From assembly GCA_964476245.1 (NCBI GenBank), contig CAYYYW010000001.1, forward strand, positions 26,808 to 90,807: DNA of 64,000 nucleotides. The letters are read 5' to 3'. Every line of letters begins with the position of its first letter. Positions within the stretch are counted from its first letter, which is position 1. Source of the stretch: an uncultured Gammaproteobacteria bacterium (lineage in GTDB: Bacteria > Patescibacteriota > Microgenomatia > UBA1406 > HO2-37-13b). The position numbers were made by a program, and so were the translations under genes. This document shows positions 1-64,000 of the stretch, piece after piece. The notes beneath the pieces are model-generated. The model ran no database searches, was not told the origin of the DNA, and saw nothing but the letters and a program-made list of their open reading frames with translations.

Positions 1-1078
1 GGCGCATTTCCCGGTATCTATCTTCCGGCATGGAATAAATTTGCTCAACCGCCTCACAAAGACCCTCAAGGCCAGTTTTTTTGACAATCCAATCACCGCG
101 AATATCAGTGTCAGATATATTAACGATGAAACCAGTTTTACCGTCTTTAATTACTTCAGGGACTGAACCTTGAGCAAAAGCAACCATCGGCGTCCCGCAA
201 GCCATTGCCTCAATCATTACCAGTCCAAACGGTTCTTCCCAGCGGATAGGGAATAATAGAATTTTGCTTTTTCGCAAAAAAGTATTCTTTTCTGGAGGAG
301 ACAAAAAATTTGTTTCGGTTACAGTCTTAAAATCAATATAGGGTTTTATTTCCTTTAAATAATAATCTGATGATTTATAATTTTCACTGGAGGCTAACCT
401 TAGAGGAGTCTTTAATCTTAAAGCAAGAGCTATCCCATCGCTGAATCCTTTTTCTGGGATATAACGACCAATCATCGATAGATAATTTTCGGAAGTTTCG
501 GAAAAAGGAAAATCTTCGGCTTTAATCCCGTGATGGATAGTAGCAACACAATTGATATTCATTAATTTTTTATAATTTCTTTTCTGAGATTCAGAAATGG
601 AAATATAATTATGATTAGACAACGTGTTCAAAACGAGATATTCAAGAGTGTTGTTTGGGAAAACAGGATCATGGAGAGTAAAAATGACAGGAAACTTGAC
701 AAATTTTACTAAATAATGCGTAAACATATGAGATTGACAATGAAGTATTTGTAAGTTATTTTGTTTTGCATGAAAAAAGGCCTTACTTATTAATTCAATT
801 TCGTATTCAAAGTGATTTCTTATTACAGTTAAAGATGAGGAAACCTCTTCCACTTTTCTAACATCTCTTGCTGAAGGAAATTCACTATTTTCGAGAGTTT
901 TATTACCTCCAATTACTTGTGCAAGTGTATTTAGTTCCGAGGATGCATAAGCATAAACTTCATGTCCGCGTTTAACCAACCCATCTGCCAAGCAAATAAA
1001 CAGTTCTTTTGGGGCAAAAATTCTATTCCCAAATCTTTTAGACATAAGGATCGATGGTTCTAGTAGTCCAATTTTCAT
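1..1078 (-). CDS. Glycosyltransferase family 4 (C-terminus runs off the window start)
   Basis: Absent from the ORF track because it is truncated. Manual reverse translation from ATG (1078..1076) gives MKIGLLEPSILMSKRFGNRIF... and later ...WEEPFGLVMIEAMACGTPMVAFAQGSVPEVIKDGKTGFIV, the GT4 EX7E region. The start overlaps the upstream stop as ATGA (1075..1078). Confidence 0.75.
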   Translation of the reverse strand, partial: MKIGLLEPSILMSKRFGNRIFAPKELFICLADGLVKRGHEVYAYASSELNTLAQVIGGNKTLENSEFPSARDVRKVEEVSSSLTVIRNHFEYEIELISKAFFHAKQNNLQILHCQSHMFTHYLVKFVKFPVIFTLHDPVFPNNTLEYLVLNTLSNHNYISISESQKRNYKKLMNINCVATIHHGIKAEDFPFSETSENYLSMIGRYIPEKGFSDGIALALRLKTPLRLASSENYKSSDYYLKEIKPYIDFKTVTETNFLSPPEKNTFLRKSKILLFPIRWEEPFGLVMIEAMACGTPMVAFAQGSVPEVIKDGKTGFIVNISDTDIRGDWIVKKTGLEGLCEAVEQIYSMPEDRYREMR

Positions 1079-2307
1079 ATTAGTGGTAAAAGCTTTTCTT
1101 TAATAATAGTTTCTAAGTTATATTTTTGTTTGGCTGATTTTTTTAATTGAATTATTTTATCAGTTTCTAAAAAATTTTTTATAAAAGAAGCGGTTTGTTC
1201 CGCTGTTTGTTTATTAATATCAACGCTAAGTAAATTGTTTCCACCAATTTCTTTAAAAACTTTTAGATTAGATACAAAAGCCGGCGTATTGGTTAAAGCT
1301 GCTTCTAATAAAGGAAGTCCAAAATTTTCACTTTTGGAAAAAAAGAAAACAAGATCGGAAAGATCATAAAGATCATGAATCTCGGAATTTTCCAAAAATC
1401 GGTTAAGGTAATCTTTTAAAAAAATCACATTATCTTTTAATTTCAGTTGGGTAATTTTTTTTAATAAAGTTTCATAGTATCCTAGATTTTTTCTATGAGC
1501 TGACGTTTGTCCACTAATTATGTATTTTATATCTGGGTAGTGTTTTTTTAGGAAAAAAACTATATCAAGGCAATAATCAAGGCTTTTTCTATATAAAATG
1601 TTTACTGGAGAGAAGATTAAAGGAAAATTATAAAGAAGCTGTTTTTCATTTACTATTCTCCAGATACTTTCATCTATCTCTAAGAATTTCTTTAAATCAA
1701 TCCCGTTGGAAATAACTTGAACTTTATTTTTTGGTATCGGCATAACTTGACACAAAAGTTCCTTAAAAGTTTCAGAGATAGCTATGTATGAAGCTTTTTC
1801 TACTGGCTCCATCAAAAGCTTTTTTTCTTCTGGATTAAGATTAACACCTTCTTTTTCTTTTAATATTGTTTCTCCGTTTATATAAGTTTGATCGTGAGTC
1901 CAAAAAAAGAACTTCTTAGTGGAATTTTTTTTGATGTAATCTTTTAAAAAATAGATAAAAGGAAGATTGTGAATTAATGTCATCATATTATGGACAATGA
2001 CAACATCAAGATTGTCAAGATACGGTTCTATCTTATTTTTTATATTTTGCGCAAGAGAATAAAAATCGTTATCTATAATGCCTTTTTCAACAATTTTTTC
2101 ATACAATTGAGGATTAAATCTTATAATAGATTGAATTTCTTCAATTCTCACAAAATTTATCTTGGGATTTTTTTCCTCTCCGTTACCTGAGATAACACTG
2201 ATTTCATAGTCCATCTCTGAAAGAATTTTTGCATGTTCTCTAATTAACATTTCTACTCCACCAATATTCGGAGGATAGGCATAATGCAATAAACCAATTT
2301 TTTTCAT
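1075..2307 (-). CDS. Glycosyltransferase, GT-B fold (GT4-like)
   Basis: 410-aa ORF. The C-terminal half (...SENFGLPLLEAALTNTPAFVSN...) resembles the sugar-nucleotide-binding half of GT-B enzymes. ATGA overlaps at both ends (1075..1078, 2304..2307). Confidence 0.6.
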   Translation of the reverse strand: MKKIGLLHYAYPPNIGGVEMLIREHAKILSEMDYEISVISGNGEEKNPKINFVRIEEIQSIIRFNPQLYEKIVEKGIIDNDFYSLAQNIKNKIEPYLDNLDVVIVHNMMTLIHNLPFIYFLKDYIKKNSTKKFFFWTHDQTYINGETILKEKEGVNLNPEEKKLLMEPVEKASYIAISETFKELLCQVMPIPKNKVQVISNGIDLKKFLEIDESIWRIVNEKQLLYNFPLIFSPVNILYRKSLDYCLDIVFFLKKHYPDIKYIISGQTSAHRKNLGYYETLLKKITQLKLKDNVIFLKDYLNRFLENSEIHDLYDLSDLVFFFSKSENFGLPLLEAALTNTPAFVSNLKVFKEIGGNNLLSVDINKQTAEQTASFIKNFLETDKIIQLKKSAKQKYNLETIIKEKLLPLI

Positions 2308-3404
2308 CGCTTTGTTTTTTTAATAATTTCTAAATAAACCTCTTCATACCCATTAACCATTTTCTCCATCGAAAAAGTTTTCACCACATGCTCTCGGCAA
2401 TTTTTAGGGTTAATTTTGTCAATTTTCAACAGTGCTTCTTTAAGTCCATCTAAACCTTTGTCGTAGGGTACCACAAAACCCGTTTTCCCGTCAACCACTA
2501 ATTCAGAAACTGCACCCCGATCAAAAGCAATCACCGGCGTACCGCAAGACATCGCCTCGGCCATTACCAAACCAAACGGTTCATACCAATTAATGGTCAT
2601 TAAAAAAGCTTTAGCTTTTTGCATTAATTTGACAATTTCTTGATGAGGAATTATTTGTTCTTTGGCAACCGGACCATACCATTGGATCTTGTCAGAAAGA
2701 TAAGGCTTAACATCTTTTTCATAAAATTCAAAGTCTTCAACATTGCCGGCAAGAATTAATCTCCTTCCGGTTTCTCTTGCTAATTGTATTGCGAAGCGGA
2801 CTCCTTTAGGATCCATAAAAGAGCCGTCTTTGTTTTTCGCTTTGGACAAACGACCAATCCATAAAAGATAATCATCTTTTTGATCATTTAACGAGAAAAG
2901 GTCGGTATCAATCCCGTTGTAAACAATGCGATAAAAATTGGCTTTTTTGAATAAGGCTCGATGGGCTTTAGAAATAGAGATAAAGTGGGTTTTTTTAAAA
3001 AGGCTTAAGGTTTCATCAATAAAATCAGTCCATTGGACGTGAACCGTTGTTACCATCGGAACTTTTAATCTGTTTTCGATTATTGACGTGAAAAATTCTG
3101 GATAAAGGTGGTTGTGAATGATATCAAAATTGTTTTGAATTTTAACTATTTTTTCTGCCAATTGGACAAGGGTTGAAACTTCAAGAAAAAATGGATTTTC
3201 CGCCGGAGGTAAATCAACCCAGCCTTTTTCAATTACCGGAATTGTTTGACAACCGTCAATTACGGTGTCAGCGGTGCCAAGAACAGAAACTTGATGCCCT
3301 TTTTCAGCTAAGCCTTTGGCTAAACGATAAATAATTTGCGAACGAGAAGCAGTCACTTCCTTTGTGATTTTACGTTTAAGAGTTGAAACAATAAGGATTT
3401 TCAT
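2304..3404 (-). CDS. Glycosyltransferase family 4
   Basis: 366 aa with ...NWYEPFGLVMAEAMSCGTPVIAFDRGAVSELVVDGKTGFVV, the GT4 EX7E motif. Confidence 0.8.
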   Translation of the reverse strand: MKILIVSTLKRKITKEVTASRSQIIYRLAKGLAEKGHQVSVLGTADTVIDGCQTIPVIEKGWVDLPPAENPFFLEVSTLVQLAEKIVKIQNNFDIIHNHLYPEFFTSIIENRLKVPMVTTVHVQWTDFIDETLSLFKKTHFISISKAHRALFKKANFYRIVYNGIDTDLFSLNDQKDDYLLWIGRLSKAKNKDGSFMDPKGVRFAIQLARETGRRLILAGNVEDFEFYEKDVKPYLSDKIQWYGPVAKEQIIPHQEIVKLMQKAKAFLMTINWYEPFGLVMAEAMSCGTPVIAFDRGAVSELVVDGKTGFVVPYDKGLDGLKEALLKIDKINPKNCREHVVKTFSMEKMVNGYEEVYLEIIKKTKR

Positions 3405-3478
3405 AATAGTAATGCTTTATTTTATCTAATTTTGCTTTAAAAATCAGAGTATATATTTAATCTTAGCAGATTTTTGGA

Positions 3479-4690
3479 TTAAGATTTAAGTTTTTTGGGG
3501 GTAGGTTGTTTCTTTATATTATTAGCAAGGCTCTTGTGATAAAGATTATAAAATTTAGTGGCGATTTTGTCCCAGTTAAACCGTTCAACTACGCTTTTGT
3601 AGGCTCGCTCGCCCATTTTTTCTCGAAGTTTGTCGTCCTGCAAAAGAAGATTTACTTTCTGAGCAATAATTTTGGCGCTTTTCGGTCGGACAAGAAATCC
3701 ATTATAACCATCTTTAACAATGGTAGTAACGCCACCTTTTCGGCTGACAACCACCGGGGTATGATAAACCATCGCCTCAAGTATAACCAACCCCAAAGGC
3801 TCGTTCCAAACCGAAGGCGCCACATAAATATCAGCCCTTAAATAAAAATCGTTAATTTCTCCTAATCTTTGAGAGAAGTAACCAAGCATGTGGACGTTGT
3901 TTAACTTGTATTTAACAATCAAATTTTCCAGATATTTCCGCTCTGGACCGTCCCCTAAAATAACGATTTCAGCATTGATCTGCCGGGCGGCTTTGATTAG
4001 ATACTCAACTCCTTTGTGCTGGGTTAATCTACCGGTAAAAAGAACCATTTTTTCATATTTGAATTTATACTTTCTATCAATCCAAGAAACGTCTTTGGAA
4101 AAATCAACGTTAGTACTAACTCCGGCTGGAATTGTCTTTGTTTTTTTGGCCAGATCCCGACCAAACATTTGAAGATACCACTCACGGGTAAAGTTGCTGT
4201 TGGCGGTAATAAATTTGGCCTTAGAAGAAGCATCGCGAACTAACGATCGCCAACGACTGTCTTCTTTTAGATAATAAAGATCACTACCGTGAGTTGAGAT
4301 AATAAAAGGCCTTTTATAAAAATTGGCCAAATGCCTAGCCACTGGTGGTAAAAAAGCCGTATGGAAAACGTGAATTAGATCGGGCTTAAATTTGGCAACC
4401 GCTTTGGCACAGCGGAGAAGATAATAATTGTAGATTTGAATATGTTCTTGGTTGGAAAGCTTGGAGTATTTTTTAGCTTGGGGAAGTTCAGGGTTGCCGA
4501 CAAAAACACCCACAAACGGTGGTTTCAAACGGAAAATCCTTGCTTGTTTAAAAACCCTTGTTTCAGGAGCAACAATCGCCGCTTGAAATTCATCAGGATA
4601 TTTTTCTTTCAAATGAAAAATTAATCGCCTAAGCCAAGCCCCCGACCCATTGCCCCAAAGAGGAAACATGTAAAGATAAAGTACCTTCAT
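3479..4690 (-). CDS. Glycosyltransferase family 4
   Basis: 403 aa with ...WNEPLGLVILEAMVYHTPVVVSRKGGVTTIVKDGYNGFLV. Confidence 0.8.
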   Translation of the reverse strand: MKVLYLYMFPLWGNGSGAWLRRLIFHLKEKYPDEFQAAIVAPETRVFKQARIFRLKPPFVGVFVGNPELPQAKKYSKLSNQEHIQIYNYYLLRCAKAVAKFKPDLIHVFHTAFLPPVARHLANFYKRPFIISTHGSDLYYLKEDSRWRSLVRDASSKAKFITANSNFTREWYLQMFGRDLAKKTKTIPAGVSTNVDFSKDVSWIDRKYKFKYEKMVLFTGRLTQHKGVEYLIKAARQINAEIVILGDGPERKYLENLIVKYKLNNVHMLGYFSQRLGEINDFYLRADIYVAPSVWNEPLGLVILEAMVYHTPVVVSRKGGVTTIVKDGYNGFLVRPKSAKIIAQKVNLLLQDDKLREKMGERAYKSVVERFNWDKIATKFYNLYHKSLANNIKKQPTPKKLKS

Positions 4691-4727
4691 ATTGGAAGAT
4701 ATTATAGCATCTTTTTTATATTAAAGT

Positions 4728-6179
4728 TTAAAAGCCATAAATTTTTTCCAGCGCCTCAATTCCTTTAAAGAACAATTCTTCATCAAAATTTTCATTAGGT
4801 GCATGAATATTGCTATTGGGCAAAGTAAAGCCGGTTAAAACAATTGGCTTTTTAAAAATCCTCTGGAGAATTTCCGCTACAGGAATAGTTGCCCCCGAAC
4901 GATTGAATAAAGGTTTGTTTCCGAAGAATTCTTGCAAAATCTTGGCGGTGTTTTTTATATGCTTATTGTTAAAATCAGAATAAAACGGAGCGGCTTTACT
5001 AAATGTTTTTAGCTGATGCTTAACTCCATCGGGCATATTCTCAATGATGAATTTTTTGACTAATTTTTCAATCTTGTCTGGGTCTTGATATTCTACTAAA
5101 CGAAAAGAAAATTTAACGGTGGCGGAAGCCGGAATGATTGTTTTTGACCCGGGGCCCTGGTAACCCGAAAAAAAACCATTAATATCAAATGAAGGATAAA
5201 TTTTACTGGCTAATGACGGATGAACGTTATCAAAATCAACTATCCGATAAACAGCCGCATTTTTTGCCAGATTGTTAACGTTTCTTACCGCAGCTTTTAA
5301 CAAGTCTCTTTCTTCCTCTAAAATTTTTCGGCAATCATCATAAAAATGGGGAATTTTAATCTTGTTTGAATCAGCCGATTTTATTTTTATCATCAAATCA
5401 GCTAATATTTGGGCTGGGTTTAAGATACGATTGCCATAAGAACCTGAATGAACATCATGCTCCCCTATCTTAATGGTCAACTCAAAGTATAAAATTCCTC
5501 GCAGTCCATAAAAAATCTGAGGAGTGGTTTTATTAGCCATGCCCGTATCAGTAAGATAAAAAACATCAACTCCATTTAAAATATCTTTTGCTTTTTCCGC
5601 ATATTCTTCAAAATGAGCGCTTCCTATTTCCTCTTCTCCTTCTAAAATAAAAACAATATTATTTTTTAATCGTTTGTTTTCGATTAACCCACCTACGTCG
5701 AGACTTCGGCGGGCAAGTCGACTAATCGAAGTAATGTTCTGGATAATGTGCCCTTTATTGTCCGCCACTCCCCGCCCGGAAATTTTACCGTTCTTTATAA
5801 CTAATTTAAAAGGGGGTGTTTGCCACTGATCAACCGGGTCCTCCGGCTGGACATCATAGTGTCCATAAATGCCAATAGTTTTAACCTTACCATTTAAGAT
5901 ACGATCGTTGTTGAAATGGTTATTATCCAAAGTTGAAGATTTACCATTTCGATCACGATCATGATCTAAGTGGTTATTTTTTGGAGTGAAATGGGCAATA
6001 ACTAACGGTGGATTATTTCCTTTTGAAAATACTTTGACTTTAAACCCAAGTCCTGTTAACTGTTTTTTTAAAAATTCAACGGTCTTTTGAATTTCAGAAA
6101 AACGGCCGGGATCGGCGGAGACGGATTGAATGGAAATAAACTCTGCCAATTGCTTTAAAACGCTTTGTCTGTTAGTCAT
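4728..6179 (-). CDS. M20 family metallopeptidase (ArgE/DapE/dipeptidase-like) carrying an inserted Asn/Asp/His-rich loop
   Basis: 483 aa with IGIYGHYDVQPEDPVDQWQTPPF and GRGVADNKGH, the M20 metal-site motifs. An extra loop, NNHLDHDRDRNGKSSTLDNNHFNNDRILNG, is encoded by palindromic repeats at 5888..5976. Confidence 0.75.
   Translation of the reverse strand: MTNRQSVLKQLAEFISIQSVSADPGRFSEIQKTVEFLKKQLTGLGFKVKVFSKGNNPPLVIAHFTPKNNHLDHDRDRNGKSSTLDNNHFNNDRILNGKVKTIGIYGHYDVQPEDPVDQWQTPPFKLVIKNGKISGRGVADNKGHIIQNITSISRLARRSLDVGGLIENKRLKNNIVFILEGEEEIGSAHFEEYAEKAKDILNGVDVFYLTDTGMANKTTPQIFYGLRGILYFELTIKIGEHDVHSGSYGNRILNPAQILADLMIKIKSADSNKIKIPHFYDDCRKILEEERDLLKAAVRNVNNLAKNAAVYRIVDFDNVHPSLASKIYPSFDINGFFSGYQGPGSKTIIPASATVKFSFRLVEYQDPDKIEKLVKKFIIENMPDGVKHQLKTFSKAAPFYSDFNNKHIKNTAKILQEFFGNKPLFNRSGATIPVAEILQRIFKKPIVLTGFTLPNSNIHAPNENFDEELFFKGIEALEKIYGF
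5888..5976. repeat. Two TACCAT...ATGGT(T)A nested palindromes inside the M20 CDS
   Basis: TACCATTTaagatACGATCGTtgttgAAATGGTtA (5888..5922) and TACCATTTcgaTCACGATCATGATCtAAGTGGTtA (5942..5976). Same family as the copies at 10048, 10672, 49408, 49460 and 50125. Confidence 0.7.
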
Positions 6180-6266
6180 GTTTTTTTATTATATCACGCC
6201 TTGTTAAAAGTCTCCCCGCCACCCGAAATCAATCCCGAACCAGAACAACCTTGGTACGGAATAAGT

Positions 6267-6279
6267 AACCTGTCAGGTT
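6267..6279. repeat. AACCTGTCAGGTT hairpin element (intergenic, downstream of pth)
   Basis: Perfect AACC-N5-GGTT hairpin followed by ...GGCTTGGCATAACAATCT. Related copies at 14528, 31557 and 54025. Confidence 0.6.
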
Positions 6280-6306
6280 GGATAACGGCTTGGCATAACA
6301 ATCTGT

Positions 6307-6843
6307 TCAAAGATTAAAAATCAGTGATTTTAGGTTTAAGAAGATTTTTTCAAAAACTCTTTTTATTATTTCAAGTTCTTCTTTTTTAAAATCCTGCAAA
6401 ACATAAGTTTCCCCATCAATTCGTTTTTCCGGTTGACGATTGTCTACTCCAATCCTCACCCGCCAAAAATCCTTGGTTGCCAATGCTTTTTCAATCGACT
6501 CTATTCCGTTATGCAGTTTTGGCCCAACGCCTTTTTGGATTTTGAATTTGCCCAAAGGAATATCAAGGTCGTCGTGGACAATAATTAAGTTTGAAAGTTT
6601 TAAAGTTTTAAAGTTTGAAATTAGTTTTTTAACGACGGCGCCGGAATTATTCATAAATGTTTGGGGTTTGATAAATGCCATTGTTCGATTGTTCGATTGT
6701 TTCATTGCTATATAATATTTGTTTTTTTCAACAATTGAGCAATGAAGCAATGGAGCAATATAGTCCATAAACATAAATCCCACATTATGCCTGTTGTTCT
6801 TGTATTTCTCTCCCGGATTTCCCAAGCCGACGATAATTTTCAT
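6307..6843 (-). CDS. pth: Peptidyl-tRNA hydrolase
   Basis: MKIIVGLGNPGEKYKNNRHNVGF...KPQTFMNNSG...VHDDLDIPLGK, the canonical Pth motifs. Confidence 0.85.
   Translation of the reverse strand: MKIIVGLGNPGEKYKNNRHNVGFMFMDYIAPLLHCSIVEKNKYYIAMKQSNNRTMAFIKPQTFMNNSGAVVKKLISNFKTLKLSNLIIVHDDLDIPLGKFKIQKGVGPKLHNGIESIEKALATKDFWRVRIGVDNRQPEKRIDGETYVLQDFKKEELEIIKRVFEKIFLNLKSLIFNL
6588..6622. repeat. 8-bp-periodic tandem repeat inside pth
   Basis: aagtttgaaagttttaaagttttaaagtttgaaatt, with unit about AAGTTTTA. Translated as SNFKTLKLSNL. Confidence 0.6.
6678..6759. repeat. AT-rich hairpin built from 8-bp units, in frame inside pth
   Basis: Left arm ccattgttcgattgttcgattgtttcattgc (6678..6708) is complementary to right arm gcaatgaagcaatggagcaat (6739..6759). 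Translated as LHCSIVEKNKYYIAMKQSNNRTM. Confidence 0.65.
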
Positions 6844-6929
6844 TGTTAAAATTATAATTGATTTTATTATTTTTTTTCTCTATACTAACTCTGAGAACTT
6901 TATAACTTTACAAACTTTTTAACTTTAAT

Positions 6930-7760
6930 ATGTCTAAATACGTCCCGGACGTCTCGTCTCGACGTTGGGTAATCATTTCTTCCCAGCGAATTGCCCGGCC
7001 AGAAGATGATTTTGTCCATCCGAAAAAAAATCTTTGTGTTTTTTGCCCCGGCAACGAGAAATTTACCCCAAGCGAAACCTTTCGTTTAGGTAAGGGCGGA
7101 AAAAACGAACCTGGTTGGCTGGTAAGAGTTATTCCTAATAAATATCCTATCACTGATTTCCACGAAGTGATAATTCATTCTCCTGACCATAAAAAAGACA
7201 TTGATGAATTGCCGCTTTTTCATATACAAGCTTTAATCAAAACTTACAAGGAGCGCTATTTTTTTTTCAAAAGTAAAGGTCAGGTGTTGATTTTTTGCAA
7301 TCATGGCGAGCATTCGGGAGCTTCATTAACTCATCCTCATTCCCAGCTCGTCGTCATTCCCTCCCAGATTAATCTTGATACCTTGACCCGAGAGCCTTTA
7401 AATAACTTGGTTTTTGATAATAAATTTTTTTATGTTTATTCTCCTGATTTTTCCCAGTGGCCGTATGAAGTTTGGGTTGTCCCCAAAAAAGAAGGAAAAA
7501 TTTTTGGCGAAATTAACGATGAGGAGATAAGCGATTTAGCTTCAATTTTACGAAACATTATACGCAAATTAAGAAAAGTTTCTTTGAAAAACAAACTAAC
7601 CAATGACGGCTTTGCTTACAATTATTATATCTATCCTAAAGAAAACTGGTACCTTCGAATTATTCCCCGTTTAGTCCACCGGGCCGGCTTTGAACTGGGA
7701 ACCGGTCTTTCCGTCAACATCATTGATCCAAAGGACGCGGCGGAGGAGTTGAAGGAGTAA
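6930..7760 (+). CDS. Galactose-1-phosphate uridylyltransferase-like nucleotidyltransferase (HIT superfamily)
   Basis: 276 aa with CVFCPGNE (zinc knuckle) and THPHSQLV (His-x-His-x-Gln active site), both typical of the GalT family. Confidence 0.7.
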   Translation: MSKYVPDVSSRRWVIISSQRIARPEDDFVHPKKNLCVFCPGNEKFTPSETFRLGKGGKNEPGWLVRVIPNKYPITDFHEVIIHSPDHKKDIDELPLFHIQALIKTYKERYFFFKSKGQVLIFCNHGEHSGASLTHPHSQLVVIPSQINLDTLTREPLNNLVFDNKFFYVYSPDFSQWPYEVWVVPKKEGKIFGEINDEEISDLASILRNIIRKLRKVSLKNKLTNDGFAYNYYIYPKENWYLRIIPRLVHRAGFELGTGLSVNIIDPKDAAEELKE

Positions 7761-7762
7761 TA

Positions 7763-9532
7763 TTATTCAAAAGCTGAATGAATAAACGAGCTAAATTTAT
7801 CGTTTCTTTCCATCCGCTTTTTATAATCAATATCAACCGGACTATAAGAAATTTGGGGATGGACTCGAGGACTAAACCAATCTCTCAAATCAGTCAAGAC
7901 TTCACTAGCTTTACTACCTTCTCTATTAAGAACGTCTTGAAAATTATCCCACTGATTAATTTTATCACAAGCCGAGGCCGTGGATTCAGTCTTACCAAAT
8001 GACTCTCTTAAATTATCAGCTAAATAAATCAAGAATTCATTGGCTTCTTCGCATGAATCAAATACCCCTTGAGGAGTATGATTTAATATTGCTTCAATTA
8101 AGGTTTGGTTAATGTGGGCTTGACTATTAATCAACGCTTCTACGATTAATGAGCGAATTCCATCATCAGAACCTAGCCCAACATTATTAAGGATATTGAT
8201 AATAGTTGGTAAACAATAAGGCAGAAATAAATGAGAACCAACAATTAACTTTAAATGTGCGTTCATGTGCTTCTCTCCTGACATGACTCGTTTCGCTAAA
8301 GCAGTTATTTCTTCCCGAATGTTTTTGTTTCTCCACTCTTCAATTTCCCACGAACCTATAATTTGATGATCGCCAACATTACCCAACATAACGGTAAATT
8401 CGATGACTTTGGCAAGAGTCTCTTCAGAGTCGAACCGTTCTACCTCTCTAACACGAAAATCATAGTCGGTAAAATAAGGCAGAGCGTCAACAAAATTAAA
8501 AGCGATTGCTTTTTCTTCTTTAGACTTATCAACTAGGTGACATCTTAGCCTGTTCCCCCATTTTATATTATGAGTTGAGGCAAAAACACTAATATGATCG
8601 GCCATAAAAATAGCTATTTTTTTCATTAAATCATCTTTAATTTCTAGCGGATCTCCCGTCAATGAATAGAATACCAAGTCTACATCACCTAACGCGGCGG
8701 CTCCATCTGATAAAAATACCGCCGCCTCTTCGGTTATTTGTCGACCGGGAACAATTGAAAAATTGCCAACAAAAGAAGCCGGTAATTTAGACTGACATAA
8801 TCTCGCCAGTAATTCTCTCAGCTCGCTTGAAATAGCTTGATCAACATTAGTTAAGTTGGTTTCTTTAAGGAGCGAAAGTGCTTCTAACTTCCCTATCTCA
8901 CAATCTAAATCATTAATGACAGACTGCCAGTCAGACTCATTCCCTATCCATTTCTTTACTTCTGGCAACAGTAATTCTCGATAAAAGACACGATTATTTG
9001 AATATCCATCAGGAAAATTGCCTAAGAATATATCAGTAGCATGCTGACCAAATAAATCTTGCAACCGGACATGATAATCAAGCAACATCTGAAGTTTGTC
9101 TATTTCATTAACCGCCAAAACTAAAACTGATTCCTTGGCTAATTGATCACCTAAGTAAGGGATTTTCCTCAGCATAGCTGCTTTTCTCTCTAAAAAAGAT
9201 AAAGAATCGTTCTCACTTGGTAAAATGGTTAAACTAACAGATTTTTGATCAACATCTTGATTAACTAATTGTTTTCCATGTCTGGGGTCGCTTAATTCAT
9301 AAATTAAACCAGCCGCCACAATTGAATCTCGTTCGGGATAATCTGGCGGTAAAAGATTATTTAAGGCTAAAGCCACTCTTTGAGCATGGTTTAAGAAGGT
9401 GTCATAAGGATTGACGTTGCTTAGTTTATTAGCCAAACGCTCTCTTACCAAATTATAAGCTGTAAAAACTAAAGGATGATTTTCCTCTGTCTCTGTAAAA
9501 TATTTTTCTGCTTCGATAATATTTTGTGTCAT
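7763..9532 (-). CDS. Hypothetical protein, 589 aa, acidic, no recognisable catalytic motif
   Basis: Long uninterrupted ORF with an ATG start and TAA stop. Its composition (D/E/L/Q-rich, K-poor) differs from neighbouring K/I/N-rich proteins. The N-terminus (HAQRVALAL...AAGLIYELSD) only loosely resembles an HD domain, with HD replaced by YE. Confidence 0.5.
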   Translation of the reverse strand: MTQNIIEAEKYFTETEENHPLVFTAYNLVRERLANKLSNVNPYDTFLNHAQRVALALNNLLPPDYPERDSIVAAGLIYELSDPRHGKQLVNQDVDQKSVSLTILPSENDSLSFLERKAAMLRKIPYLGDQLAKESVLVLAVNEIDKLQMLLDYHVRLQDLFGQHATDIFLGNFPDGYSNNRVFYRELLLPEVKKWIGNESDWQSVINDLDCEIGKLEALSLLKETNLTNVDQAISSELRELLARLCQSKLPASFVGNFSIVPGRQITEEAAVFLSDGAAALGDVDLVFYSLTGDPLEIKDDLMKKIAIFMADHISVFASTHNIKWGNRLRCHLVDKSKEEKAIAFNFVDALPYFTDYDFRVREVERFDSEETLAKVIEFTVMLGNVGDHQIIGSWEIEEWRNKNIREEITALAKRVMSGEKHMNAHLKLIVGSHLFLPYCLPTIINILNNVGLGSDDGIRSLIVEALINSQAHINQTLIEAILNHTPQGVFDSCEEANEFLIYLADNLRESFGKTESTASACDKINQWDNFQDVLNREGSKASEVLTDLRDWFSPRVHPQISYSPVDIDYKKRMERNDKFSSFIHSAFE

Positions 9533-9836
9533 AAGCCCCTATATTGTACAAAATTCATTGACTTTATCCTTATTATACCATTCTATAGGATATTCGGGGA
9601 TAATTTTGATGCCATCGTCTCAAAATTTGTGGACTTTTAGAGTTTAAAATTAACAGGCGATCCGCACGGTAAATTTAAACCAGTTTAAATTGTCAGTACT
9701 TTTAATTTTTTTATACCCCTTCGCCCCGCTAAGCGGGGCTTCTGTAGGTATATACTCCCGATTAAATCGGGACAAAATCAAAACAGAGTGGTATAGTATA
9801 ATTAAGAAACGTAACAAAGCCTTTATCTGTTTCTTA

Positions 9837-9919
9837 GCCAGAGTGGTGAAATGGCAGACACGCACGCTTCAGGGGCGTGTGCTCGTAAGAGCGTGGGAGT
9901 TCAACTCTCCCCTCTGGCA
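9837..9919 (+). tRNA. tRNA-Leu (anticodon CAG)
   Basis: Acceptor GCCAGAG/CTCTGGC. Anticodon stem CACGC/GCGTG with loop TTCAGGG. Long variable arm (TGCTCGTAAGAGCG). T-arm GGGAGTTCAACTCTCCC. CCA is not encoded. Confidence 0.85.
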
Positions 9920-9927
9920 CTACGGCG

Positions 9928-10027
9928 GGCAGGCAGGTACGCTTCAGGAGCGTATGCCGCAAGGCGTAGAGGTTCAAATCCTCCTCGAGGCACTTTGGCA
10001 GGCAGGTACGCACGGTTCAGGGCCGTG
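9928..10027 (+). pseudogene. Two decayed partial tRNA-Leu(CAG)-like copies
   Basis: 9928..9992 repeats GGCAGG + anticodon arm (GTACGC-TTCAGGA-GCGTAT) + variable arm + T-arm (GAGGTTCAAATCCTC) + a 3' acceptor-like end, but has no matching 5' acceptor or D arm. 9997..10027 repeats GGCAGGCAGGTACG + an anticodon-arm-like hairpin (CACGG-TTCAGGG-CCGTG). Confidence 0.5.
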
Positions 10028-10047
10028 TTCTCGAATATGACCATTTT

Positions 10048-10081
10048 TACCATCTCGATCACGGCCGTTATCAAGATAGTA
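10048..10081. repeat. Nested palindrome TACCATCTcgaTCACGGCCGTTatcAAGATAGTA
   Basis: Outer arms TACCATCT/AGATAGTA and inner palindrome ACGGCCGT. Overlaps the stop codon (10071..10073) of the PaaX/Cas2-like gene. Confidence 0.75.
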
Positions 10082-10661
10082 ATCCAAAATATCTTTTTAC
10101 CTGTTCTTCATTCTCAATCTCATCAGCAGTTATATAACTTATATACTTTGCCCCTTCCACTATTTTCTTCACCAACCCAATCTCTTTTTTACATTGATAA
10201 GGAAATATATAAACGCTTTGTTGATACTGGTAAAACCCAATCTCGCGCAAAAAGTTCCTCAAGTAATCTCTCTTATTCCTTTGATCTTCCGGCACGTCAA
10301 AAATAATAATAAACCATTTACCATTCCATCTTTTTTTTCTTCTTTTAAGAGTCAATAATGGTTTAAGAGAGTATTTTAAAATCACCGGAGTCCAGCCAGA
10401 TTTTAAATATACATGGGCTTCGCCATTTTTTTCAATTATTTGAATCAGCTCTTTTTTCTCAAGATTTTTCAGTACTCTTTTTATTTTCTTTTCGGAGATT
10501 TTCCTGTTATTTAATTCTTTTATTAAGCTTAAAATCGTACCAAATACTATCGGAAAGTTGGGGGTTACAAGAAATGTACCTCCAAGAAGTATCCCCAACC
10601 CTATGCTCGACAAGACTATCTGACGTAATTCACCATGCTTGAATTTATTTTCTTCTTCCAT
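10071..10661 (-). CDS. Membrane-associated wHTH protein with C-terminal PaaX_C/Cas2-like domain (paralog 1)
   Basis: 196 aa. Hydrophobic N-terminus (IVLSSIGLGILLGGTFLV...), a wHTH-like stretch (KKIKRVLKNLEKKELIQIIEKNG), then WFIIIFDVPEDQRNKRDYLRNFLREIGFYQYQQSVYIFP, the pattern shared by PaaX C-terminal and Cas2-like domains. Clear paralog of 49496..50098. Confidence 0.6.
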   Translation of the reverse strand: MEEENKFKHGELRQIVLSSIGLGILLGGTFLVTPNFPIVFGTILSLIKELNNRKISEKKIKRVLKNLEKKELIQIIEKNGEAHVYLKSGWTPVILKYSLKPLLTLKRRKKRWNGKWFIIIFDVPEDQRNKRDYLRNFLREIGFYQYQQSVYIFPYQCKKEIGLVKKIVEGAKYISYITADEIENEEQVKRYFGLLS

Positions 10662-10671
10662 ATTACTATTA

Positions 10672-10705
10672 TACCAACTATATCACGGCCGTTGTTAAGA
10701 TGGTA
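10672..10705. repeat. Nested palindrome TACCAactataTCACGGCCGTTgttAAGATGGTA
   Basis: Second copy with the same TCACGGCCGTT core. Lies about 10 nt upstream of the ATG of 10071..10661. Confidence 0.75.
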
Positions 10706-10780
10706 ATTTAATTATTAATTAAGGATTGTAATTCATGATGAATTCTGTAAATAATTTATGGTAAAATATTTTGAAACATT

Positions 10781-10866
10781 GGAGAGGTGGCTGAGTGGTC
10801 CAAAGCGAAGGTTTGCTAAACCTTTGAGCAGCAATGCTCGCGCGGGTTCGAATCCCGCCCTCTCCG
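10781..10866 (+). tRNA. tRNA-Ser (anticodon GCT)
   Basis: Acceptor GGAGAGG/CCTCTCC. Anticodon stem AAGGT/ACCTT with loop TTGCTAA. Long variable arm. T-arm GCGGGTTCGAATCCCGC. Confidence 0.85.
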
Positions 10867-11091
10867 CCTTCGCTTCGTCGAAGCTCGAAAGAGCGAGAAC
10901 GAGCTTCTTGAAGCTACGGCGAGACACAGTCCGCTTTCACCCGCCGAAGCTCTATCGAAGTCGGGATTCATTAGTTTCCTATTTTGCTTTCCAAAATAAA
11001 TATATTGCTTTTAATTTCGAAATATATCTCAAATCCTGCTTAAGAAGAGCGCTTATGAAAAAGTATAATTTCATGTGTTAAAATAATTTAT

Positions 11092-11847
11092 ATGAAAATA
11101 ACAATTTTATGTGAAAACGCAGCCGGTCATGAATTGGCCAGATACTGCTTAGCAGAATGGGGTTTTTCAGCTTTTGTTCAAGTAAACGACGTGAATATTC
11201 TTTTTGATACCGGTCATACAGAAGTTTATAAACATAATGCTGAACAACTCAAAATTGATTTAAATAATACTCATTTTGTTGTTTTATCTCATTATCACTG
11301 GGATCATACTGGTGGTTTACGATTCCATAATTTAAAAACAAAAAAGAAAATTATTCTTCACCCTCAAATCCTTGAAAAATTACCTCAAGATGAATCACAA
11401 AGAATCAGGCACGATTTTCAAATAGTGACATCAAATAAACCTCTCGAGTTTTCCAAAAATATTTATTATTTGGGAGAAATTCCAAGAAAAACGAATTTTG
11501 AAAAGGGTAGATACAAAGACGATCCTATGCTGGATGATTCCGCCTTGGCGATTAAAACAGCAAAAGGCGCTATAGTAATTACGGGTTGTTCTCACTCTGG
11601 TGTTTGTAATATCTGCCAATACGCTAAAGAAGTAACAGGACAAAAATTATATGCCGTACTTGGAGGACTTCACTTATTTGAAAATGATAAAAAAGCGATT
11701 GAAGGAACAATAAAATATTTTAGGACAGAGAAACCTAAATTCCTTTTTCCAATGCATTGTGTTGATCTTCCGGCGATGGTTGAATTTTACCATAATTTCG
11801 GATGCAAGAAGTATTCGTCAGGCGACACAATTCAACTTGATTGTTAG
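11092..11847 (+). CDS. MBL-fold metallo-hydrolase
   Basis: 251 aa with LSHYHWDHTGG, the HxHxDH metal-binding motif. TAG stop. Confidence 0.7.
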   Translation: MKITILCENAAGHELARYCLAEWGFSAFVQVNDVNILFDTGHTEVYKHNAEQLKIDLNNTHFVVLSHYHWDHTGGLRFHNLKTKKKIILHPQILEKLPQDESQRIRHDFQIVTSNKPLEFSKNIYYLGEIPRKTNFEKGRYKDDPMLDDSALAIKTAKGAIVITGCSHSGVCNICQYAKEVTGQKLYAVLGGLHLFENDKKAIEGTIKYFRTEKPKFLFPMHCVDLPAMVEFYHNFGCKKYSSGDTIQLDC

Positions 11848-11889
11848 ACGATTAGTTTTAATCTGATTTACGCATTTTAAAATAAAATA

Positions 11890-12303
11890 ATGAAAATATA
11901 TTTTGCCGGTTCTATCCGCGGTGGTGGAAGTGATTCTAAATTATATAAACAGATAATTCTACACTTAAAAAAGTATGGGACTGTAATCGGCGGCGAACAT
12001 GCAGATAAAAAAATCCTTTCCACGACTGATGATAAATCAGTTAATGACCAATTTATTTATAATAGAGATAGGAAAAGATTGGACGAAGCTGATGTACTTG
12101 TTGCCGAAGTAACAACTCCTTCCTTAGGTGTAGGATATGAAATTGGTGTTTCGGTTAAAAGCAAAAAGAGAGTCTTATGTTTATTTCGTCAGATAAATGG
12201 AAAAAAACTTTCTGCCATGATTGCGGGATCGCCTGATATAACAATTGACGAATACAAAAATCTAGATGAAGCAAAAAAGAAAATCGATGAATTCTTCAAA
12301 TAA
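11890..12303 (+). CDS. 2'-deoxynucleoside 5'-phosphate N-hydrolase (DNPH1/Rcl)-like, nucleoside 2-deoxyribosyltransferase fold
   Basis: 137 aa. MKIYFAGSIRGG...GGEH...VAEVTTPSLGVGYEIG matches the DNPH1/Rcl signature layout. Confidence 0.6.
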   Translation: MKIYFAGSIRGGGSDSKLYKQIILHLKKYGTVIGGEHADKKILSTTDDKSVNDQFIYNRDRKRLDEADVLVAEVTTPSLGVGYEIGVSVKSKKRVLCLFRQINGKKLSAMIAGSPDITIDEYKNLDEAKKKIDEFFK

Positions 12304-12316
12304 AACGGCGGGTAGC

Positions 12317-12329
12317 AACCGCTTCGGTT
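12317..12329 (+). terminator. AACCGCTTCGGTT hairpin downstream of 11890..12303
   Basis: A 4-bp AACC/GGTT stem (extendable to GCAACC/GGTTG.) with a GCTTC loop, 14 nt after the stop. There is no clear T-tract, so terminator function is tentative. Confidence 0.35.
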
Positions 12330-12509
12330 GACAAAGCATTAGCACAACAATCAAATCTCCCACCTTTGGCGTACGGGCTTTTCCTCATTTCATTGCTTAA
12401 ATTAATTTTATTTGATAGCATAGAAGCGTCCAACAATGGAAAAAAACAGAATATTTAATTCAAAAAAATATTAACAATAAATTTCAAATCTACCTTTTGC
12501 CAAAATCAA

Positions 12510-13100
12510 ATGGGCATTATTATTAAGACAAAATTGTTCCGCAAATTAGCCCGCGTCAGCGTAATAATTGTTGGTCTTTATTTTATTTTCAACGCCTTCC
12601 TTCTTCATAACACCACCCCAAACCCGCCTCCCACCCCAAACGAAAAACTCTCCCCTACCCCCACCCCAACAATTCAACTGTTTAAAGTAACCAGAGTAAT
12701 TGACGGAGATACGATTGTTTTGGAAAATAAAAAGATTGTTCGTTATATTGGCGTTGATACACCGGAAATTAAAAGTAAAACCGACAGCGCCTGTTATGCC
12801 CAAGAAGCAAAATTGGCTAATGAAAAACTCGTTCTTGAAAAAATGGTGAGATTAGAAAAAGACGTCTCCGAAACTGATATATATAAAAGACTTCTTCGTT
12901 ATGTTTATGTTGATAACCCTTCGACAAGCTCAGGACAAGTAGTTTTTGTCAATGAATATTTGGTAAAAGAAGGTTACGCTCTTTTAGCTACCTATCCACC
13001 TGACGTTAAGTATCAACCAATCTTTCAAAAAGCTTTAACATACGCCCGGGAGAATAACAAGGGGTTGTGGAACGAAAACGTGTGTAAGGACACGAAGTGA
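12510..13100 (+). CDS. Secreted/membrane-anchored thermonuclease (staphylococcal nuclease, SNase-like)
   Basis: 196 aa. N-terminal TM segment, Pro-rich linker, then VTRVIDGDTIVL...VRYIGVDTPE...RLLRYVYV. Contains a GC-rich insert, ccttcgacaagctcaggacaag (12917..12939), translated as PSTSSGQ. Confidence 0.75.
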   Translation: MGIIIKTKLFRKLARVSVIIVGLYFIFNAFLLHNTTPNPPPTPNEKLSPTPTPTIQLFKVTRVIDGDTIVLENKKIVRYIGVDTPEIKSKTDSACYAQEAKLANEKLVLEKMVRLEKDVSETDIYKRLLRYVYVDNPSTSSGQVVFVNEYLVKEGYALLATYPPDVKYQPIFQKALTYARENNKGLWNENVCKDTK

Positions 13101-13125
13101 AACGTCTTTTTGTATAATAAAAATA

Positions 13126-14505
13126 ATGGAAAGTTTGCATATTTTCAGAAAAATCCATCGCTCTGGAGTGGAAATAAAAATTAAAAGAAAAAAATACCGC
13201 GTTTCCTACGATCGTCGCATTTGGGAAAAATTTCCCAAGTCTTTACACAAAGTCTTTGCCGACAGCCTAACTTATATAACTACCTGGCATTTGCCTTTAG
13301 TTGAAAAAGCCAAACTTGTCTATCACTTTAATCACCCTTTAATTGAACCGGTTTTTTTTAAAATTCTTCTTTATTCTATTCCCATGAACATTTTTGAATC
13401 TAAAAATGTTACGACATCAGAATTACTAAAAAAATTTTATAACGTTAATTTTCAAACCCAGTTTAAAGGATTAAATTTTCCTTACTCTGGGAAAAAAGTA
13501 AAAAAACAACTTAAAGAAAGAGCTATTGTTTTCTTCTCTTTTGGTAAAGACAGTCTTCTGACTTATGGTCTTTTACAAGAACTTGGGGTCAGTCCGATTT
13601 TAGTTTTTATGAAGGAGCCCCAAAGCGCTATTGAAAACGCTCATAAAAGAAAATTGGCTGATAGGTTTTATAAGAAATTTGAGGAGGAAATAGAATTTTT
13701 TCCTCTTTCTATCGGACGGCTTCGCCAAGAGACAGATATGGCTTGGGGTTGGGACATTATCCTTTCCCAGTACGCTTTTATTCTTGTACCTTATTATTTT
13801 TATTATCAAGCCCGTTATCTCTTTTTCGGTAATGAACGGAGTTGTAATTTTTTTACGACCGATAAGGAAAACTATTTAATTAATCCTGTTTTTGAGCAAA
13901 GCGTTTCGTCCATGCAGCTTTTACAAAGTATTCCCAAGCTTTTCTTTATTCAAACTCATATTGGCAGTTTAATTGAACCAATTAATGAAATTTTTATTAC
14001 TTATATTCTGCACCGTCGTTATCCTGACATTGCTCGGTTTCAAATGTCTTGTTTTTCTGAAGAAGAGGAAGCAAAGAAAAAGCGTTGGTGCGGAGTCTGC
14101 GAAAAATGCGCCCGAATTTATATCTTTTTTAAGGCTTTAGGGATTAGTCCGGAAAGGGTGGGTTTTTATAATAATGATATGCTCTCGGCAAAAAAAGAGG
14201 GCCTTTACGTTATTTTTAATAACGGTCAGGAAAAAAGCGCTTATGGGGAAAGCGGTCTGGGAAAAGACGAACAGCTTTTAGCCTTTTACCTTGCTTATAA
14301 AAACGGGGTGCGGGGCGAGTTAATTGATAAATTTAAATCTTTATATTTGGCGGAGACAGAAAAGAGAAAATATAAGTTAATTGACGAATGTTTTGGCATT
14401 CACTCTTCTCTCTCTCTTCCGTCAACTTTAAGAAAAAGAGTTTTGCGGATTTTTGAAAAGGAGAAAGAAAAAGTTTTAAACTATGTTTACAAATTAGCCG
14501 GATGA
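13126..14505 (+). CDS. PP-loop (adenine nucleotide alpha-hydrolase) superfamily protein, function unknown
   Basis: 459 aa. IVFFSFGKDSLLTYG resembles the SGGxDS PP-loop. The C-terminal half carries a WCGVCEKCARIY cysteine motif. Confidence 0.4.
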   Translation: MESLHIFRKIHRSGVEIKIKRKKYRVSYDRRIWEKFPKSLHKVFADSLTYITTWHLPLVEKAKLVYHFNHPLIEPVFFKILLYSIPMNIFESKNVTTSELLKKFYNVNFQTQFKGLNFPYSGKKVKKQLKERAIVFFSFGKDSLLTYGLLQELGVSPILVFMKEPQSAIENAHKRKLADRFYKKFEEEIEFFPLSIGRLRQETDMAWGWDIILSQYAFILVPYYFYYQARYLFFGNERSCNFFTTDKENYLINPVFEQSVSSMQLLQSIPKLFFIQTHIGSLIEPINEIFITYILHRRYPDIARFQMSCFSEEEEAKKKRWCGVCEKCARIYIFFKALGISPERVGFYNNDMLSAKKEGLYVIFNNGQEKSAYGESGLGKDEQLLAFYLAYKNGVRGELIDKFKSLYLAETEKRKYKLIDECFGIHSSLSLPSTLRKRVLRIFEKEKEKVLNYVYKLAG

Positions 14506-14527
14506 ACCTTGCCATAACCCGAAATCC

Positions 14528-14540
14528 AACCTGACAGGTT
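14528..14540. repeat. AACCTGACAGGTT hairpin element between convergent genes
   Basis: Same hairpin as at 6267 and 31557, in opposite orientation, flanked by GCCATAACCCGAAATCC. May act as a bidirectional terminator. Confidence 0.55.
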
Positions 14541-14563
14541 GATTAACAGATTCATCTGGCAAT

Positions 14564-15541
14564 CTATTTTAACAACGATTCTTCAAAACGTTTTGTACAA
14601 ACAATTTGCGTGGTGGGACAATCATAACAATAGGTTATTTCCTCAACTACAGCTTTAAGTCCACGACGTTTAATAAGCGAAGTTTCTCTTGTTAAATTAG
14701 TTCCACAATCAAAACAAGTTGTCTCTAAGGTTTCTGATCTGGGATATGTCCTTAATACAGATTCTCTGGGAATGCCCCTTTTATGATCTGGGCAGTGATT
14801 TAGAACATACCAACTTCCCTCTAAATCAACCTTAATATGACAACTACATGGTGACCTCGCCTCTACCCCATACCCTCTTTGGGCTCTCCTCAAATCTTCT
14901 GATGGAAGAGTAGAATGCTCAAGACAACGCTCAATCTCGGAAGTATCAATGTCAGTATAACCCATTTCCCAGTATTGATCTGCAGCCTCAAAAACAATCC
15001 CTTCTTTCTTTAATCGAGCTTGGGTTAATAATCCAGTTGTCCATTGATCTTCTTTTGGTTCTTCTTGAAGTTTTAATTCAAACCTTACAAAACCCGATTT
15101 TCCAAAAATAGGCTTTCTTTCTTCTTTTATTTGTTCAAATTGTTCTTCAGTTAGTTGAAGGTTATTTTCAAAGATAAAAACCTCACTACCTTTTTGATTT
15201 AATTTCTTCTTTAATTCCTCAAGCTCTTGCTGAAGTTCTTGAGAAGAAAAAAATCCGTTGACAATAACAATCGCTCGGGCGTAATTGGGATTAGGAAGAC
15301 TTTCTGGTTTTCCATCAATCATCTGCCAGTTGTCTGAATTATAGATTGCTTGGAAAGCTTGTCCAGAAGTTAAATCAATAACAAGAGCTGGTCCTTCTGG
15401 TTTTTCTTGGAAAAGAGGATTTTTATCTAATTGCCGAATAACAGATTCTCCGTAACCTAGATCTTTTAAATGAGGAAAAATCTGAGCTTTCTCTCCTTCA
15501 ATAGAAAATGCCAACTGTTGTGGAGGTGGTTTTTTTGCCAT
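14564..15541 (-). CDS. Hypothetical protein, 325 aa, Cys-rich C-terminus
   Basis: Uninterrupted ORF with an ATG start. The C-terminal third holds multiple Cys/His clusters (CSCH...HCPDH...CFDCG...CYDCP), suggesting zinc binding. E/Q-rich composition, atypical for the neighbours. Confidence 0.5.
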   Translation of the reverse strand: MAKKPPPQQLAFSIEGEKAQIFPHLKDLGYGESVIRQLDKNPLFQEKPEGPALVIDLTSGQAFQAIYNSDNWQMIDGKPESLPNPNYARAIVIVNGFFSSQELQQELEELKKKLNQKGSEVFIFENNLQLTEEQFEQIKEERKPIFGKSGFVRFELKLQEEPKEDQWTTGLLTQARLKKEGIVFEAADQYWEMGYTDIDTSEIERCLEHSTLPSEDLRRAQRGYGVEARSPCSCHIKVDLEGSWYVLNHCPDHKRGIPRESVLRTYPRSETLETTCFDCGTNLTRETSLIKRRGLKAVVEEITYCYDCPTTQIVCTKRFEESLLK

Positions 15542-15648
15542 CTTATTCTGGTGGTTATTTTATCATGTTTGTAAAAAAAAGTCTTTCTATAAGTCCAATC
15601 ATAAGAGTTCACGGTCTTTGACAAAACTGTATCAGAATGCCACATTTT

Positions 15649-15772
15649 GTCATTCCCGCGCAGGCGGAAATCTATATAATTTGAGCTTTTAAGTTAATAT
15701 AAATCTGGATTTCCCCTGTAGGGGACAATAGCCTGCTGGAGTTTACCCCGCCTTTGGCGGGGCAGGAATGAC
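15649..15772. repeat. GTCATTCC...GGAATGAC palindromic element (MITE-like), intergenic
   Basis: gtcattcccgcgcaggcggaaatc ... ccccgcctttggcggggcaggaatgac. The termini are inverted complements. Same terminal family as 30592..30979, 32087..32196 and 52105..52199. Confidence 0.7.
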
Positions 15773-15897
15773 ACGTTTATGTCAAAAATTGTGAAATCTT
15801 ACCTCCAATCAATTACTTCACTTCAATTTATTAATATAATGAAGTGAAAACTATCACTCTTGAAAAGCAACTGCTTTTTTGCTCTAATAATATCTAA

Positions 15898-17415
15898 ATG
15901 ACCTTGACAAAGAATATAATATTATTAATTGTCGTTTTAATAATTTCCCTAACTATTTCTTTCTTGATGATCAAAAAAAACGAAAAAAATGAGAAAACAA
16001 TCAGTCAACCTAAAGTAATTCGTCAGCCAGCCGTGGCCGGCAGTTTTTATCCGGCTGACAAACAGGAATTAAGCGGGCAATTGGAGGCTTTTTTTAAAAA
16101 AACAAAAACAGTTGAAATGACTGGTAAGCCACGGATATTAATTGTTCCCCACGCCGGCATTGTTTATTCAGGTCAAGTGGCCGCCTGGGGATTCAAACAA
16201 ATCCAAGGTAAAAATTATTCCCGGATTATCCTTTTGGGAGCCAGTCATCAGGCTTTGTTTGATAATGTGGCGGTTGACAACGAAGGTTTGTGGCAAACGC
16301 CTATCGGCAAAGTGATCATTGACGAAGATTTTGCCAACTTAATTATTGATAAAAAAGATAATATCATTGCCGACAAAAACCCATTCATCAACGAACATTC
16401 TCTTGAGGTTGAATTAATCTTTCTTCAAAAAGTGCTTGCCAATTTCAAAATTGTCCCCATCCTTGTCAGCAATCCCTCAGATCGGCTAATTGATTTATTA
16501 GCGGAAAAATTGGCGCAAAATTTTGATGAGCAAACCCTTTTGGTGGTTTCATCCGATCTTTCCCATTATCCGCCTTACGAAACAGCCAATTTGGCTGACG
16601 AGGAAACAATTAAGGGAATTCTTTCAGGTAATAAAGACGTTTTTGAAAAAACTATCAAAACCGTTGAAAACAAAAATTATCCCGGTCTGGAAACAGCCGC
16701 TTGTGGACACGAGGCAATTAAAGCTGCTTTAAAAACCGCCGAACTTTTGAAAATTGGCGATTTCCAAAAAATAAAATATGAAAACTCCGGAAGCGTGTCA
16801 GGAGATAAAAGTCGGGTGGTTGGTTATGTAGCTATTGTAGCTTCTAGTGAAAAATTATTAACAGCGCAGTTTCTTGATGAGGAAGGACAAAAAGAAGCTT
16901 TAAAAATCGCCAGAAATACTCTTGAGGATTTTTTAAAAAATAAAACTGTCCCCAGCATTAAACCAAAAAACCAAGACCTCCTTCAACCGTTAGGCGCTTT
17001 TGTCACCCTAAGAAACAGCGGACAACTGCGGGGCTGTGTCGGGGAATTTGAACCAAAAGAGCCGCTTTACAAAGTTATTCAAAAGATGACGGTCTCCGCC
17101 GCCAGCAAAGACATGCGTTTTATCCCGATTGAGGCTTCTGAATTAAAAGATATCACGATTGAAATTTCCGTCATGACCCCCAAAAGAAAAATCAATGACT
17201 GGCGGCAAATTCAGTTAGGAAAACACGGGGTGGTGGTACAAAAAGGTCTAAACGCCGGTACTTTCTTACCTCAAGTGGCTCATCAATCCGGCTGGAAATT
17301 AGAACAATTCTTAAGTCACCTTTGCACCGAAAAAGCCGGCCTGTCATCTGACTGCTACAAAGATCCTTCTGTCTCTCTTTTTGTTTTCGAGGCGCAAGTG
17401 TTTGAAGAGGAGTAA
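15898..17415 (+). CDS. Fused AmmeMemoRadiSam system protein B (MEMO1-like) + protein A (AMMECR1 domain), with N-terminal TM segment
   Basis: 505 aa. VAGSFYPAD...ILIVPHAGIVYSG...SSDLSHY matches the Memo family. The C-terminal GAFVTLRNSGQLRGCVGEFEP...SAASKDMRF matches AMMECR1. Confidence 0.8.
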   Translation: MTLTKNIILLIVVLIISLTISFLMIKKNEKNEKTISQPKVIRQPAVAGSFYPADKQELSGQLEAFFKKTKTVEMTGKPRILIVPHAGIVYSGQVAAWGFKQIQGKNYSRIILLGASHQALFDNVAVDNEGLWQTPIGKVIIDEDFANLIIDKKDNIIADKNPFINEHSLEVELIFLQKVLANFKIVPILVSNPSDRLIDLLAEKLAQNFDEQTLLVVSSDLSHYPPYETANLADEETIKGILSGNKDVFEKTIKTVENKNYPGLETAACGHEAIKAALKTAELLKIGDFQKIKYENSGSVSGDKSRVVGYVAIVASSEKLLTAQFLDEEGQKEALKIARNTLEDFLKNKTVPSIKPKNQDLLQPLGAFVTLRNSGQLRGCVGEFEPKEPLYKVIQKMTVSAASKDMRFIPIEASELKDITIEISVMTPKRKINDWRQIQLGKHGVVVQKGLNAGTFLPQVAHQSGWKLEQFLSHLCTEKAGLSSDCYKDPSVSLFVFEAQVFEEE

Positions 17416-17445
17416 AACCCCGATGAAATAATTTATAATAGAATC

Positions 17446-18186
17446 ATGCTCTGCCCAAATTGTCAGGAAAAATTAACAACAGTAAAATTCGGCCAAGTTG
17501 AGGTTTTTCATTGTCCAAACTGCGGCGGGAGTTTTTTTGAAGAAAATGAGATCAACCGCCTTTCTTTTTCCCAAGCAAAAAAATTAGCCGTTGATAAAAA
17601 AAACGGTTTTATTTCTGCCGCGCCAAAATTCTGCCCCAAAGATAATTTGCCGATGAAAGCTATTCAAGAAGAATCTGTTCCCCAATTTGTCACCCTATTA
17701 AAATGTGAAAAATGCCAAGGAGTTTTTGCTTTTCCTGATGATTTGGTTAATTTCAAAAAGGCCCAACAAACAAAACTTAATTTTTTTAAAACTTGGCGGC
17801 TTCCTCTCCCCTCTTTAAAAAGCATCCTGGTTTATAGCTTTCTTATCTTGACAACCGTTTCGCTATTCTCCTCTTTTCAGGCGATAACCACTAATCAATC
17901 TCTAAAAACTCAAGCCGACGACGTTATAAAATCAATAAAAATTTCCGCTGTCAATAATACAACGGTTGTTTATTTTATAACTAAAGTGCCCTTTCAATCA
18001 GAGGCAGTCTTTTTTAATCAACAAACTGGACAAGAAATTCGAAGAATTATCAGCAAAGAACCCGCCAAAACCCACTTCTTAACCGTCAGGGATATTGCTC
18101 CTTCAGAAACAACCGCCTTGAAAATTATCTTAATATCCGGCAAAACACGCATCACGACTCAACCAATTTTATTTGTCCCAAAATAA
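17446..18186 (+). CDS. Zinc-ribbon (zf-TFIIB-like) membrane protein
   Basis: 246 aa. Two CxxC...CxxC ribbons (CPNCQ..CPNCGG and CPKD..CEKCQG), then a TM segment and an extracytoplasmic tail. Confidence 0.55.
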   Translation: MLCPNCQEKLTTVKFGQVEVFHCPNCGGSFFEENEINRLSFSQAKKLAVDKKNGFISAAPKFCPKDNLPMKAIQEESVPQFVTLLKCEKCQGVFAFPDDLVNFKKAQQTKLNFFKTWRLPLPSLKSILVYSFLILTTVSLFSSFQAITTNQSLKTQADDVIKSIKISAVNNTTVVYFITKVPFQSEAVFFNQQTGQEIRRIISKEPAKTHFLTVRDIAPSETTALKIILISGKTRITTQPILFVPK

Positions 18187-18373
18187 AAGTTGTAGTGTAT
18201 ATTATAATACATAACTGTTACATATGAAAAATTTACTTAAAGCCAATAAATTAATTAAAGAGATTGTTAAAGAAAACAAAATTATTTAAGATAAAATTGC
18301 CGAAAAAAATCAGCAAAGACGAAAACCCATCACCGAACAATATTTATCTATTATTAATTTAAGAATAATATAG

Positions 18374-18976
18374 ATGTTTAAAAAAAAATTAATAAAAATC
18401 GAAACGATCAATTTCCCTGCCAAATATGCCAATTTTTACCTAACAACATATGCTACTAAATATCCTGATCAACCGGACATGAAATATGTCATCGTTCTCC
18501 AAACGAAAAACCTGCCCCAAATTCCCTTGATTAGAATCCACTCTGCCTGTCTTTTTAGTGAAATTTTTAAATATAAATCTTGTGACTGCGATAACCAACT
18601 GGGAAAAAGTTTAAGATTGATCTCTCAAAAAAAAGGAATCTTTTTCTATTTGGATCAGGAAGGACGTGGCTATGGTATTTATAACAAAACCATTGAACTA
18701 AAACTCCAAGAACAAGGTTTAAATACCGTTGAAGCAAGCCAAAAGCTTCATTTGCCAATTGATAATAGAAAATATCACGTTGTTGCCCACATCTTAAAAC
18801 GAATGAACATTAACCGAGTGAAAATTATCACTAATAATCCTCAAAAAATAAAAGACCTAGAAAACGAAGGAATAAAAGTGGTCGAGCGAATAGTATTCAA
18901 ACCATTAATAAATAGACATAATTTAAAATACTTGAAGGTAAAAAAAGAACAGATGGGGCATTTAATTGATATTTAG
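18374..18976 (+). CDS. ribA: GTP cyclohydrolase II
   Basis: 200 aa. IRIHSACLFSEIFKYKSCDCDNQL (zinc Cys triad) and LDQEGRGYGIYNK match the RibA signature. TAG stop. Confidence 0.7.
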   Translation: MFKKKLIKIETINFPAKYANFYLTTYATKYPDQPDMKYVIVLQTKNLPQIPLIRIHSACLFSEIFKYKSCDCDNQLGKSLRLISQKKGIFFYLDQEGRGYGIYNKTIELKLQEQGLNTVEASQKLHLPIDNRKYHVVAHILKRMNINRVKIITNNPQKIKDLENEGIKVVERIVFKPLINRHNLKYLKVKKEQMGHLIDI

Positions 18977-18979
18977 TAT

Positions 18980-19750
18980 CTATTTGTCCGGAACCATCCT
19001 CCAAACAAAATCGAAGATTTCTTTTGAAATATCATAATAATCTTTGCTGGTAAAAATCACCCCGCTAGCATGTTTGCTGACATTAACCACAGCAATCTTA
19101 TTATTGTAGATCATAACATCGGCAGCTGAAAACTTGATTGATGAATAGGCAATTTTGTAGTGATAACGCTTGTTTTTAGCAAATATGGCGGTGTTTTGTT
19201 CTGCTGTTTTTGAATTCTCCACTATTTCCCAAATGTTTAAATCACGATTTTTTTCCATTCCTTTAATAAAAAGCTCTACATTTTCGGGAAAAATACCTGC
19301 TACTACATCTAAATTAACATATGATCTGACTTCTTTAGCAGAGAGAACGTCTTTATAAATCAACTCGACTTCTTGCTTGCCAACATAATACTTGACCTCA
19401 ATATTTTTACTTTCTTTTATTTTGGAGAAATAAGTAGAATTAATGGTATTAAGTATGTCGGGAAATTTATTTTTAATGATGTTAAAATTCTCTAATTTCT
19501 GATCAATTAGATATTTTAGTCTTTCCGGCGGCTCAACAAATATGTGTCTTCGAGCGCCAACCTTACTTTGACCAACCAATCCTTTTTTTATCAGATTTTC
19601 TATATTAAAATGGGCAGTAATTCTATTTGTACCAGCGTATTCTGACAGTTCTTTTATCGTCGAGGGGCCAGTTCTAAGAAGAGATTCATACAATCTGGTT
19701 TCCGTTTCCGAAAGACCAATGTCTCGTAAGTAATCAATTATTTTTTTCAT
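18980..19750 (-). CDS. TrmB-family transcriptional regulator
   Basis: 256 aa. N-terminal wHTH (GLSETETRLYESLLRTGPSTIKELSEYAGTNRITAHFNIENLIKKGLV) plus a TrmB-type C-terminal domain. Confidence 0.7.
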   Translation of the reverse strand: MKKIIDYLRDIGLSETETRLYESLLRTGPSTIKELSEYAGTNRITAHFNIENLIKKGLVGQSKVGARRHIFVEPPERLKYLIDQKLENFNIIKNKFPDILNTINSTYFSKIKESKNIEVKYYVGKQEVELIYKDVLSAKEVRSYVNLDVVAGIFPENVELFIKGMEKNRDLNIWEIVENSKTAEQNTAIFAKNKRYHYKIAYSSIKFSAADVMIYNNKIAVVNVSKHASGVIFTSKDYYDISKEIFDFVWRMVPDK

Positions 19751-19916
19751 TTTGCCAAATTTAACTCGATTTAATAATGTTGTCTCTTTTTAACGATTAA
19801 TTAATTATAACAAAAAATTTTTCTAAAAGTTTGATTCGTAAGCACTTAAATTATAAATCGTCTATTGAATGTTTTTGTTAATTAACATTATTGTTGTCAT
19901 TAGATAACAACAGTTC

Positions 19917-19945
19917 TTGACATTTATTTTTTAAAGCTTTATAAT
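19917..19945 (+). promoter_or_regulatory. Sigma70-like promoter for 19969..20391
   Basis: TTGACA (19917..19922), 17-nt spacer, TATAAT (19940..19945). Confidence 0.55.
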
Positions 19946-19968
19946 TTATTTTTCTATTAACAGACCCC

Positions 19969-20391
19969 ATGAGAACAAAAGCCAACGACGATCACCAATT
20001 AATGTTAGATTCTCTTTGTCATCTAATCCATCAGAAAAAAATTAAGGAGGCAGAAAACTCGCTGCTTGCTCTTATTGAAAAAATATTCAGCGACTCGCAA
20101 AATGGCTCTAAAAAAATAAACGATTACATTAAGATGTACAAAACCATGCACCACGCCTTTAACAACTATTATTTAAATTGGTTGAAAAAAAATAGCAACA
20201 GCTTTAAAAAAGAAAAACAAGAAATTTCTTCATCAAAACACGACAATTATCTTGTTGCCTGCGCTTCTCAAGTAGCAGAGATGGAAGACTTGCTATACGA
20301 ACTTGGTAATTATTTGACTATTTTACACGACGAAGATCAAAAAAAAGAAGTCGCCTATCATCTCCAATGTTACCGAAACAATCTTCCTTAA
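19969..20391 (+). CDS. Hypothetical protein, 140 aa
   Basis: ORF with ATG start behind a consensus promoter. No recognisable motif. Confidence 0.4.
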   Translation: MRTKANDDHQLMLDSLCHLIHQKKIKEAENSLLALIEKIFSDSQNGSKKINDYIKMYKTMHHAFNNYYLNWLKKNSNSFKKEKQEISSSKHDNYLVACASQVAEMEDLLYELGNYLTILHDEDQKKEVAYHLQCYRNNLP

Positions 20392-20417
20392 CCATCCTTA
20401 CTCAGACTTACTACTTG

Positions 20418-20446
20418 TTGACAGATATAAAACAGATATGTATATT
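20418..20446 (+). promoter_or_regulatory. Sigma70-like promoter for 20455..21024
   Basis: TTGACA (20418..20423), 17-nt spacer, TATATT (20441..20446). Only about 8 nt lie between the -10 element and the ATG, so the transcript would be near-leaderless. Confidence 0.5.
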
Positions 20447-20454
20447 AATATCGT

Positions 20455-21024
20455 ATGAAAGTCTTCTTCACCGCCTCGCATGAGGGAAAAAAATATTTTG
20501 AAAATTATTATAAAAAAATAACGGCCACCATCAAAAAGTTGGGATATGAACCGATGGAAGATGATATCTTAACTGTTTCAACTGCCAAATTTTTCGAAAA
20601 TTTAGAAAAAGGCGGAAAACAAACAAACATTGACTTATATAAAAGAAAGATGAAATCAATACAGGAGGCTGATATCTGTATATACGAGTGCAGTATTAAC
20701 AGCCTATCCTTGGGCTTTCTTATTGAAAAAACATTAGATCTTAATAAACCTACCATCGTTCTTTATTTAAAAGACAATATTCCTTATTTCTTATTGGGAG
20801 CCAACGAAGAAAAACTTATTTTGAAAAGTTACAACGACGACGATTTAAAGCAAATTTTGAAAGAAACATTGTTAGAAGCCCAAGGCATAAAAGACAAAAG
20901 GTTTAATTTTTTCATAAGCCCTGAACTTCTGTCCTATTTGAATAAAATAAGTAAGGCCCGCAGCATAACCAAATCAACCTTCATCAGAAATCTTCTCCTT
21001 GATCATATGAAAAAGAATAAGTAG
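20455..21024 (+). CDS. Nucleoside 2-deoxyribosyltransferase-like domain fused to a C-terminal ribbon-helix-helix (CopG-like) tail
   Basis: 189 aa. MKVFFTASHEGKKY...ADICIYECSINSLSLGFLIEKTLDLNKPTIVLY follows the NDT-like flavodoxin fold pattern. The C-terminus RFNFFISPELLSYLNKISKARSITKSTFIRNLLLDHMKK looks like an RHH. Confidence 0.45.
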   Translation: MKVFFTASHEGKKYFENYYKKITATIKKLGYEPMEDDILTVSTAKFFENLEKGGKQTNIDLYKRKMKSIQEADICIYECSINSLSLGFLIEKTLDLNKPTIVLYLKDNIPYFLLGANEEKLILKSYNDDDLKQILKETLLEAQGIKDKRFNFFISPELLSYLNKISKARSITKSTFIRNLLLDHMKKNK

Positions 21025-21089
21025 AAAAACTTTCTTTATCCTATTATAGCAATCTATTTCTATATTAAATATGTGTATTAAATATGTAC

Positions 21090-21119
21090 TTGACAAGGTA
21101 TGTAATATATGCGTATACT
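21090..21119 (+). promoter_or_regulatory. Sigma70-like promoter for the TasA-like/SipW cluster
   Basis: TTGACA (21090..21095), 18-nt spacer, TATACT (21114..21119). Confidence 0.55.
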
Positions 21120-21153
21120 GAAATAAATGTTATAAGTTAACCGTTAAAATACC

Positions 21154-21783
21154 ATGCAAAAACAAAAAAGGTTTTTTTTGGGTGTTTTAATTCTTGCCGT
21201 TGTCAGCACAGCTGCAATCGCCGGTACCATCGCTTTCTTTGTCGCAAGGCGAACCGTTACTACCAGTAGATTTACTACTGGCACATTGGATATGGATGTT
21301 TCCGCCAATGGTAACGCACTGGAACCCTTTGTCATTGACAACATCGGGGCTAATGGTGACATAAACGGTACAAAAACCTGGACAGTGAGAAACACAGGCA
21401 CTTTACCAGGTAGACTGCTTGTCAGGCTGCAAAACGTTGTCAACCAAGATAATGGTTGCAACGACCAGGAAAAACTGACTGAGCCTAACTGCGAGGCTGA
21501 TAATGATGGCGAAATGGGAGGCGTTATTACCGCCAAAGTCGCCCTTGACGGAGTTGATCAAGTTGAATCAACCCTGGCAACAGCCGACCAACCGACTATC
21601 GGTCTGGCCTGGAGCGCCTTGACGCCCGTCATTCTTGGAGCAGGAGAAGAAAAAACTATCACCATCCACTGGGCAACTGGTGAAGATGAATACGGCAATG
21701 AGATCCAAAGCGACAGCATTGAATTTGATGTCGACTTTAGATTGATTCAGCTGATTAGCGGACCAAGCCCAACCAATATATAA
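21154..21783 (+). CDS. TasA/camelysin-like secreted protein with SipW-cognate-type signal peptide
   Basis: 209 aa. The N-terminus FFLGVLILAVVSTAAIAGTIAFFVARRTVTTSRFTTGTLDMDVS mirrors the TasA-type pattern (hydrophobic core, GT.A.F, then N.F..GTLDL). Visibly more G+C-rich than its flanks. Confidence 0.65.
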   Translation: MQKQKRFFLGVLILAVVSTAAIAGTIAFFVARRTVTTSRFTTGTLDMDVSANGNALEPFVIDNIGANGDINGTKTWTVRNTGTLPGRLLVRLQNVVNQDNGCNDQEKLTEPNCEADNDGEMGGVITAKVALDGVDQVESTLATADQPTIGLAWSALTPVILGAGEEKTITIHWATGEDEYGNEIQSDSIEFDVDFRLIQLISGPSPTNI

Positions 21784-21825
21784 GGTAAAAAATTAATCCA
21801 ATTCAAAGATTAATTACCGGTCCAT

Positions 21826-21858
21826 CAAGAGGCGGCCCCAAGCCGCCTCTTGATTTTC
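21826..21858 (+). terminator. Intrinsic terminator/attenuator after the TasA-like gene
   Basis: 10-bp GC-rich stem caagaggcgg/ccgcctcttg (21826..21835 and 21843..21852) followed by ATTTTC. Confidence 0.6.
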
Positions 21859-21913
21859 AATCGAACCACAATTGTGGTGAGCGAAACCAAGTCTAACTTG
21901 GCGAAGTCGAACC

Positions 21914-22420
21914 ATGAAAAAATCCAAAAGTATTTTTAAAATAATTTTTGATCTTACTTCTTGGTTATTCTTAATTGCTTTTGCTTCTGTAATTTTATTC
22001 ACTCTTAGTTCAAACACCAATCTTTTAGCCGGATATAAATCCTACCTCGTTCAATCCGGTTCAATGGAACCTACTATCATGACCGGAGATATTGTTGTTG
22101 TTCATCAGCAGTCTGAATATCTAAAAAATGACGTGGTTACTTTTTTCAACAGCGAGGGAAGAATTGTCACCCACAGAATTATTTCTGACTCAAAAGAGGC
22201 GGAAAACACTGTCTATGCCACCAAGGGTGATGCCAACAGATCATCAGATAACGACATGGTTACGTCGGATAAAATTATCGGCAAAGTTATTTTGGTTATT
22301 CCCAAGCTTGGTTATTTTGTTGCTTTTAGCAAGTCTTTGCCGGGTCTTTTTATACTAATCTTTGTTCCGGCCTTTACCTTAATCTTGGATGAATTGTTAA
22401 AACTTAAAAATGCTAAGTAG
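21914..22420 (+). CDS. Signal peptidase I, SipW/archaeal-ER type (S26B)
   Basis: 168 aa. N-terminal TM, then SGSMEPTI (Ser), IVTHRI (His), TKGDANRSSD, and a C-terminal TM. Confidence 0.8.
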   Translation: MKKSKSIFKIIFDLTSWLFLIAFASVILFTLSSNTNLLAGYKSYLVQSGSMEPTIMTGDIVVVHQQSEYLKNDVVTFFNSEGRIVTHRIISDSKEAENTVYATKGDANRSSDNDMVTSDKIIGKVILVIPKLGYFVAFSKSLPGLFILIFVPAFTLILDELLKLKNAK

Positions 22421-22991
22421 CAGAACTAAAATAATTTTAATAATTATTCTTTTTATCTCATTATTTTTAATCTACACCGACAGAACCGATGCCGACTTAG
22501 TGGCTGAAAGAACGGTTAAAAATAATAAATTTACTGCCACCACCCTCTCATTTTCCCAAAGACACACCGCCAACAATAGTCACATCTTGATGCTTTTCAG
22601 AACTATGGGAATACAACCTGACGGATTTGATGTTGGAGCCGTGAGAATTAAAAAAGATGGCAAGTTGAACTTTAAATATCATATGAAAACGGTCAAAGTA
22701 AACGGCGATGATGGTTTTTGTCAAGCCTTAAATATTCAGGTAATGCAAAAGGGAGTTTTCAAATATCAGGGCAAATTGGTTGATTTATCGCTTGATTCAA
22801 ACGTGGACAATAGCAATCCGCAGAATTGGATTTTTTTTATTAGCTTGGATGATGACAGCACGTCTTTACAAAATAAAAACTGCGAATTTAACTTTGATTT
22901 TAAAACTTGGCGCAACACCCCCGATGAAAATATTGGCGGGTTTTACGCGCAACGATTGTTGAACAATAATATATCTAGTGGGAATTGGTAA
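22410..22991 (+). CDS. Second TasA/camelysin-like secreted protein
   Basis: 193 aa. Signal-like N-terminus followed by DLVAERTVKNNKFTATTLSF, the same x-N-x-F-T-x-x-T-L pattern as 21154..21783. Overlaps the upstream stop by 11 nt. Confidence 0.55.
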   Translation: MLSSRTKIILIIILFISLFLIYTDRTDADLVAERTVKNNKFTATTLSFSQRHTANNSHILMLFRTMGIQPDGFDVGAVRIKKDGKLNFKYHMKTVKVNGDDGFCQALNIQVMQKGVFKYQGKLVDLSLDSNVDNSNPQNWIFFISLDDDSTSLQNKNCEFNFDFKTWRNTPDENIGGFYAQRLLNNNISSGNW

Positions 22992-23541
22992 AATAATAAA
23001 ATTAATGTCAAATTATAGATCTAAAATCTTAAAACTTGCTAACTCTGAATTCTATTATGCTTTTATTGTCCTTTATGTTATTTTTGCCTTTTCCGTCGCC
23101 TCGTTGTCTTTAAGTTTTTTTAACCAACTTAAGATTTTTACCAATAAATCCAATTCGATGAACCCGACCATCAATACCGGCAGTCTTCTTGTGGTAAAAA
23201 AATCTTACGAATATGATGTGGGTAATATTATTTCTTATTACGCGAAAATCAATGGAAAAGAAGAGATCGTCACTCATCGTATTTTTCGAATCGGTGGCAA
23301 TATCTATCTGACCAAAGGCGACGCCAACCAAGCGATAGACGAACAAAAAGTGATTCCCCGGCTTATCATTGGAAAGGTAATTTTAATAATTCCTTACTTA
23401 GGCTATCCTATCGGCTTTGCCAAAACTCCAGTTGGCACTTGGCTGTTAATTATTTTTCCGGCTATTTTAATTATTTTCACCGAGATTTTGGTAATTGTTT
23501 TTCAAAATCCTCCGGGTGAAACCAAAGCTGGGTATCAGTAA
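22978..23541 (+). CDS. Second SipW-type signal peptidase I
   Basis: SNSMNPTI, IVTHRI, TKGDANQAIDE and a C-terminal TM. The track start at 22978 is GTG; an ATG at 23005 is an alternative start. Confidence 0.75.
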   Translation: MGIGKIIKLMSNYRSKILKLANSEFYYAFIVLYVIFAFSVASLSLSFFNQLKIFTNKSNSMNPTINTGSLLVVKKSYEYDVGNIISYYAKINGKEEIVTHRIFRIGGNIYLTKGDANQAIDEQKVIPRLIIGKVILIIPYLGYPIGFAKTPVGTWLLIIFPAILIIFTEILVIVFQNPPGETKAGYQ

Positions 23542-24430
23542 TAGGCTCAGTAGTTTGGTGTTTTCTAATAAAGTAGAGTTGTAGTTTTTTAAGTAAATTT
23601 TCTCCGCTATCAAAAATCCAAATGACAAATGACAAATGACAAATAAAATTCAAAATCCAAAATCTAAATTTTAAATATTTGAGCTTTGAGCTTGATTTGA
23701 CATTTGAGTTTTGACATTTGAAATTTGAACGTGCGTTTGGGAAAATATTAAACACCCATCTATTTGCCTCTAAAAACCGCTCATAAATATTCTCTTTGTT
23801 TATTAACGGCTTCATCTGTAAAATTTCATGAGCTACATATTCGTTTTTCTTAAAATCCGGCACCTCAAGACTGTTTTCATCAAAAAAAAGATTAAGACAG
23901 ACTTTATCTCTGCTACCTATCCGTGACGACCGTTGCCTATAGGTATGTCGCTTCCTGCGAATACCCATAGCTTGAGCGATTAATAAGGCAAGAAACCTTC
24001 CTGTAAACAATCTGTTTTTCGCCGTAATCACAAATAAATCAATATCGTCTTCCTCTTTCGCATTCATCATCGCCAACGCCCCTGATAAACCAATTAGTTT
24101 AATTTGGGAAAAAAAGGAAAGTAATTGAATGTAAAATCCTATTTTTTTAATCTTTGCTTGAGATATTCTTGTTCTAACAATCTTATTTTTGAAAAATATA
24201 CAATACGGGGGGAGGGTATATAAGTTAACCATTTTGATACGGCCGTAACAAAGTGACAAATGAAGGCTGCGGCTTTTTATTAGCTTTTTTGTTTTAACAA
24301 GGTTCTCCATCCAGCTTAGTAAATTTTTTTTAGTGGTTCTTATGGGTAAAAAAGTATAAACCTCATCAATCGTTGGTGAATAGTCAAAAAAATTGAAGTA
24401 TTTAATTGTTCTTAAAATTTCTTTCTTCAT
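23477..24430 (-). CDS. Hypothetical protein (possible nucleotidyltransferase-fold), coupled to the tagA-like gene
   Basis: 317 aa, with an ATGA overlap to the upstream gene at 24427..24430. Contains EEDDIDLFVITAKN. The C-terminal third contains the in-frame hairpin element 23612..23728. The 3' end overlaps convergent 22978..23541 by 65 nt. Confidence 0.5.
   Translation of the reverse strand: MKKEILRTIKYFNFFDYSPTIDEVYTFLPIRTTKKNLLSWMENLVKTKKLIKSRSLHLSLCYGRIKMVNLYTLPPYCIFFKNKIVRTRISQAKIKKIGFYIQLLSFFSQIKLIGLSGALAMMNAKEEDDIDLFVITAKNRLFTGRFLALLIAQAMGIRRKRHTYRQRSSRIGSRDKVCLNLFFDENSLEVPDFKKNEYVAHEILQMKPLINKENIYERFLEANRWVFNIFPNARSNFKCQNSNVKSSSKLKYLKFRFWILNFICHLSFVIWIFDSGENLLKKLQLYFIRKHQTTEPITDTQLWFHPEDFEKQLPKSR
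23612..23728. repeat. AT-rich hairpin of 8-bp units (AAATGACA)n, in frame in a CDS
   Basis: aaatgacaaatgacaaatgacaaat opposed to atttgacatttgagttttgacatttgaaatttga. Translated as FKCQNSNVKSSSKLKYLKFRFWILNFICHLSFVIW. Confidence 0.65.
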
Positions 24431-25179
24431 GTTTCCCTATTGCTTAATTTTTCTTTAAACACCAACCACAAAAACTTAACTAACCTTAGTTGCCTCCTCC
24501 ACCGCCATGGTTGAGTTATCAGACGATACAACCATTCAAGACCAATTTTTCTTAACAACAATGGCGCTCTTTTTACTTGACCGCTTAAAACATCAAATCC
24601 CTGCCCAACCCCCATACAAACAATGCCTTTAAATTTTCCTCTATGTTTATACAACCATAATTCTTGAGCCGGCGAACCAAAAGCAACAAAAATCAAATGG
24701 GGCTTAAAACGGGAAACTATAGAGAAGATTTTTATCTCTTCTTCTCTTTTGGGGTCGGCAATGTTTTTTATTCCTTCAAGAGGATAAAATCTTGCTTCAG
24801 GAAATTTCTCCTTTTGGCAATCAACCACTTTATCTGCTATTTTTGGCCCACCTCCAATAAGCATCACTCTTAAGCGTCTGTTGTTCGCCAGCTTTAGTAG
24901 GTCTGACATTAAGTCTACCCCACTGATACGGTTATGAAGAGGTATGTTTAAGATTCGGGCGGCCACAACAATACCTTTACCATCAATTATTTGTATTTGG
25001 GCTGTCTGTAAAATCTTTTTAAACTCTTTATCTTTTTGGGCAATTACTAGGTTTTCCGGGTTAAGGGAAACAATGTGGATAAAATTGGTTGGGTAAAGAA
25101 GGAACTTTATAATTTCCTCTAGGATATCATTTTGGGATAAGTTTTTTACACGTATTCCTAATAAATTTTTTATTGCCAT
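24427..25179 (-). CDS. WecB/TagA/CpsF-family glycosyltransferase
   Basis: 250 aa with IIDGKGIV...FVAFGSPAQELW...GVGQGFDVLSGQVKRAP...GLEWLYRLITQPWR. Confidence 0.8.
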   Translation of the reverse strand: MAIKNLLGIRVKNLSQNDILEEIIKFLLYPTNFIHIVSLNPENLVIAQKDKEFKKILQTAQIQIIDGKGIVVAARILNIPLHNRISGVDLMSDLLKLANNRRLRVMLIGGGPKIADKVVDCQKEKFPEARFYPLEGIKNIADPKREEEIKIFSIVSRFKPHLIFVAFGSPAQELWLYKHRGKFKGIVCMGVGQGFDVLSGQVKRAPLLLRKIGLEWLYRLITQPWRWRRQLRLVKFLWLVFKEKLSNRET

Positions 25180-25418
25180 TCTAGTTGTTTATTATAAGAT
25201 TAAAAAGAAATCTAGAAAAACTAAACAAAACCGCTTTTTGTTCAATTTTATTGAACGCATATTTAACTTACGTAACAATATTATATCTTAATCGTAATTA
25301 AAGTGACCTCTTTTATCATAAATTTAACTATATCCAATTTTTTAAAACACTATTACTTCAATTATTTAAATAATTGAAGTATTGTCTATGTATTTTATAT
25401 TTTTATAGGATAGCTTTA

Positions 25419-26444
25419 TTATCTAATTGCTTCTTTGTAGCTCTCTAAATTTTCCATGGCCATTCCTAATCCACGAATAACAGAAAGCAACGGTTCTTCG
25501 GCAACAAAAGCGGCTACATTAATATTGTAAGTTATGTATTTGTCCATGTTTTTTAAAAGGGCTGTTCCCCCTGAAAGAATAACTCCGCGATCAACAATGT
25601 CCGAAGCTAATTCAGGCGGTGTTTGGGCTAAGACCTCTTTCACTCCCTCTAAAATCAATTTTAGCGGTTTTTGAATTGCTTCAGAAATTGAGAGCTCGTT
25701 GACTTGAACAATTTTGGGCAAGCCCGACTGAAAATCTCTTCCTCTCACCTCAAAAGTTTTTTCTTTACTTGCTTCCTCGACAAAAGCATTGGCAAACTTG
25801 ATTTTTACATCCTCTGCTGTCCTATCTCCCACCATTAAATTATATTTCTTTCTTATATGTTGAATAATTGCCTCATCAATTTTGGTCCCGGCGACGCGAA
25901 TACTCTTATAAGCCACTAACTGACCTAAAGATATAACCGCCACCTCAGTTGAACCACCACCAAGATTAATAATCATGTGGCCGGACGCTTGAGAAATGGG
26001 GATTTTTGCTCCAATGGCTGCCGCCAACGGCTCTGACATTAAATAAATATCAGAAACCCCATTATTTTTACAAGCAGAAACAACCGCTCTTTTTTCAACT
26101 TGCGTCGCCCCACCAGGAATCGCCACCATCATGTCAACCCTTAAATAAAAACTCTTCAGCGCCTTCTTTAAAAAATAACCAACCATGACTTCAGTTACGG
26201 TATAGTCGGCAATCACACCTTCTTTCAACGGCCGAGAAGCAATAATTGTTCCAGGAGTGCGACCCAACATTTCGTAAGCATCATCTCCCACCGCCAAAAT
26301 TCTTTTACCTGCCTTGCCAGCAGACAAGTTTTCCAAAGAATAAGCTACCACGGTGGGCTCATTTAAAACAATTCCTTCTCCAGCTAAATAAACCAAAGTA
26401 TTAACTGTGCCTAAATCAAGAGCTATCTTTTTGCGAAAAATCAT
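25419..26444 (-). CDS. mreB: Rod shape-determining protein MreB
   Basis: KIALDLGTVNTLVY...INLGGGSTEVAVISLG... are actin-like ATPase motifs. The track ORF starts at a TTG (26465); the ATG at 26444 (MIFRKKIALDLGT) is the more likely start. Confidence 0.9.
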   Translation of the reverse strand: MIFRKKIALDLGTVNTLVYLAGEGIVLNEPTVVAYSLENLSAGKAGKRILAVGDDAYEMLGRTPGTIIASRPLKEGVIADYTVTEVMVGYFLKKALKSFYLRVDMMVAIPGGATQVEKRAVVSACKNNGVSDIYLMSEPLAAAIGAKIPISQASGHMIINLGGGSTEVAVISLGQLVAYKSIRVAGTKIDEAIIQHIRKKYNLMVGDRTAEDVKIKFANAFVEEASKEKTFEVRGRDFQSGLPKIVQVNELSISEAIQKPLKLILEGVKEVLAQTPPELASDIVDRGVILSGGTALLKNMDKYITYNINVAAFVAEEPLLSVIRGLGMAMENLESYKEAIR

Positions 26445-26538
26445 GAATAAATTTTCTAATAACAACGTTATAATATATAATTAATAGTATACAATATGTC
26501 AGGTTAATTTTTAATTTTTAATTTATTATAATATCCTT

Positions 26539-27804
26539 ATGAAATCTCTTTTGAGCCGAATAATAATATTCAGTTCTTTCGTTTTGATTCTTGTTGCTCT
26601 TATAAGCTATGCTCGAGGCTATCGAATTAATTTTTCCAAAAAAACAATTACCCCCACCGGTATTTTAGTCGCTTCATCATATCCTGATGGGGCTAAAATT
26701 TATATAAACAACGAGCTTTCCGGAGCCACCAACTCAAATCTCACCCTCCCGCCGGGAAAATATCAGGTGGAAATTAAAAAAGACGGTTATTCATCGTGGA
26801 AGAGCAACCTGATAATTAAAGGTGAATTGGTGGTAAAAGTCGACGCCTTGCTTTTTCCGCAAAGTCCGTCGCTCTCTCCTATTACCTCTTTAGGAGTTAT
26901 TAAAGCTCAATTTTCTGAAATTAACAATAAGACTATTATTCTTTCTGAAAATGACGATGCGGAAAAAGACGGTATTTATCTTTTGGAAAACACCAAAAGA
27001 ACCCTTTCTATTTTTAATCCTTTAAAGCTTTTAGTCTTAAAGTCATCTTTTTTGGAAGATTTTGATTTAAAAGAAAGCGGCCTAAAATTTTCTCCCGATG
27101 GAAAACAAATTTCCTTTACTACACCAACCACGGCATATTTAATCTCAACCGAAGAACAAACATTGCAACCTTTTGACATCACCAATTCAAAAGAAACCAT
27201 CGATCAAGCCTGGGTAAGAGATGAAGAAAAAAATACCCAAAAGATTTTGGAAACCTTTAAAGATCCACTGCCCAAAATCGCTTCCGACTCGTTCAAGATT
27301 GTCAGTTTTTCTCCTGATGAATCAAAAATTTTATATCAGGCAACCAAACACACTCCCCTGCCCTTAATAATTAATCCACCTCTTATCGGCGCCAACCAAA
27401 CCCAAGAAGAACGAACTTTAAAAAAAGACAGTTTTTACGTTTACGATAAAAAAGAAGATAAGAATTATAAAATTGACCTAATTAATCTAATTGATCTAAT
27501 TCCTAAACAAATCCCAAATCCCAAATCCCAATTAGGTCAATTAGAAATTGGTAATTTTATAATTTGGTATCCTGACTCCCGTCATTTAGTCATTAACGAA
27601 AGCTCCTCCTTCGCCAAGGCTTCGGAGGGCAAGAAGCGGGTTTCAATTGTTGATTATGATGGAGAAAATAAACAGGCAGTCTATTCCGGGCCGTTCGAAC
27701 AAGAATTTGTTGCCGTCACCTCTGACGGTAAGTTATTGATTTTGGCCAATCTTAATCCCCAAACGAACAAATTGCCGGATGTGTATGCGGTGGGAATAAA
27801 ATAA
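26539..27804 (+). CDS. PEGA-domain protein with TolB-like beta-propeller C-terminal half
   Basis: 421 aa. N-terminal TM, PDGAKIYINNELSGATNSNLTLPPGKYQVEIKKDGYSSW (PEGA), then repeated SPDGK/SPDES/TSDGK blades. Carries two in-frame repeat inserts. Confidence 0.65.
   Translation: MKSLLSRIIIFSSFVLILVALISYARGYRINFSKKTITPTGILVASSYPDGAKIYINNELSGATNSNLTLPPGKYQVEIKKDGYSSWKSNLIIKGELVVKVDALLFPQSPSLSPITSLGVIKAQFSEINNKTIILSENDDAEKDGIYLLENTKRTLSIFNPLKLLVLKSSFLEDFDLKESGLKFSPDGKQISFTTPTTAYLISTEEQTLQPFDITNSKETIDQAWVRDEEKNTQKILETFKDPLPKIASDSFKIVSFSPDESKILYQATKHTPLPLIINPPLIGANQTQEERTLKKDSFYVYDKKEDKNYKIDLINLIDLIPKQIPNPKSQLGQLEIGNFIIWYPDSRHLVINESSSFAKASEGKKRVSIVDYDGENKQAVYSGPFEQEFVAVTSDGKLLILANLNPQTNKLPDVYAVGIK
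27478..27556. repeat. AT-rich hairpin of 8-bp units, in frame in the PEGA protein
   Basis: ctaattaatctaattgatctaatt ... (aatcccaa)n ... aattaggtcaattagaaattggtaatt. Translated as INLIDLIPKQIPNPKSQLGQLEIGNF. An adjacent GC-rich insert (27601..27639) encodes SSSFAKASEGKKR. Confidence 0.6.
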
Positions 27805-27815
27805 TTAGAAGTTTT

Positions 27816-28553
27816 TTACTCCACTGCTCTTCTCGCAAACACCAACAATCTTTTTAATGTTGTTCCCGGCGGCCAGCAGGTCTGAAGAGTTAAAAACTCA
27901 CGATTGGTTTTTTTAGTTAAAAATTCAACTTGGGATGGATCAACTATTCTCTTATCAATCACCTGATAAACCACTCTTTGTCCTTGATAAAAAAGATTAA
28001 CTTCGTCTCCTTTTTCCAGTTTGTAAAGGAGATAAAAAACAGCATTATAGGAACCTACATTCCAAAAATAATCGGTTGAATGAGCAAAAAGAAAAATATG
28101 TCCTCCTTCACCCGGAAAAGCTGTTCCCGCCGCGTGGGCTACGCCCTTTTTTAAAACCTCAAGATATTCTTTCTCGTCTCCCGCGTTAACATTCCCAGAA
28201 ACTTTAGCATTAGCCCCAATTTTAGGAATGACGATACTAAAATTCGGGTCTTGGGGAACTAAAATCTCAATTGACTTAATATTGAGAGCTTTAGCCAATA
28301 AGCCTTTCGGTTGAGTTTTATAAAGACTGTCTTTGGACAAAGACAGTCTTTGTTTATCTTCAACAATATATTTTTTTTCAAATTTCTTTTCTATAAAATA
28401 ACGTATTTCTTCTTTAGCTGGCAGGTAAAATGTCTTACCAATCATAAACAACGAGAGCAAAACCAAAAAATTCCCAATAGTGCGAAGGGTAAGGATTTTG
28501 AGAAACTCTGGTGTTGAGAAAGTTTTTTTGAGATGGTGAAGTGATTTTCGCAT
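27816..28553 (-). CDS. Sortase-family transpeptidase
   Basis: 245 aa. N-terminal TM, HIFLFAHS (His), TLQTCWPPG (catalytic Cys in the TLxTC motif), then a downstream Arg. Confidence 0.7.
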   Translation of the reverse strand: MRKSLHHLKKTFSTPEFLKILTLRTIGNFLVLLSLFMIGKTFYLPAKEEIRYFIEKKFEKKYIVEDKQRLSLSKDSLYKTQPKGLLAKALNIKSIEILVPQDPNFSIVIPKIGANAKVSGNVNAGDEKEYLEVLKKGVAHAAGTAFPGEGGHIFLFAHSTDYFWNVGSYNAVFYLLYKLEKGDEVNLFYQGQRVVYQVIDKRIVDPSQVEFLTKKTNREFLTLQTCWPPGTTLKRLLVFARRAVE

Positions 28554-28554
28554 G

Positions 28555-28626
28555 TACCTCCAGCAGGAATTGAACCTACATCAACCGCTTAGGACGCGGC
28601 TACTCTATCCGTTGAGCTATGGAGGC
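28555..28626 (-). tRNA. tRNA-Arg (anticodon CCT)
   Basis: The reverse complement GCCTCCATAGCTCAACGGATAGAGTAGCCGCGTCCTAAGCGGTTGATGTAGGTTCAATTCCTGCTGGAGGTA folds as a cloverleaf, with anticodon stem GCCGC/GCGGT and loop GTCCTAA. Confidence 0.8.
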
Positions 28627-28689
28627 TTTAGTAGTATTTTAACAAATTTTTTGCGTTGTGTGTTTCGTCTTACATGTTATAATAAGAAA

Positions 28690-29289
28690 ATGTTCATTGT
28701 TATTGAAGGTATTGATGGCGCCGGTTGCGAAACCCAGGCGCGGTTGGTTTATGAAAAGGTACGGACAGGACAATGTCCTGTCCCTACACATCTGATAAAA
28801 TATCCCGATTATCAAAAAAACATTGGCCCGTTGATTAAAGAATTTTTATATCAAAATAAAAATCTATCAGCCGAGGGACAATTTTTGCTCTATAGTCTGC
28901 AATTTGTTTTAGACAGAGAAGAGATTGCCAAACGCCGCAAAAACCAAATCGTTATTGCTGATCGTTATTTTACCAGTGCTCTCTGTTATCAAACCCTAGA
29001 AGGCATCAAGTTAAAAACCGCTCTTCGCTTTGCTGATGATTTCAAAATTGAAAAACCCGATCTGGTTTTTTATTTAAATGTCAGGCCGGAGATTGCTATC
29101 AAAAGAAAATCCGGAGAAGATAAAGAAAAAAACCGGCGGGAAAAAGATTTTCAGTTCATTAAAAAAACCTACCAACAATACCAAAAACTAATCAAAAATC
29201 AAGTCTGGACAGGATGGATTGATATAGATGGAGAAAGAGGGATTGACGAGATAGCGAAAGAGATTTATAATAAAATATTAAATCTTTAA
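28690..29289 (+). CDS. tmk: Thymidylate kinase
   Basis: MFIVIEGIDGAGCETQ (P-loop) ...ADRYFTSALCYQ. The track ORF start at 28552 reads through the antisense of tRNA-Arg, so ATG 28690 is taken as the start. Confidence 0.8.
   Translation: MFIVIEGIDGAGCETQARLVYEKVRTGQCPVPTHLIKYPDYQKNIGPLIKEFLYQNKNLSAEGQFLLYSLQFVLDREEIAKRRKNQIVIADRYFTSALCYQTLEGIKLKTALRFADDFKIEKPDLVFYLNVRPEIAIKRKSGEDKEKNRREKDFQFIKKTYQQYQKLIKNQVWTGWIDIDGERGIDEIAKEIYNKILNL
28759..28787. repeat. 29-bp palindrome GTACGGACAGGacaatgtCCTGTCCcTAC in frame in tmk
   Basis: Translated as VRTGQCPVPT. A sister copy at 54633..54661 on the other coding strand gives VRTGQRPVRT. Confidence 0.75.
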
Positions 29290-29330
29290 CAGTTTTTTTA
29301 ACATTTAACTGTTTAGTCTTTAATGTTTCT

Positions 29331-29912
29331 ATGGAAAGAACACTAATTATCCTCAAGCCCGACGCGGTTAAACGCGGATTAGTGGGAACAATTTTCGAAT
29401 ATTTTGAAAACGTTGGCTTAAAGCTTTTGACAGCTAAAATGGTCAAACCGGATCAGGAAGTAATAAAAAATCACTATCCGGGTACAAAAGAATGGATAAC
29501 GGAAATGGGACAAAAAACTTTAGCCAGCTTTAAACAATCTGGCGCCGATGTTAAAAAAACTTTGAAAACGGATGATCCTACCGTGCTTGGTCGATTTGTT
29601 TACGACCGTTTAATCAAGTATTGGATGGAGGGGCCTATTATTGTATCTGTTTGGGAAGGACCACACGCTATTGAAATTGCCAGAAAAATAAGAGGTCATA
29701 CTATTCCCTATTTATCTTCCCCTGGAACAATTCATGCTACATATTTGTATGATTCCTCTCTCCTTTCCACCAGCTTAAATCGGGTAGTCAAAACTTTTAT
29801 TCACGCATCAGGAGACGCTGCGGAAGCACAAAGGGAAATTAAATATTGGTTCGGGACGAACGAGTTTAGAAGTTATGAAAGAGAAGTTGATAAATTATAT
29901 CTTATTAAATAG
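29331..29912 (+). CDS. ndk: Nucleoside diphosphate kinase-like (long form), paralog 1
   Basis: 193 aa with ERTLIILKPDAVKRGLVGTIF...TFIHASGD (active-site His). About 45 aa longer than canonical NDK. Confidence 0.65.
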   Translation: MERTLIILKPDAVKRGLVGTIFEYFENVGLKLLTAKMVKPDQEVIKNHYPGTKEWITEMGQKTLASFKQSGADVKKTLKTDDPTVLGRFVYDRLIKYWMEGPIIVSVWEGPHAIEIARKIRGHTIPYLSSPGTIHATYLYDSSLLSTSLNRVVKTFIHASGDAAEAQREIKYWFGTNEFRSYEREVDKLYLIK

Positions 29913-29918
29913 TTCTTT

Positions 29919-29989
29919 CGTTAACGAGTTAACGTGTTAACGAGTTGATTATTTTTTTTAACTCGTTAAACCGCGAAACCCGTTAACCG
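29919..29989. repeat. Hairpin of 8-bp units (GTTAACGA)n between the two ndk paralogs
   Basis: cgttaacgagttaacgtgttaacgagttga ... taactcgttaaaccgcgaaacccgttaaccg. Confidence 0.6.
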
Positions 29990-30003
29990 AATAACACAGT
30001 TTT

Positions 30004-30591
30004 ATGAACAAACAAAGAGTATTAATTATAATAAAGCCCGACGCTGTTCAGCGAGGATTGATTGGTGAAATCTTAAAAAGGCTTGAACAAGTTGGCCTAA
30101 AAATTGTTGGCTTAAAATTTGTTTGGGCAACTCAAGATCAAGTAAAAAATCTTTATCCCGAAGCCGAGACTTGGTTTAAAAAGGTAGGAGAACGGACGTT
30201 AACTAATTATCAAAAGAAAGATCTTGATGCCAAAAAGATTTTAGGAACGGACAACCCTGTTGAAATCGGCAAATTAGTAAAACGCTGGTTAATTAATTAT
30301 CTTCAGGAATCCCCTATTCTTTGCGCCGCGCTTGAAGGACATGAAACCGTCGAAATTATCAGAAAAATTTGCGGCAACACCATTCCTCTTTTGGCCCCTC
30401 CTGGCACGATTCGTGGAGATTTTTCCCACGATAATATTGAATTGGCAAATGAAAATAAACGTCCGTTACGAAATGTCATTCATGCCTCGGATACAATCCA
30501 AGACGCAGAAAAAGAAATCAAGGTTTGGTTTACCGAAGATGAGTTATTTGAATATGAGCGGGCGGATGAAGAAATAATGTTTGGACCTTGA
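30004..30591 (+). CDS. ndk: Nucleoside diphosphate kinase-like (long form), paralog 2
   Basis: 195 aa with QRVLIIIKPDAVQRGLIGEIL...RNVIHASD. Confidence 0.7.
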   Translation: MNKQRVLIIIKPDAVQRGLIGEILKRLEQVGLKIVGLKFVWATQDQVKNLYPEAETWFKKVGERTLTNYQKKDLDAKKILGTDNPVEIGKLVKRWLINYLQESPILCAALEGHETVEIIRKICGNTIPLLAPPGTIRGDFSHDNIELANENKRPLRNVIHASDTIQDAEKEIKVWFTEDELFEYERADEEIMFGP

Positions 30592-30979
30592 TGTCATTCC
30601 GAGCGAAGCCTCGATTGAATCGGAGCGAAGTCGAGGAATCCCTTCTCTAATCTTCGCTCAGATCTTTCCATCCTGGATTTATTCTTCTAATAAGCCACTC
30701 TTTTTTTCTCTTCGCCAATTTTTCAGTTGTTTTTCTCGTACGATTGCGTCATTAATGCTCGAATATTGTTCAGAATAAACTAATTTTATGCAACTATATT
30801 TTTTGGAAAATCCATCGATTAAACCCTGTTTATGCTCATAAACTCGTCTTTGTAAATTATTTGTCACACCAAGATACAATGTTCCGCTTTTACTTGCCAT
30901 AAGATAGACATAATAGTTTTTTTTCATGAAAGGATTCCTCCACGCGTCCCGACATTCGTCGGGACTTGGTCGGAATGAC
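30592..30979. mobile_element. GIY-YIG gene enclosed by GTCATTCC...GGAATGAC inverted termini (candidate full-length member of the palindromic element family)
   Basis: Left end tGTCATTCCGAGCGAAGcctcgattgaatcggagcgaagTCGAGGAATCCC (30592..30642). Right end GGATTCCTCcacgcgtcccgacattcgtcgggacttggTCGGAATGAC (30932..30979). The unit exactly fills the gap between the stop codons of convergent genes (30591 and 30981). Confidence 0.55.
30679..30927 (-). CDS. GIY-YIG nuclease family protein (small, UPF0213-like)
   Basis: 82 aa with YYVYLMASKSGTLYLGVTNNLQRRVYEH...REKQLKNW, i.e. the GIY...YxG...R...E core. Confidence 0.8.
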   Translation of the reverse strand: MKKNYYVYLMASKSGTLYLGVTNNLQRRVYEHKQGLIDGFSKKYSCIKLVYSEQYSSINDAIVREKQLKNWRREKKSGLLEE

Positions 30980-30980
30980 G

Positions 30981-31547
30981 TTAGAGTATTTTCTTTATCA
31001 GCTTCTCAATCTTCCCATAAAACCTCCCCACATTAGAATTATTCATCAATGTATAATCCGCCAGTTCAATGCACTTCCCCACCTGCTGCCCAGATTTCTC
31101 TTGCCCAATACCAAAGTCACGTCTGTCTGTTTTATAAAAATCTCGCCAGGTTTTTGGATCCCAAGGCTTACCCCGCTGCAAAACTCTCTTAAAACGGATT
31201 TTTCTTTGGGCTTTCACTGCCACTAAAATAAAATTTTTTATCGTTCGTAAATATTTTACTTCGGCGGGGTTTCGAATTCCTGTAATCACCACCGGTCGTT
31301 TGTCGTTGTTTAAAATCTCAATCGCCCGCTTGGCTAAAACAGCATCGCCGTATTTTTTCCTAAGCTCATCGCCAATATCTTGAAGCGTTTTTCTGGTAAA
31401 TAAATCCACTCCTCTTTTTGTCAACTCCTGATGAAGAACCGTAGATAAAGAAAAGGTGCAAAAGCCGTATTTCTTAATTAAATACTCGGCAAAGACTTCT
31501 TTTCCGGCGGCAATCTGACCAACAACACCGATATAAATTTTTTTCAT
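30981..31547 (-). CDS. P-loop nucleotide kinase (dephospho-CoA kinase / dNMP kinase-like)
   Basis: 188 aa with IGVVGQIAAGKEVFAEYL (Walker A). Substrate not assignable from the sequence. Confidence 0.5.
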   Translation of the reverse strand: MKKIYIGVVGQIAAGKEVFAEYLIKKYGFCTFSLSTVLHQELTKRGVDLFTRKTLQDIGDELRKKYGDAVLAKRAIEILNNDKRPVVITGIRNPAEVKYLRTIKNFILVAVKAQRKIRFKRVLQRGKPWDPKTWRDFYKTDRRDFGIGQEKSGQQVGKCIELADYTLMNNSNVGRFYGKIEKLIKKIL

Positions 31548-31556
31548 ATTACTATC

Positions 31557-31569
31557 AACCTGTCAGGTT
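31557..31569. repeat. AACCTGTCAGGTT hairpin element
   Basis: Hairpin followed by GATTTTCGGAAGGCCATAACAATTT. Lies 10 nt from the start codon of 30981..31547 and directly after the prepilin peptidase stop. Confidence 0.6.
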
Positions 31570-31592
31570 GATTTTCGGAAGGCCATAACAAT

Positions 31593-32474
31593 TTAGAATC
31601 CGTAAATTTTATTGACAAATTCAAAAATCTCCTTTTGCCAGAAAAGCATAATTATTATACCAAGAACAAGAAACGGCCCGAAGGCAATTTTACTTTTTAA
31701 TTTTTTCTTTTTGGCTAACAATAAGATTAACCCCACTATTCCTCCTAAAACAAACCCAAAATACAAAGCCAAAAACCCTGCTTTTGCCCCCAAAAGAAAG
31801 CCCATATTAAAAGCTAATTTGACATCGCCAAAACCCATTCCCCGACCACCCGTAACAAGAAACAAAAATAGAATTGGAGTCAAAACCAACAATCCAGCAA
31901 TGTAACAATGTAACAATGTAACAATGTAACAATGTAACAATTGATTACCAATGCACCCTTGCTGAAAAATTTCCCCCAACTTTAATAATAAAATAAAGAC
32001 GAAGAAGGCAACCTGGATCGTATCCGGAATAATTTGATATTTTAAATCGGAGAAAAAGATGACAATGAGGCACGAAACTAAACCAAGCCTAATTGTCATC
32101 CCGAACAAGCGAAGCGCGTCGAGGGATCCCATTAAGGTTGAACCAAAATTAAAGATAAAGAGATTCCTCGACTCGGTCGCTAACGCTCCCTCGCTCGGAA
32201 TGACGGAGGTGGTAAAAACAAAAATAGCTCCCGTCATCAACTCTACCACCGGATACTGCCAGGAAATTTTTTTGCCACAATAACGACATTTTCCCTTAAG
32301 AAGAAAAAAAGAAACAATCGGAATTAAATCATACCAGGCCAACTGGTGACGACAGTGATTGCAGTAAGAGCGGCCGCCAATCCCTTCATTATTAGGCAGA
32401 CGGTCAATTAAAACATTTAAAAAGGAACCAATCCCAGCGCCGAAGATAAAAATTAAAAAATTAAGAAATATCAT
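31593..32474 (-). CDS. Prepilin peptidase (A24 family)
   Basis: 293 aa with CNHCRHQLAWYDLIPIVSFFLLKGKCRYCGKKISWQYPVVEL (Cys box) and GMGFGDVKL (Asp active site). Contains two repeat insertions. Confidence 0.8.
   Translation of the reverse strand: MIFLNFLIFIFGAGIGSFLNVLIDRLPNNEGIGGRSYCNHCRHQLAWYDLIPIVSFFLLKGKCRYCGKKISWQYPVVELMTGAIFVFTTSVIPSEGALATESRNLFIFNFGSTLMGSLDALRLFGMTIRLGLVSCLIVIFFSDLKYQIIPDTIQVAFFVFILLLKLGEIFQQGCIGNQLLHCYIVTLLHCYIAGLLVLTPILFLFLVTGGRGMGFGDVKLAFNMGFLLGAKAGFLALYFGFVLGGIVGLILLLAKKKKLKSKIAFGPFLVLGIIIMLFWQKEIFEFVNKIYGF
31898..31932. repeat. Tandem 8-bp repeat (CAATGTAA) x about 4.4 inside the prepilin peptidase CDS
   Basis: caatgtaacaatgtaacaatgtaacaatgtaacaa. Translated on the minus strand as LLHCYIVTLLHCYIA. 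The same 8-mer recurs at 56128..56149. Confidence 0.8.
32087..32196. repeat. GTCATCCC...GGAATGAC palindromic element in frame in the prepilin peptidase
   Basis: gtcatcccgaacaagcgaagcgcgtcgagggatccc ... gagattcctcgactcggtcgctaacgctccctcgctcggaatgac. Translated as SVIPSEGALATESRNLFIFNFGSTLMGSLDALRLFGMT. Confidence 0.75.
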
Positions 32475-32498
32475 TATTATTGATTATAGCATTAGCCA

Positions 32499-33137
32499 TC
32501 AGTTATTCGTTTGGTTAGAGAAAATGTTAGAAGTCTCTATATATGCATCCACATCAATCTCATCCCATAAATTTTCAGGAAGCCAAAGATTGCGAAAGTG
32601 ACGAAATTCATTAAATCCCACAGCTAAAATTTTTACCTGATAGCGTGACTTTAAAAGTTCTAAAGCAATAGTTTTGGGTTTACTGGAGTAATTAGTCTCC
32701 CCATAAATGATAATTGTTTTGTTACGATATTTAACTAATTCTTTAGTTAGGTTTTTTTTATCAAAATTTAACGCTCGTTTAATATAAGCCTTATTATAGC
32801 TTAACTTTTCTCTCAAATCAACTAAAACAAAATCATTGTTGTTATTTTTAATTAAATTAATCAAATCAACTGGATCAAGATAAACTTCTTTTTCTATTAG
32901 TAATACTTCTTTTATTTTATCAGAAGAAATAGTTTGTTTAAGACTGAGGTCTGGTTTTTTTTGTTGATTTTTACTAATAATTGAACTTTTAATCCTTAAA
33001 AAGAAAAAAATTAAGATAAAAACAACTAAAAAACTTAGCAAAAAAGGAAAAATAATATTTTTGAAAAGAAAATTATACTTGTGTTGTTTAGATTTAAAAA
33101 TTTTAATTTTTTTTAAGTTTTTCTTTTTTTTTGCCAT
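32499..33137 (-). CDS. Membrane-anchored rhodanese-like domain protein (no obvious catalytic Cys)
   Basis: 212 aa. N-terminal TM, then DFVLVDLREKLSYNKAYIKRALN...IIIYGE, a rhodanese-like layout. Confidence 0.5.
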   Translation of the reverse strand: MAKKKKNLKKIKIFKSKQHKYNFLFKNIIFPFLLSFLVVFILIFFFLRIKSSIISKNQQKKPDLSLKQTISSDKIKEVLLIEKEVYLDPVDLINLIKNNNNDFVLVDLREKLSYNKAYIKRALNFDKKNLTKELVKYRNKTIIIYGETNYSSKPKTIALELLKSRYQVKILAVGFNEFRHFRNLWLPENLWDEIDVDAYIETSNIFSNQTNN

Positions 33138-33169
33138 TTTTTAAAATTAATATAAATTATAAATTTTCT

Positions 33170-35221
33170 TTACTCATACCTTAACGCGTTCAGGGCCGAT
33201 GTTTTTTTGGCTTTCTGGGCCGGATAAAAACCAGTAACTACACCGACGATAAAGGAAGCCACGAGGATAAAAATAACAAACTGGGGCGGAAGATAAACCA
33301 AATCTAAATATCCCTGACCTTTAGAAATAGCGATTAGAGAAACCGCAAGAGAAATGACTTGGCCGGCTAAAAATCCTAAAAGAACCCCGCCAATTCCGCC
33401 GGATAATCCCATAATCATGGCTTCGGCCAAAAATAATTCCTGTACTTCCTCAGAAACCATGCCCATCACCTTCATACCACCGATCTCCCTGATGCGCTCT
33501 AATAACGAGACTGTCAGGGTGTTAAACATCCCTAAAGAAGCCACTGCCAAAGCGACCAGTCCCAAAATTCCCAGAACAATCCGTAAGTTTCCGAATAAAC
33601 CTTCAATCTGCTTTACCGTATCAACCACGCTGGTTGTTTTCAGACCCAACACCTCAACATCAGTAAACGGTATATAAAAATAAGAAGAGTCTGGGTCATC
33701 AACTATCCCAATAATTTTATATTCAACCTCCGAAGTAAATGCTTTTCCTTCTATTTCAGGCATTAAATTTTTGGTAATAATAAATTTTACTTTAAAGACA
33801 GTGCCTATGGCTTTCTGAGTAGAAATATTTAATAGATTAAGAAAACCTCTGGAAACCAGCGCTTCGCCGGCGAAATCTTCTTCTAATTTAATCTCAGCCT
33901 CTTTTTTGGTTTTGGCTGAGGTAGTCGCCTGAAGGGAAACAAATTCCAATCCTCCAGAACCGGTGGAAATACTGACCGTATCATAGGTTAAAGCAGCCGA
34001 ATCAGTAGCGGTGGCGCTTTCCAACGATGCACTGTCGGTGGCGGAAGCCATGCTAGCACTGTCAGTGGCTTCTCCCAACACCTGACCGAAATTAAATTCT
34101 TCCAAAATTTGAATATTTTTTTGTTGAAGACAAAGCATCTCCCATTTGTGCCTACCTTGTTCATCCAATACAGGAATCAAACTTTCATTGACAGTTTTCT
34201 CAAAAAGAGGCACTTTAGCTTTTGCCCATCTGCCTAAGTAGACATCTTGCTTCTTATCATAGGCCTCTCTGCCTTTTTGGGCAAAGGGATAATAATCGCC
34301 GCCCCAATACTCAACGCCGCTGTAACCGCCCTCTATTCTTGCGGTATAACCCAACATCTTTGAAGAAATAGAACAATCCTCCCAGGCGATGGCTTCAGTT
34401 TCCGGTTTGATATTAAATAGAACGGTGTTTCCAGTAATTTTGGCTCCCAGAGTGGCTTCTGTTAACTTAGTAGTTAAACCAGCTATCTCACCAGTTGACC
34501 AAGCCGATTCAAGCGCTGTTTTTCTCTCTTCATATTCATTATTTTTAGAAAACATTTTTCCTTTCATTAGTTTGATTCTGGAAAGCTCTAAATAAGAATT
34601 GGGCGCCGCATAAACCAAAACATCGGTTGAAGCCTTATTATAACTCACCCTTCCCACCAAAGAAACTAAAGGAATTGATTTTTCAATGTTTTGGATTTTT
34701 TGTATCTTTTTTAAAACCTCGCGGCTAAGACGCAGAGCCGTGTTTTCGCCGGCTGAGACATCAATTATCTTCAGCTCATCTAAGCTGGCAACGCGACTAA
34801 TGATCAATCTTTCAATACCATAACCCAAGGACAGCAAAAGAACAATTATCCCCACTCCCACTGACATGCCTAAAATACTTACTAAGGAACGAGTTTTCTT
34901 AGCCATTAAATTTTTATACGCCAAAGAAATTAAGAAAGAACGTTTCACCTTAGCAGAACCCGCAAGCTCCAATTTATTAATTAAAAAGTTGAAACGTGAT
35001 TTAATTGCTTTATCCCAAAATTTTTTTAAGATAATAAAAATATGACCTAATATGGGGATTTTTGTCAGAACCTCATACATTTTTCCAATAAGAAAGAATA
35101 AAAGAAGGATAAAAAAAACATTAAATAGACAAATTGCTTTAATTAAGCCAGGAATAGATTTGATAAGAGTAATAATTTTAATTCCTAATTGTATTGGGTT
35201 AAATTTTGATTTATTCTTCAT
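33170..35221 (-). CDS. ABC transporter permease, MacB/FtsX-type with very large extracytoplasmic domain
   Basis: 683 aa. TM, then an extracytoplasmic region of about 400 aa (including a repeated ATDSAS tract), then the C-terminal FtsX-type helices. Confidence 0.75.
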   Translation of the reverse strand: MKNKSKFNPIQLGIKIITLIKSIPGLIKAICLFNVFFILLLFFLIGKMYEVLTKIPILGHIFIILKKFWDKAIKSRFNFLINKLELAGSAKVKRSFLISLAYKNLMAKKTRSLVSILGMSVGVGIIVLLLSLGYGIERLIISRVASLDELKIIDVSAGENTALRLSREVLKKIQKIQNIEKSIPLVSLVGRVSYNKASTDVLVYAAPNSYLELSRIKLMKGKMFSKNNEYEERKTALESAWSTGEIAGLTTKLTEATLGAKITGNTVLFNIKPETEAIAWEDCSISSKMLGYTARIEGGYSGVEYWGGDYYPFAQKGREAYDKKQDVYLGRWAKAKVPLFEKTVNESLIPVLDEQGRHKWEMLCLQQKNIQILEEFNFGQVLGEATDSASMASATDSASLESATATDSAALTYDTVSISTGSGGLEFVSLQATTSAKTKKEAEIKLEEDFAGEALVSRGFLNLLNISTQKAIGTVFKVKFIITKNLMPEIEGKAFTSEVEYKIIGIVDDPDSSYFYIPFTDVEVLGLKTTSVVDTVKQIEGLFGNLRIVLGILGLVALAVASLGMFNTLTVSLLERIREIGGMKVMGMVSEEVQELFLAEAMIMGLSGGIGGVLLGFLAGQVISLAVSLIAISKGQGYLDLVYLPPQFVIFILVASFIVGVVTGFYPAQKAKKTSALNALRYE

Positions 35222-35233
35222 ATCAACCTTTAT

Positions 35234-36022
35234 TTATAACTTTAATTTACCTAAAAAATTTGGATCGCGGACATTTGATTCCAAAATGTCGCCGTCTATT
35301 TCTTTTTTTCCTCTCACGCGATTATGCTTTCTGTTTTTGGGACTATATTCTTCAACTATCTTACCATCAACTATATGAAAAATTTTGCTGGCGAACTTCA
35401 AGTATTCCAAATCATGGGTAACCATAACTATGGTTTTTCCCTTTTTAACTAAATCCATAAAAACGGTTAAAAGTTCCTGGCCGGAAACTGTATCCAAATT
35501 ACCAGTCGGCTCATCGGCCACTAATAAGATTGGGTCAGTCATCAAAGCTCGTACCAAAGCTATTTTTTGCTGCTGGCCCGATGAAAGCTCGGTTGGTTTG
35601 TAGTAAGCCCATTTCTCCATGCCAATATTGGAAAGTAATTTAATTGCCCTATCCACCATTATTTTTTCATCATAATTTAAAAGATGTAAGGAAAAAATTG
35701 TATTTTCCAAGACGTTTAAGGCCCCGATCCATAATGGTTGTTGATAAATCATCCCCACTTTGTCACGACGATAGAGTGCTCGTTCGTCTTCGGATAAGGT
35801 ATAAAAGTCGCGGCCTGCAAAAAACACCTTTCCCTCAGTTGGCGGCTCAAGACCCAATAAGGTGTGTAAAAAGGTTGATTTACCACAGCCCGAAGGACCA
35901 AAGATAATAACAAATTCTCCTTGTTTCACTTGCATATTAATCCCTTTCAAAACCTCAATTAAAGATCCACCGACCGGAAAAGATTTTTTAAGACCGGTTG
36001 TCTGTAAAAGTATTTTGTCCAT
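35234..36022 (-). CDS. ABC transporter ATP-binding protein (MacB/LolD-like)
   Basis: GPSGCGKSTFL (Walker A), LSSGQQQKIALVRAL (signature), LLVADEPTGNLD (Walker B), plus a basic C-terminal tail. Confidence 0.9.
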   Translation of the reverse strand: MDKILLQTTGLKKSFPVGGSLIEVLKGINMQVKQGEFVIIFGPSGCGKSTFLHTLLGLEPPTEGKVFFAGRDFYTLSEDERALYRRDKVGMIYQQPLWIGALNVLENTIFSLHLLNYDEKIMVDRAIKLLSNIGMEKWAYYKPTELSSGQQQKIALVRALMTDPILLVADEPTGNLDTVSGQELLTVFMDLVKKGKTIVMVTHDLEYLKFASKIFHIVDGKIVEEYSPKNRKHNRVRGKKEIDGDILESNVRDPNFLGKLKL

Positions 36023-36027
36023 GTTAT

Positions 36028-39000
36028 TTATTTAAAAATTTTCGTTCCTTTCAAAAAACCAAAGGTTTTTGACAGATTTTCAATGACCAAATTCAAAGCA
36101 TCCTTGGTTGATTTAGGCGTAACAATAACCGTATCAAAAGAATAGGCGATGTTTCCAACTTTATCTTTAGAAACAGCTCTTAAATGATAAATGGTGGCTG
36201 GCTTTAAGCCCGTGATTGTTACCGTATGATTTGAAGTCAGACTGGTATCCTCTTGGGTTGTTTGCCCGTATAATGTGCCTGTCCCTTGAGCGTACTCCAC
36301 TTGAGTGGTAGCCGGCTCATCACTGTCCCAAGAAACAACAATTTGGGCTTTGGCAGTCTCCCCCACCCCAACAATCGTACTTTCAACATTAAGATCTATA
36401 ATTTCCGGTGCCCGAATATCAGTGGCGGTTTTTACTTTTCTTGTTTCGGCTGTTGCCTCATTACCAGCGTTGTCTTTGCCTTTGATAATTAAAGTATACT
36501 CGGCATTATCTAATAGATTTTTCATAATTATCTCATGATTTTTTTTCAAAGCTAAGCTAATCTGATCGGCCGCTCGTTCGGGATTGGCCGTTGGATAATA
36601 AGTAACAATTGAGGAAATCAGAGTGTTTGATATCCATAAAAGCCGCAACGTGGCGGTTGGCATGCCCACCACCTGTTGAATTTTAAGATTGAGGATTTTG
36701 GGCGTTGGCAGAGTCTCAAAGGTATAATCATCACTACTGTATGAGTTCTCCTCATCATCTTCGGCAACGATGCTCAAGTGATAAGCGGTTCCTTCGATAA
36801 GATTGCTTAAAACGACGGTATGGGTTGATTCTGTAGTTGAAGTTGAGATGGTTTCGGCAACTCCGTAAGAGAGGGTTTTGCCGTAATTAATGGTCGCTTT
36901 GATAGCATTTTTTATCGTAAAAGTGACATAAGCGGAATTAATATTGACATTAGAAAATTTAACATCGGAAACAGACGGGGCTGGATTGGTAGCAAAACTC
37001 AACTCGTCTGATTGGCCAGTATTACCATCTTCATCGGTCCAAAGAACTTTATAGTAATAGGTTGTCCCTGGATCAAGACCGGTTAAGGTAATTGTGTGTG
37101 AAGTAATATGAGTTGAGGAGCCAACCTCCTCTCCATAACTCCCTGATGATTTACCATATTTAACAAAAGAGTTAGAAGTTCGGCTAGTTGACCAGGTGAC
37201 CGTCGCCGATTTGGTCCTAACCGTAGCCGAGGGTGAAGCTACTAAAGTTGCCGCAATCCGCCATTTTCCATCAGGATAATAATTAACCGTGTCGGAAACA
37301 GCCGAACATTCATTGGTTGAATCGCAAGCCTTGGTGCAATAGTATTTTCTCGTCTGGGTTAATCCGGTATCAACATAGGAGGTCTGCGTGGTAGTCGCAA
37401 TGAAACTAAAGGCGGAAAAATCAGTATTGCAGTTAGCGTCGGTCTCGGCTGACCGGTAGATTTCGTAATCTGCTACCCCCGATCCGGTGGCGGTTGGCTC
37501 ATCCCATGACAAGGCTAATCGCCAACTTGAAGTTTCTTTAATTGAAACATCGGAAGCATCAATGTTTCTGGGAATTCCCGGAGCCGTCGTGTCGGCGGTA
37601 TAATTAACTGAGGAATAGAGATTGAAATCAATATTTCCCGCCTCATCTTGGGTTATGACATAAAGCGTATTAACGCCCTTGTGTGCTGGACAAGAACCTT
37701 TGGATAAATAAGTGACGCTTAATCCGATACTGTTAACAGTGTCGATGGTAGGTAGTTCGTTAAATGAGTAATAATATCTCAGTCCTGCCTGCTGACCATA
37801 GTAGGTTGACGGCGGATCCCAGGCAAAAGCAAACTCGTTAACGGTGTTGCTGGTTGAGTCAGCCGGATAGGTCACACGCAGATTCTGGGGCGCTGAAGGT
37901 GCCGTTGAACTGTAATAAAAAGAGGCGTTGGCATAAGAGGAAGCATAGTTTCCGGCCGTATCTTTTGCTCGAACATAAAAATTGTTTGTCCCTGTCTGAT
38001 AAGCCAAGGCCCCACTAGCCGAGGCCTCGGAAATACAGGTATCAACACTGTCTGAAACACCGGTTTTGTAACAATACTGGGAAACTAAAGAAGCGCTATC
38101 ACTGGCGCCGCTCCAGGTAAAAGTAAAACTGTTAGTAGCTGAATATCCTGGCGGATCAACAACAATTGTTGTTGGATTATTGGGAACTTCATTATCAAAT
38201 TTATAAATAAACGGCTGCCAGTTTTCCGAAGAAAAATTACCAGCATCATCAACGGTTTGAATTCTCAAATAATAGGTATTGCCACTTGTCAAATTTGAAG
38301 CAGTATAATTCGATGAAGTCGTTAAAGTTCCAGAACTTGAGGCGTCAGCATTAGAATCTGTGCCAAAATAGACATAATATCCGGCTACCCCCGATCCTCC
38401 AACACCGTCGGCCGCTCCATTGCTTTCTTCAGCATCCGGCCAGTCAAAAAAGGGTGAATCATAATTGTACCAAGTATTGTTATTGATACTTGCCGCCTGC
38501 GTTGCGGTTGAATAGACTGATATTGGATCAATTGTCGGATTAGTGGGGACGTTCAAATCTTGATAATAATAAATTGTATAGTCGTTGATAACTCCTGAAT
38601 ATATACCGTCAGAAGAAGACATTTCAAATTTTGCCTGCATATATTGATATGGGGTTGATGCAACTTTATAAGAATAGTTTGTCCCTGTCTGCTTTTCTTC
38701 TGTTACCTGAGCCCAAGATCCCCAATTTGAACCATCAGTTGAAGTCCGGGTGTAAACAGAAAGAGAGGTATTTGTTGATGAGGTATAGTTCAAAGAAATA
38801 TTTGCATACTTATATACTGAAGTCATGTCATGGGTGGGTGAAATATAATTACCACTCTCCTCAAACGAAGAGTTTGAGGTCTGGAAAATATAGGAATATA
38901 CACCATTAGTAAAAGTGTTTGTTCCACCAGCTCCAGCAATTACATACATGTGGTCGGTCCTATTGCTTGCTCCGGCTCCTCCTTGATAAATATTTGCAGG

Positions 39001-42000
39001 AGCGTTAGCTATGGCTTCCCATGAATTTCCAGAGATTGAATAACGATAGCAGTTTGCCGTATTCTCTGCCTTACACGCATAAAGATAATTGTCTCCGCCG
39101 TCAACTAAAATTCCATCATTATAAACATCTATCGGCAGGTTAGACATAGTATCCCAAGAATCAGAACCCGGTGTATAGCGATAAAAGGGATTGTTGGCTA
39201 TGTTATTACCACGCATTGTATAGACATAGCCGTCCTTATAGACAAGATGGGCACCGTATGACAAAGTTGCCAGAGTATTTGCTCTTTGGCTCCAACGACT
39301 CCCAGCCGAACCCTGAGTATCATAGCGGTAAAATGTCGTTGTTCCACCAGCACGAATCCAATAGATATATTGCGACCCATCATATTCAAGCGAAGACCCA
39401 GTTCCACTGTCGTATGGTAATGGATCACTACTTATTTGACTCCAACTATCAGTGGCGATATCGTAAGTGTATAAAAAAGGGTCGTATTGACTACCAATGA
39501 TATATATTTTATTTTCATCTTCATTGAAGGTAGTCGCACTCCCCCTATAAAAACCCGTCGGAGCGTCCGCCAAAAGAACTGACTCCCCCGTTGTTGAATC
39601 GTATCTTACAAAAAGATCGTCATAATTACCACGCGTCAGATAATAGTAATTGCCATCACCTTTCACAATCTGAGCACCATACCCGTAGGTTCGATAGTCT
39701 CCACCCCGATATTCGCCGCCAAACAAACCAACAGTGGGTACCAACCAGGAAGCTTTGGCAATATTATACCTGTATACAGTATTAGTATTTGAACCGCGGG
39801 TAATATATAAAATACCATTAATATTTCTCATTGCCGATCCATATGCTAGCGTTGCTGGAGCATCGGTTAATGCTAGCCACGTCTGGGATGTCAAATCATA
39901 TTTATAAAAATTGGGGTCTCCCCAACCCTTGGTGTAATAAATAGCATTTGATGTAGAATCATAGGCAATTTGTGCTCCGTCGTAAGGCAGGGCTGGAACA
40001 TTGGTTAATTGCGACCAGGCATCTGACTGAATGTCATAGGCCGCAAGTCCAGAACGGGTATTACCCTGAAGAGCATAAAGAGTTGAATCACCATCATAGG
40101 CTAAATCGCCACCAATATAAACAAAGTTGTTAACTTGAGAACTAGGCGCTCCGAAATCGACATTTGTCAATGCTTCCCAATAATCGGTTTGAGTATCATA
40201 ACGATAAAAACCATCATCACTATTGCCCCGGAGCAAATAGATATATTGGCTACCATCATACATGAGCGATGAACCGTAACTAACAGAAACCAGAACATCA
40301 GCAGCATTAGCATCAGACCAAGCGTTCTCAGCGATATCATATACCCAAAAAGTATTAGTATTATATCCCCTCAGCCCATAAAGATAACCAGCAGGTCCTT
40401 CAACCACCTCTCCTCCATAATACACAGTCGCCGGTGCATTAGCCAAGGAACTCCAAGTATCAGTTGCAATATCGTATTCATAGAAAGAAGTGGTATTTTG
40501 ACCCCGAAACGAATATAGCTTGTTTGATGATGAAACATAAGCAAATCCAGAACCATAACCAAAACCGGCCGGGGCTAAACTCATCCTTTCCTGTTGCCAA
40601 AAACCAACTTTGCTGGATAGTTTTATTTGATCGTTTGTTGAAGAAACGTTGGTTAAAGTTCCTTCATCAAAATCAGCCGTAGTGGTTTTTGTTAAACTAA
40701 CGGGGGGCGAAACACCAACGTATTTATAAGTAAATACGGTCTCAGCATCGCTAATGTTTGATAAAGCATCCTCTGTTTTTATCCTTAAATAATATGTTCC
40801 TGTTGATAGTGAAGTTGTTGCGGTATAATTAGCCGTAGTTTGATAATTTCCCGCCGTTTCTGGATCAGCCGAAGCGTTTGACCCAAAATAAACATAATAA
40901 CCAGCAATGCTTGTTTCACTATCTGTTGCTCCTTCCCAGACAAAATATGGATTTGCATAATTATAACCATTTGCATAATTATCGGTTAAGGTAATTCCTG
41001 CAACTGCTTGAGATTTGGCCGTGTATGATGTGGGGTTGCTCGGAGAATTCGTATCTCCAGAATATGTAATTGTCATATCTGACAATGTTGGAGTTTGCGT
41101 CCTGTCCGTTGTTGCTGTTAATGTTGCTCTTGCCTGAATATAACGAGCCGTTGGTGATGATATTGTGCCATCAGATACCGCTTGCCAATCGCTCCAAGTT
41201 ATTTGATCACTGCTTGATCTCGTTTGATAGCTGATGCTTGAATCCCCAGATATTGTTGTTGAAGCTGTTAAAGATGTCCAACTTGAAACATAATCTAAAT
41301 CTATCGTTGAACTCGTCCAAGTACCGCTGACTGGATAATTATAACTACTTTCAGTATAAGATAAGATTCGCGACAGTCCCGCCCCATTTATCTGATAAAA
41401 AGTACCACTTCCGTCTGAAGCAATTGATCCACCATTGTATGAGCCAACATCATAGGCATAATATCCCGAATAATCAGAAAGTCTGTGCCAAGTATTAGTT
41501 GAGATTGTATATTCCCAAAATCCAGTTTTATAGTAACCGGAGATCGCATATATTTTCCCATTATAGTAAACAGTGTCTGTTCCATAATAAGGTGAAAAGG
41601 GCAAATTGCCAAGCACTGTCCAATTGTTACCGCTTATGGAATATTTCAAAATCCGAGCGATGCCGCTTCCGGTTATGGCATAAATATCAGTTCCGTCCGA
41701 GACCAATCTAGCTCCATAACCATTTTCTGAATCCGTCGGCATGTCTGTAACGGCCCCATCATCCCAAGAATCACCAGCAATGCTGTAACGCCAAAAGGCC
41801 GTTGTCAACGCACCACGCGTTCCATAAATATAGTCTCCACTCCCAGGATAGGCTAAACTAGCACCATAGGAAACGTTGCCGGGAGTCACCCCTAAAGTAT
41901 CCCATGAATCGCCTAAAACATTATAGCGATAAAACACAGTTGTGTTGCTTCCTCCAAAATAATATAAATTCCCTGAAGCCGCAATTCCCTTGTTATCATC

Positions 42001-43224
42001 ATTGAAAGTTGTTGGGGCTGCGGTTTTTGTCGTCCAGGAGTTACCACTAGGATCAAATTCGTAAAAAGCTGTTTGATTGTTACCTCGACGGTAATAAACT
42101 TTACTATTTAAATAAACTAAATCAGCTCCTGTCCCTGGGGTTGCAGGCAGGTCTGCAGAACCAAGATATGAATCTGTATCAGCGTTATATTTCCACCAGT
42201 CGTAGGTACTGTTTCCTCGGAATACATATATTAAATCCTGTAATGTGTTGTATGTTAAGCCGACGTAACGAGCTGCAGTCGGAGTATTGGTTAAGGTTGA
42301 CCAGGTATTGGCACTTATTTGGTAGCGATAAAAAGTTTGGGTGTTGCTACCACGCAAAACATAAATATAATCACCCCGCTTAGTCATGTTGCCGTTGTCA
42401 TTTAAACTTGCTGGGACTGTTGCTTTGGTCGTCCAGCTTCCTGCACTAATGTCGTATTGATAAAATGTTGTAGTGTTGGCGCCACGAGGAGTATAAAGAT
42501 ATGACGTTCCCAGTGAGTTGTCATAAATTAAATCGGCGCCGGTGCTGATGGTTGCTGAAGGCCCGGTTAAAATTGACCAATTATTAGTTGATGGATTATA
42601 CCGCCAAAAATCAGTTGTTGATGAACCACGGAGAGCATAAAGATAAGTACCATCTGTGGCCAATGAACTTCCTGAATAAGTTAATTCTGGTGCGTCTGCC
42701 AATTCTGACCAACTATTGGTTGCTATTGAATATCGACTAAATTCCTTTTGATACCCGCCAAATAAGACATAAATATAATTATTTAAATAAACCATATCAG
42801 CCCCGGAATATCCGGTATGAGGTGATCGTGCTAACGTTTCCCATCTGTCCTCTTCGGGCCGGTAGCGCGACAGTCTGTTATCCCGACCAACAAGCATATA
42901 GGTATAAGTGCCGTCAGTAGTAAATGTGGTGCCATCAGTTAGTGTTAAATTTGGCGTTCTCCATACTCTGGCATTCCAAGTTCCATCAGCATTCAATTTC
43001 AAATTGCCAGCGCTGCTTTTTGACTCGGTGTTGCTGTGAAATCCTGTATCAAAATCAACTCTTGAAGTAATTGTACTTGACGCCGCCTCAATCAGCTTGG
43101 GCGATAGCGGCGACTTCACCAAGGTCAAAAACCCAAACTGCTGCAAAAGCACCGTCAAAATCGTTCCCCAAGCAATCAGCTTCTTGGTGGTTCTCCGGAT
43201 TATTTTCTTTTTAATTTTTGGCAT
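36028..43224 (-). CDS. Giant surface protein (2398 aa): N-terminal signal anchor, many Kelch-like beta-propeller repeats, C-terminal FN3 domain array
   Basis: N-terminus KKLIAWGTILTVLLQQFGFL. Dozens of modules of about 50 aa, such as YLYALRGSSTTDFWRYNPSTNNWSIL and YIYVLRGSNTQTFYRYQISANTWSTL. C-terminal units such as TVTWSTSRTSNSFVKYGKSSGSYGEE...TLTGLDPGTTYYYKV are FN3/PAP-N-like. Confidence 0.8.
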   Translation of the reverse strand: MPKIKKKIIRRTTKKLIAWGTILTVLLQQFGFLTLVKSPLSPKLIEAASSTITSRVDFDTGFHSNTESKSSAGNLKLNADGTWNARVWRTPNLTLTDGTTFTTDGTYTYMLVGRDNRLSRYRPEEDRWETLARSPHTGYSGADMVYLNNYIYVLFGGYQKEFSRYSIATNSWSELADAPELTYSGSSLATDGTYLYALRGSSTTDFWRYNPSTNNWSILTGPSATISTGADLIYDNSLGTSYLYTPRGANTTTFYQYDISAGSWTTKATVPASLNDNGNMTKRGDYIYVLRGSNTQTFYRYQISANTWSTLTNTPTAARYVGLTYNTLQDLIYVFRGNSTYDWWKYNADTDSYLGSADLPATPGTGADLVYLNSKVYYRRGNNQTAFYEFDPSGNSWTTKTAAPTTFNDDNKGIAASGNLYYFGGSNTTVFYRYNVLGDSWDTLGVTPGNVSYGASLAYPGSGDYIYGTRGALTTAFWRYSIAGDSWDDGAVTDMPTDSENGYGARLVSDGTDIYAITGSGIARILKYSISGNNWTVLGNLPFSPYYGTDTVYYNGKIYAISGYYKTGFWEYTISTNTWHRLSDYSGYYAYDVGSYNGGSIASDGSGTFYQINGAGLSRILSYTESSYNYPVSGTWTSSTIDLDYVSSWTSLTASTTISGDSSISYQTRSSSDQITWSDWQAVSDGTISSPTARYIQARATLTATTDRTQTPTLSDMTITYSGDTNSPSNPTSYTAKSQAVAGITLTDNYANGYNYANPYFVWEGATDSETSIAGYYVYFGSNASADPETAGNYQTTANYTATTSLSTGTYYLRIKTEDALSNISDAETVFTYKYVGVSPPVSLTKTTTADFDEGTLTNVSSTNDQIKLSSKVGFWQQERMSLAPAGFGYGSGFAYVSSSNKLYSFRGQNTTSFYEYDIATDTWSSLANAPATVYYGGEVVEGPAGYLYGLRGYNTNTFWVYDIAENAWSDANAADVLVSVSYGSSLMYDGSQYIYLLRGNSDDGFYRYDTQTDYWEALTNVDFGAPSSQVNNFVYIGGDLAYDGDSTLYALQGNTRSGLAAYDIQSDAWSQLTNVPALPYDGAQIAYDSTSNAIYYTKGWGDPNFYKYDLTSQTWLALTDAPATLAYGSAMRNINGILYITRGSNTNTVYRYNIAKASWLVPTVGLFGGEYRGGDYRTYGYGAQIVKGDGNYYYLTRGNYDDLFVRYDSTTGESVLLADAPTGFYRGSATTFNEDENKIYIIGSQYDPFLYTYDIATDSWSQISSDPLPYDSGTGSSLEYDGSQYIYWIRAGGTTTFYRYDTQGSAGSRWSQRANTLATLSYGAHLVYKDGYVYTMRGNNIANNPFYRYTPGSDSWDTMSNLPIDVYNDGILVDGGDNYLYACKAENTANCYRYSISGNSWEAIANAPANIYQGGAGASNRTDHMYVIAGAGGTNTFTNGVYSYIFQTSNSSFEESGNYISPTHDMTSVYKYANISLNYTSSTNTSLSVYTRTSTDGSNWGSWAQVTEEKQTGTNYSYKVASTPYQYMQAKFEMSSSDGIYSGVINDYTIYYYQDLNVPTNPTIDPISVYSTATQAASINNNTWYNYDSPFFDWPDAEESNGAADGVGGSGVAGYYVYFGTDSNADASSSGTLTTSSNYTASNLTSGNTYYLRIQTVDDAGNFSSENWQPFIYKFDNEVPNNPTTIVVDPPGYSATNSFTFTWSGASDSASLVSQYCYKTGVSDSVDTCISEASASGALAYQTGTNNFYVRAKDTAGNYASSYANASFYYSSTAPSAPQNLRVTYPADSTSNTVNEFAFAWDPPSTYYGQQAGLRYYYSFNELPTIDTVNSIGLSVTYLSKGSCPAHKGVNTLYVITQDEAGNIDFNLYSSVNYTADTTAPGIPRNIDASDVSIKETSSWRLALSWDEPTATGSGVADYEIYRSAETDANCNTDFSAFSFIATTTQTSYVDTGLTQTRKYYCTKACDSTNECSAVSDTVNYYPDGKWRIAATLVASPSATVRTKSATVTWSTSRTSNSFVKYGKSSGSYGEEVGSSTHITSHTITLTGLDPGTTYYYKVLWTDEDGNTGQSDELSFATNPAPSVSDVKFSNVNINSAYVTFTIKNAIKATINYGKTLSYGVAETISTSTTESTHTVVLSNLIEGTAYHLSIVAEDDEENSYSSDDYTFETLPTPKILNLKIQQVVGMPTATLRLLWISNTLISSIVTYYPTANPERAADQISLALKKNHEIIMKNLLDNAEYTLIIKGKDNAGNEATAETRKVKTATDIRAPEIIDLNVESTIVGVGETAKAQIVVSWDSDEPATTQVEYAQGTGTLYGQTTQEDTSLTSNHTVTITGLKPATIYHLRAVSKDKVGNIAYSFDTVIVTPKSTKDALNLVIENLSKTFGFLKGTKIFK

Positions 43225-43248
43225 GTTTTTTTCTGTGTTATAAATTAA

Positions 43249-43551
43249 TTAGCTTTCTAACAATTCTCTCGTAACTTCCAACAGCCTTTTTTGCGAAATT
43301 AACTTCGTATTCAACTTCCATCTCAATCCCCTGCCGCTTTCGGCTTTCCCCCAAGGAATAACCAACTTTTCATTATTAATTCTTTGCCTTGATAATGAAG
43401 AAAAAACTCCTCCTAAGGCCTTACCCTCTTTGCCTATTTTTTTACTGGAGGCAGTTGAAGAAATTATGCCTTTTGCCGATTTAGCCAAAATAAGAAGACC
43501 CCTAAGCTGATTGGGGCTTAATCGATGTATTTTCTCTTCTAGCGGATTCAT
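43249..43551 (-). CDS. Small hypothetical protein (100 aa) heading the giant-protein operon
   Basis: The ORF track start (43554) is TTG; the adjacent ATG at 43551 is preferred. Basic, possibly wHTH-like. No firm motif. Confidence 0.4.
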   Translation of the reverse strand: MNPLEEKIHRLSPNQLRGLLILAKSAKGIISSTASSKKIGKEGKALGGVFSSLSRQRINNEKLVIPWGKAESGRGLRWKLNTKLISQKRLLEVTRELLES

Positions 43552-43577
43552 CAATAATAACTATAAAACATCTACTC

Positions 43578-43656
43578 ATTCTATGTCAAGTACTATTTGT
43601 AATATATCTATATATTCTATAATAAGCCCTAATTCTATAATTTCTTCTTATTCTAT
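43578..43656. promoter_or_regulatory. Four ATTCTAT direct repeats phased at 18-bp multiples upstream of the giant-protein operon
   Basis: ATTCTAT at 43578, 43614, 43632 and 43650 (spacings 36, 18, 18). Located in the 170-bp AT-rich gap upstream of 43249..43551. Confidence 0.4.
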
Positions 43657-43722
43657 TAAATCTATAGAGTGTATTACTTGCACTTTAAGCTGGTGAGGAT
43701 ATAGACTGGGAATGAAGGGTAT

Positions 43723-45081
43723 TCAAATAAAAAGTACCTTCTCAAACTCCTCTTTCTTCTCAAAAGGCCCAATAACGGCGAGATTTAATCTTTCTGGTTT
43801 AAATACATCAGAAGCTATACTAACTATATCATCAACAGTCACTTTTTCCAACTTTTTAATAACATCTTCCTGTGTTTCAATTTCGTTCTGAAGTAACTTT
43901 TTTGTCCCAAAGAATGAAGCAACGTTAAATGAGTCTTCCATTGATAAAAGTAGTCTCCCTTTAATCAACTCTTTGGCTTTTTTTAATTCTTCTCTTTTTA
44001 CTTCGCCTTTGACGATTTTTTGGTGCTCTTTTAAAATTAACTCTATGGCTTTTTTTAGCTTGTCAAGATTATTGGCTACACCCGCTTGAGTCACCATATT
44101 TCCAACGTCATGATAAAGTTCACGACCGGTAGAAATATAATAACAAAGGCCGAGGCGTTCACGCACCTCAATAAAAAGACGGGAGGACATTCCTCCGCCC
44201 AAGATTGTCGACAACAGACTTAAGGCGTATTTTCGGCTATCAAAAAAAGAAAAAGCCCGAAATCCCAAACAAAAATGCGTCTGTTCGGTTTTTTTATGTT
44301 TTAATAATAGTTGCGGACGAGTTTGTCTTTCCTCAACTTTTTGAAAAGATGCTTTTTCTCCATTTCGCCAACCGGAAAATTTTTCTTCAATCACCTTCAA
44401 ATAATAAGAAAGTGGAGACACCTGTTTTTGAGTCAATCGCTTGGGGGAACCCCCTTTAGGGGGTGAAGCAGACGAAAAAACACGGTGTCGAACGTTGTTT
44501 AACCCACCAGCAACCACTATAACCGCATTATTTGGTTGGTATAAATGATGTATATAATCATCAAAAGTATGTTTTTGGAACGTTTTAATAATCTCTTTTT
44601 TGCCAGATATATCATAGCCCAAAGGACTATCTTGATATAAAAGCCTTTCAAACAGATCTCCCACCTTCCGTTGCGGCATATCCTCATGCATATTAATCTC
44701 TTCAGCAATTACCCCTTTTTCCCTATTAATTTCTTCCGGTAAAAGCAATGAATTTTGTACCATGTCTGCGATCACGTCAATCACTGTTTCAAAATGCTCG
44801 GTGGTGGCTTTTATCCAATAACCGGTATGGTCTTTGCCCGTAAAAGCATTAAATATTCCGCCCAAGCCTTCAATGGTTGAGGAAATAACGAAGGAGTTGG
44901 GATACTTTTTGCTGCCCTTAAAAGCCATATGTTCAAAAAAGTGAGCAATGCCGTTATTTTTTTCGTTTTCAAAGCGGGATCCAGCGCCAACCAAAAGCAA
45001 AGTCGTTAAAGTGGGAAAGGCTTTTGTATCAATAAAAATAACCGGAAGGCCATTAGAAAGAGAATGAACTTGAGGTTTCAT
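43723..45081 (-). CDS. M16 family (insulinase/pitrilysin-like) zinc peptidase
   Basis: 452 aa with GIAHFFEHMAFKGS (HxxEH). Contains the in-frame GC-rich element 44417..44489. Confidence 0.8.
   Translation of the reverse strand: MKPQVHSLSNGLPVIFIDTKAFPTLTTLLLVGAGSRFENEKNNGIAHFFEHMAFKGSKKYPNSFVISSTIEGLGGIFNAFTGKDHTGYWIKATTEHFETVIDVIADMVQNSLLLPEEINREKGVIAEEINMHEDMPQRKVGDLFERLLYQDSPLGYDISGKKEIIKTFQKHTFDDYIHHLYQPNNAVIVVAGGLNNVRHRVFSSASPPKGGSPKRLTQKQVSPLSYYLKVIEEKFSGWRNGEKASFQKVEERQTRPQLLLKHKKTEQTHFCLGFRAFSFFDSRKYALSLLSTILGGGMSSRLFIEVRERLGLCYYISTGRELYHDVGNMVTQAGVANNLDKLKKAIELILKEHQKIVKGEVKREELKKAKELIKGRLLLSMEDSFNVASFFGTKKLLQNEIETQEDVIKKLEKVTVDDIVSIASDVFKPERLNLAVIGPFEKKEEFEKVLFI
44417..44489. repeat. 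GC-rich palindromic element in frame in the M16 peptidase
   Basis: gacacctgtttttgagtcaatcgcttgggggaaccccctttagggggtgaagcagacgaaaaaacacggtgtc, with inverted termini. Sister copy in leuS at 51803..51868. Confidence 0.7.
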
Positions 45082-45148
45082 CTCTCAATTCTACCTTAAA
45101 AAATAACCCTTGACAAGAAGAAGTAAATTATTTATTGGCACTTTCCTC

Positions 45149-46192
45149 TCAAATAGAATTTAAATATATAACTGCCTGATCTTTGTTGTCTTTTGTCACC
45201 CCAATGCATTTTATTCTCAAAATTAGCGGTTTTCTCTCTTTGTCTGGTAGTAAAACCCCTTCAAATTTACCATAGTTAGCACCTCTTGTTTGTGTGTCTC
45301 TAATGCCTACTTCAAGTGATGGAGGTACAGAACTCATCAACTTTGTGTGAGTAAGATCATTGATCCCCCTTCTATTTCGCGCTTCGAGTGTCTGCATTAT
45401 TAAACCAACATTCCTTTGAACTCCTTCCCAACTAACTGGAGGGAATTTTAACCGACTATTAATCTTTATTTTCCTCTCTTTTTCTTCATCATATAATGCT
45501 TGGGCTTCAGAAATTACTTTATCATAATTAACTGGCGAAGGTAAATTTAATTTACTTTGATAATTTGCTCCATCTGCCTCTATCTTCATGGGGATAATTA
45601 CAACCTGCCATCCTCCAGTATGATATTGGTGCTCATATTCCTCGTCTGTTTTCATTATCTGTTGAGTCACTGCTTCCCACAATGTTGATCCTCCGTTTTT
45701 CTTCGTCTCACAAACGTCAATATTAGAGTTGCCCCCATGAATAATAAACGAACTTTCAAGAGGCTCTCCTTCTTTAAGAACATAAACCATTGCTGGGCCA
45801 TCGATTGCTTGAGCATTTAACCAAAATTTAAGTTGGGCTTTTGCTGCGTATGGTGATTCACTTGCTGGTAAAGGAATAATCGCGTCAATAATCCGAGCTG
45901 TTTGTGCCCCAAGAGGAACTCCCAATTCTTTAGCCAATTGAGCGAGGGTTAACTTTTGTTGATTTTCTCCTTGAGAGTCCTGACGTAAATGAAGAGATAA
46001 CTCTGGAGAGTAAATCGGAAATTCCTGATCACTGGTAACTTTTACCGGCGCAGCTACTTCTCTAGAGGTTTTTAACTCTCTATATAAATGATCGGGATAG
46101 GTTCCGGTTGTAGAAACAGAGATCTGTAAAGCATTATGAACTCCATCAGTAAGCACCGGGCAGATACTAAATCCTTCTACCTTCTGACACAC
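45149..46192 (-). CDS. Hypothetical protein. Probably the C-terminal part of a single roughly 1087-codon frame interrupted by TAG at 46364..46366
   Basis: The track start is GTG with no usable SD. The frame stays open for 57 further codons upstream, right up to the stop of 46364..48412, and it is the same frame (both ORF end coordinates are 1 mod 3). There is no ATG for about 190 codons after the TAG. Confidence 0.5.
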   Translation of the reverse strand: MCQKVEGFSICPVLTDGVHNALQISVSTTGTYPDHLYRELKTSREVAAPVKVTSDQEFPIYSPELSLHLRQDSQGENQQKLTLAQLAKELGVPLGAQTARIIDAIIPLPASESPYAAKAQLKFWLNAQAIDGPAMVYVLKEGEPLESSFIIHGGNSNIDVCETKKNGGSTLWEAVTQQIMKTDEEYEHQYHTGGWQVVIIPMKIEADGANYQSKLNLPSPVNYDKVISEAQALYDEEKERKIKINSRLKFPPVSWEGVQRNVGLIMQTLEARNRRGINDLTHTKLMSSVPPSLEVGIRDTQTRGANYGKFEGVLLPDKERKPLILRIKCIGVTKDNKDQAVIYLNSI

Positions 46193-46363
46193 TCCAGCCA
46201 GTAATTGAAAAAGGCCAGCCCGTTGTGATGCGCAAACGTTTTCGTACCCTGGTTTTGTTCCTCCAATATACTCACTCGGTAATCTCCAGTTTTGTAAGAA
46301 GTATTCTGCAATTGTTAATGCTTCCCGATGGGGTGGAGGTTGACGCCTAAAACGTAGATCCTT

Positions 46364-48412
46364 CTACTCAATATTGTAACAAGCGTGGTAAAGTTGTTTA
46401 AAAGAAAATAATCCGGGCTTATCTCCTGTTTGATCTTCTGTAAAAATAACCAGGGCAGCCACCAGACGCTGTAACAAAATATCATCTTGATAAGCTCCGC
46501 AAAGAAGTTGTTCTTCATAGTGCATTATTTTTTTCCGGACCAACTTTTCTTCTCCCTCCGGTAATTCTGTGCTATAAGACGGGTTTAAATCTTCTTTTAT
46601 CACTGCTTCCCACATCCTTTCCCGCTCTCCCGGCCAAGCAAAACGGGCAGCTCTTTCATGATAGATTTTGACTAAATCGATAAGTAAGCCGTCGTATCCT
46701 TCTTTTGTAATTTCAGATTCATCAGAATTAACTATTAATTCTCTGGTTGCCCCTATCCATTCGGTATAGGTATCTATGGCATCCTGGTATTTATTGTTAC
46801 TTTCATACATTTTAGCTAATAAACGATAATAACGTTGTAGTCGCTCTAACGCCTGGAGGTAAGCCTCACTTAAAATCCCTTTATCTATTTGTTCATCTGG
46901 CTTGATCTGATGAGCAATAAATTTTGTCAGCTCTGCTCCCATTAATACTAAAGCTTCATGCTCTCGTGGTAAAATAGACCCATCCTCTCTTCCTAAAGTT
47001 TGGGTAATTGCTTGATCCACTTGATTAGATAATTCGTTAACAAATGAAAATATTTTTGGAAACTCTCCGATTGCTTGAGGTTTTAAATAATCACTCTCAA
47101 ATAACTCTTCAAGGTGATGAGTGATATTCTTGGCTTCTTTGACAGTATTGCCACTATGATAATTCATCGTATCAATCCAAACACAATGACAATAACACTC
47201 CTGCGCTCTCTGTCTGTATAATTGTCCATTTTCTCTCTCAAGATCATTATCTCTCGCCAGAATTGCATCAGTGTCGGCGGCGGTGTGTAATATGTCGCCT
47301 ATTTCTTGAACATCTGGTTGGCTGAGATTAATATGGATGTCGTCCTTACAAGTAGCCGTTATATGATTAACGATTGGATTAATAATTCTTTCGATATAAA
47401 TTGCTGTGTTCCTTTTAACTTCATCGTTTACTCCTTTAGAATAATTAGTAAATGGTCTTTGAACTTCTCTGATATTTCTAAGACACTGTTGAGCCATTTC
47501 TCCTCTTAAGCCATGTTGGTCCAGATCAACTCTAAGAGCTGAAAGATCAACCTGAACTAGCTTTTCAAGATTTTTAACTAATCTATCAATATCGTAGGCT
47601 TCATTTAAAAGAGCATTGGCATTTGATGGCATTGAGGCATGGATTTGTCCGTCTAAACAGTGGAAAACTGCTTCATCTTTTAAATGGTTTAGACTTTTGC
47701 TTATCTTAAGTCTGTCTGGTGAGGAATCAACAATATGATAATTATCAAGTCTGGAAAAAATCTCTTCTGCTTGAGATACTGCAGTTATAAAAGAAAATTT
47801 CTCTGCCGGAGTAAGTTCTTGTGCTTGACGAATATAATTTTTTAGTCCATCAATATCGTATATCCTGTAATCATCGCGTAATAGAATGCCGGGTAAAATT
47901 TCAATAACATCATTCGCCATCTTGTTTGTTGTTCTATCTTGAAGCACCGTCTCACCTTGCCCAACAACTTCATTAACATAGTCCCATGCTTCTTGTTTAA
48001 TCCCATCTCTCATTTTTTTATATTCATCAGTAATATAATAAACATCGTTACTATATTGCGAAAAAGCCCGTAATCGAAGACGAAAAACTCGCCTGTCCTC
48101 AGGATATCTTTCTGTAATATCGTCTAATACTTGGGAGAAGTATGGATGCTGAAGCTCTTGGCAGGCTGCCAAATGAGTCCAATTTGGGATATATCTCTCA
48201 AGCGTATCTAGAATAAAGGCTCTTTGTTTTGGATCGCCGTTTTCCAACCGCTGATCAATACCTTCGTATGCTTTCATGGCTTGCCATTCTTCACCAAGAT
48301 ATAAATGCTCAATGTGTCTTTTTATATCTCGGCGGGCTTCTTTAGGAGGTAAACCAAGACGATAAAGCGTACGCTCAGGAATGATTGTTGCTCCACGAAT
48401 ATGTTCTGTCAT
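46364..48412 (-). CDS. Hypothetical protein, 682 aa (N-terminal part of the interrupted frame)
   Basis: ATG start and long uninterrupted ORF. Acidic and helix-rich, with composition unlike the neighbours. Ends in TAG. Confidence 0.6.
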   Translation of the reverse strand: MTEHIRGATIIPERTLYRLGLPPKEARRDIKRHIEHLYLGEEWQAMKAYEGIDQRLENGDPKQRAFILDTLERYIPNWTHLAACQELQHPYFSQVLDDITERYPEDRRVFRLRLRAFSQYSNDVYYITDEYKKMRDGIKQEAWDYVNEVVGQGETVLQDRTTNKMANDVIEILPGILLRDDYRIYDIDGLKNYIRQAQELTPAEKFSFITAVSQAEEIFSRLDNYHIVDSSPDRLKISKSLNHLKDEAVFHCLDGQIHASMPSNANALLNEAYDIDRLVKNLEKLVQVDLSALRVDLDQHGLRGEMAQQCLRNIREVQRPFTNYSKGVNDEVKRNTAIYIERIINPIVNHITATCKDDIHINLSQPDVQEIGDILHTAADTDAILARDNDLERENGQLYRQRAQECYCHCVWIDTMNYHSGNTVKEAKNITHHLEELFESDYLKPQAIGEFPKIFSFVNELSNQVDQAITQTLGREDGSILPREHEALVLMGAELTKFIAHQIKPDEQIDKGILSEAYLQALERLQRYYRLLAKMYESNNKYQDAIDTYTEWIGATRELIVNSDESEITKEGYDGLLIDLVKIYHERAARFAWPGERERMWEAVIKEDLNPSYSTELPEGEEKLVRKKIMHYEEQLLCGAYQDDILLQRLVAALVIFTEDQTGDKPGLFSFKQLYHACYNIE

Positions 48413-48546
48413 AAGAATAATGTAATTATACTATATCCTATAATAAATGCAAGGAGGGAAACTTTTATGAATGAGGGAACGAGTTTTGCAAGCGACGAGT
48501 CGAAAGACTGAGCGGGCCGGTCTAGGACCTTTCAATCCCATAAGTG

Positions 48547-49248
48547 TTATGTATTCAATATAACCAGTTCATTAAACATGCTCTGTTCATCATCTTCCCA
48601 TTTTCCGGTCCAAGATAATGAAAATTCGTGAGAAATTTTTTTGGCATTATTGCTATAAATAGATATTTTGATCATATATTTCCCTGGAGTTAAACAATCC
48701 CACTGAGAATAGTATCTTTCAGGAAGTTCAAAGATAAACTTGTTGGTTGCTTGATCTCTATTAGAAAATCCTTTATATACGGAATCGTAATTGTCATCCG
48801 GATGCTGAATTCTACCTAAGTCACAATACATTTCTTTTTCTGGCTGGATTGTTCTTTTGTAAGGATCTCTAATTCCTGACCATTTTAAATTTACAGGTGA
48901 AAATTTTTTATTCTCTACCATCTCACCAGCGTTATTTTCTTTAAAAATCTTTTCTAGAAACACTTCGCACTCCTCTGCTTTAGTTTTGCCAAAATTCTCA
49001 ACTAAAAACCTAAAATAATAAACGGGAAAGTCCGAATTTTTACCAACCCTCCGTGTTTTATGACAATCTGGAGGTGCCAATTTAAATTTTATTCTTAATT
49101 TTGGCGAGAAGTATTTATGTTTCAACTTTTCAGCTAGATAAGGAGCATAAATAGCTATTATTCCCAAGAAAAGCGTCGAGCCAATCTGTACCCAGTTACT
49201 AATAGATATGCTCGAATTCATCAAAGCTGAACTTGAAGAAATTTTCAT
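48547..49248 (-). CDS. Hypothetical membrane-anchored protein, 233 aa
   Basis: ATG at 49248 (MKISSSSALMN...), one TM (WVQIGSTLFLGIIAIYAPYL). The track extension to 49326 reads through tRNA-Gln. Confidence 0.45.
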   Translation of the reverse strand: MKISSSSALMNSSISISNWVQIGSTLFLGIIAIYAPYLAEKLKHKYFSPKLRIKFKLAPPDCHKTRRVGKNSDFPVYYFRFLVENFGKTKAEECEVFLEKIFKENNAGEMVENKKFSPVNLKWSGIRDPYKRTIQPEKEMYCDLGRIQHPDDNYDSVYKGFSNRDQATNKFIFELPERYYSQWDCLTPGKYMIKISIYSNNAKKISHEFSLSWTGKWEDDEQSMFNELVILNT

Positions 49249-49254
49249 ATTTAG

Positions 49255-49325
49255 CTGCGAGGCAGGGATTCGAACCCCGATTACTTGGTTCAGAGCCAAG
49301 TGTGCTACCATTACACCACCTCGCA
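49255..49325 (-). tRNA. tRNA-Gln (anticodon CTG)
   Basis: The reverse complement TGCGAGGTGGTGTAATGGTAGCACACTTGGCTCTGAACCAAGTAATCGGGGTTCGAATCCCTGCCTCGCAG has a U1-A72 acceptor, anticodon stem CTTGG/CCAAG and loop CTCTGAA. Confidence 0.8.
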
Positions 49326-49407
49326 AAAATCATTCAACTCCAATTTTACCAAATTAAAATTGATTTTAGATAGGAAGAAACTACTTCTTGGTCTTACCCG
49401 CCACTAT

Positions 49408-49439
49408 TACCATCTACGCACGGTCGGGCAACAATGGTA
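49408..49439. repeat. Nested palindrome TACCATCTacgCACGGTCGGGCAACaATGGTA
   Basis: Same outer arms as the copies at 10048 and 10672. Confidence 0.65.
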
Positions 49440-49459
49440 ACCTCACACGCTCACATAAT

Positions 49460-49498
49460 TACCGTTTTTGTCCGATCGGACAGAAACAGAAATGGCTA
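49460..49498. repeat. Nested palindrome TACCgttttTGTCCGATCGGACAgaaacagaaATGGcTA
   Basis: Perfect inner palindrome TGTCCGATCGGACA. The right arm overlaps the stop codon (49496..49498) of paralog 2, mirroring the arrangement at 10048..10081. Confidence 0.7.
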
Positions 49499-50098
49499 TA
49501 TTCCAAAAAAAATCTTAGCAGCTTTTTCATCATCTATCCTTTCGGCAACAATGTATCTAATGTATCTTCCACCCTCAACTATTTGCTTGATCAAATCAAC
49601 CTCTTCTTTACACTCATATGGAAAAAGATAGACGCTTTTCTGATAGGGATAAAATCCTAAACCGCATAAAAAGCGTCTTAAATAGTGTCGTTTATTATTC
49701 TGCTCTTCCGGCACGTCAAAAATAACTAAATACCACTTCCCCGTCCATTCTTTCTTCTTCTTTTTAAGATCCAGCAAAGCTTTTAAAGAATACTTGATAA
49801 AGATGTCTTTTCTTCTTTCTTTAAGATGAACTAAAATGTCACTCCCTCTTTTTTCTATATCAATTAATTCTTTCTTCTCTAGATTTTTTAGAACTCTTTT
49901 TACCTTTTTTTCAGAAACTTTAAATCCTTTTATTTCTTCAATTACTTTGATAATTGAACCAATAACAATAGGAAAATTTGGAAAAACGAAGGTCCCGCCA
50001 ACAAATAATCCTAAGGCGATACTTTTCAAAACTATCTCTCTTAACTCTCCGTGTTGAAAACTTGGTTCGTTTGTTTTGTCTAATTTTCTCTGGGACAT
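49496..50098 (-). CDS. Membrane-associated wHTH protein with C-terminal PaaX_C/Cas2-like domain (paralog 2)
   Basis: 200 aa, collinear with 10071..10661: HGELREIVLKSIALGLFVGGTF..., KKVKRVLKNLEKKELIDIEKRG, WYLVIFDVPEEQNNKRHYLRRFLCGLGFYPYQKSVYLFP. Confidence 0.6.
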   Translation of the reverse strand: MSQRKLDKTNEPSFQHGELREIVLKSIALGLFVGGTFVFPNFPIVIGSIIKVIEEIKGFKVSEKKVKRVLKNLEKKELIDIEKRGSDILVHLKERRKDIFIKYSLKALLDLKKKKKEWTGKWYLVIFDVPEEQNNKRHYLRRFLCGLGFYPYQKSVYLFPYECKEEVDLIKQIVEGGRYIRYIVAERIDDEKAAKIFFGI

Positions 50099-50124
50099 AA
50101 TTGAGTCATAATGTTAATTTAAGA

Positions 50125-50156
50125 TACCATTGCTGTCCGATCGTGTCAAGATGGTA
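50125..50156. repeat. Nested palindrome TACCATtgcTGTCCGATCGtgtcAAGATGGTA
   Basis: Shares the GTCCGATCG core with 49460..49498. Lies 26 nt upstream of the ATG of paralog 2. Confidence 0.75.
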
Positions 50157-50164
50157 ACTAAGTT

Positions 50165-50752
50165 TTAAAGACCAATCTGTGAAGCGATTTCTTTCATTGA
50201 GTTTAAACAGATCTCAATAAATTTTTCTAAGGAAAGATTTAACCCTTCAGGCAAACTACATTTATTAATATCTTCTCTTCTTGTCCCGGCAGCAAACTTG
50301 GGTTCTTTAAAACGTTTTAACACCGATGATAATTTAACGTCAGCTAATTTTTTTGAAGGATAAACCAAGGTGGTGGCCACAATTAAACCAGTTAGACTAT
50401 CAGCACAAAAAATCGACCACTCTGCTTTTGATCTTGGCTGGACTCCTGTTAACTCAGGAGCGTGCGACTTTATTATTCGATGAATCGATTCATTGATAAT
50501 TAAACCATGTTTGGCTAAAACTTCGGTGGTTTTTTGGGGATGGGTAGCTTTAAATCCCCCTAAATAATCAATGTCATGAATTAATCCCGCCAGTAACCAC
50601 TCCTCTTTTGATGGTTCGTCTGGGGAAAGCAAATTATTGGCTTGAAAATAATTATAAAGCCCAGCCATACAGACCTCAACCGCTAAAGAATGTTTGAAAA
50701 TATTGGGTTCTAATTGTTGTTTTAATGCCTCAATATATTTTTGACGATCCAT
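50165..50752 (-). CDS. HD-domain phosphohydrolase
   Basis: HSLAVEVCMAGL ... LLAGLIHDIDY gives the H...HD motif. The track start (50809) is TTG; ATG 50752 (MDRQKYIEALK) is preferred. Confidence 0.65.
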   Translation of the reverse strand: MDRQKYIEALKQQLEPNIFKHSLAVEVCMAGLYNYFQANNLLSPDEPSKEEWLLAGLIHDIDYLGGFKATHPQKTTEVLAKHGLIINESIHRIIKSHAPELTGVQPRSKAEWSIFCADSLTGLIVATTLVYPSKKLADVKLSSVLKRFKEPKFAAGTRREDINKCSLPEGLNLSLEKFIEICLNSMKEIASQIGL

Positions 50753-50817
50753 GAATTTAGAAAATGGTTGTTGGAAAATAGAAAATCGTAATAGAAATTG
50801 GAAAATCAAATTTTAAT

Positions 50818-53637
50818 TCAATTTTCAATAATAAAATTTATAATCTTTCCTTCCACATAAACTACCCGATATTTTTTCCCTTCTAAGTATTTCTTTACTT
50901 TCTCCTCTTTTAATGACCTATTGATGATGGCCGTTTCGGATAGGTTGGTTATCAACATTTTGATAGTGGCACGGAGCCTACCGTTAACTTGAATAGGAAT
51001 GACAATTTCCTCTTCTGTTATTTTTCCTTCCACCTCAGGCCAACGAGAAAGATGAATTGAAGTTTTTTCACCAAAAACTTCTCGCCAGATTTGTTCTGTA
51101 ACAAAAGGAGCGAAGGGAGCGAGGATTTGCAAGAATTTCTTGGCGTTATTTTGAGATAAACGTCTCGTCATTTTAACCGCCGCGGTTCCAGATGGACTAT
51201 TTTCTAAAACCGCCGCGGTTCTTCCTTGGCAGCTTTCTTCCCAAGCGTTAAGAAATTCCATCATAGCCGCAATTGCCGTGTTAAATTTTACGTTCGTAAT
51301 ATCGGAAGAAGCCTTTAAAATCGTCTTTTGAAGCTTGACAACAAGTTTTTTATCCTCTTCATTTTCGTTGTTAGTTAACTTAGCAGGATTATGGTAAATT
51401 TGCCAAATTCGGGTTAAAAATCTGTATCCGCCCTGAAGCGCTTTAATTGACCAAGCGATTTCAGAAGGAAATGGTGCCATAAACATCTCATAGATCCGTA
51501 ATGTATCAGCCCCGTATTCATTCACCACATCATCAGGATTAATTACATTTCCCAATGACTTACTCATTTTTCGATGATCCTCGGCTAAAACCATACCAAC
51601 GTTACGAAGACATAAAAACGGTTCGGAAAAATCTAATAATCCAAGGTCTTGCAGAGCCTTAACCCAAAAACGAGAATATAAAAGATGTAAAACCGCATGC
51701 TCTGCGCCACCAAGATACCAATCAACAGGAAGCCATTGTTTGCCGGAATTTTCAATTTTCATCCGCCAGTTGGCGGACCAATTTTCAAAAGAAGGGAGCG
51801 AAGATGCCTGTTTCGAGTCAATCGCCTGGGTCCCTTTAGGGTGAGGCGGACGAGAAACACGGCCTCGAGCCTCCTGATTCCAAAAAACAAATGCTAAAAA
51901 ATACCAGCACGACCCTGCCCAATTAGGCATGGTATCGGTTTCACGACGCGCTGAACCACCACAATGAGGACATTTTGTTTTAACAAAAGATTCAATTTTA
52001 GCTAGTGGAGACTCTCCCGTTTCCGTCGGTTGATAACTTTTCACGTACGGAAGTTTTACAGGAAGTTCGTTTTCAGAAATGGGAAACCAACCATATAATT
52101 CCCTGTCATTCTGAGCCCTGCCGTGGCGGGGCGAAGAATCTATCGAAGCGTTATTACACTCACTTCGTTCGCTAGATCCTTCACTTCGTTCAGGATGACT
52201 TTTTGGGGAATTCCAATAATTGATGCGTTTTTTTGCGCACTTTTCGCAAAAAATCATCGGAATTGGTTCGCCCCAATACCTTTGTCTTGAAAAAATCCAA
52301 TCGCGAAGATGATAGCTCACTGTCTTTTTTCCCCAACCTTTTTTCTCAATGTAATCCATGATCTTTTTTGTAGCTTCATGAATATCTAAACCATTCAAAA
52401 ATCCTGAATTAATCATTTTCCCTTCTTCTTCCTGAACTTGCTCTTTTTTGATAATTGGTGAGGTATCTCCATCTCTTCCGACAACAACGCGAACAATTTC
52501 CAAACCATACTCTTTAGCAAACTCAAAATCGCGGATATCGTGCCCGGGAACACCAACCACCGCACCCGTTCCAACTTGAGGTAAAACAAAATCCGAAATC
52601 CAAATGGGCATCGGTCTTCCGTTTAAATTATTAATCGCATAAAATCCCGTAAACACACCGGTTTTTTTTCGACCTTCAGCGATGCGTTCCAATTCTGACT
52701 TTGAAATCGCTTTTTGAACATATTTTTTAATCTTTTTTAATAGATTCTTCGACTCCCCCGACTCAACGTCGGGGTCGCTCAGAATGACAGGAGGGGGGGT
52801 AATTTTTCCATCTAATATTTTTTTTACAAATTCATGCTCCGGAGCAATAACAATAAAAGTCGCGCCAAAGTTTGTGTCGGGGCGAGTGGTAAAACACTCT
52901 ATTTGATATTTAATATTTAATATTTGATATTTTATGTTTATGCCTTCTTTTCTCCCAATCCAATTCCTTTGCATCTCTAAAATCCCCTTTGGCCAATCTA
53001 ATTCTTTTAAATCGGAAAGTAACCGATCAGCATAGGCAGTGATGCGAAATATCCATTGTGGTAATTCTTTTTTGGTTATTTTATTACCACAACGTTCATG
53101 AGTTCCATCCGACAAAACTTCCTCCTCGGCCAAGCCGGTTTTACACTTAGGACAAAAATTAATCGCTGTATTTTTCTTATACAAAAGCCCCATTTTAAAA
53201 AACTGAATAAAAAGCCATTGAGTCCATTTATAATATTGCGGGTCGGTGGTGGAAAACTCTCTTCCCCAATCATAAGAAAAACCCAACATCTTCATTTGCC
53301 GTTTAAAATTGGCGATATTTTGAGGCACTATGTCCATCGGGTTTTTTTTGGCCACAATAGCAGCGTTTTCTGCTGGTAAACCGAAGGCATCCCAACCCAT
53401 GGGATATAAAACCGCATTACCCTTCATCCTTAAATATCGAGCTAAAACATCCGTTCCAGTATAAATACGGACGTGACCCACGTGAAGACCAGTTCCTGAC
53501 GGATAAGGAAACATAGAGAGACAGTAAGTTTTCAGTTTTCGGTTATCAGCTGTCAGTTTGGGAGTCTGATAAACTTTTTCTTTTTCCCATTCTTCTACCC
53601 ATTTTGATTCAAATTGAGAAGGTAAATATTTGATCAT
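50818..53637 (-). CDS. leuS: Leucyl-tRNA synthetase
   Basis: 939 aa with FPYPSGTGLHVGHVRIYT (HIGH region) and KMSKSLGN (KMSKS). Carries at least four in-frame repeat insertions. Confidence 0.95.
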   Translation of the reverse strand: MIKYLPSQFESKWVEEWEKEKVYQTPKLTADNRKLKTYCLSMFPYPSGTGLHVGHVRIYTGTDVLARYLRMKGNAVLYPMGWDAFGLPAENAAIVAKKNPMDIVPQNIANFKRQMKMLGFSYDWGREFSTTDPQYYKWTQWLFIQFFKMGLLYKKNTAINFCPKCKTGLAEEEVLSDGTHERCGNKITKKELPQWIFRITAYADRLLSDLKELDWPKGILEMQRNWIGRKEGINIKYQILNIKYQIECFTTRPDTNFGATFIVIAPEHEFVKKILDGKITPPPVILSDPDVESGESKNLLKKIKKYVQKAISKSELERIAEGRKKTGVFTGFYAINNLNGRPMPIWISDFVLPQVGTGAVVGVPGHDIRDFEFAKEYGLEIVRVVVGRDGDTSPIIKKEQVQEEEGKMINSGFLNGLDIHEATKKIMDYIEKKGWGKKTVSYHLRDWIFSRQRYWGEPIPMIFCEKCAKKRINYWNSPKSHPERSEGSSERSECNNASIDSSPRHGRAQNDRELYGWFPISENELPVKLPYVKSYQPTETGESPLAKIESFVKTKCPHCGGSARRETDTMPNWAGSCWYFLAFVFWNQEARGRVSRPPHPKGTQAIDSKQASSLPSFENWSANWRMKIENSGKQWLPVDWYLGGAEHAVLHLLYSRFWVKALQDLGLLDFSEPFLCLRNVGMVLAEDHRKMSKSLGNVINPDDVVNEYGADTLRIYEMFMAPFPSEIAWSIKALQGGYRFLTRIWQIYHNPAKLTNNENEEDKKLVVKLQKTILKASSDITNVKFNTAIAAMMEFLNAWEESCQGRTAAVLENSPSGTAAVKMTRRLSQNNAKKFLQILAPFAPFVTEQIWREVFGEKTSIHLSRWPEVEGKITEEEIVIPIQVNGRLRATIKMLITNLSETAIINRSLKEEKVKKYLEGKKYRVVYVEGKIINFIIEN
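51803..51868. repeat. GC-rich palindromic element in frame in leuS (same family as 44417..44489)
   Basis: gatgcctgtttcgagtcaatcgcctgggtccctttagggtgaggcggacgagaaacacggcctcgag. Translated as ARGRVSRPPHPKGTQAIDSKQASS. Confidence 0.7.
52105..52199. repeat. GTCATTCT...AGGATGAC palindromic element in frame in leuS
   Basis: gtcattctgagccctgccgtggcggggcgaagaatc ... gatccttcacttcgttcaggatgac. Translated as SHPERSEGSSERSECNNASIDSSPRHGRAQNDR. Confidence 0.75.
52742..52788. repeat. Half element (...CGCTCAGAATGAC) in frame in leuS
   Basis: agattcttcgactcccccgactcaacgtcggggtcgctcagaatgac. Translated as ILSDPDVESGESKN. Confidence 0.6.
52901..52935. repeat. 8-bp-periodic AT-rich tandem repeat in leuS
   Basis: atttgatatttaatatttaatatttgatattttat. 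Translated as NIKYQILNIKYQI. Confidence 0.65.
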
Positions 53638-53677
53638 AGGGAAAATTATAAAAGACCGAGAGAGTTTTTACAAGAAT

Positions 53678-53971
53678 TCATTCTTTCACTTTTAATTTTT
53701 CAAACCACTTTCTTTTCAAAAGAACGGCAATCACAGCATAAACGGCAATATCAATCCACGATTCTTCAAGCGACTCGTTTTCCGGCTTTCTTTGTTGCAC
53801 GAGAAGATGTTTAATACGATTGAATTTTTCCGAAATGCGAAAAGCAATCCCCAACTCGCCCATGTCTAAAACATTTCCCTTGCCATAATCTTTGTGTTTT
53901 TTAAGAAACATTTTAAGCGCCTCCTGACAAACTTTCTCAAACGCCTCGTCTAAATATTTTGGTTCTTTCAT
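53678..53971 (-). CDS. Small helical protein, DUF1599/MazG-like (tentative)
   Basis: 97 aa. KHKDYGKGNVLDMGELGIAFRISEKFNRIKHL resembles the DUF1599 pattern (xDYG...G..G...R..DK..R). Confidence 0.35.
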   Translation of the reverse strand: MKEPKYLDEAFEKVCQEALKMFLKKHKDYGKGNVLDMGELGIAFRISEKFNRIKHLLVQQRKPENESLEESWIDIAVYAVIAVLLKRKWFEKLKVKE

Positions 53972-54024
53972 AAATTATTTTTATTTTATCATAATTTTTT
54001 CAATATCAACATCGCCTTAATACC

Positions 54025-54037
54025 AACCTCGGAGGTT
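54025..54037. repeat. AACCTCGGAGGTT hairpin element
   Basis: Variant of the AACC-N5-GGTT hairpin, followed by AGATTGCGGCGCTTTGTAACAATTC (compare GGCCATAACAATTT at 31581). Confidence 0.5.
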
Positions 54038-54064
54038 AGATTGCGGCGCTTTGTAACAATTCAA

Positions 54065-55135
54065 TCAGATAAATTTTTTTAATATTTCTAAAACTTCCTT
54101 TTTTTTCTCTTCCGTCACAGAAACCGCCACCACTCCCAAATCCATCTGACCATATAAAACGATTGAGCCCAATGGCGCAAGAAGAACAGCCGGTAAGGTA
54201 ACTAAATCTTCTTCGCCGTTAACGATAATCAGCTGTTTTTGTTTTGTTTTAAAAAATTTCTTTATAACTCGCCTGAAGACACTGACGATATTTAAAGCAA
54301 TTGTTCCCGGCTGGTTTTTTACCACGTCAGACGTGGTTTTACCTAAATTGACTTTTTGTGTACGATCGGACAAATAAAGCGAATTAATTTTTTTTCTTCT
54401 TACTCTAAAATCAATAATCTTTACGTCCGGATCAAAACCAATCTTAAGTAAAGACATGGTAATCGCATCGCCCACCGAAATCACCAATGGTATGTCTAAT
54501 CGATTAATCGATTGAACAATTTTTTTAGCCGTCTTTTCCCCCTCCTCTTCTTGTCCATGGAAAACCTTTCCTAATGGTTTTCTTAATTCTTCCCGTAAAT
54601 GCTCTGGTAAAATTAATTTCTTTTCCTGATGGGTACGGACAGGCCGTTGGCCTGTCCTTACTAACAACTGATAACTGTTTCCCTCTCTGTCAATCTCACC
54701 CCCTCTTATCCTTCCCGAAGCAATTTTTTTCCCATCATCAGCTAAAACATACGGCGCAACAATTATTTTAAGTGGTAATAAATTATTTTGCTTTCGAAAT
54801 TGATTAATTTTTAAAGCGTTGGGGTAAGTTTCTTTAGAAACAATGATTACCTCAAGCGTCTTGTCAGTTTTGGCAGTGCCATAAATATCATCCAGAGGAA
54901 AAAACAAAGCTCGATCCAATAGCTTTTTAGATTTTAAATAATCTTCTACCGCTCTTTGCCTAATAATATAACTCTCAATATTCGCGCTTAAGAATTTATC
55001 TTTTGAACAAATTTTTCTGGCAATACCGAAAGAAACACGGTGAGCCATGATGAAAGCCAAATCAATCAGACTTTTATGACCGGAGTGCAACCGATCAAAC
55101 GTCCCACCCAAACCAACATGATGAAATTTTTTCAT
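54065..55135 (-). CDS. Fusion of archaeal-type phosphopantetheine adenylyltransferase (cytidylyltransferase fold) and DUF359 / GTP-dependent dephospho-CoA kinase-like domain
   Basis: 356 aa. N-terminus GLGGTFDRLHSGHKSLI (the T/HxGH nucleotidyltransferase motif). C-terminus PLVISVGDAITMSLLKIGFDPDVKIIDFRVRRKK (DUF359-like). Confidence 0.55.
   Translation of the reverse strand: MKKFHHVGLGGTFDRLHSGHKSLIDLAFIMAHRVSFGIARKICSKDKFLSANIESYIIRQRAVEDYLKSKKLLDRALFFPLDDIYGTAKTDKTLEVIIVSKETYPNALKINQFRKQNNLLPLKIIVAPYVLADDGKKIASGRIRGGEIDREGNSYQLLVRTGQRPVRTHQEKKLILPEHLREELRKPLGKVFHGQEEEGEKTAKKIVQSINRLDIPLVISVGDAITMSLLKIGFDPDVKIIDFRVRRKKINSLYLSDRTQKVNLGKTTSDVVKNQPGTIALNIVSVFRRVIKKFFKTKQKQLIIVNGEEDLVTLPAVLLAPLGSIVLYGQMDLGVVAVSVTEEKKKEVLEILKKFI
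54633..54661. repeat. 29-bp palindrome GTACGGACAGGccgttggCCTGTCCtTAC in frame
   Basis: Sister of 28759..28787. Translated on the minus strand as VRTGQRPVRT. Confidence 0.75.
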
Positions 55136-55151
55136 ATAGAATATAAATATA

Positions 55152-56441
55152 ATGAAAAAAATTTTTCTTTTATTAAGCCTAACACTTTTTATTTTATCGT
55201 TTACTCATATTCTCTTTAATCTTCTCCAAATTTTACCAAAAAAGAACTTTATTGATTTTTTTGTTTACAACGGCGCGGTTGAGAAATTCCTCAATCAACA
55301 AAATCCTTATAACTTTCTCTACGGTCAGCCGCCCGATAAAATCCCCTTCAATTATCCTCCCAGCGCTCTTTTGGTTCTTTTACCATTAAAATTATTTCCC
55401 ATGAAAATTACCCAAATAATACTGGTTATATTATCATTTTTAGCTTTTTGGTCAACTTTTTGGGTAATTCTAAAGATGTCAAGAATCAAAATTTCTCTTC
55501 CTCATTTTTTAATTTTATTAGCCTTTTTAAATCAAACCTTTCCCGTTAAATTCACTTTAGTTTTGGGACAAATAAATTTAATTGTCTTGGGTTTGGCGTA
55601 TGGAGGACTGTATTTATATTTTAAATCATATAAAAAATTGATAGGTGGCGCGGGTGCCTGCCTGCCGGACAGGCAGGGAAGGGCTCCCGACGACGCGCAG
55701 TTTTTCACGAGCATCGGCGGGAGGGAAACCCGCGACAGAATCTATCAATTTTTTTCTATAGTGTTTTTCTCTCTCGCTTCTTCCCTTAAAATCTTTCCCC
55801 TTTTCACTCTCCCGCTCTTTATAATCCTTAAAGACTTTAAGTTTGTTTTTTCTGTGGTAGGAATCTTCCTCGCTCTAAATCTTTTGCCGTCGCTTAATTT
55901 ATTTAAACAATATTATTTTCAAATTGTTCCCAATTTAAATAACGCTGTAGGAATACCAAATTTCTACGACCAATCGCTTTTAGCGTTTTTATTAAGGCTG
56001 GGAGTTGATGTGTCGGTAGCAAAAATTGTTTTGCTCCTCTTTCTATCCACGGTCTTTGTCCTTGTTTTCTTTAGGTTCTATAGAAGCAAAAACAAGGCAA
56101 CCACGTCAAACGTGGCTGGAGCAATAAAACAATGTAACAATGTAACAATAAAGCTGTTTTCCCTCGTCTTTGCCCTCTTTTCCATCGGCGGACTTTTTTC
56201 CTGGCAGCATCATTTGGTTTTTGCTTATCCTCTCATTTTCATCGTCTATCTTAAAACTCTGGAACGCCAAAAAAATTTAAAGGCTAAACTGTTTTATAAT
56301 TTTCTTTTCCTGTTTGTTTGGTTGGTTTTTGTTTTTCATTTTAAAACTGAAACCTCACCGTATCTTTTAAATCCCCTAGTCGCCTCATACCAAACAATCA
56401 CCGTCTTATTTTTTATCGTTTATTCCCTCTTAAGAAGTTGA
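55152..56441 (+). CDS. Polytopic membrane protein, GT87/DUF2029-like glycosyltransferase (tentative)
   Basis: 429 aa with 10 or more hydrophobic segments, architecture typical of polyprenyl-phosphate-sugar dependent GT-C enzymes. Interrupted by element 55640..55746. Confidence 0.45.
   Translation: MKKIFLLLSLTLFILSFTHILFNLLQILPKKNFIDFFVYNGAVEKFLNQQNPYNFLYGQPPDKIPFNYPPSALLVLLPLKLFPMKITQIILVILSFLAFWSTFWVILKMSRIKISLPHFLILLAFLNQTFPVKFTLVLGQINLIVLGLAYGGLYLYFKSYKKLIGGAGACLPDRQGRAPDDAQFFTSIGGRETRDRIYQFFSIVFFSLASSLKIFPLFTLPLFIILKDFKFVFSVVGIFLALNLLPSLNLFKQYYFQIVPNLNNAVGIPNFYDQSLLAFLLRLGVDVSVAKIVLLLFLSTVFVLVFFRFYRSKNKATTSNVAGAIKQCNNVTIKLFSLVFALFSIGGLFSWQHHLVFAYPLIFIVYLKTLERQKNLKAKLFYNFLFLFVWLVFVFHFKTETSPYLLNPLVASYQTITVLFFIVYSLLRS
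55640..55746. repeat. Roughly 100-bp GC-rich palindromic element in frame in the GT-C-like gene
   Basis: GATAGgtggCGCGGGT...gaagggctcccgacgacgcgcagtt...ACCCGCGacagaatCTATC. Translated as IGGAGACLPDRQGRAPDDAQFFTSIGGRETRDRIYQ. Sister copy in glyA. Confidence 0.8.
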
Positions 56442-57286
56442 TTTAATTGATTAAGGTAAATCTGCAATCTATCAATAGCACAGTTCGGGATTGAATCTTG
56501 ACGTTCGTTTAAATATCCAACCCTATCACCAACAACACCAACTACGTACTCTACTGGCTTTCCGGCAAACAAACCGTTCGTTCTCCCCAATGGCAAATCG
56601 GCGACTGTTTCTTCTAAATTTGCCAAGATATCAGCGACCTTAACCAATCTTAAAATATTAGCCATCATTTCTTTATCAGATCCTTGCCAATCATTACATG
56701 TTTCGGTCATAATCCTTAAAAAATCTTCTTGTTTCTCTCTTCTTCGCTGCTCGGGAGATATCCCCTCTTCTTTAGATGAGGGAGTAAGCTTGTTAACTAA
56801 ATAGGTAATTGCCGCCGCTTTTTCTTTTTCTATACCAGCTTCAATTAAATCTTTAGTTAATTGTTCCGTATTGTAATTGTCTTTATCTCGTCTTATTTCA
56901 ATTACATCATGCAAAAAGGCAGCTGCTTCCATTATCTCCCAATAATATTGATTTAAATCTCCTTGTTTAAAATCTTCCGCTCTAACTAACTGCGCACATA
57001 AACAAGCTGTCTTTAATGGATGTTTAAAATAAGGGTCTCCGCCAACTTTTCTTCTATCTTCTTGATGCAATTGACAGGCTAATTCAGCGGCGGCCAAAAC
57101 AGTTGGGTTTTCAAAGAAATCTTTTGGAACAGGTAATTCTTGATCAAGGTTCTGTCCAGCTGTAAATACAAATCGGTAAGTATTATCAATCTGTTCTTGA
57201 GTAACCCCATCGCCTGAAAAGCCTATTTTATCAAACCATTCGGCAATAGTTTTGTTAGAATCAGGACATATTGGAACTCTCTCCAT
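56420..57286 (-). CDS. HD-domain protein resembling (p)ppGpp hydrolase (SpoT/Mesh1-type)
   Basis: 288 aa. HQEDRRKVGGDPYFKHPLKTACLCAQLV ... AAAFLHDVIE ... LVKVADILANLEE parallels the SpoT hydrolase motifs (H..R..G.PY..HP, LHD..ED, K.ADRL.N). Confidence 0.55.
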   Translation of the reverse strand: MERVPICPDSNKTIAEWFDKIGFSGDGVTQEQIDNTYRFVFTAGQNLDQELPVPKDFFENPTVLAAAELACQLHQEDRRKVGGDPYFKHPLKTACLCAQLVRAEDFKQGDLNQYYWEIMEAAAFLHDVIEIRRDKDNYNTEQLTKDLIEAGIEKEKAAAITYLVNKLTPSSKEEGISPEQRRREKQEDFLRIMTETCNDWQGSDKEMMANILRLVKVADILANLEETVADLPLGRTNGLFAGKPVEYVVGVVGDRVGYLNERQDSIPNCAIDRLQIYLNQLNQLLKRE

Positions 57287-57343
57287 TTAATCAGAAATTA
57301 TACCATATACTATGAGATAAGAATGGCTTTTTGGGGCATCTCC

Positions 57344-58279
57344 TTATTGAATAAGCTCGAAGACTATGAAAAAAACATAAACCAAAAGCAGAGCTATTCC
57401 TTCCTGCCGAGAAATGTCTTTTTTTGACCGGGAGAAAACGTAAAACAAAACTATACCCAAAGCAAACAATATAAACGTCAGGAAAAAGTAACCGCTTTCG
57501 ATGGTAAAAGGACCATTGATCAAAGCTAAAAAGCCGAATAAAAACGTATTAGCCGCTGCTGAACCTATGTAATCGCCGAAAGCCACCTCTTTGTGTTTTT
57601 TAAAGATAGAGTCTACGACAATTGAAAATTCAGGCAAATTGGTTCCCACCGACAAAAGCAAAAGACTGATTAAAAAGGGAGAAATCCCAAACACGTTAGC
57701 AAAATATATTGTCTTATCAACCAAGATCTTACTTGACAAGAAAACAATGATGCTGCCTAAAACAATTTTTCCCAAATCAACCGGACCCTCTTTAGTACCA
57801 TCAAACAAACGATCGTGAACTTTTTCCAGGAGTCCCTTCCTCTTTTCAATAAAATAAAATAGCAAGCTATAAATTAAAATCATAAACAACCCTTCCTTGC
57901 GGGTAATTATTCCATCCGAGATAAAAATAATCGGCGTTAAAATAACAAACAAAGAGAAAATAAGATTTCTTTCTGTTAGTTGGTGAGCTAATTTAATGCC
58001 GTTGCCAAAAATTGCCAAAATAGGCACAATCAACATAAAGAGCATAAACGAGGCGCCGATTAAATTTCCCACAAAAATTTGCGGATCTTTATCAATGATC
58101 GAGCTAATCCCAACTGAAAGTTCAGGAATTGAGGTTAGAATCCCCAAGACAAAAAAAGAAACTGCAAAGGAAGACAAATTAAGTTTATGAGCCAAACGAA
58201 CAACGGAATTAACAAGCAAGTCTGCCCCAATCCAAATAAAAAAGAAAGCCGCCAAGTAAATGATTAATTGAACTACCAT
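57344..58279 (-). CDS. Ca2+:cation antiporter (CaCA / YrbG-like)
   Basis: 311 aa with about 10 TM segments and two alpha-repeats (GILTSIPELSVGI and SVGTNLPEFSIVV). Confidence 0.75.
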   Translation of the reverse strand: MVVQLIIYLAAFFFIWIGADLLVNSVVRLAHKLNLSSFAVSFFVLGILTSIPELSVGISSIIDKDPQIFVGNLIGASFMLFMLIVPILAIFGNGIKLAHQLTERNLIFSLFVILTPIIFISDGIITRKEGLFMILIYSLLFYFIEKRKGLLEKVHDRLFDGTKEGPVDLGKIVLGSIIVFLSSKILVDKTIYFANVFGISPFLISLLLLSVGTNLPEFSIVVDSIFKKHKEVAFGDYIGSAAANTFLFGFLALINGPFTIESGYFFLTFILFALGIVLFYVFSRSKKDISRQEGIALLLVYVFFIVFELIQ

Positions 58280-58483
58280 TTTTTTATTATACTAAATTGA
58301 GTCTAACTCGACCAAATAGAGCTTGACTTAATTGTGGAACCCCTACGGCTTTACAGCCGTGGTATTTTTATTTTCGGGGTTCCGACGCCCCTTCAGAGGT
58401 CGGAACCCCGACCCAGAAAGCCATTCATCCACAAGTTTACATTCATGGCTTTCTGGCGTCGGGGTAAAATCAGAATGTGTTTT

Positions 58484-58783
58484 TTATCGATTGTCTTGAT
58501 AATTTCCACCTCCGCCTTGATATCTGTCTTCTCTAGGTTTGGGTGGTCTGGCTTCAGCCACCACTAATTTTCGACCTTGATATTCTTGACCATTTAAGGT
58601 TTCAATTGCTTTTTGCGCATCTTCCTCTTTTTCCATTTCCACAAATCCAAATCCTTTTGATTTGCCATCGCGGAAACGAATAACGGTCGCCGAAATTACT
58701 GCTCCGAGTTTGGAAAAATATTCCTTCAAATTATCCTCGGTTGTTTCAAAAAGTAGATTACCAACGTATAGTTTTTTACTCAT
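58484..58783 (-). CDS. RRM-type RNA-binding protein
   Basis: KLYVGNL (RNP2) ... KGFGFVEM (RNP1), with a Gly-rich tail. Confidence 0.85.
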   Translation of the reverse strand: MSKKLYVGNLLFETTEDNLKEYFSKLGAVISATVIRFRDGKSKGFGFVEMEKEEDAQKAIETLNGQEYQGRKLVVAEARPPKPREDRYQGGGGNYQDNR

Positions 58784-58851
58784 TAAATATCACCTCCTTT
58801 AGAAAATGTTTGCGAACTTAAATAATAAAAGTGAGCATTGCATTTTCTTAA

Positions 58852-58930
58852 GCCCGCCACAGTCAAACGTGGCTGGGACGTCGAGTCAAACTCGACAGGC
58901 ACGTTTGACAGTGCCGTTTGACGTCCCGCC
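58852..58930. repeat. GC-rich multi-hairpin element with GTCAAAC/GTTTGAC loops in the leader of the RRM gene
   Basis: gcccgccacagtcaaacgtggctgggacgtcgagtcaaactcgacaggcacgtttgacagtgccgtttgacgtcccgcc. Sub-hairpins gtcgagTCAAACtcgac and ggcacGTTTGACagtgcc. Related palindromes at 56101..56115 and 54321..54337. Confidence 0.6.
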
Positions 58931-59181
58931 ATAAATTGCCCTTTGAGCCGCAGTACAAATGTACTAAGGCAAAAAGGAAAATTTGGCGGGCAAAAGAATA
59001 TGCTTTCGTAGAAAAACAGAAGAAGCGAAAAAAACCAAAATAAATCTCTCACAAAAAATATAAAATTCTCGTTGCTTTCAAGACTCCAAAAAAGAACCTT
59101 TAAAAAACAAAACGATAAATAACAACTAACAAATGATAAGTATATCAAAAAAAATAATGATGTCAAATGAAAAATTTACCT

Positions 59182-59661
59182 CTAACATTTAAGTTTCAAA
59201 ACCGCCTCTTCCATTGTCTCAATAATTTGATTAATAATCTTTTCTGCCTCGGTAAATGTTAACGATTTTAAATTATGAGGAAAATAATGAAAAACTTGAT
59301 TACGGCCAGTCTTCCAAGTATTCCAGATTTTTTCGGCTAACTCGCTTCCGGTAAAATCAACAATCTTTTTGTAGACGGAACGGTCACCCAATTTCTCCAC
59401 TAAATTTGGGGATAAGACTTTTCCCAGCCGAAAATGATCGGAAATGTAATCCAAACGACTAATAAAATCAATGTCTAAAAAAATCTTTTTTAAAAAACCC
59501 TCATAAGCCTTGGCAAAAGGAAAAACCAAAAATGAATAGTCTTTAAAATTGTACTTACCTTCTTTGATTATTTTATCCATTAAAAACTGCCCCTCCAAAA
59601 TCAAATCTTTTTGAGATTGGGAGAGGTACTGCCAAAGACCGGAGTTAAGATTGATATCCAT
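59182..59661 (-). CDS. Hypothetical protein, 159 aa, with a possible HEPN-like Rx4H motif
   Basis: ATG at 59661 (MDINLNSG...); the track start is TTG. GRNQVFH near the C-terminal third fits Rx4-6H. Otherwise no motif. Confidence 0.4.
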   Translation of the reverse strand: MDINLNSGLWQYLSQSQKDLILEGQFLMDKIIKEGKYNFKDYSFLVFPFAKAYEGFLKKIFLDIDFISRLDYISDHFRLGKVLSPNLVEKLGDRSVYKKIVDFTGSELAEKIWNTWKTGRNQVFHYFPHNLKSLTFTEAEKIINQIIETMEEAVLKLKC

Positions 59662-59735
59662 AAAACAATTAATTATAAACAAAAAGATTAAAATATTTCT
59701 ATACTTGAAAAAAAAATTCTGATATAATTTCCTCT

Positions 59736-60419
59736 ATGAAAACTATTTTTGATCTTATTAATAAAAATGTTTCTCTCTCCAATTTGTCAAGTCTTTTTCT
59801 AAGAAAAAAAGAAAAAGCCAAAAAAGACAAACCTTTGATCACCATTTCGCGAGAAACGGGATCGGGTGGGCGGCCCATTGCCGAATTGGTAGTCAAAAAA
59901 TTAGGCAAGCGATGGAAACTTTATCATAAAGACTTAATTGATAAAATAGCTAAAGAATCCCAGTTGGAAAAAAAATTAATTGAGGAGATTGATGAAAAAA
60001 AGCGCTCAACTATTGAAGAAATAATCCTTGATCTTTTTGGTAAAAAATATGTTTCTCTTACCACCTATTACAAAAGCCTTGTCCGGGTATTGACGGAAAT
60101 TGGGCAACGAGGACACGGAGTAATTGTTGGTCGCGGTGCCAACTTCCTTTTTCCTCACGCTCTTAATGTAAGAATTATTTGTAAAATGGAACAAAGAATT
60201 AAATGGGAAATGGAATATGAAAAGATTTCAAAAAAAGAAGCAATAAGAAGAATTGATCTGTCTGATCAAGAACGAAGAGAGTTTGCCCAGACTCTTTTTT
60301 ATCACGATCAAAAAAAGGCTCATCATTACGATATGGTTATTCGTACCGGGCCGGAACTTGACATTGAGATAGCGGCTGATCTGATTGTCGCGGCGGCGAA
60401 GAAGAGGTTTAGGGTGTGA
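59736..60419 (+). CDS. Cytidylate kinase-like family protein
   Basis: 227 aa. ITISRETGSGGRPIAELVVKKLG is the characteristic N-terminal P-loop variant of the CMK-like family. Confidence 0.6.
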   Translation: MKTIFDLINKNVSLSNLSSLFLRKKEKAKKDKPLITISRETGSGGRPIAELVVKKLGKRWKLYHKDLIDKIAKESQLEKKLIEEIDEKKRSTIEEIILDLFGKKYVSLTTYYKSLVRVLTEIGQRGHGVIVGRGANFLFPHALNVRIICKMEQRIKWEMEYEKISKKEAIRRIDLSDQERREFAQTLFYHDQKKAHHYDMVIRTGPELDIEIAADLIVAAAKKRFRV

Positions 60420-60422
60420 TTT

Positions 60423-61503
60423 TTATTTTTCATCTAGATAAACATGAAGACCGACCGCTAGTCTTTGCTGACATTGTGAACATCTATTAATTTCGTCTAA
60501 ATTATATAATGTTACCTTATCTCTAGTGTGTTTTGAATGATATAGTGCCCTGTCTGCGTTGTTAATCAAGATATCTAAAGTTGTTAATGCGGGACTGATT
60601 TCAGCCACGCCGAGACTTAAAGTAAGATGTGTTTGTTGACCGTCAACCGTAATGCTTACCCCGAAATTCTCCTCAGTTTCCTTAATTAAATTTCTTATCC
60701 TCTCGGCTATTTGTTCTGCCGTCTTTCTATCAACCCGCGCTAAAATAATAAATTCATCCCCCCCCGTATCTAGCAAACAAATCATCTTCCTTCATTGTTG
60801 AACTAATTATTGCCGTGATTCTTTTTAAAATTTTATCTCCTACAGGATGACCCCATTTATCGTTCGCTGATTTGAAATGGTCAATGTCAAACATTATTAA
60901 AGACAGAGGTAAACCATTCGTTTGCGCTTCTTCAAAAATTTCTTGGCCTTTTGCTTGAAAATACCTTCGATTATACAAATTTGTGAGAGAATCACGATTC
61001 GCCTCATATTCCAACCTTTTTTTCTCTTTCTCCTGCAGAGTCACGTCTTCTAGAAAACCAAAGATAAGTTTTATCCCGCTCTTTGGGTTTCCCCTTTTAT
61101 TGTATACAACATATGCGGCTGTATCGCTTGCCCAAAAAGTAGTTCCGTCGGTTTTTTTCAATTGCACTACAAAAGGTAACAGATTGCCGCTTTCAGAAAC
61201 CCGCTGTAACCACCCAACACGATCATTAGAATGTAGATATAATTCATCTCTCCTGTAAAAATCTTCAAGCTCCCTAAGTGACTTGCAACCAAACATTTCC
61301 GTAAAAACACTATTTGCGAAAATTACTTCATGGTTCTGAAGATCTGTACAATAAACTCCTATGGGAAAATTATCTAAAATCGGAGCAAACAATCCCATAA
61401 AAATATCAGGCCGCCTCCTGGCAATTGCCATCATGCCCTGCGAAATGAAAGACAATGTTCTGTCTTTAAGCCGATGTCTTTCAAGTGTATTTACTTCCTT
61501 CAT
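60423..61503 (-). pseudogene. PAS-GGDEF diguanylate cyclase disrupted by a +1 frameshift in a G8 (C8 on the + strand) tract inside the GGDEF motif
   Basis: ORF 60754..61503 ends ...DLFARYGGG*, and ORF 60423..60785 continues ...GGDEFIILARV in another frame. The C-run at 60758..60765 is 8 nt; 7 nt would read Y-G-G-D-E-F continuously. Confidence 0.7.
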
Positions 61504-61667
61504 AAAAAGCAGATTTTACAACACAATGTTAAATTCTTCAATAACAACACAATCTAACAGCTTAATTATAACTTCTTTAACTTTTTATGAAAGGTTCAAA
61601 TTTACCAGGCGATCACGGGTCAAATTTAGACTTAAGTTACTTTCTTGCATCGCTTTCTAATTTCTCC

Positions 61668-61696
61668 TTGTAAAAAATTATTTTTTGTTTTATATT
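61668..61696 (+). promoter_or_regulatory. Sigma70-like promoter for glyA
   Basis: TTGTAA (61668..61673), 17-nt spacer, TATATT (61691..61696). Confidence 0.45.
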
Positions 61697-61710
61697 AACA
61701 TGAGATTAAA

Positions 61711-63120
61711 ATGAAAGATACAAAAATTTACAACCTAATCAAAAAGGAAGAAAAAAGGCAAAAGGAAGGAATTGAACTGATTCCTTCGGAGAATTATGCC
61801 TCGGCCAATGTGCGAAAAGTTTTATCTTCGGTTTTTGTCAATAAATATTCAGAAGGATATCCGGGAAAAAGATATTATGGTGGCAATGAAGTAGTTGATG
61901 AAATGGAACGATTGGCCCAAGAAAGGGTAAAAAAGTTATTCGGCGTTCCTTTTGCCAATGTCCAACCTTACTCTGGCTCACCGGCTAATTTAGCTGTCTA
62001 TCTTGCCACTTGTCAACCCGGCGATGTCATTATGGGCCAAGCCTTAACCGCCGGCGGTCATTTAACTCACGGACACAAGGTCTCGGCAACGGGGATATTT
62101 TATAAGAGTGTACAATATAGTTTGAAAAACATCGCGGTAGGTGGCAGGTTTAGAAGGGCTCCCGACAGCGCGCAGTTAAAACGAGCACTGACGGGAAGGA
62201 AAAACATGACAGAATCTACCGCGATCGCCAATGATCTTTTTGATTACGACGAAATTCTTCGATTGGCTAAAGAATATCGACCACGCCTCATCTGGGTTGG
62301 GGCCACCGCTTATCCTTTAAAATTCAACTATGAAAAATTTGCGAAAATCGCCGACGAAGTTGGCGCATACTTAGCCGCAGACATTGCTCACGTGGCCGGA
62401 TTGATTGCCGGCGGCGCTCATCCCTCCCCCGTTCCCCACGTCCACATTGTCACCACCACCACTCACAAAACCCTGCGGGGGCCTCGAGGAGCCTTGATTA
62501 TGGTAACAAAAAAAGGGTTAATAAAAGACCCGGAGCTCGCTGAAAAAATCAACAAAGCAGTCTTCCCGGGTCTTCAAGGAGGACCACATGATAATCAGAC
62601 GGCCGCCATAGCCATGGCTTTATATGAGGCGGCGCAACCCTCATTTAAACATTACGCTCAACAAATTGTTAAAAATGCTAAAGCGTTAGCTAAGGTTTTA
62701 ACCGAAGGCGAGTTATATCTCGTGGGCGGCGGCAGCGAAAACCATTTAATTTTAGTTGATCTCTCCTCTACTCACGGACCAGGAGCCGGTGTTTTTGCCC
62801 AAAAGGCTTTAGACTTTGTAGGATTAACCCTCAATAAAAACACGGTTCCCGGCGAACCATTTTCACCTTTTTATCCGTCTGGAATTAGACTCGGGACGCC
62901 GGCGGCCACCACCAGAGGCATGAAGGAAAAAGAAATGAAATTTATCGGAGAAACAATTCTTAAAGTTTTAAATCTGATCAAATGCTACCACCTACCCCCA
63001 AATAAGGATACTAGGAGGGAGTATATTAAGACGTTTGAAAAAAAGATGAAGATGAATGAACAAATCAAGAAATTGAGAAATGAAGTAAAGAAATTGGCGG
63101 TCAAATTCCCAATTCCCTGA
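61711..63120 (+). CDS. glyA: Serine hydroxymethyltransferase
   Basis: 469 aa with LIPSENYAS...YSEGYPGKRYYGG...TTTTHKTLRGPRG (PLP-binding Lys). Contains element 62131..62225 in a surface-loop position ahead of the conserved DYDE segment. Confidence 0.95.
   Translation: MKDTKIYNLIKKEEKRQKEGIELIPSENYASANVRKVLSSVFVNKYSEGYPGKRYYGGNEVVDEMERLAQERVKKLFGVPFANVQPYSGSPANLAVYLATCQPGDVIMGQALTAGGHLTHGHKVSATGIFYKSVQYSLKNIAVGGRFRRAPDSAQLKRALTGRKNMTESTAIANDLFDYDEILRLAKEYRPRLIWVGATAYPLKFNYEKFAKIADEVGAYLAADIAHVAGLIAGGAHPSPVPHVHIVTTTTHKTLRGPRGALIMVTKKGLIKDPELAEKINKAVFPGLQGGPHDNQTAAIAMALYEAAQPSFKHYAQQIVKNAKALAKVLTEGELYLVGGGSENHLILVDLSSTHGPGAGVFAQKALDFVGLTLNKNTVPGEPFSPFYPSGIRLGTPAATTRGMKEKEMKFIGETILKVLNLIKCYHLPPNKDTRREYIKTFEKKMKMNEQIKKLRNEVKKLAVKFPIP
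62131..62225. repeat. Roughly 95-bp GC-rich palindromic element in frame in glyA
   Basis: ATCGCGGTAGgtggcaggtttagaagggctcccgacagcgcgcagtt...gacagaatCTACCGCGAT, with perfect 10-bp inverted termini. Translated as IAVGGRFRRAPDSAQLKRALTGRKNMTESTAIA. Confidence 0.8.
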
Positions 63121-63161
63121 TGATAAGTAAACCTTAATGGCAAGCTTTCTTCTCTAAACTT

Positions 63162-63182
63162 CGATGAATCGATTCATTGGAG
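63162..63182. repeat. 21-mer CGATGAATCGATTCATTGGAG (copy 1)
   Basis: Contains the palindrome ATGAATCGATTCAT. Lies 105 nt upstream of the TrpR-like gene. Confidence 0.7.
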
Positions 63183-63286
63183 TTGATCTTTCAAGAGTTT
63201 TTAGCTATTTTAACAACCCAAATCTATCAAAATGTTGTCTATAGTCCGTTGAAATTAAAACTAAGCTGCTTTATCCTTTCTCAACA

Positions 63287-63727
63287 ATGCCACAAGTTTC
63301 AAAAAGATATATTCCAGAAGAAAAATTAAGAAGAATTTTTGATTTATTTTTTAATTTAATTGTCAGTCTAAAAGATAAAAGTGAGGCCAAAAATGTTTTA
63401 GCTGAATTCTTAACACCAACCGAAAAAGTCATGATTGCTAAACGCATCGCTTGTTTTTATCTTATATTTAAAAAAGTCCCCGCGTGTCAAATTGCTAATT
63501 CAATTAAATTATCAGTGTCAACCATAACTCATCTTACTTATGTTTTTGAAAATTCAAAAGAGATAAAAGATTTCTTAACAAAAAGATTAACCCGGGAGAA
63601 AATTAAAAATTTTCTTGAAGATGTCTTTGTGGAATTTTTCTATGGAATGCCAAGAAAAGGTTCTGATTGGAGATCTAATAAAAAAACCTACTTCCGGCAT
63701 AAACTCCGCCGCCAACAACCTATCTAA
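63287..63727 (+). CDS. TrpR-like / YerC-YecD family DNA-binding protein
   Basis: 146 aa with LTPTEKVMIAKRIA...IANSIKLSVSTITH, an HTH of the Trp-repressor-like family. Confidence 0.6.
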   Translation: MPQVSKRYIPEEKLRRIFDLFFNLIVSLKDKSEAKNVLAEFLTPTEKVMIAKRIACFYLIFKKVPACQIANSIKLSVSTITHLTYVFENSKEIKDFLTKRLTREKIKNFLEDVFVEFFYGMPRKGSDWRSNKKTYFRHKLRRQQPI

Positions 63728-63744
63728 TATCTCCCTCGATTAAA

Positions 63745-63768
63745 CTCCAATCAATCGATTCATTGGAG
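63745..63768. repeat. CTCCAATCAATCGATTCATTGGAG (copy 2, near-perfect 24-bp palindrome)
   Basis: Immediately downstream of the TrpR-like stop codon. Confidence 0.7.
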
Positions 63769-63819
63769 TTTGTCCCTGTCATGTAACGTGTGCTCCTCCC
63801 TCATGACGCTAAATGTTTA

Positions 63820-63840
63820 CGATGAATCGATTCATTGGAG
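63820..63840. repeat. 21-mer CGATGAATCGATTCATTGGAG (copy 3, identical to copy 1)
   Basis: Exact 21/21 match to 63162..63182. Confidence 0.75.
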
Positions 63841-64000
63841 ATGAGGTAGAAGAAATTGTCTTGACTAACTGAAAAAACAGACTGAAGTTAATAAATTATG
63901 CATAAATAAATAATCCTTTTAGTATAATAAAAGTATGTTTGATCTTAGTGAGTTTCAGGAGTTGTCGCCCTTACCACATCGTCTTCATATAGACAGATTA

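Follow-up and report, generated by a model that had tools for sequence, protein, structure and literature searches.

At positions 30592-30979 of the 64,000-nt stretch of DNA analysed here (the window), a short unit of repeats and coding sequence is wedged between two convergent genes, and its ends recur at other places in the window. The locus raises the question of what kind of element this is, and whether the small nuclease that it encodes moves the unit and its shorter counterparts. An earlier note, made from the sequence alone, had viewed the unit as the autonomous parent of a family of short elements, with the nuclease as the candidate mobilising enzyme. The evidence set out below indicates that the cassette is very probably an Ssn-family single-domain GIY-YIG nuclease gene bracketed by two cognate SRM/NTS-type hairpin repeats, with the GTCAT ends directed outward. 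Judged by its sequence, the 388-bp unit is a copy of the Ssn/SRM gene-plus-repeat system already published in 2025 and not a new kind of element. The host appears to be an AT-rich bacterium of the candidate phyla radiation.

The Ssn family consists of single-domain GIY-YIG proteins whose binding to a hairpin repeat requires single-stranded DNA (ssDNA) and which cut a few nucleotides upstream of the repeat (Chenal et al. 2025, Nat Commun, PMC11893778). In Neisseria the repeat, NTS, is CGTCATTCCCGCGMAVGCGGGAATCYRG, its variants are named SRMs, and as a rule such repeats flank the ssn genes. The published NTS/SRM core comprises (T/C)GTCAT, a palindrome and C; the three nucleotides before the palindrome matter most for cutting and the C right after it matters most for binding (PMC11893778). 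Sequence-specific hydrolytic cutting of ssDNA beside the hairpin is the sole activity demonstrated for the family, and no transposition has been demonstrated. The authors delimit the family by the top CDD hit cd10448 (GIY-YIG_unchar_3); a mobile-element origin has already been raised, and they remark on the IS-like layout (PMC11893778).

Anatomy of the cassette

The sequence reads as the earlier note had it: a 388-bp unit with inverted termini encloses an 82-aa GIY-YIG ORF and fills the gap between the stop codons of the convergent ORFs. Precisely, the two stop codons are separated by one T, a 387-nt block and one G. In the plus-strand reading, the left end of the block is GTCATTCCGAGCGAAGCC...GTCGAGGAATC and the right end is GATTCCTCCACGCG...TCGGAATGAC (units U3 and U4 in Table 1). 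Read on their own strands, both units run from GTCATTCC through ~35 variable nucleotides to GGAATC; they are 47-48 nt long and face outward. The outermost 10 nt of the cassette ends are perfectly complementary, and a second 16-nt arm in the GGAATCC region is 88% complementary. Both U3 and U4 have the form GTC-ATTCC...GGAAT-C, that is, the functionally critical core of GTC, palindrome and C, which gives each unit a direction.

U4 terminates 4 nt before the ATG of the nuclease gene, and its 3' arm holds a GGAGG 9-13 nt before that ATG. As ssDNA, U4 folds into an ATTCC/GGAAT closing stem and an inner 8-bp hairpin (-12.3 kcal/mol, z -2.58); the ssDNA fold of U3 is not better than its shuffles (z +0.56). 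The nuclease ORF has a GC content of 30%, compared with 48-64% in the units and 36.9% in the window. A promoter scan from the kinase-like gene to the nuclease gene found no promoter-like site directly upstream of the latter, and a terminator scan found no terminator-like site in the cassette region. Thus, the nuclease gene may be read through from the kinase-like gene.

Table 1 Features of the cassette and repeat units of the window.
Feature	Position	Strand	Remarks
U1/U2 inverted doublet, intergenic between divergent ORFs	15649..15772	U1 15649-15672 +, U2 15708-15772 -	doublet ssDNA fold z -3.44
NDK-like ORF	30004-30591	plus	stop codon 30589-30591
U3, SRM-type unit downstream of the nuclease gene	30593..30640	+	inverted relative to the gene; GTCATTCC GAGCGAAGCCTCGATTGAATCGGAGCGAAGTCGA GGAATC
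Frameshift region	30647..30706	-	A_AAA_AAG at 30706-30700, zero-frame phasing; -1-frame stop ends at 30647
ssn-type GIY-YIG nuclease ORF	30679..30927	-	zero frame, 82 aa; Pfam PF01541 E 5.6e-15
U4, SRM-type hairpin unit upstream of the nuclease gene	30933..30979	-	gene's own strand; GTCATTCC GACCAA GTCCCGAC GAAT GTCGGGAC GCGTGGA GGAATC
P-loop kinase-like ORF	30981-31547	minus	stop codon 30981-30983
U5/U6 inverted doublet in prepilin peptidase ORF	32095..32204	U5 +, U6 -	in-frame reading VIPSEGALATESRNLFIFNFGSTLMGSLDALRLFGMT
U7/U8 inverted doublet in leucyl-tRNA synthetase (LeuRS) ORF	52105..52199	U7 +, U8 -	in frame
U9 solo unit in LeuRS editing domain	52743..52788	-	in frame (VILSDPDVESGESKN); ssDNA fold z -2.40

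Repeat units across the window

The window contains a single GIY-YIG gene and nine clear units, which form four outward-facing pairs, the cassette included, and one solo unit; outside the cassette the unit thus occurs seven more times, in three inverted doublets and the solo. The same unit type is present at all sites, in agreement with the earlier assignment of the cassette termini and the short elements to one repeat family. The short elements listed in that note all exist, with one correction: the doublet placed at 32087..32196 is off by 8 nt and lies at 32095-32204. Two features had escaped it, the solo unit at 52743-52788 and the location of three of the four non-cassette sites inside ORFs.

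The abundance of the units exceeds expectation. Five matches to GTCATTCCGAG with at most one mismatch are found in the window, where 0.70 are expected and none of 100 shuffles reaches five. A relaxed unit pattern yields 10 matches versus 1.3 +/- 1.1 (maximum 5), nine of which are the clear units; the tenth, at 60851, looks like chance. All nine units carry the GTCAT core and the exact complement of the 5-nt stem followed by C. The stem is ATTCC in five units, ATTCT in two, ATCCC in one and ATCCT in one, and because both stem sides vary together the pairing appears preserved. The base before GTC is never G (T in six, C in two and A in one). The interiors are variable, giving units of 24-65 nt; several contain a second GC-rich hairpin, and GAGCGAAG...GTCGA is often present. 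U1 differs from the Neisseria NTS core by a single mismatch. As ssDNA, four of the nine units have folds clearly better than their shuffles (U4, U2, U9 and U7, z -2.6 to -1.8), and the folds of U3, U5, U6 and U8 are not better than shuffles. Whole doublets folded as ssDNA give z values of -3.44, -3.18 and -1.56.

The published SRM pattern, HGTCWYN(0-2)YYVSBRHN(0-5)WNVSBRGN(0-2)RNCYNB, has no match in the whole window, U1 failing by one base, and by this pattern the nuclease gene is not flanked by an SRM on both sides within 500 nt. The pattern misses the window units because it limits the loop to 5 nt and needs a GC-rich stem, whereas the units have long interiors. A structural definition of the unit was used instead, in which GTC[AT] is followed by a stem of 5 nt, a loop of 3-60 nt (up to 70 nt in some scans) and the complement of the stem.

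The location of the unit between convergent genes, together with the Shine-Dalgarno-like character of the GGAGG in the 3' arm of the upstream hairpin, is what might be seen if the hairpins were terminators or attenuators acting at the RNA level on these genes, with the nuclease gene a passenger. This explanation is very unlikely, given the outcome of the terminator scan and the presence of the same units inside essential ORFs that need transcription through them. An Rfam search of the window at the gathering threshold returned four tRNAs only and nothing at the repeats, and SsnA binds neither RNA nor double-stranded DNA (PMC11893778).

Ssn-family assignment of the nuclease

The window protein was compared with a 94-aa protein of N. 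gonorrhoeae, which was taken as the SsnA orthologue on the basis of its length and of residues Y6, Y17 and E64, those mutated in Nm SsnA. The two proteins share 47% identity over 77 aa (BLASTP E 4e-26, 78.6 bits), and tblastn against 7.3 Gb gives the Neisseria match an E value of 4e-17. The catalytic residues are kept, Y8, Y18 and E65 of the window protein aligning with Y6, Y17 and E64. PF01541, spanning residues 4-75, is the sole Pfam domain. Ssn proteins are defined as single-domain, shorter than 150 aa and homologous to Neisseria SsnA with E < 1e-10; the window protein measures 82 aa in the zero frame and 93 aa after a -1 shift, and its E value, obtained against the gonococcal orthologue, is below that threshold. 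The orthologue was taken from NZ_CP119140.1 1880763-1884050 (L128), part of a 2.17-Mb N. gonorrhoeae chromosome filed as a plasmid in PLSDB. There the gene lies within an array of 17 NTS units in 3.3 kb, and the orientation of the units adjoining it is opposite to that at most other loci.

Searches of large databases yield hundreds of proteins of ~92-99 aa whose annotation goes no further than "GIY-YIG nuclease family protein". Many originate from Patescibacteria MAGs, others from Bacteroidota, Ignavibacteria and Proteobacteria, and no Neisseria protein is among the best 120 matches of a protein search with the betaproteobacterial homologue L013. No family for the window protein was found in NCBIfam or PADLOC. 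The nearest solved structures, and the only ones found among relatives, are those of the UPF0213 proteins PDB 1ZG2 and 1YWL (E 1.1e-6 and 3.9e-5). Proteins of this UPF0213/YhbQ type are likewise small stand-alone GIY-YIG domains, but the match is much weaker than that to SsnA (31.8 bits by phmmer versus 78.6 bits by BLASTP) and the aligned parts contain no NPxWxDL tail. GIY-YIG homing endonucleases of the I-TevI type, in which the nuclease domain is fused to a DNA-binding domain and which reside in introns or stand free in phages and cut the empty allele, do not fit either: the window protein has no second domain, there is no intron RNA match, and the repeats are on the element itself. The assignment places an Ssn nuclease with its repeats in an AT-rich lineage resembling the candidate phyla radiation.

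The gene copy is frameshifted

The C-terminal tails of the homologues read ...WRREKKExLIxxxNPxWKDLS.. and are at least 90% conserved. The window ORF halts at ...WRREKKSGLLEE, and its zero-frame product is devoid of the LIxxxNPxWxDL tail, the shift occurring 12 codons before the normal end of the family. The conserved C-terminus, EWLIRRINPGWKDLSED followed by the stop, is encoded in the -1 frame from an A7 run (GAA AAA AAG) onward. One extra A restores a 93-aa protein with a tail nearly identical to that of P0050, and this product aligns up to residue 92 of the SsnA orthologue. The frameshifted sequence is identical in three assemblies. Shorter homologues of 82-87 aa were considered as recurrent truncations and rejected; their N-terminal starts are miscalled and their C-termini are full.

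The sequence at the shift, A_AAA_AAG, is a classic -1 slippery heptamer, as in dnaX and IS elements; no stimulatory RNA structure was found downstream of it (z +0.75). Plain mutation is a simpler reading than programmed -1 frameshifting, so that the product of this copy, barring ribosomal slippage at A_AAA_AAG, is probably a truncated, weakened or dead enzyme.

The whole cassette could accordingly be viewed as a decaying relic, with a pseudogene at its centre and repeats that have lost any protein partner. We hold this as distinctly possible but on balance doubtful. The one-base deletion in an A8 run that removes the conserved tail, its presence in all three assemblies, the heterogeneity of the stems in the window (ATTCC, ATCCC, ATTCT and ATCCT), and the results of the promoter scan and of the search for a frameshift-stimulating structure are in line with it. 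However, the ORF is intact except for the single frameshift with all catalytic residues kept, the sequence at the shift matches A_AAA_AAG exactly when phased in the zero frame, and GTC, stem and trailing C are kept in every unit. Moreover, a second, intact copy may exist beyond the 64-kb window.

The layout recurs at homologous loci

Homologous genes (53-67% identity) at 80 loci of species-representative genomes from many phyla were examined with the structural unit definition (loop 3-60 nt). A same-strand unit lies within 150 nt upstream of the gene at 57 loci and an inverted unit lies downstream at 61; the full repeat>gene<repeat layout, with both flanks occupied, is seen at 49 of the 80 loci, from many phyla. 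Shuffled sequences lead to an expectation of ~0.07 units per strand per 150 nt, and the flanks beyond 400 nt come close to this value. GIY-YIG ORFs of this family are therefore flanked by such termini systematically; the earlier note had proposed this test, and its reading withstands it.

The 98 units of these 49 loci preserve the details of the core, with C as the base after the stem in 95 and T or C before GTC in 93. The median gap is 21 nt from the unit to the start codon and 5 nt from the stop codon to the unit. The two flanks carry the same stem at 20 of the 49 loci, versus 10.7 +/- 2.3 for random pairing. The exact NTS core flanks the homologues L013, L029, L048 and L071/72, and the Saccharibacteria locus L046 has unit forms nearly parallel to those of the window. 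Only 13 of the 80 loci (16%) are caught by the published degenerate SRM pattern, against 61% with the full layout by the structural definition; the published search pattern thus misses long-interior variants. The presence of the exact NTS core around homologues, while the pattern fails on the window, indicates that the window units are long-interior variants of SRMs rather than a different repeat.

The same data bear on whether two independent short repeats merely happen to flank an unrelated small ORF in an insertion-tolerant spacer, an idea that the earlier note had named as one that would undo its reading. Such a coincidence draws some plausibility from the spacer, which is a hot spot with unrelated inserts in several relatives (see below), but it is contradicted by the 49 of 80 loci with the full layout across many phyla and by the excess of shared stems, which together make it extremely improbable.

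A tandem cluster rather than a single cassette occurs in L049, an uncultured Ignavibacteriaceae contig, where positions 511-2718 contain three homologous nuclease genes in ~2.2 kb.

Gain and loss at the kinase/NDK2 spacer

In 44 metagenomic relatives the genes follow one another in the same order, prepilin peptidase > kinase > < NDK2 < NDK1 < thymidylate kinase. The two nearest syntenic relatives (81% kinase identity) have a spacer of 80 AT-rich nucleotides between kinase and NDK2 with neither a unit nor a GIY-YIG gene, so that the empty site for which the earlier note had suggested looking does exist in the closest relatives. Many other relatives have spacers of -59 to +21 nt, i.e., almost none or overlapping stop codons. 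Bare doublets are found in two relatives, one of the ATTGC/GCAAT type in a 107-nt spacer (L109) and one at the kinase/NDK2 junction of L094. Several others contain unrelated inserts of 0.3-2.5 kb, which shows the spacer to be permissive. From this variability it follows that the 388-bp unit was either gained as a discrete block or lost elsewhere.

The relatives, at 81% protein identity, are too distant for reading the junction at nucleotide level, and no target-site duplication can be seen. A nucleotide-level search for empty sites of the homologous cassettes on Rhizobium plasmids found no related record with both flanks but lacking the cassette. In two Bradyrhizobium cassettes (L066 and L080) the similarity sets in at the outer end of the upstream repeat, and their placement relative to a neighbouring gene differs. 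Two contigs of one Candidatus Desulfacyla euxinica MAG (L071 1865-2384 and L072 1865-2384) share a 517-nt block, 98.6% identical, which lies in unrelated flanks and contains, besides the nuclease gene, an inner pair of units with the exact NTS sequence. Outside these SRMs, a 23-nt terminal inverted repeat (AGCATTACCAGTTTGTTAAAG) forms the outer boundary of the block. This separate repeat suggests that the L071/L072 cassettes were carried by another element; the arrangement resembles a cassette lodged inside a second small element with inverted repeats of its own.

Units inside genes

Three of the five repeat sites of the window lie inside ORFs, all in frame. The U5/U6 doublet corresponds to 37 aa in a linker of the prepilin peptidase ORF (31593-32474, minus). 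In the LeuRS ORF (50818-53637, minus), the U7/U8 doublet encodes most of a 47-aa insert, residues 469-515, which falls where T. thermophilus LeuRS (1H3N) has no residues; both LeuRS sites, U7/U8 and U9, map to missing residues or a gap in the T. thermophilus enzyme. Relatives carry different doublets in the peptidase linker (L096/97/99, L101/120, L115/116, L117/118 and L119), and many homologues have none. Doublets also occur inside the kinase (L089, L092, L117 and L119) and inside the thymidylate kinase (L096/99). Six units of L096/99 share the extended stem ATTCTGG/CCAGAAT. The pattern fits repeated lineage-specific spread in which only in-frame, stop-free insertions survive. In annotation terms, unusual stretches of peptide in these proteins, for instance VIPSEA...LGMT, are translated repeats.

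Rickettsia palindromic elements, reportedly described by Ogata et al. in 2000, are said to be palindromic repeats residing in frame in protein genes at permissive surface or linker positions, and by that description they resemble the in-frame palindromic insertions seen here. Our literature search found no paper linking these elements to GIY-YIG proteins, nor one linking in-frame elements such as those of the window to GIY-YIG proteins or to the candidate phyla radiation. Rickettsia is among the genomes with more than 300 SRMs (PMC11893778).

A third LeuRS insert, at 51745-51885 (residues 585-631), measures ~47 aa where the T. thermophilus enzyme has 13 residues. The DNA is GC-rich at this place but shows no recognisable GTCAT unit; the insert could be the decayed remains of an element or have an unrelated origin.

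Mobility of the units and working of the cassette

The resemblance to the published Ssn/NTS-SRM system extends from the protein (a single GIY-YIG domain of ~94 aa with the Y/Y/E residues conserved, 47% identical to the gonococcal orthologue) to the repeats, which have the core (T/C)GTCAT, palindrome and C, flank the gene and are dispersed in further copies. There are also differences. The window units have long, variable interiors and reach 24-65 nt. The gene lies inside one outward-facing pair, whereas that of N. gonorrhoeae lies between doublets in a dense array with the opposite orientation. Sites inside ORFs make up three of five in the window versus 2% of the NTS in N. meningitidis (PMC11893778). 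Finally, the gene copy is frameshifted and the host apparently belongs to the candidate phyla radiation. Counting against the assignment are the lack of matches to the published SRM pattern, the number of units with a fold clearly better than shuffles, four of nine with U3 not among them, and the missing conserved tail of the zero-frame product.

Cutting chemistry and cut position we infer from homology with the characterised enzymes of Neisseria and Wolbachia. On this basis, binding would require a repeat that is single-stranded and folded; the protein would recognise GTC, the stem that follows and the C behind the stem, and would hydrolyse the strand a few nucleotides to the 5' side of GTC. 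Oligonucleotide lengths in PMC11893778 would put the cut ~3-4 nt before the NTS. In the cassette, one strand would then be cut just beyond one end and the opposite strand just beyond the other, at or beside the stop codons of the two neighbouring genes. In this reading the remaining units of the window are dispersed targets of the same kind, most of them arranged as inverted doublets in the way of REPINs. One possible role is the restriction of incoming ssDNA that bears units, as was shown for Neisseria transformation (PMC11893778); another is to drive the spread of units in the manner of REPIN/RAYT; and a third possibility is that the cutting has lost any function.

The proposal of the earlier note, in which the short doublets form a MITE-like family with the cassette as its autonomous parent and the nuclease moves both itself and the doublets, is unproven, and we place it on the unlikely side. 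It would account for the outward-facing termini common to cassette and doublets, for the absence of the cassette from the spacer in relatives, for doublets at differing lineage-specific positions, in frame within the prepilin peptidase, kinase, thymidylate kinase and LeuRS genes, and for the single extended stem of the six L096/L099 units, as expected after recent amplification. The Bradyrhizobium cassettes that match from the outer repeat end in different placements and the IS-like layout remarked on in PMC11893778 point the same way. However, GIY-YIG enzymes hydrolyse DNA with no covalent intermediate, and no strand-joining step is known. The descent of the short elements from a gene-bearing progenitor is not upheld, as the window copies have only the motif core in common, with differing interiors and not near-identical sequence, and no gene remnant was seen by eye in the doublet spacers. 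The near-identical deletion derivatives and target-site duplications of classical IS/MITE families were not observed on inspection by eye, the latter in the end flanks. The nuclease gene copy is frameshifted, and the sole near-identical cassette pair found, L071/L072, is bounded by the different 23-nt repeat, so another system may have moved it.

A parallel for the doublets is offered by the REPIN/RAYT system, which likewise has short GC-rich hairpin repeats as inverted doublets (compare the four outward-facing pairs of the window), a single-copy gene flanked by the same repeats, and recognition of folded ssDNA. The enzyme here is, in contrast, a hydrolytic GIY-YIG nuclease and not an HUH/Y1 (IS200/IS605-like) transposase. 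Inverted SRM doublets of the candidate phyla radiation could be REPIN-like mobile units that repeatedly colonise genomes, with in-frame sites in essential genes, LeuRS and prepilin peptidase among them, and that are spread by a small hydrolytic GIY-YIG ssDNA nuclease together with host repair or replication. We regard this as rather improbable; if true, it would constitute a mobility route without any known transposase class. The comparative sequence data favour some mobility of the units and do not show the nuclease to be its driver. The empty sites, the independent doublets at one spacer and the lineage-specific in-frame insertions in essential genes amount to comparative evidence of gain and loss, which bears on the question of the 2025 paper regarding repeat mobility and the role of the nuclease outside Neisseria.

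Other features of the neighbouring genes

An octanucleotide tandem repeat, (TTACATTG)x5, occupies 31898-31937 in the prepilin peptidase ORF (minus). In another assembly of the organism (L003) the octamer is present four times, with the result that the frame changes and the ORF breaks into 219 + 81 aa; the copy difference could reflect slipped-strand phase variation or assembly noise. The ORFs at 29331-29912 and 30004-30591 encode tandem NDK-like paralogues of ~195 aa, and conservation of the pair extends to the syntenic relatives. The match of each paralogue to the 135-position NDK profile is broken into two stretches, so that each may carry an internal insert. A tRNA at 28555-28626 (minus) overlaps the mechanical start (28552) of the thymidylate kinase ORF; since homologues align only from about residue 40-47, the true start of the thymidylate kinase is probably further downstream.

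Follow-up and report, generated by a model that had tools for sequence, protein, structure and literature searches.

The minus strand of the window, by which we mean the whole 64,000-nucleotide stretch of DNA analysed here, contains at positions 45149-48412 a frame of 1087 codons whose translation shows a single internal stop in addition to the terminal one. The question that this locus raises is whether it holds one gene or two and, if one, how its internal stop is read. The stop is a TAG at codon 683 (46364-46366, context GAG-TAG-AAG). It is preceded by an upstream part of 682 codons that begins at ATG 48412-48410 (46367..48412, minus strand), for which the gene callers of several sources give exactly a 682-aa product and whose AT-rich leader, TATAGGATATAGTATAATTACATTATTCTT, is typical for the genome. 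It is followed by a linker of 57 codons (46193..46363, minus strand), in frame with both ORFs, that contains neither a stop nor an ATG, GTG or TTG. The first start candidate after the TAG is a GTG at 46192-46190, which opens a downstream part of 347 codons extending to the terminal stop (45149..46192, minus strand), and the first ATG lies 191 codons past the TAG. Translation thus bore out the sequence-only reading of this DNA, in which a lone in-frame TAG split a frame of about 1087 codons, the frame stayed open for 57 codons into ORF 45149..46192, and no ATG followed for about 190 codons.

The interrupted frame and its TAG

At the base composition of this DNA (35.5% GC, stop probability 0.070 per codon), the chance of 57 open codons is ∼1.6%. 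The coding score of the linker is +8.3 bits in frame 0, whereas the two alternative frames give −15 and −21; in this it resembles the rest of the gene. When neighbouring ORFs in the same frame, both of at least 120 aa, were collected genome-wide (n = 46 pairs), the start lay more than 14 codons past the stop in a single pair, namely 45149-48412. In the two further TAG pairs whose ATG lies far off, the ORFs are unrelated neighbouring genes. The gene also gave only chance matches of 16–20 nt when compared with its own genome by blastn-short, on which grounds an in-frame palindromic repeat element at the TAG was rejected; the result also argues against a template copy of the DGR type.

A sequencing or assembly error, with a sense codon in the true genome, had been named as one possible origin of the TAG, and the source is indeed a metagenome-assembled genome (MAG) of 49 contigs with a contamination estimate of 5.9% and a completeness of 95%. 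Five other assemblies (JGI 3300028191, Logan SRR8437217, Logan SRR8437287, ENA ERZ27248920 and ENA ERZ27248939) are nevertheless 100% identical over the gene, TAG included. They come from different pipelines and at least two different SRA runs, with 1.4–3.3 kb matched base for base. An artefact is effectively excluded by these assemblies and in our estimate extremely improbable; the TAG is real.

A rare family of Microgenomatia proteins

An exhaustive HMMER scan, the only search that found relatives, yielded eight distinct distant homologues (P0005-P0009, G112/L008, L012, which is the same protein as G731/L031, and G545/L032). They have about 20–25% identity and belong to the class Microgenomatia. 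The complete ones are 883–939 aa long, P0008 being a partial sequence of 608 aa. Their contigs include JACQMD010000037, from a Candidatus Roizmanbacteria MAG, and JGI Ga0155407_107. All eight are single, uninterrupted proteins that align across both the TAG and the linker, and none is split into two genes; the proposal that the two ORFs are one gene is therefore upheld, and the ancestral gene was one ORF. In the family alignment the TAG falls in a hydrophilic linker of variable length between two conserved helices, and its column holds sense codons or a gap throughout the eight homologues, so the stop is not conserved.

The window copy is collinear with the family between about residue 340 and its C-terminus and shares with it a TPR-like repeat, a VE(E/D)P helix, an IAxFLxxGW helix, a KEGxxxxSFI beta core and a C-terminal GxxYGxF motif. 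It differs from the rest of the family in having about 190 additional N-terminal residues and in being the sole copy with an internal stop. The linker itself carries a family motif, REALTIAEYFLQNW (about 46268-46321, minus strand), which corresponds in the alignments to RLxxIAxFLxxGW of the homologues; A702 is invariant and the W is common to most homologues.

The upstream part is helical throughout in the AF2 secondary structure, at low confidence, and no signal peptide is apparent in it by eye. The one module of the protein that appears recognisable is a single TPR-like repeat at about residues 526–569 (46706..46837, minus strand). It was suggested by weak TPR matches of residues 526–569 in a phmmer search of the PDB, by a match of the family profile to consensus-TPR chains (E = 4.8e-9, profile positions 338–370), and by matches of the homologues to Pfam TPR_1/2/8 at the equivalent place, all below the gathering threshold. 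The window protein had no Pfam match and hence no TPR-repeat membership at the gathering threshold.

The most conserved block of the family lies downstream of the TAG, at about residues 878–960 (45533..45781, minus strand; VLKEGExxxSFIxxxxxxxIDxxE...LWE...H...G..Q...P). Its BLOSUM similarity is the highest of all regions, and its invariant columns are K880, E881, G882, F889, I890, I898, S909, E924, H928, G933, P941, P958 and P960. Across the query and its homologues, 22 of the 32 invariant columns lie downstream of the TAG. An AF2 model of the C-terminal part (4-row alignment) is beta-rich, with a pLDDT of 46. No fold was assigned because a Foldseek search against the PDB gave nothing below E = 0.25. 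The family would have a long helical part that includes a single TPR-like repeat, and after it a beta-rich domain at the C-terminus.

Sequence searches with both halves against Pfam, NCBIfam, PHROGs and the PDB found no family, and a word-indexed protein search with the read-through protein, the family alignment and P0006 returned nothing beyond P0006 itself. A search for related loci with a second family alignment gave one locus per collection. The viral contigs searched held no relatives, and a viral origin was rejected. The neighbours of the homologues elsewhere are unrelated (BipA/Obg, glycosyltransferases, SDR), and no homologue of the gene was found within the 1.5-kb flanks of the M16 peptidase orthologues in relatives (49–63% identity, tblastn). 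Searches of the 24 other species genomes of the taxonomic family and of 16 further genomes of the order likewise did not find the gene; the set of 199,900 species representatives contains no other genome of the genus. The gene is thus accessory, which makes its loss plausible. It appears to be a member of a rare, uncharacterised family of ∼900-aa cytoplasmic Microgenomatia (CPR/Patescibacteria) proteins.

Decoding of TAG in this genome

TAG is a normal stop here. It ends 117 of 752 long ORFs, and past a TAG stop the frame meets its next stop at a median distance of 9 codons, equal to that for TAA and TGA. The stops at 11845..11847, 18974..18976 and 21022..21024, which had been cited as genuine, are all three TAG. 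The genome has no suppressor tRNA: the search that the earlier reading had proposed for a tRNA(CUA) found no anticodon CUA among the 44 tRNAs detected by ARAGORN in the whole genome (95% complete). A search of the genome for PylS gave nothing above noise. RF1 is present, with its PxT (PKT) and GGQ motifs. Genome-wide reassignment of TAG, of the pyrrolysine or code-15 type, has the lone in-frame TAG in its favour and nothing further. Against it stand the 117 ORFs that end in TAG with normal spacing to the next stop, the single interrupted gene in the genome, the lack of a tRNA-CUA and of PylS, and the retention of RF1. We regard its probability as close to nil, and reassignment is refuted as far as a 95%-complete genome allows.

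RF1 is only 229 aa long and matches positions 114–342 of the 361-position prfA model, so that domain 1 is missing. This short form is common to all 25 relatives searched, and it stands beside an essential lack of Shine-Dalgarno (SD) use as a lineage-wide feature of translation. The literature searched gave no account of in-frame stops or of release factors in CPR bacteria. The two features together may merit a study of their own, which would bear on the leakiness of UAG in the lineage.

The short RF1 might favour a leaky or programmed read-through in which some of the ribosomes decode UAG with a near-cognate tRNA, such as that for Gln, Lys, Glu or Tyr, so that 682-aa and 1087-aa isoforms would both arise. 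In favour of this, the frame is kept perfectly for 404 codons past the stop, the linker is coding-like, and in E. coli UAG is regarded as comparatively leaky when an A comes next. However, the short RF1 is found in all of these relatives and yet TAG is a common ordinary stop, and A at +4, which the interrupted gene shares, is the commonest context of normal TAG stops here (46 of 117). The tRNA-CUA is absent, the stop is absent from all homologues and hence not conserved, and no other gene in the genome is of this kind. The RNA around and downstream of the TAG is not unusually stable either (fold z = −1.18 for the 151-nt region as a whole), and no element was detected with Rfam. The small perfect hairpin GUAGA-AGGA-UCUAC at 46354..46367 (minus strand), whose 5′ arm includes the TAG, is probably due to chance. 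We consider read-through very unlikely. The more specific proposal that the TAG works as a leaky stop with a function, in a regulated two-isoform arrangement that arose newly in this species and is made possible by incomplete UAG termination with an RF1 lacking domain 1, is in our judgement highly unlikely; if it were true, one gene would give the 682-aa helical protein, with the full 1087-aa form as its rarer product.

Fate of the codons downstream of the TAG

Because error is effectively excluded, reassignment and a suppressor tRNA are unsupported, and leaky read-through is a minority option, the most likely explanation is a nonsense mutation. We think it probable that the mutation is recent and fixed and that the accessory gene in which it lies now gives a helical product of 682 aa. 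A single-base change would have created the TAG in a lineage-specific accessory gene, and it is in the consensus of every assembly examined. Translation from ATG 48412 would then stop at the TAG to give the 682-aa helical fragment, and the 404 downstream codons would be a remnant that has not yet decayed and that sees little translation, if any. The downstream part is thus presumably not expressed, and the mutation is presumably recent on an evolutionary scale. In these 404 codons there is no second stop and no frameshift, and the invariant residues are kept as well downstream as N-terminally (query/homologue identity ratio 0.64 versus 0.66). Such intactness would fit a very recent mutation, but a C-terminal part that is still expressed and under selection would explain it equally well.

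Alternatively, the gene may have undergone functional fission, in which the 682-aa helical protein and a beta-rich protein from the C-terminal part would both work and act together as separate polypeptides, with the C-terminal protein starting at GTG 46192 or a nearby near-cognate codon. The C-terminal part is intact with its conserved residues kept, and its 347-aa product is reported by every gene caller. The GTG, at residue 741, may lie close to a possible domain boundary, since in a whole-protein AF2 model of low confidence (3-row alignment, pLDDT 39) helices end near residue 745 and strands begin near 760; the TAG itself falls within the helical region, in a linker of variable length. The linker (residues 684–740) is also the region least like the homologues, which would fit a loss of its translation (BLOSUM mean 0.04, versus 1.19 among the homologues). 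However, residues 741–860 diverge nearly as much (0.20), and similarity therefore does not change abruptly at 741. A match to an extended −10-like promoter has its end 7 nt ahead of the TAG, but shuffled sequences give such matches at least as often, and the promoter and terminator scan gave matches at chance level only.

The start of the downstream part argues further against fission. GTG 46192 is the only canonical start candidate there and does not appear credible, as it seems to lack the initiation signals typical of the genome. The 30 nt preceding it are GC-rich and atypical (53%, whereas real leaders average 23% and only 0.9% of genes attain such a value), and of 752 long ORFs only 32 have GTG as their first start candidate. 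The sequence-only reading had also pointed to the missing spaced SD at this GTG. The GTG start stands as described, but the missing SD carries no weight as an argument because 576 of 676 confident genes of the genome have no SD-like motif. A product starting at 741 would, in addition, lose the conserved IAxFLxxGW helix, and the 171-nt gap is open and coding-like, unlike a settled intergenic spacer. No homologue is split, and no close relative carries the gene. We therefore consider fission unlikely and favour the nonsense mutation.

For annotation, the 682-aa and 347-aa ORFs given by every pipeline are best treated as one interrupted gene and not as two hypothetical proteins, and the case should not count as evidence of amber recoding in CPR bacteria. 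The work also newly defines a very rare family of ∼900-aa Microgenomatia proteins with no relative in Pfam, NCBIfam or the PDB.

Several known systems invite comparison. Read-through of a stop codon, with a C-terminally extended isoform as its product, is known from the coat/A1 proteins of phage Q-beta, at a UGA, and from leaky bacterial stops. The locus resembles the Q-beta type in its long coding-like frame directly past a single stop, but its stop is UAG and not UGA and is unconserved, and the analysis showed neither a stimulatory structure nor a special context. With code-15 phages that have suppressor tRNAs, and with the pyrrolysine system, it shares an in-frame TAG inside a gene; unlike in those systems, TAG is a frequent true terminator here, a single gene is affected, tRNA-CUA and PylS are both missing, and RF1 is kept. 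CPR genomes are streamlined and usually have few pseudogenes, which counts against a nonsense pseudogene. The locus accordingly differs from ordinary nonsense pseudogenes in that its host, a groundwater-type bacterium, has a streamlined 1.1-Mb CPR genome, in which pseudogenes are usually few, and in that the 24 family and 16 order genomes searched offered no close orthologue by which to date the event. It resembles ordinary nonsense pseudogenes and truncation alleles in its one premature stop within an otherwise intact frame, its uninterrupted homologues, a downstream part without start signals of its own, and its place in an accessory, lineage-specific gene.

An open reading frame interrupted by a single TAG

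A frame of 1087 codons on the minus strand of the window, from 48412 to 45149, is broken once, by a TAG at 46364-46366 (codon 683; context AAT ATT GAG TAG AAG GAT), and translation of 45149-48412 bore out the claim of the sequence-only reading that there is only one internal stop. The next 57 codons (684-740) are open and are free of ATG, GTG and TTG; the earliest candidate start is the GTG at 46192 (GTG741), and the first ATG lies 191 codons beyond the TAG; both distances agree with the earlier counts of 57 and about 190. At 35.5% GC, the chance of 57 random codons staying open is ∼1.6%. Log-odds scoring by codon usage, with 475 long ORFs as the training set, gave the linker +8.3 bits in frame 0 versus −15 and −21 bits in the other frames, within the range of the remaining gene. 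When all in-frame, stop-separated ORF pairs (each ORF ≥120 codons) were listed for the 1.135-Mb assembly, 45 of 46 had a start ≤14 codons from the stop, like ordinary abutting genes, with the split gene the sole outlier. We conclude that the interrupted frame is real and exceeds chance expectation. Two further pairs separated by a TAG, in which the ATG is distant, proved to be unrelated neighbours and not split genes. In one, a tRNA and a phosphoribosyltransferase come after an O-antigen-ligase-like membrane protein; in the other, non-coding sequence lies beyond a PaaX-like gene.

A sequencing or assembly error, one cause offered by the sequence-only reading, did not stand. Five other contigs (JGI 3300028191; Logan SRR8437217 and SRR8437287; ENA ERZ27248920 and ERZ27248939) showed 100% identity to the window, TAG included, along the 1.4-3.3 kb they cover, and several sources record the exact 682-aa and 347-aa products, two 347-aa records differing solely in whether the GTG start is written M or V. 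This agreement, across several assemblers and no fewer than two separate sequencing runs, makes an artefact very unlikely, and the TAG allele is the consensus in all samples behind the five contigs.

Distant homologues and the ancestral gene

No relative of the protein turned up in Pfam, NCBIfam, PHROG or PDB, among 40 genomes from the organism's family and order, or in any of the 24 other species genomes of that family. When 1.84 billion cluster representatives were scanned exhaustively with HMMER, five distant relatives emerged (P0005-P0009; E 5e-16 to 5e-7; 20-30% identity), two of which align in one stretch, from residue ∼324-364 to 945-960, spanning codon 683. Genome and contig scans added copies in the Candidatus Roizmanbacteria MAG JACQMD010000037 (the protein already listed as P0008), JGI contig Ga0155407_107 and the genomes G112, G545 and G731. 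None of the eight distinct homologues, 883-939 aa where complete, has an internal stop. The TAG maps to a short hydrophilic linker of variable length between two conserved helices, the first being A(I/V)xxxVE(E/D)P in the family and ALVIFTEDQ in the window, and the second RLxxIAxFLxxGW in the family and REALTIAEYFLQNW in the window; 22 of 32 invariant alignment columns lie downstream of the TAG. With eight uninterrupted homologues and a post-TAG stretch homologous to a family helix, the earlier proposal that the two ORFs are one gene is upheld. The ancestral state was one gene, and the 57-codon linker either was once coding sequence or still is. Among other genomes sampled, the family was present in 3 of 400 from the class and 2 of 400 from the phylum; it was not found in viral contigs, and it adjoins genes that are unrelated from one copy to another.

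No signal peptide was apparent by eye, and the only recognisable module was one TPR-like repeat (residues 526-569). The AF2 models were poor (pLDDT 39 for the whole protein, 46 for the C-terminal part; alignments of only 3-4 rows); at this low pLDDT both agree on a helical protein up to residue ∼745 followed by a beta-rich C-terminal domain, and Foldseek gave no match in PDB (best E = 0.25). A scaffold or adaptor with a ligand-binding beta domain would be our guess. The window copy has ∼190 more N-terminal residues than any homologue (48412-47400, minus strand; residues ∼1-340), comprising helical segments at alignment residues 1-140, 226-262 and 295-320, for which no relatives were detectable anywhere. 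Just upstream, an ORF at 48547-49326 (minus strand; 233-259 aa by start chosen) had no Pfam hit; its longest version overlaps a tRNA-Gln(CTG) gene at 49254-49325, and the real start must therefore be the shorter one.

Decoding of TAG

TAG is a genuine stop here, as the sequence-only reading had stated from other ORFs, ending 117 of 752 long ORFs (TAA 465, TGA 170), and the following in-frame stop comes at a median of 9 codons after TAG, 9 after TAA and 8 after TGA. The search proposed earlier for a suppressor tRNA(CUA) found none among the 44 tRNAs and tmRNA called by ARAGORN in the genome, and a PylS model returned only weak class-II synthetase noise, likewise in most control genomes. ARAGORN also called a tRNA-Ile with anticodon TAT outside the window (contig C12 of assembly G000, 1944-2018, minus strand); this is an uncommon bacterial AUA reader, the usual one being a lysidine-modified CAU tRNA. 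RF2 passes the curated cut-off at full length. RF1 (prfA; contig C18 of G000, 8386-9042, minus strand, outside the window; locus L013, 1489-2178, minus strand) is 229 aa long, keeps a PxT-type motif (RIPKTE; PKT) and GGQ, and matches positions 114-342 of a 361-position model, without N-terminal domain 1. A search in 25 relatives from three families of the order gave the same short RF1 (229-257 aa) in every one, and it is therefore a lineage trait not tied to the split gene; a literature search found no description of it. TAG is not read differently in this organism: it is common as an ORF end, a single gene is interrupted and tRNA-CUA is lacking in the genome. Artefact and code change, even together, are highly improbable.

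Leaky read-through of the TAG is also improbable, though less so. The base at +4 is A, as it most often is after ordinary TAG stops in the genome (46 of 117), and the 151 nt around and after the TAG folded no better than shuffles (z = −1.18) and matched no Rfam family. The TAG does form part of the 5′ arm of a 5-bp hairpin without mismatches (GUAGA-AGGA-UCUAC; 46354-46367, minus strand), probably by chance because the surrounding region is not unusually structured.

Expression and state of the downstream half

Another possibility is functional fission into two working genes. The sequence-only reading had pointed to a GTG start without a spaced Shine-Dalgarno (SD) sequence. As an argument this fails, since 576 of 676 confident ATG starts lack an SD-like motif (spacing 3-12 nt) and the genome is essentially without SD use; the GTG leader is nonetheless atypical. 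Leaders in this genome are A/T-rich (mean GC 23% over the 30 nt upstream of the start), with A enriched from −11 to −3 and T at −1 in 58%, whereas GC is 53% across the 30 nt preceding GTG741, a level that only 0.9% of genes attain. Moreover, just 32 of 752 long ORFs have a GTG as their first start candidate, the near-cognate ATT codons at residues 701 and 716 stand in no better context, and a promoter-like match of the extended −10 type (TTTAAA, 18 nt, TG-n-TACAAT; 46373-46402, minus strand) that ends 7 nt upstream of the TAG belongs to a class no commoner in the region than in shuffles (12 vs 11.1). For these reasons independent expression of the downstream half does not appear to be supported.

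That half is nevertheless intact, with no second stop or frameshift, consistent with fission or continued selection. Query-homologue identity relative to homologue-homologue identity was 0.64 for residues 741-1087 versus 0.66 for 340-682; no decay was detectable. Similarity is lowest in the linker (BLOSUM mean 0.04) but nearly as low in 741-860 (0.20); the variable middle of the family lies here, with no sharp boundary. Variation among the compared assemblies was zero, and no close orthologue was found. By our own estimate, ∼1-2% of neutral divergence must accumulate before a second disrupting mutation is likely; thus an intact remnant agrees as well with continued selection as with a recent event. 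We regard fission as rather unlikely, and the most likely explanation, which we favor with some confidence, is a nonsense mutation of the ordinary kind, recent and fixed, in a rare accessory gene. Such a mutation would leave a 682-aa product, predicted to be helical, and an untranslated, still-intact downstream remnant.

Follow-up and report, generated by a model that had tools for sequence, protein, structure and literature searches.

The paralog 2 gene encodes a 200-aa protein on the minus strand at positions 49496..50098 of the window, by which we mean the whole 64,000-nucleotide stretch of DNA that was analyzed. The open reading frame is flanked upstream by a gene for an HD-domain protein (50165..50809, minus strand), which anchored the search for empty sites described below, and downstream by tRNA-Gln(CUG) (49254..49325, minus strand); LeuRS is also among its neighbors. 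A search for RNA families identified four tRNA genes in the window and no other known RNA family. No paa genes were found beside paralog 2 or at the related loci inspected, and a search of the odd LeuRS insert for inverted repeats returned none. The adjacency to tRNA-Gln noticed in an earlier, sequence-only reading of this DNA holds at this locus, but it is not a feature of the family, where a tRNA gene lies within 400 nt in only 3/60 loci. For that reason, the tRNA-Gln, tRNA-Leu, and tRNA-Ser neighbors in the window are considered incidental, and tRNA targeting was rejected. A phage origin was also rejected, since IMG/VR contained no relatives and PHROGs and PADLOC yielded just a weak replication-initiator winged-helix match, plus Cas2 matches.

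Domain architecture of the paralog 2 protein

In an AF2 model of the protein (a monomer of moderate quality, pLDDT 67), helices at residues 18 to 33, 42 to 57, and 63 to 74 are followed by a beta wing, together forming a predicted N-terminal winged helix (wHTH, residues 18 to 104). Residues 122 to 198 adopt a C-terminal Cas2-like ferredoxin fold, within which K154 is part of the motif GFYPYQKSVY. The best Foldseek match was PaaX (8a39, 163 columns aligned), followed by type II-A Cas2 structures (probability about 1.0), and a PDB profile comparison aligned FDVPE...GFYPYQKSVY with Cas2 6jhz (FDVPE on FDLP). Among sequence profiles, Pfam PaaX_M (PF20803) matched paralog 2 with an E value of 4.6e-19 (68.7 bits against a cutoff of 24) and paralog 1, a second copy in the window, with 2.8e-21. 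The Cas2 models were borderline on paralog 2, at 23.7 bits against 23.8 for Pfam Cas2 (PF09827) and 24.6 against 24.5 for TIGR01573, and TIGR02277, the equivalog model for full-length PaaX, scored 31.3 bits against a cutoff of 264.55. The wHTH had only weak sequence-profile matches (TrmB and MCM_C). Pfam detected no PaaX_C domain, and the protein ends after its Cas2-like domain. Of the original label, "PaaX_C/Cas2-like", the second half is thus retained, but the domain concerned is PaaX_M, the central Cas2-like domain of PaaX, and not PaaX_C. From these profile and structure comparisons, paralog 2 is assigned as a "mini-PaaX", a winged helix joined to a Cas2-like domain and lacking the C-terminal, ligand-binding domain found in PaaX.

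Across the family, conservation is far stronger in the Cas2-like domain than in the wHTH. D128, the Asp at the position that is catalytic in Cas2, reaches 98% conservation, and R137, Q153, S155, and C163 are, like D128, near-invariant. Pfam and NCBIfam matches at E values up to 1 included no HUH/Y1, DDE, or serine/tyrosine recombinase domain.

Palindromes around paralog 2 and elsewhere in the window

Palindromes upstream of the paralog 2 start codon, over its stop codon, and in a third unit at 49408..49439 had been described in the sequence-only reading, and all were located there. The upstream palindrome, TACCATTGCTGTCCGATCGTGTCAAGATGGTA, occupies 50125-50156, with 26 nt between it and the ATG at 50098. 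In the sense of the gene, it reads TTACCATCTTGACA-CGATCG-GACAGCAATGGTA, with the core at 50138-50143, and the full unit (50125..50157, minus strand) is a candidate operator. The stop-codon palindrome, TACCGTTTTTGTCCGATCGGACAGAAACAGAAATGGCTA, lies at 49461-49499 and overlaps the stop codon (CTA on the plus strand, 49496-49498). Alignment to the closest relative, L165 (96% identical), from which this palindrome is missing, identified it as a 42-nt insertion at the 3′ end of the gene (49461..49502, minus strand) with a perfect TGTCCGATCGGACA center and degenerate arms. The insertion created the present stop codon, such that the protein ends in ...GI* rather than the ...GIV* of L165. The unit had been taken for an original bracket of the gene and is instead a late solo copy. 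Because it is a recent insertion without a counterpart in L165, the conserved downstream partner of paralog 2 is the "third" unit, TTACCAT-N-CGGTCG-N-ATGGTAA (49407..49441, minus strand), which is also found in L165 and is followed 82 nt downstream by tRNA-Gln. The motif TACCAT-N10-40-ATGGTA occurs twice in the window, compared with 0.06 occurrences expected, which excludes chance as the source of the palindromes. As single-stranded DNA, the upstream palindrome has no folding advantage over shuffled sequence (z = −0.08), and the stop-codon palindrome forms a DNA hairpin with a z score of −2.2.

Paralog 1 (10071..10661, minus strand) is a mini-PaaX of 196 aa, identical to P0020 and 58% identical to paralog 2, and has Gln where paralog 2 has K154 (YQQSVY). 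Palindromes with the core ACGGCCGT are located upstream of it (10672..10705, minus strand) and downstream, overlapping its stop codon (10048..10081, minus strand; DNA hairpin z = −3.85). As first noted from the sequence, the arms are common to both loci and the inner cores differ, with CGATCG at paralog 2 and CGGCCG at paralog 1. A profile made from the units recovered 8 palindrome copies in the 64 kb, 3 of which are solo. Two solo palindromes are inserted in frame in an M20 peptidase gene (5887..5977, minus strand, comprising 5887-5923 and 5941-5977), where their translations, NHFNNDRILNGK and NHLDHDRDRNGK, form part of a surface loop; another, with the core CGGCCG, lies inside the ORF at 23477-24430 (24226..24260, minus strand). 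Orthologs of the M20 gene contain 0, 1, or 2 palindrome units each, and in L081 the corresponding loop holds one family unit and one unrelated hairpin. Eight strong solo copies were found in 422 kb of related DNA, and overall the density is about 1 per 20 to 50 kb.

Cognate pairing of genes and palindromes across the family

To place these two genes among their relatives, a sample of about 170 related loci was compared. A core-centered palindrome was present within 140 nt upstream of the gene in 52/76 loci and at the stop codon in 59/78. Relative to a background of 0.0125 per 150 nt, palindromes are thereby enriched more than 50-fold at mini-PaaX genes, and they also accompany homologs of just 27 to 37% identity and a member with D154. 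Upstream and downstream arms were 76% identical in cognate pairs and 41% in noncognate ones (0.76 versus 0.415; 38 nonredundant loci). The downstream copy of the same gene was the top-ranked arm match in 28 of these 38 loci, and the core hexamer was the same at both ends in 33, compared with 15.8 expected. These comparisons, along with the behavior of residue 154 described below, bear out the proposal of one cognate element variant per paralog, and recognition of the palindromes by their own mini-PaaX is, at the level of sequence, well supported. Arm classes also match protein subfamilies. This correspondence is given qualitatively, because mutual information between protein columns and arm positions is dominated by phylogeny and by register shifts of 32-nt versus 34-nt units.

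The possibility that the palindromes are generic transcription terminators, raised at the outset, did not hold. No terminator-like site with a T-run was found in 49200-50300, so an intrinsic (Rho-independent) terminator was rejected; moreover, the palindromes are situated upstream as well as downstream of the genes and share the enrichment reported above.

Residue 154 covaries with the central dinucleotide of the core

Lys at position 154 was accompanied by a central AT in 33/33 loci and Gln by a central GC in 24/24. The mutual information between residue and core is 0.98, compared with 0.40 for the 95th permutation percentile, and at least 8 independent K/Q switches are distributed over the tree. 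The rule fits 10/10 further loci and both genes in the window, where paralog 2 combines K with CGATCG and paralog 1 combines Q with CGGCCG. Position 154 varies across the family between the invariant neighbors Q153 and S155. The wHTH recognition helix, initially put forward for comparison as the possible discriminator between the two elements, does not distinguish them: the helix (KRVLKNLEKKE) and the arms are the same in both window paralogs, and residue 154 belongs to the Cas2-like domain.

On this basis, a mini-PaaX dimer would bind the 32- to 36-bp palindromes at the two ends of its own gene. Its two winged helices would read the outer arms (TTACCATCTT / AAGATGGTAA), and residue 154, at the tip of the beta2-beta3 hairpin in the Cas2-like domain, would read the two central base pairs, with Lys specifying AT and Gln specifying GC. 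We infer the placement of residue 154 on the dyad, because the AF2 model is monomeric and of moderate quality.

A sigma-70-like promoter motif within the upstream palindrome and proposed autorepression

The upstream palindrome of paralog 2 contains a sigma-70-like promoter (50121..50149, minus strand; 10/12 positions matched) that consists of TTGACA (50149-50144), a 17-nt spacer, and a TG-extended TATCTT (50126-50121). It is the only promoter-like match in 49200-50300. Across the family, 18/52 upstream units carry TTGAC[AG] in their left half on the sense strand, compared with 1/59 downstream units and 1/52 in antisense. E. coli PaaX binds TGATTC-N27-GAATCA and represses its own promoter, Px, by blocking RNA polymerase (PMC9493321). 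Mini-PaaX bound to the upstream palindrome may likewise cover the −35 and −10 elements of its promoter and repress its gene as PaaX does Px; since the palindrome spans both elements, binding should shut the gene off. The second cognate palindrome would mark the opposite end of the unit.

The distance from the palindrome center to the ATG clusters at 26 to 29 nt across the family and is 42 nt at paralog 2. This departure from about 28 nt in the window, and the restriction of a clean TTGAC[AG] to only those 18 upstream units, were counted against an autorepression cassette.

Gain, loss, and relocation of the unit

Units of 82 to 88% identity were found in at least five unrelated contexts, with homology that stops at the palindrome edges. 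The unit was missing from 80/80 loci anchored on the HD-domain gene. In the nearest HD-tRNA-Gln relatives, L082-L084, tRNA-Gln directly follows the HD gene at an empty site (HD-88 nt-tRNA-Gln) that is too diverged to align, so that a target-site duplication could not be defined. Absence from these HD-tRNA-Gln relatives may reflect either a gain in the paralog 2 lineage or a loss in the relatives. The paralog 1 locus is syntenic with L081, and many loci of the family are at contig ends. The combination of palindrome, gene, and palindrome behaves like a discrete cassette that is gained, lost, and relocated, and single palindromes also insert alone, including in frame within genes.

Alternative explanations

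Weighing these observations, we consider it fairly probable that mini-PaaX reads, and is autorepressed through, the palindromes that bound its gene and that the whole unit is a cassette that is gained, lost, and relocated. Simple autorepression needs no downstream cognate site, solo copies within coding sequences, or near-invariant Cas2-like domain, and these features suggest an additional activity. In the first alternative, an element resembling REP/RAYT systems or insertion sequences, the wHTH-Cas2-fold protein would itself be the nuclease or transposase: it would cut and join at the cores and move the cassette and, in trans, the solo palindromes, with autorepression being secondary. The cognate palindromes at both gene ends, the similar cassettes with sharp homology edges in unrelated contexts, the nearest relatives with an empty site, the 42-nt and 36-nt solo units that insert alone (also in frame, in M20), and the many loci at contig ends are all consistent with such an element, as are the conservation of D128, the excess conservation of the Cas2-like domain over the wHTH, and the predicted contact of residue 154 with the exact center of the core. 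Against this stand the lack of any known transposase or recombinase domain (HUH/Y1, DDE, or serine/tyrosine) in Pfam and NCBIfam searches, the synteny of paralog 1 with L081, the rarity of solo copies, the upstream units that do not fold into hairpins, and the lack of a definable target-site duplication. In addition, active insertion sequences have near-identical copies, whereas mini-PaaX paralogs within a genome are divergent, including the two in the window. The RAYT/REP analogy drawn in the sequence-only reading accordingly stands for the architecture (flanking cognate palindromes, solo copies, and gain and loss) and fails for the HUH/Y1 domain, with solo copies being few in the DNA sampled, and by analogy with PaaX, autorepression would account for the upstream site at least as well. 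We regard the element reading as doubtful overall. Equally doubtful is its fullest form, in which the unit is a minimal (about 0.7-kb) autonomous mobile element, the wHTH-Cas2 protein is both its core nuclease/recombinase and its own repressor, and the 36- to 42-nt solo palindromes are nonautonomous derivatives.

The remaining explanations are less probable. If the palindromes were lox/dif-like recombination sites (13 + 8 + 13 bp), a host recombinase would shuffle the modules and mini-PaaX would be accessory or cargo. The 34-bp arm-core-arm layout with its conserved central region invites this comparison, and other genes are bracketed in the same way, namely, PAP2 in L081 and toxin-antitoxin or small HTH genes in L003, L008, and L041; in L165, the outer edge of the palindrome is adjoined by a 1.25-kb module that includes a ParE-family toxin. 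However, the K/Q covariation suggests that mini-PaaX itself reads the core, no recombinase gene was called in the neighborhoods inspected, and the core is symmetric, such that directionality would be lost; we hold this explanation to be improbable. Slightly more remote is the view that these proteins are ordinary local transcription factors, that the downstream palindromes are terminator or mRNA-stabilizing hairpins, and that contexts differ through fast genome rearrangement. PaaX autoregulation provides a precedent (PMC9493321), and the downstream copies (z = −1.6 to −3.9) form hairpins more readily than those upstream, but the lack of T-run terminators in 49200-50300, the presence in the downstream copy of the arms and core of the same gene's upstream candidate operator, the sharp homology edges, and the discrete 42-nt and 36-nt insertions all argue against it. 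Finally, an orphan remnant of CRISPR adaptation, with Cas2 flanked by CRISPR-like repeats, would agree with Cas2 models that score at threshold and with flanking repeats that are palindromic and 32 to 36 bp long. It is very improbable, given that the window contains no CRISPR array, that no cas1 was found in any neighborhood inspected, that the repeats bracket the gene and not spacers, and that Cas2 is a much poorer fit than the N-terminal wHTH and the PaaX_M profile.

Comparison with known systems

The closest counterpart of the favored reading, a mini-PaaX autorepressed within its own cassette, is PaaX, the GntR-like repressor of phenylacetate catabolism in E. coli (PDB 8a39 and 3l09), which likewise has an N-terminal wHTH followed by a Cas2-like dimerization domain. 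The PaaX operator and the mini-PaaX sites (TACCAT-N20-22-ATGGTA) both consist of 6-bp inverted arms around a long spacer, and the autorepression of PaaX through a site over its own promoter is paralleled by the predicted operator of paralog 2, TACCAT-N20-ATGGTA, which spans TTGACA-17-TATCTT. Mini-PaaX is shorter (about 200 versus about 310 aa) and lacks both the PaaX_C effector domain for phenylacetyl-CoA and nearby paa genes. Its sites differ from those of PaaX in having a conserved GC-rich dyad core that covaries with a Cas2-like residue and a second cognate copy at the 3′ end of the gene, and the family is multicopy and probably mobile in CPR genomes. With Cas2, especially that of type II-A, mini-PaaX shares the ferredoxin-like fold, the FD(V/L)P motif that closes beta1 and includes the conserved Asp, and GF..Q.SVY; unlike Cas2, it is fused to a wHTH and has no cas1 in the neighborhoods inspected and no CRISPR array in the window. 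Cas2 is a sequence-independent scaffold, whereas mini-PaaX appears to recognize a specific palindrome.

REP/RAYT systems (REPINs) resemble mini-PaaX in that a single gene is flanked by cognate short palindromes, with one class per protein class and solo copies elsewhere. RAYTs are HUH/Y1 enzymes that act on single-stranded hairpins, whereas mini-PaaX has no such domain and its upstream units are unfolded; REP copies typically run to tens or hundreds per genome, compared with a few solo palindromes per 64 kb here. Rickettsia palindromic elements and MITE-like palindromes insert in frame into genes, as do the 36- to 42-nt solo units in M20 and at the 3′ terminus of the paralog 2 gene, which are present in some orthologs and absent from others, but the mini-PaaX solo palindromes are much shorter than Rickettsia palindromic elements and are matched to a resident DNA-binding protein. 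The Xer-dependent pdif modules of Acinetobacter plasmids are small, often toxin-antitoxin-encoding modules bounded by short arm-core-arm sites in varied contexts. Unlike these, mini-PaaX cassettes have no linked recombinase in the neighborhoods inspected, and their core is predicted to be read by the encoded mini-PaaX.

Significance

A search of the literature on PaaX/Cas2-like proteins, Patescibacteria PaaX, Roizmanbacteria Cas2, and winged-helix Cas2 homologs found no description of the mini-PaaX family, which comprises about 2,000 clusters at 50% identity. The palindrome-mini-PaaX-palindrome unit is probably a self-regulating, mobile, and previously undescribed cassette of bacteria with tiny genomes. 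It suggests a protein-DNA recognition rule (Lys154 with AT and Gln154 with GC at the dyad) for the Cas2-like domain, a fold usually deemed a sequence-independent scaffold. Hundreds of CPR genes now annotated as "CRISPR-associated endonuclease Cas2" would be accounted for as self-contained cassettes with private operators, and the in-frame insertion of short palindromes into housekeeping genes of very small genomes is documented. The orthogonal arm and core specificities could supply compact programmable repressor-operator pairs. If mini-PaaX also moves its cassette, the family would constitute mobile elements of a new class, with implications for how the CRISPR adaptation machinery originated: the Cas2 fold would be the catalytic heart of a transposon, in what may resemble an ancestral state for the Cas2-type handling of defined DNA repeats.

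Mini-PaaX, a short winged-helix protein with a Cas2-like domain

The ORF at 49496-50098 (minus strand; paralog 2, at locus 2) encodes a 200-aa protein with 58% identity to the product of the ORF at 10071-10661 (paralog 1, at locus 1). Paralog 2 had been assigned to PaaX_C in the sequence-only reading; the Pfam domain at residues 116-193 is instead PaaX_M (E = 4.6e-19), which in PaaX is the central, Cas2-like domain; Cas2 models proper score right at their thresholds. Because the protein has PaaX_M, lacks a PaaX_C effector domain, and scores below the PaaX equivalog cut-off (31 bits vs 264), we refer to it as mini-PaaX. In an AlphaFold2 model (pLDDT 67), residues 18-104 form a winged helix of three helices plus a beta wing, followed by a beta-alpha-beta-beta-alpha-beta Cas2 fold. 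The model matches the structure of E. coli PaaX (8a39) best, with type II-A Cas2 proteins next.

An exhaustive HMM search (E up to 1e-10, 50% identity clusters) recovered 1,956 cluster representatives, mostly 180-200 aa long. Genomes each carry several paralogues, and many members are annotated as "CRISPR-associated endonuclease Cas2." The family profile aligns FDVPE...GFYPYQKSVY with Cas2 6jhz; the Cas2-like domain is near-invariant, with 98% conservation of the Asp in the catalytic position of Cas2. Within the literature searched, no description of the family or its palindromes was found. Among loci L001 to L080, a large share of the genes lie 0.1-1.5 kb from a contig end, and two loci of the same genome that are 90% identical (L040 and L044) are both at contig ends, which suggests that assemblies break at repeated mini-PaaX cassettes (palindrome-gene-palindrome units).

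Palindromes bracket mini-PaaX genes in the window and across the family

The window has a G+C content of 37% and carries genes whose homologues are from Candidatus Roizmanbacteria, a lineage within the Candidate Phyla Radiation. The pattern TACCAT-N10-40-ATGGTA occurs twice in the window (0.06 expected), and a search with a profile made from the units yielded eight palindrome copies in 64 kb. Three belong to paralog 2, confirming the sequence-only observation: an upstream unit 26 nt from the ATG (50125-50156), a unit covering the stop codon (49461-49499), and a third unit (49408-49439; also delimited as 49407-49441). Paralog 1 has an upstream copy at 10672-10705 and a downstream copy covering the stop codon at 10048-10081. 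Solo copies lie inside an M20 peptidase gene (4728-6179, minus strand) at 5887-5923 and 5941-5977 and, with a CGGCCG core, inside a 317-aa ORF (23477-24430) at 24226-24260. This ORF has a nucleotidyltransferase-like look, and its palindrome reads ...LHLSLCYGRIKMVN.... Two GC-rich inverted repeats outside the TACCAT family are also present (58374-58411 and 58855-58916), one being TCGGGGTTCCGAC/GTCGGAACCCCGA and the other a pair of 21-nt arms with 86% complementarity.

Palindrome bracketing is the rule across the mini-PaaX family. In a sample of 80 loci from GTDB species genomes, an upstream palindrome ≤140 nt from the gene and centred on CG[AG][TC]CG or a similar core was present at 52/76 loci, and a palindrome at the stop codon or just past it at 59/78, compared to a background rate of 0.0125 palindromes per 150 nt in the same loci. 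Even homologues with 27-37% identity, on contigs labelled Saccharibacteria, Paceibacterota, and Harrisonbacteria, are flanked on each side by a perfect palindrome of 38-44 bp. The arms vary widely among loci (ACCATCTT, ACCTATT, TTATCTT, ACCACTTT, ACAACTT, and others), and protein subfamilies and arm classes correspond. Arm identity between the two copies at one locus is 0.76 vs 0.415 for non-cognate pairs, the best arm match is the gene's own downstream copy in 28/38 loci, and the core hexamer is the same in both copies in 33/38 (15.8 expected). Loci of the TTATCT arm class (L015, L025, L026, L039, L049, L050, L065, and L069) carry, in addition to the promoter-proximal copy, an extra cognate palindrome ∼165-230 nt upstream of the ATG.

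Residue 154 of the Cas2-like domain predicts the palindrome core

Of ∼190 alignment columns, that of residue 154 is the single standout, with a mutual information with the core of 0.98 bits (95th permutation percentile for the best column, 0.40). The residue sits at the beta2-beta3 hairpin tip in the Cas2-like domain. Lys154 accompanies the CGATCG core in 33/33 loci and is also found with CTATAG and CCATGG; the rule thus pairs Lys with a central AT. Gln154 accompanies CGGCCG in 24/24. On a neighbour-joining tree computed without column 154, the K/Q state switches eight or more times, so the match does not follow from shared ancestry alone. All ten loci added later obey the rule, including one that pairs Gln154 with a CACGTG core. 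Q153 and S155 hardly vary across 141 diverse family members, and the residue between them is K, E, Q, D, N, or R, as would be expected of a base-reading position. In a distant D154 member (L174), cognate palindromes of 38 bp flank the gene, and their asymmetric centre (GCGGTCGT) points the same way in each, hinting that different residues at 154 may specify different central dinucleotides.

The window paralogs fit the rule (K with CGATCG in paralog 2, Q with CGGCCG in paralog 1), and the earlier proposal of one cognate core variant per paralogue is thus upheld and sharpened. The recognition helices, which that reading had proposed to compare, are identical (KRVLKNLEKKE), as are the arms; the determinant lies in the Cas2-like domain instead.

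The upstream palindrome contains a predicted promoter

In gene orientation, the upstream unit of paralog 2 reads TTACCATCTTGACA-CGATCG-N7-ATGGTA. Within it lies the only sigma-70-like site in 49200-50300, a predicted promoter consisting of TTGACA, a 17-nt spacer, and a TG-extended TATCTT. Across the family, 18/52 upstream units have TTGAC[AG] in their left half on the sense strand, vs 1/59 downstream units, and 1/52 upstream units have it in antisense orientation; in 15 of the 18, TANNNT follows 16-19 nt past it. The distance from palindrome centre to ATG clusters at 26-29 nt, a spacing that implies leaders that would be very short or absent. Upstream units fold into hairpins no better than shuffled sequence (z about 0) and downstream units fold moderately (z, -1.6 to -3.9), a contrast that favours recognition of putative duplex DNA sites via arms and core. 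PaaX of E. coli binds a pair of inverted hexamers 27 bp apart and autorepresses by keeping RNA polymerase off its promoter (PMC9493321); the upstream site at mini-PaaX has the same layout in miniature.

Gain, loss, and relocation of cassettes and solo palindromes

Cassettes of the ACCTATT class with 82-88% DNA identity occur in at least five unrelated contexts, where tblastx of the 3-kb flanks gave no match; identity among them falls from ∼90% to random exactly at the palindrome outer edges. An empty-site test used 80 metagenome loci anchored on orthologues (63-75% aa identity) of the HD-domain gene upstream of paralog 2 (50165-50809, minus strand). None of the 80, ∼59 of which had at least 1 kb of downstream sequence, carried a mini-PaaX gene. 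The closest three share an identical sequence over this stretch: the HD stop codon is 88 nt from tRNA-Gln, with no palindrome between them; in the window the gap is 840 nt, with the cassette inside.

The protein encoded at locus L165, likewise between HD and tRNA-Gln, is 96% identical; the locus lacks window positions 49461-49502, so the stop-codon palindrome is a separate 42-nt insertion. This insertion rebuilt the C-terminus and stop codon of paralog 2, and the 49407-49441 unit is the gene's conserved downstream partner. L165 also has an extra 1.25 kb (656-1903) between the HD stop codon and the upstream palindrome, abutting the outer edge of the latter; this block, missing from the window, contains ORFs of 133 aa and 94 aa and an 84-aa ParE-family toxin. 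At locus 1, tRNA-Leu(CAG) (9837-9920) is followed by ∼1.3 more degenerate tRNA-body copies (9853-10021; period 73, 76% matches), which stop a few bases short of the downstream palindrome of paralog 1 and may represent decayed duplicates of the tRNA or traces left by repeated insertion at this site.

Translated, the two M20 units give NHLDHDRDRNGK and NHFNNDRILNGK, located in a loop that in orthologues contains two such units, one, or none. This surface loop is a palindrome hotspot: the window holds two family units, and L081 (∼10165-10290), syntenic with locus 1, holds one plus an unrelated 12-bp-stem hairpin (CCCCGTTAGAA...TTCTAACGGGG). In L081, a PAP2 phosphatase gene (347-982), missing from locus 1 of the window, lies between paralog 1-type palindromes (272-308 and 967-1003); therefore, genes besides mini-PaaX can be bracketed. 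Some relatives have a solo palindrome between LeuRS and HD, 58-110 nt upstream of the HD gene (L088, 535; L092, 3096; L118, 281; L099, 3084; L147, 1216), in two arm classes (TTAATTAT... and AACCTATCT...). In the window, LeuRS (50818-53637, minus strand) and HD overlap, with no palindrome there. LeuRS has odd, low-complexity-looking inserts at ∼52000-52300 (e.g., ...SHPERSEGSSERSECNNASIDSSPRHGRAQNDRELYGW...; opposite strand, ...SFTSFRMT...), in which a search found no inverted repeat.

A self-contained, autorepressing cassette is the best-supported interpretation

The best-supported interpretation is that the mini-PaaX unit is a self-contained cassette encoding an autorepressor that binds its own sites as a dimer. 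The dimer would bind the palindrome at either end of its gene, with the winged helices reading the arms and the Cas2-like hairpin the dyad, and would repress its own promoter through the upstream palindrome. Autorepression alone does not account for the cognate downstream site, the solo insertions, or the near-invariance of the Cas2-like domain with its 98% conserved Asp. Given these three features and the evidence of cassette mobility, a live though less probable minority reading is that the protein also moves the DNA in a RAYT/REP-like manner. The RAYT/REP analogy of the sequence-only reading holds for the signs of mobility and bracketing but not for a transposase domain: Pfam and NCBIfam profile searches found neither HUH/Y1 nor any other known transposase domain in paralog 2. 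Moreover, the paralogues are old and partly syntenic, solo copies are few, and the chemistry of such a protein is hypothetical. Host-recombinase modules, plain terminators, and a CRISPR remnant are rated lower. We regard the finding as a PaaX-type autorepressor with an unusual and possibly mobile architecture.

Follow-up and report, generated by a model that had tools for sequence, protein, structure and literature searches.

The window, a stretch of 64,000 nucleotides corresponding to positions 26808-90807 of contig C1 in an assembly of 1.135 Mb (G000; 49 contigs, 35.5% GC), contains two genes that share a palindromic element. The gene at 55152..56441 (+) encodes a 429-aa membrane glycosyltransferase of the Pfam family GT87 (GT-C fold), and the gene at 61711..63120 (+) is glyA, encoding a serine hydroxymethyltransferase (SHMT) of 469 aa that matches Pfam SHMT, in agreement with an earlier note on this DNA, made from the sequence alone, which had described a GT-C-like membrane protein and an otherwise canonical SHMT. 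Copy 1 of the element is located at 55633..55753 (+), with its core at 55640-55746, and breaks the Pfam GT87 match into two stretches, while copy 2, at 62131..62225 (+), encodes residues ~141-173 of the SHMT. Upon re-reading, the positions and the shared blocks reported for both stretches were found to be correct. The two copies are 79% identical over 67 nt (blastn, E 2e-6 against the whole genome), and a covariance model of the element scores copy 1 at 57.9 bits (E 1e-11, the match spanning 55668-55746) and copy 2 at 96.1 bits (E 5e-22). Their GC content, 65% and 54%, respectively, compares with 35.5% genome-wide. Inverted termini had been proposed for both copies and are present in both, the stem of copy 1 being longer than first claimed: its full arms, AAAAATTGATAG / CTATCAATTTTT, extend over 55633-55753 and include 7 extra base pairs of outer stem, AAAAATT / AATTTTT, at 55633-55639 and 55747-55753. 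In copy 2 the outer stem is 10 bp long (ATCGCGGTAG / CTACCGCGAT). Folded as single-stranded DNA, copy 1 reaches -39.5 kcal/mol (z -7.65) and copy 2 a z of -5.5, and for each copy none of 200 shuffled sequences folded as well. The two copies had also been thought to be translated in the same frame, which holds for the 5' half (GG..RAPD.AQ) and fails for the 3' half, where they are read one base apart because the length of the central loop differs by one base. A peptide expected if the inserts are read through is GRFRRAPDSAQLK.

The element is not limited to these two genes, a limitation that, according to the earlier note, would have been refuting; five further full copies and one remnant were detected elsewhere in the genome by blastn and the covariance model, bringing the census to seven full copies plus the remnant and supporting the proposal of a GC-rich palindromic element of about 100 bp carried in frame by two unrelated genes. 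Besides the GT87 and glyA copies, both in sense orientation, sense copies are found in a P-type ATPase gene (C8:8535-8654), in a gene for an NAD-dependent epimerase (C2:5916-6030) and, in a different frame, between the two Mur-ligase domains of a further gene (C21:960-1142). An antisense copy at C10:12709-12795 provides the final ~30 codons of an NAD synthase. Five copies of this genome thus lie within genes and a sixth makes up the 3' end of nadE, and the remaining copy (C10:19345-19495) occupies an intergenic gap. The remnant, 26 nt in antisense orientation at C18:5360-5385, is located in lepA and adjoins a scaffold gap.

The element measures ~85-130 nt, with a conserved core running from RGGTGRC to GRCAGRAYC, and one of its strands forms an irregular hairpin with three helices (P1, P2 and P3), internal loops rich in purines and an apical hairpin that varies between copies. 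From the 5' end, the terminal helix P1 is followed by the junction GGTGRC, P2, the loop GGAAGGG and P3 (CTCCCGAC.. / ..GGCGGGAG); GCGCAG, the variable hairpin and CGAGCA come after these, and the structure closes through GGGAAA, the second arm of P2, GRCAGRAYC and, at the 3' end, the second arm of P1. In an alignment of 33 sequences, which was fitted to the model, 94% of the cells are paired, against 35-43% with slid partners, and 18 of the 25 pairs are altered on both sides, values that none of 500 shuffles attained; the same helices were recovered from single-sequence folds and from a plain MAFFT alignment. A position beside P2 also covaries (G.A 69, A.G 21, U-A 9), and one pair of P1 is G.U in 25 of the 33 sequences. 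When folded with DNA parameters, the strand displaying this structure, hereafter the + strand, exceeds its complement in stability in 114/114 copies (mean -21.7 vs -17.8 kcal/mol, a mean advantage of 3.9 kcal/mol), and with RNA parameters the two strands are approximately equal.

Other small hairpin repeats are able to nest inside the element. One of them, CCTGCCTGCCGGACAGGCAGG, is found in copy 1 at 55657..55677 (+), between helix P2 and the GGAAGGG loop, and an identical stretch of 30 nt carrying this nested hairpin occupies the same internal position in the copies of the GT87, P-type ATPase and epimerase genes and in that between the Mur-ligase domains. Since a derived variant is common to four different genes, we conclude that the element has been copied within the lineage. 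Hairpins related to CCTGCCTGCCGGACAGGCAGG stand alone at at least six other sites of the genome. A second small palindromic repeat (GGGACGTCAAACGGCACTGTCAAACGTGCC...) is nested in the Mur-ligase copy and in the intergenic copy. A stand-alone copy of this repeat was observed in the window at 58852-58927 (- strand; 92% identity over 76 nt), and more copies are present on C20, C9, C10 and C12, the last of these contigs carrying three in tandem.

In order to assess the spread of the family, a covariance model (R1) built from seven copies out of five genomes was used. Within the order of the source genome, to which Ca. Roizmanbacteria and Levybacteria also belong, matches were obtained in 57/151 genomes, at 1 to ~27 copies per genome, and 94/151 genomes gave none, so that the distribution is patchy; among 150 other Patescibacteria genomes, 4 have matches. 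Copies in related genomes number in the hundreds, and an exact-pattern scan of named genomes returned Ca. Roizmanbacteria, Levybacteria/Levyibacteriota, Microgenomates and 'Patescibacteria group'. A few matches labelled Vicinamibacterales, Gammaproteobacteria or Nanoarchaeia were not counted as spread beyond Patescibacteria, such labels being discounted because the five genomes checked (including Vicinamibacterales and Nanoarchaeia) are all of ~0.9-1.1 Mb. Likewise, a pattern match in Acetobacteraceae has no model match and is probably due to chance. A pattern scan of viral contigs gave no matches, a search of Rfam with both copies at loose thresholds gave a best E of 0.7 or worse, far below gathering scores, and no paper describing the element was found in the literature. 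Taken together, the data show that these structured hairpin repeats, carried in frame, form a real family, which has apparently not been described before.

In a census of frame and orientation across the family, which goes beyond the genome-wide one suggested in the earlier note, about half of the copies lie in open reading frames and keep the frame open: 54 of 115 matches, a set which includes a few duplicates, are found inside long open frames, 30 in sense and 24 in antisense orientation. A single shared frame does not extend to the family, in which both orientations and several frames occur, with one frame preferred per orientation (22/30 sense copies and 18/24 antisense copies). Most copies are open in several frames, and consequently stop codons alone provide no explanation for this preference. 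Some host genes recur across genomes, namely tgt, at two sites, dnaX and the transketolase gene. Concerning the SHMT, the insert had been placed in a variable loop, and this position is correct: it takes the place of a surface loop that has 3 residues in solved SHMTs, residues 140-174 of the query standing opposite three residues of the Thermus SHMT. This insert is absent from most SHMT relatives, and in the AlphaFold model residues 142-173 form the sole stretch with a pLDDT below 50 (mean pLDDT 85.8). Judging from the open frames, the copies within genes are probably translated through as extra loops, and removal of the insert from the mRNA appears unlikely. In a genome of a sister genus (G012; L176, G012:C15), a different palindrome of 99 nt (GTCATTGCGA...TCGCAATGAC) is found in the same SHMT loop, which suggests that this loop was struck independently by two repeat families. 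The G012 palindrome resembles the arms around a GIY-YIG gene located in the window at 30592-30979.

In three genomes the element occupies precisely one and the same junction in tgt, and in these copies P2 displays compensatory changes (CACGG/CCGTG, CACGA/TCGTG and CAGGAG/CTCCTG). The tgt elements are 64-73% identical, against 63-73% for the coding flanks, and hence diverge no faster than the latter. These same-site copies may reflect selection acting on the fold, conversion among copies or a single site having been struck more than once, and the pattern may mean that the element is more than junk.

Conservation is highest in the interior of the element and lowest at its termini. Direct repeats of at least 2 nt at the ends were found in 15/102 copies, which is at chance level (~12 expected), and no conserved nucleotides were found in the flanks. 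In G096, whose copies are the youngest and the most numerous, the cores are nearly identical, yet the outer stems are copy-specific and nevertheless perfectly complementary, with extensions that reach 10 bp beyond the P1 of the model. Over 102 copies, perfect pairing extends past the model P1 by a mean of 2.5 bp, compared with 0.39 in controls, and the stem extensions have a GC content of 39%, against 35% in the flanks and ~60% in the element. Given this copy-specific perfect pairing and flank-like GC content, the outer stem looks host-derived. No empty site identical enough to define an insertion footprint was found for glyA in metagenomes or for TsaD in relatives of G096; the nearest metagenome relatives of glyA are at most 80% identical and the boundaries of the insertion are therefore fuzzy, as they are for TsaD. 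In G096, elements were also observed at the tip of larger nested palindromes (L037-L056, e.g. L049 and L043) with outer arms such as CGAAGATACC...GGTATCGAGC and ATTCGCGAAGGACC...GGTCCGAGCGAAT, and the core of one copy is replaced by another composite, a mosaic organization reminiscent of BIMEs.

The orientation of the element follows replication. GC skew of the flanks, read on the + strand of the element, is negative at 88/105 unique loci (p 1e-12) and at 8/8 loci of the source genome, whose contigs are each consistent in their skew, in some with one sign and in some with the other. The direction of the genes is no explanation for the orientation, since only 59% of the genes of the source genome are on the G-rich strand and sense copies are about as frequent as antisense copies. 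The same was verified in three closed genomes (G080, G069 and G052) with dnaA taken as the origin: the + strand is on the lagging-strand side in 16/16 strong matches. In G080, with dnaA at 546 kb, the - strand carries the six copies found from 587 to 1073 kb, the + strand carries those at 153, 250 and 1215 kb, and one copy is near the predicted terminus; G069 (5/5) and G052 (2/2) obey the same rule, which is broken in the closed genomes by one weak match (29.9 bits). In G096, measured against its own weak GC skew, the outcome is 13 to 9, and copies on the same contig agree in 6/7 contigs, a result that does not choose between survival and strand-specific insertion. As the + strand folds better and lies on the lagging-strand side, the stabler of the two hairpin strands belongs to the leading-strand template, and the lagging-strand template, which is exposed, carries the weaker. 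Trinh and Sinden reportedly observed, in 1991, a preferential deletion of hairpins located on the lagging-strand template. The orientation rule fits a survival filter, in which hairpins on the lagging-strand template would be lost preferentially, and also strand-specific insertion.

Several candidate movers were considered. A Y1/HUH transposase was rejected in this role, as it is only weakly associated with the element and the Y1 gene of the source genome comes with hairpins of a different kind. PF01797 (Y1/HUH) is present in 100/151 genomes, comprising 42/57 with the element (74%) and 58/94 without it (62%). The IS200-like Y1/HUH gene of the source genome (214 aa; C14:26318-26965, in a unit spanning C14:26204-26991) contains the motifs HYH and YIHLNP and has a copy of the hairpin TTCCACCGCTTCGGTGGAA, not of the element, on each side, in a RAYT-like layout, and classical IS200 loci of the order contain no match to R1. 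Proteins of ~214 aa with a partial Y1 match were observed to be multi-copy across the order. GIY-YIG/Ssn genes were likewise rejected as partners for lack of adjacency in the source genome, where none of the eight GIY-YIG genes adjoins a copy of the element, being flanked by other hairpins or by tRNA genes; the Ssn-type gene of the window (82 aa, 30592-30979), for instance, lies between the inverted arms GTCATTCCGAGCGAAG... / ...TCGGAATGAC. The presence of such genes, small and multi-copy, is uninformative, as they are found in 150/151 genomes, and the Ssn motif CGTCATTCCCGCGMAVGCGGGAATCYRG is absent from the element. Clustering of the open reading frames around ~100 copies yielded only the repeatedly struck host genes (tgt, dnaX and transketolase) and no transposase, and no full-length parent element was seen.

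Based on these results, we hypothesize that the repeat is a non-autonomous selfish hairpin DNA element of the kind known from Rickettsia, translated through when located in genes and with its spread or survival tied to single-stranded DNA at the replication fork, a reading to which we assign a probability of about 0.6. Copies lie between and inside genes in either orientation, and those observed inside genes are located in loops and leave the frame open; only copies of this type would survive, being presumably translated as floppy extra loops, as in the Rickettsia palindromic elements (RPEs). Spreading or filtering would take place through the single-stranded DNA of the replication fork, and the outer terminal stem would be built from host sequence at each site rather than carried by the element. 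Weighing against this reading, neither a transposase nor a nuclease could be connected with the element, no sufficiently similar empty site was found, the tgt copies may point to more than junk, and the orientation count in G096 is 13 to 9. As to how the spread might happen, we advance with reserve a fold-back insertion, a mechanism that would be new: a hairpin copy in single-stranded form would be incorporated into the growing lagging strand, and its folded 3' end would copy a few bases of the neighbouring host flank in reverse before synthesis went back to the template. Such a route would account for the host-like, copy-specific and perfectly paired outer stem, for the missing direct target duplication and for the location of the folding strand on the lagging-strand side, and yet we regard it as unlikely.

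The strong covariation, the conserved unpaired nucleotides and the G.A/A.G pair could also be expected of a functional structured RNA, that is, a ribozyme, a small intron-like element cut from the mRNA or a mobile non-coding RNA gene, for which the in-frame appearance would be incidental; the same-site copies in tgt, which keep their helices through compensatory changes, and the ends, which P1 brings together, would also suit such a molecule. Nevertheless, within genes the antisense orientation is nearly as common as the sense one (24 vs 30), the frames are open throughout these copies, the orientation tracks replication and not transcription, Rfam gave no match even at loose thresholds, and it is only with DNA parameters that one strand always folds better, the two being about equal with RNA parameters, and accordingly we judge an RNA function to be very unlikely. 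The conservation of the core across the order and beyond, together with the compensatory changes at sites common to several genomes and the strict orientation relative to replication, may alternatively reflect a single-stranded DNA signal that is useful to the host or domesticated, such as a site for an Ssn-type GIY-YIG nuclease or a signal in replication, priming or recombination, kept by selection and not by its own spread. Small multi-copy GIY-YIG genes occur in 150/151 genomes, and Ssn nucleases cut hairpin repeats as single-stranded DNA (PMC11893778), in accordance with this alternative. A signal of this type is, however, not expected within essential genes nor to be missing from 94/151 genomes and to vary from 1 to ~27 copies in the others, and the element lacks the motif CGTCATTCCCGCGMAVGCGGGAATCYRG and flanks no GIY-YIG gene of the source genome, so that we consider it rather unlikely. 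Finally, being short, gene-less, multi-copy and bounded by inverted repeats, the element resembles an ordinary MITE, the deletion derivative of a DDE-type IS that keeps conserved terminal inverted repeats and leaves a direct target-site duplication; since direct repeats at its ends are at chance level, its variable termini and conserved interior are the reverse of those of a MITE, and no full-length parent was seen, this origin is hardly credible.

Compared with systems already described, the element, read as selfish hairpin DNA, works like the RPEs, hairpin-forming repeats of ~100-150 bp spread across a small genome, of which nearly half of the copies are in frame in unrelated housekeeping genes, read through and compatible with the fold of the protein (Ogata et al. 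2000, summarised in PMC10969869). Both are dispersed gene-less hairpin repeats of ~100-150 bp, a large share of their copies lies in open reading frames with the frame kept open, and in the SHMT the position of the insert is likewise compatible with the host protein fold. The present element differs in its host phylum, Patescibacteria, in a more elaborate three-helix fold with conserved internal loops that is supported by covariation, in outer stems that are copy-specific and host-like, and in its near-absolute orientation relative to replication, which was not found reported for RPEs in the literature examined. Given the host phylum, and as the comparison was drawn from the description of the RPEs, we regard it as working like an RPE and not as a member of RPE-1 to RPE-10.

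Transposition of IS200/IS605 elements is said, in work by Ton-Hoang et al. dated 2010, to proceed through single strands and to be coupled to replication. The element shares with this family, and with the gene-less PATEs, the lack of terminal inverted repeats of fixed sequence and of a target duplication and, with IS200/IS605, a strand-specific orientation relative to the replication fork. In contrast to IS200/IS605 and PATEs, no conserved target tetranucleotide is found beside its copies; moreover, unlike IS200/IS605, it consists of one long hairpin instead of separate left-end and right-end hairpins, and its better-folding strand is on the leading-strand template and not on the lagging-strand template. 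Some traits are also shared with the REP/REPIN sequences associated with RAYTs (Y1/HUH), hairpin repeats rich in GC that lack both classical ends and target duplications and are thought, in the case of REPINs, to be handled as single strands, REPs being extragenic (PMC3116915, PMC3337134, PMC3733652). The element is likewise a GC-rich hairpin repeat with neither classical ends nor a target duplication, in genomes where Y1 genes are common; nevertheless, it shows neither the doublet of inverted REPs nor a fixed tag (GTAG or CGTC), a different hairpin flanks the Y1 gene that was examined and Y1 tracks the element weakly (74% vs 62%), and half of its copies, unlike the extragenic REPs, lie within genes. 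A last comparison is with the SRM/NTS hairpin repeats of Ssn nucleases (Chenal et al. 2025, PMC11893778), which are also dispersed and to which, by analogy, the element would be similar in acting as single-stranded DNA; an Ssn-type GIY-YIG gene is present in the window, but the motif is different and the element flanks none of the eight GIY-YIG genes.

If the proposed reading is true, selfish DNA that is read through in essential genes would not be an oddity of Rickettsia and would recur in the ultra-small Patescibacteria, where enzymes, among them SHMT, TsaD, tgt, DnaX and transketolase, would gain loops from it. To what is known of RPEs the family would add a covariation-supported fold, outer stems that look host-derived and a strict orientation relative to replication (13 to 9 in G096, where the skew is weak). 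As its fold is well defined, its copies number in the hundreds and its strand rule is clean, it should be a good system for studying the movement or persistence of gene-less hairpin repeats at replication forks, and in closed genomes the orientation of the element may mark the direction of replication. Masking of the element during annotation should improve the gene models and protein alignments of these genomes. In lepA of the source genome (C18:5164-5263), the sequences bordering a scaffold gap of 100 N were observed to be duplicates of each other, next to the remnant of the element, a duplication that is probably an assembly artefact.
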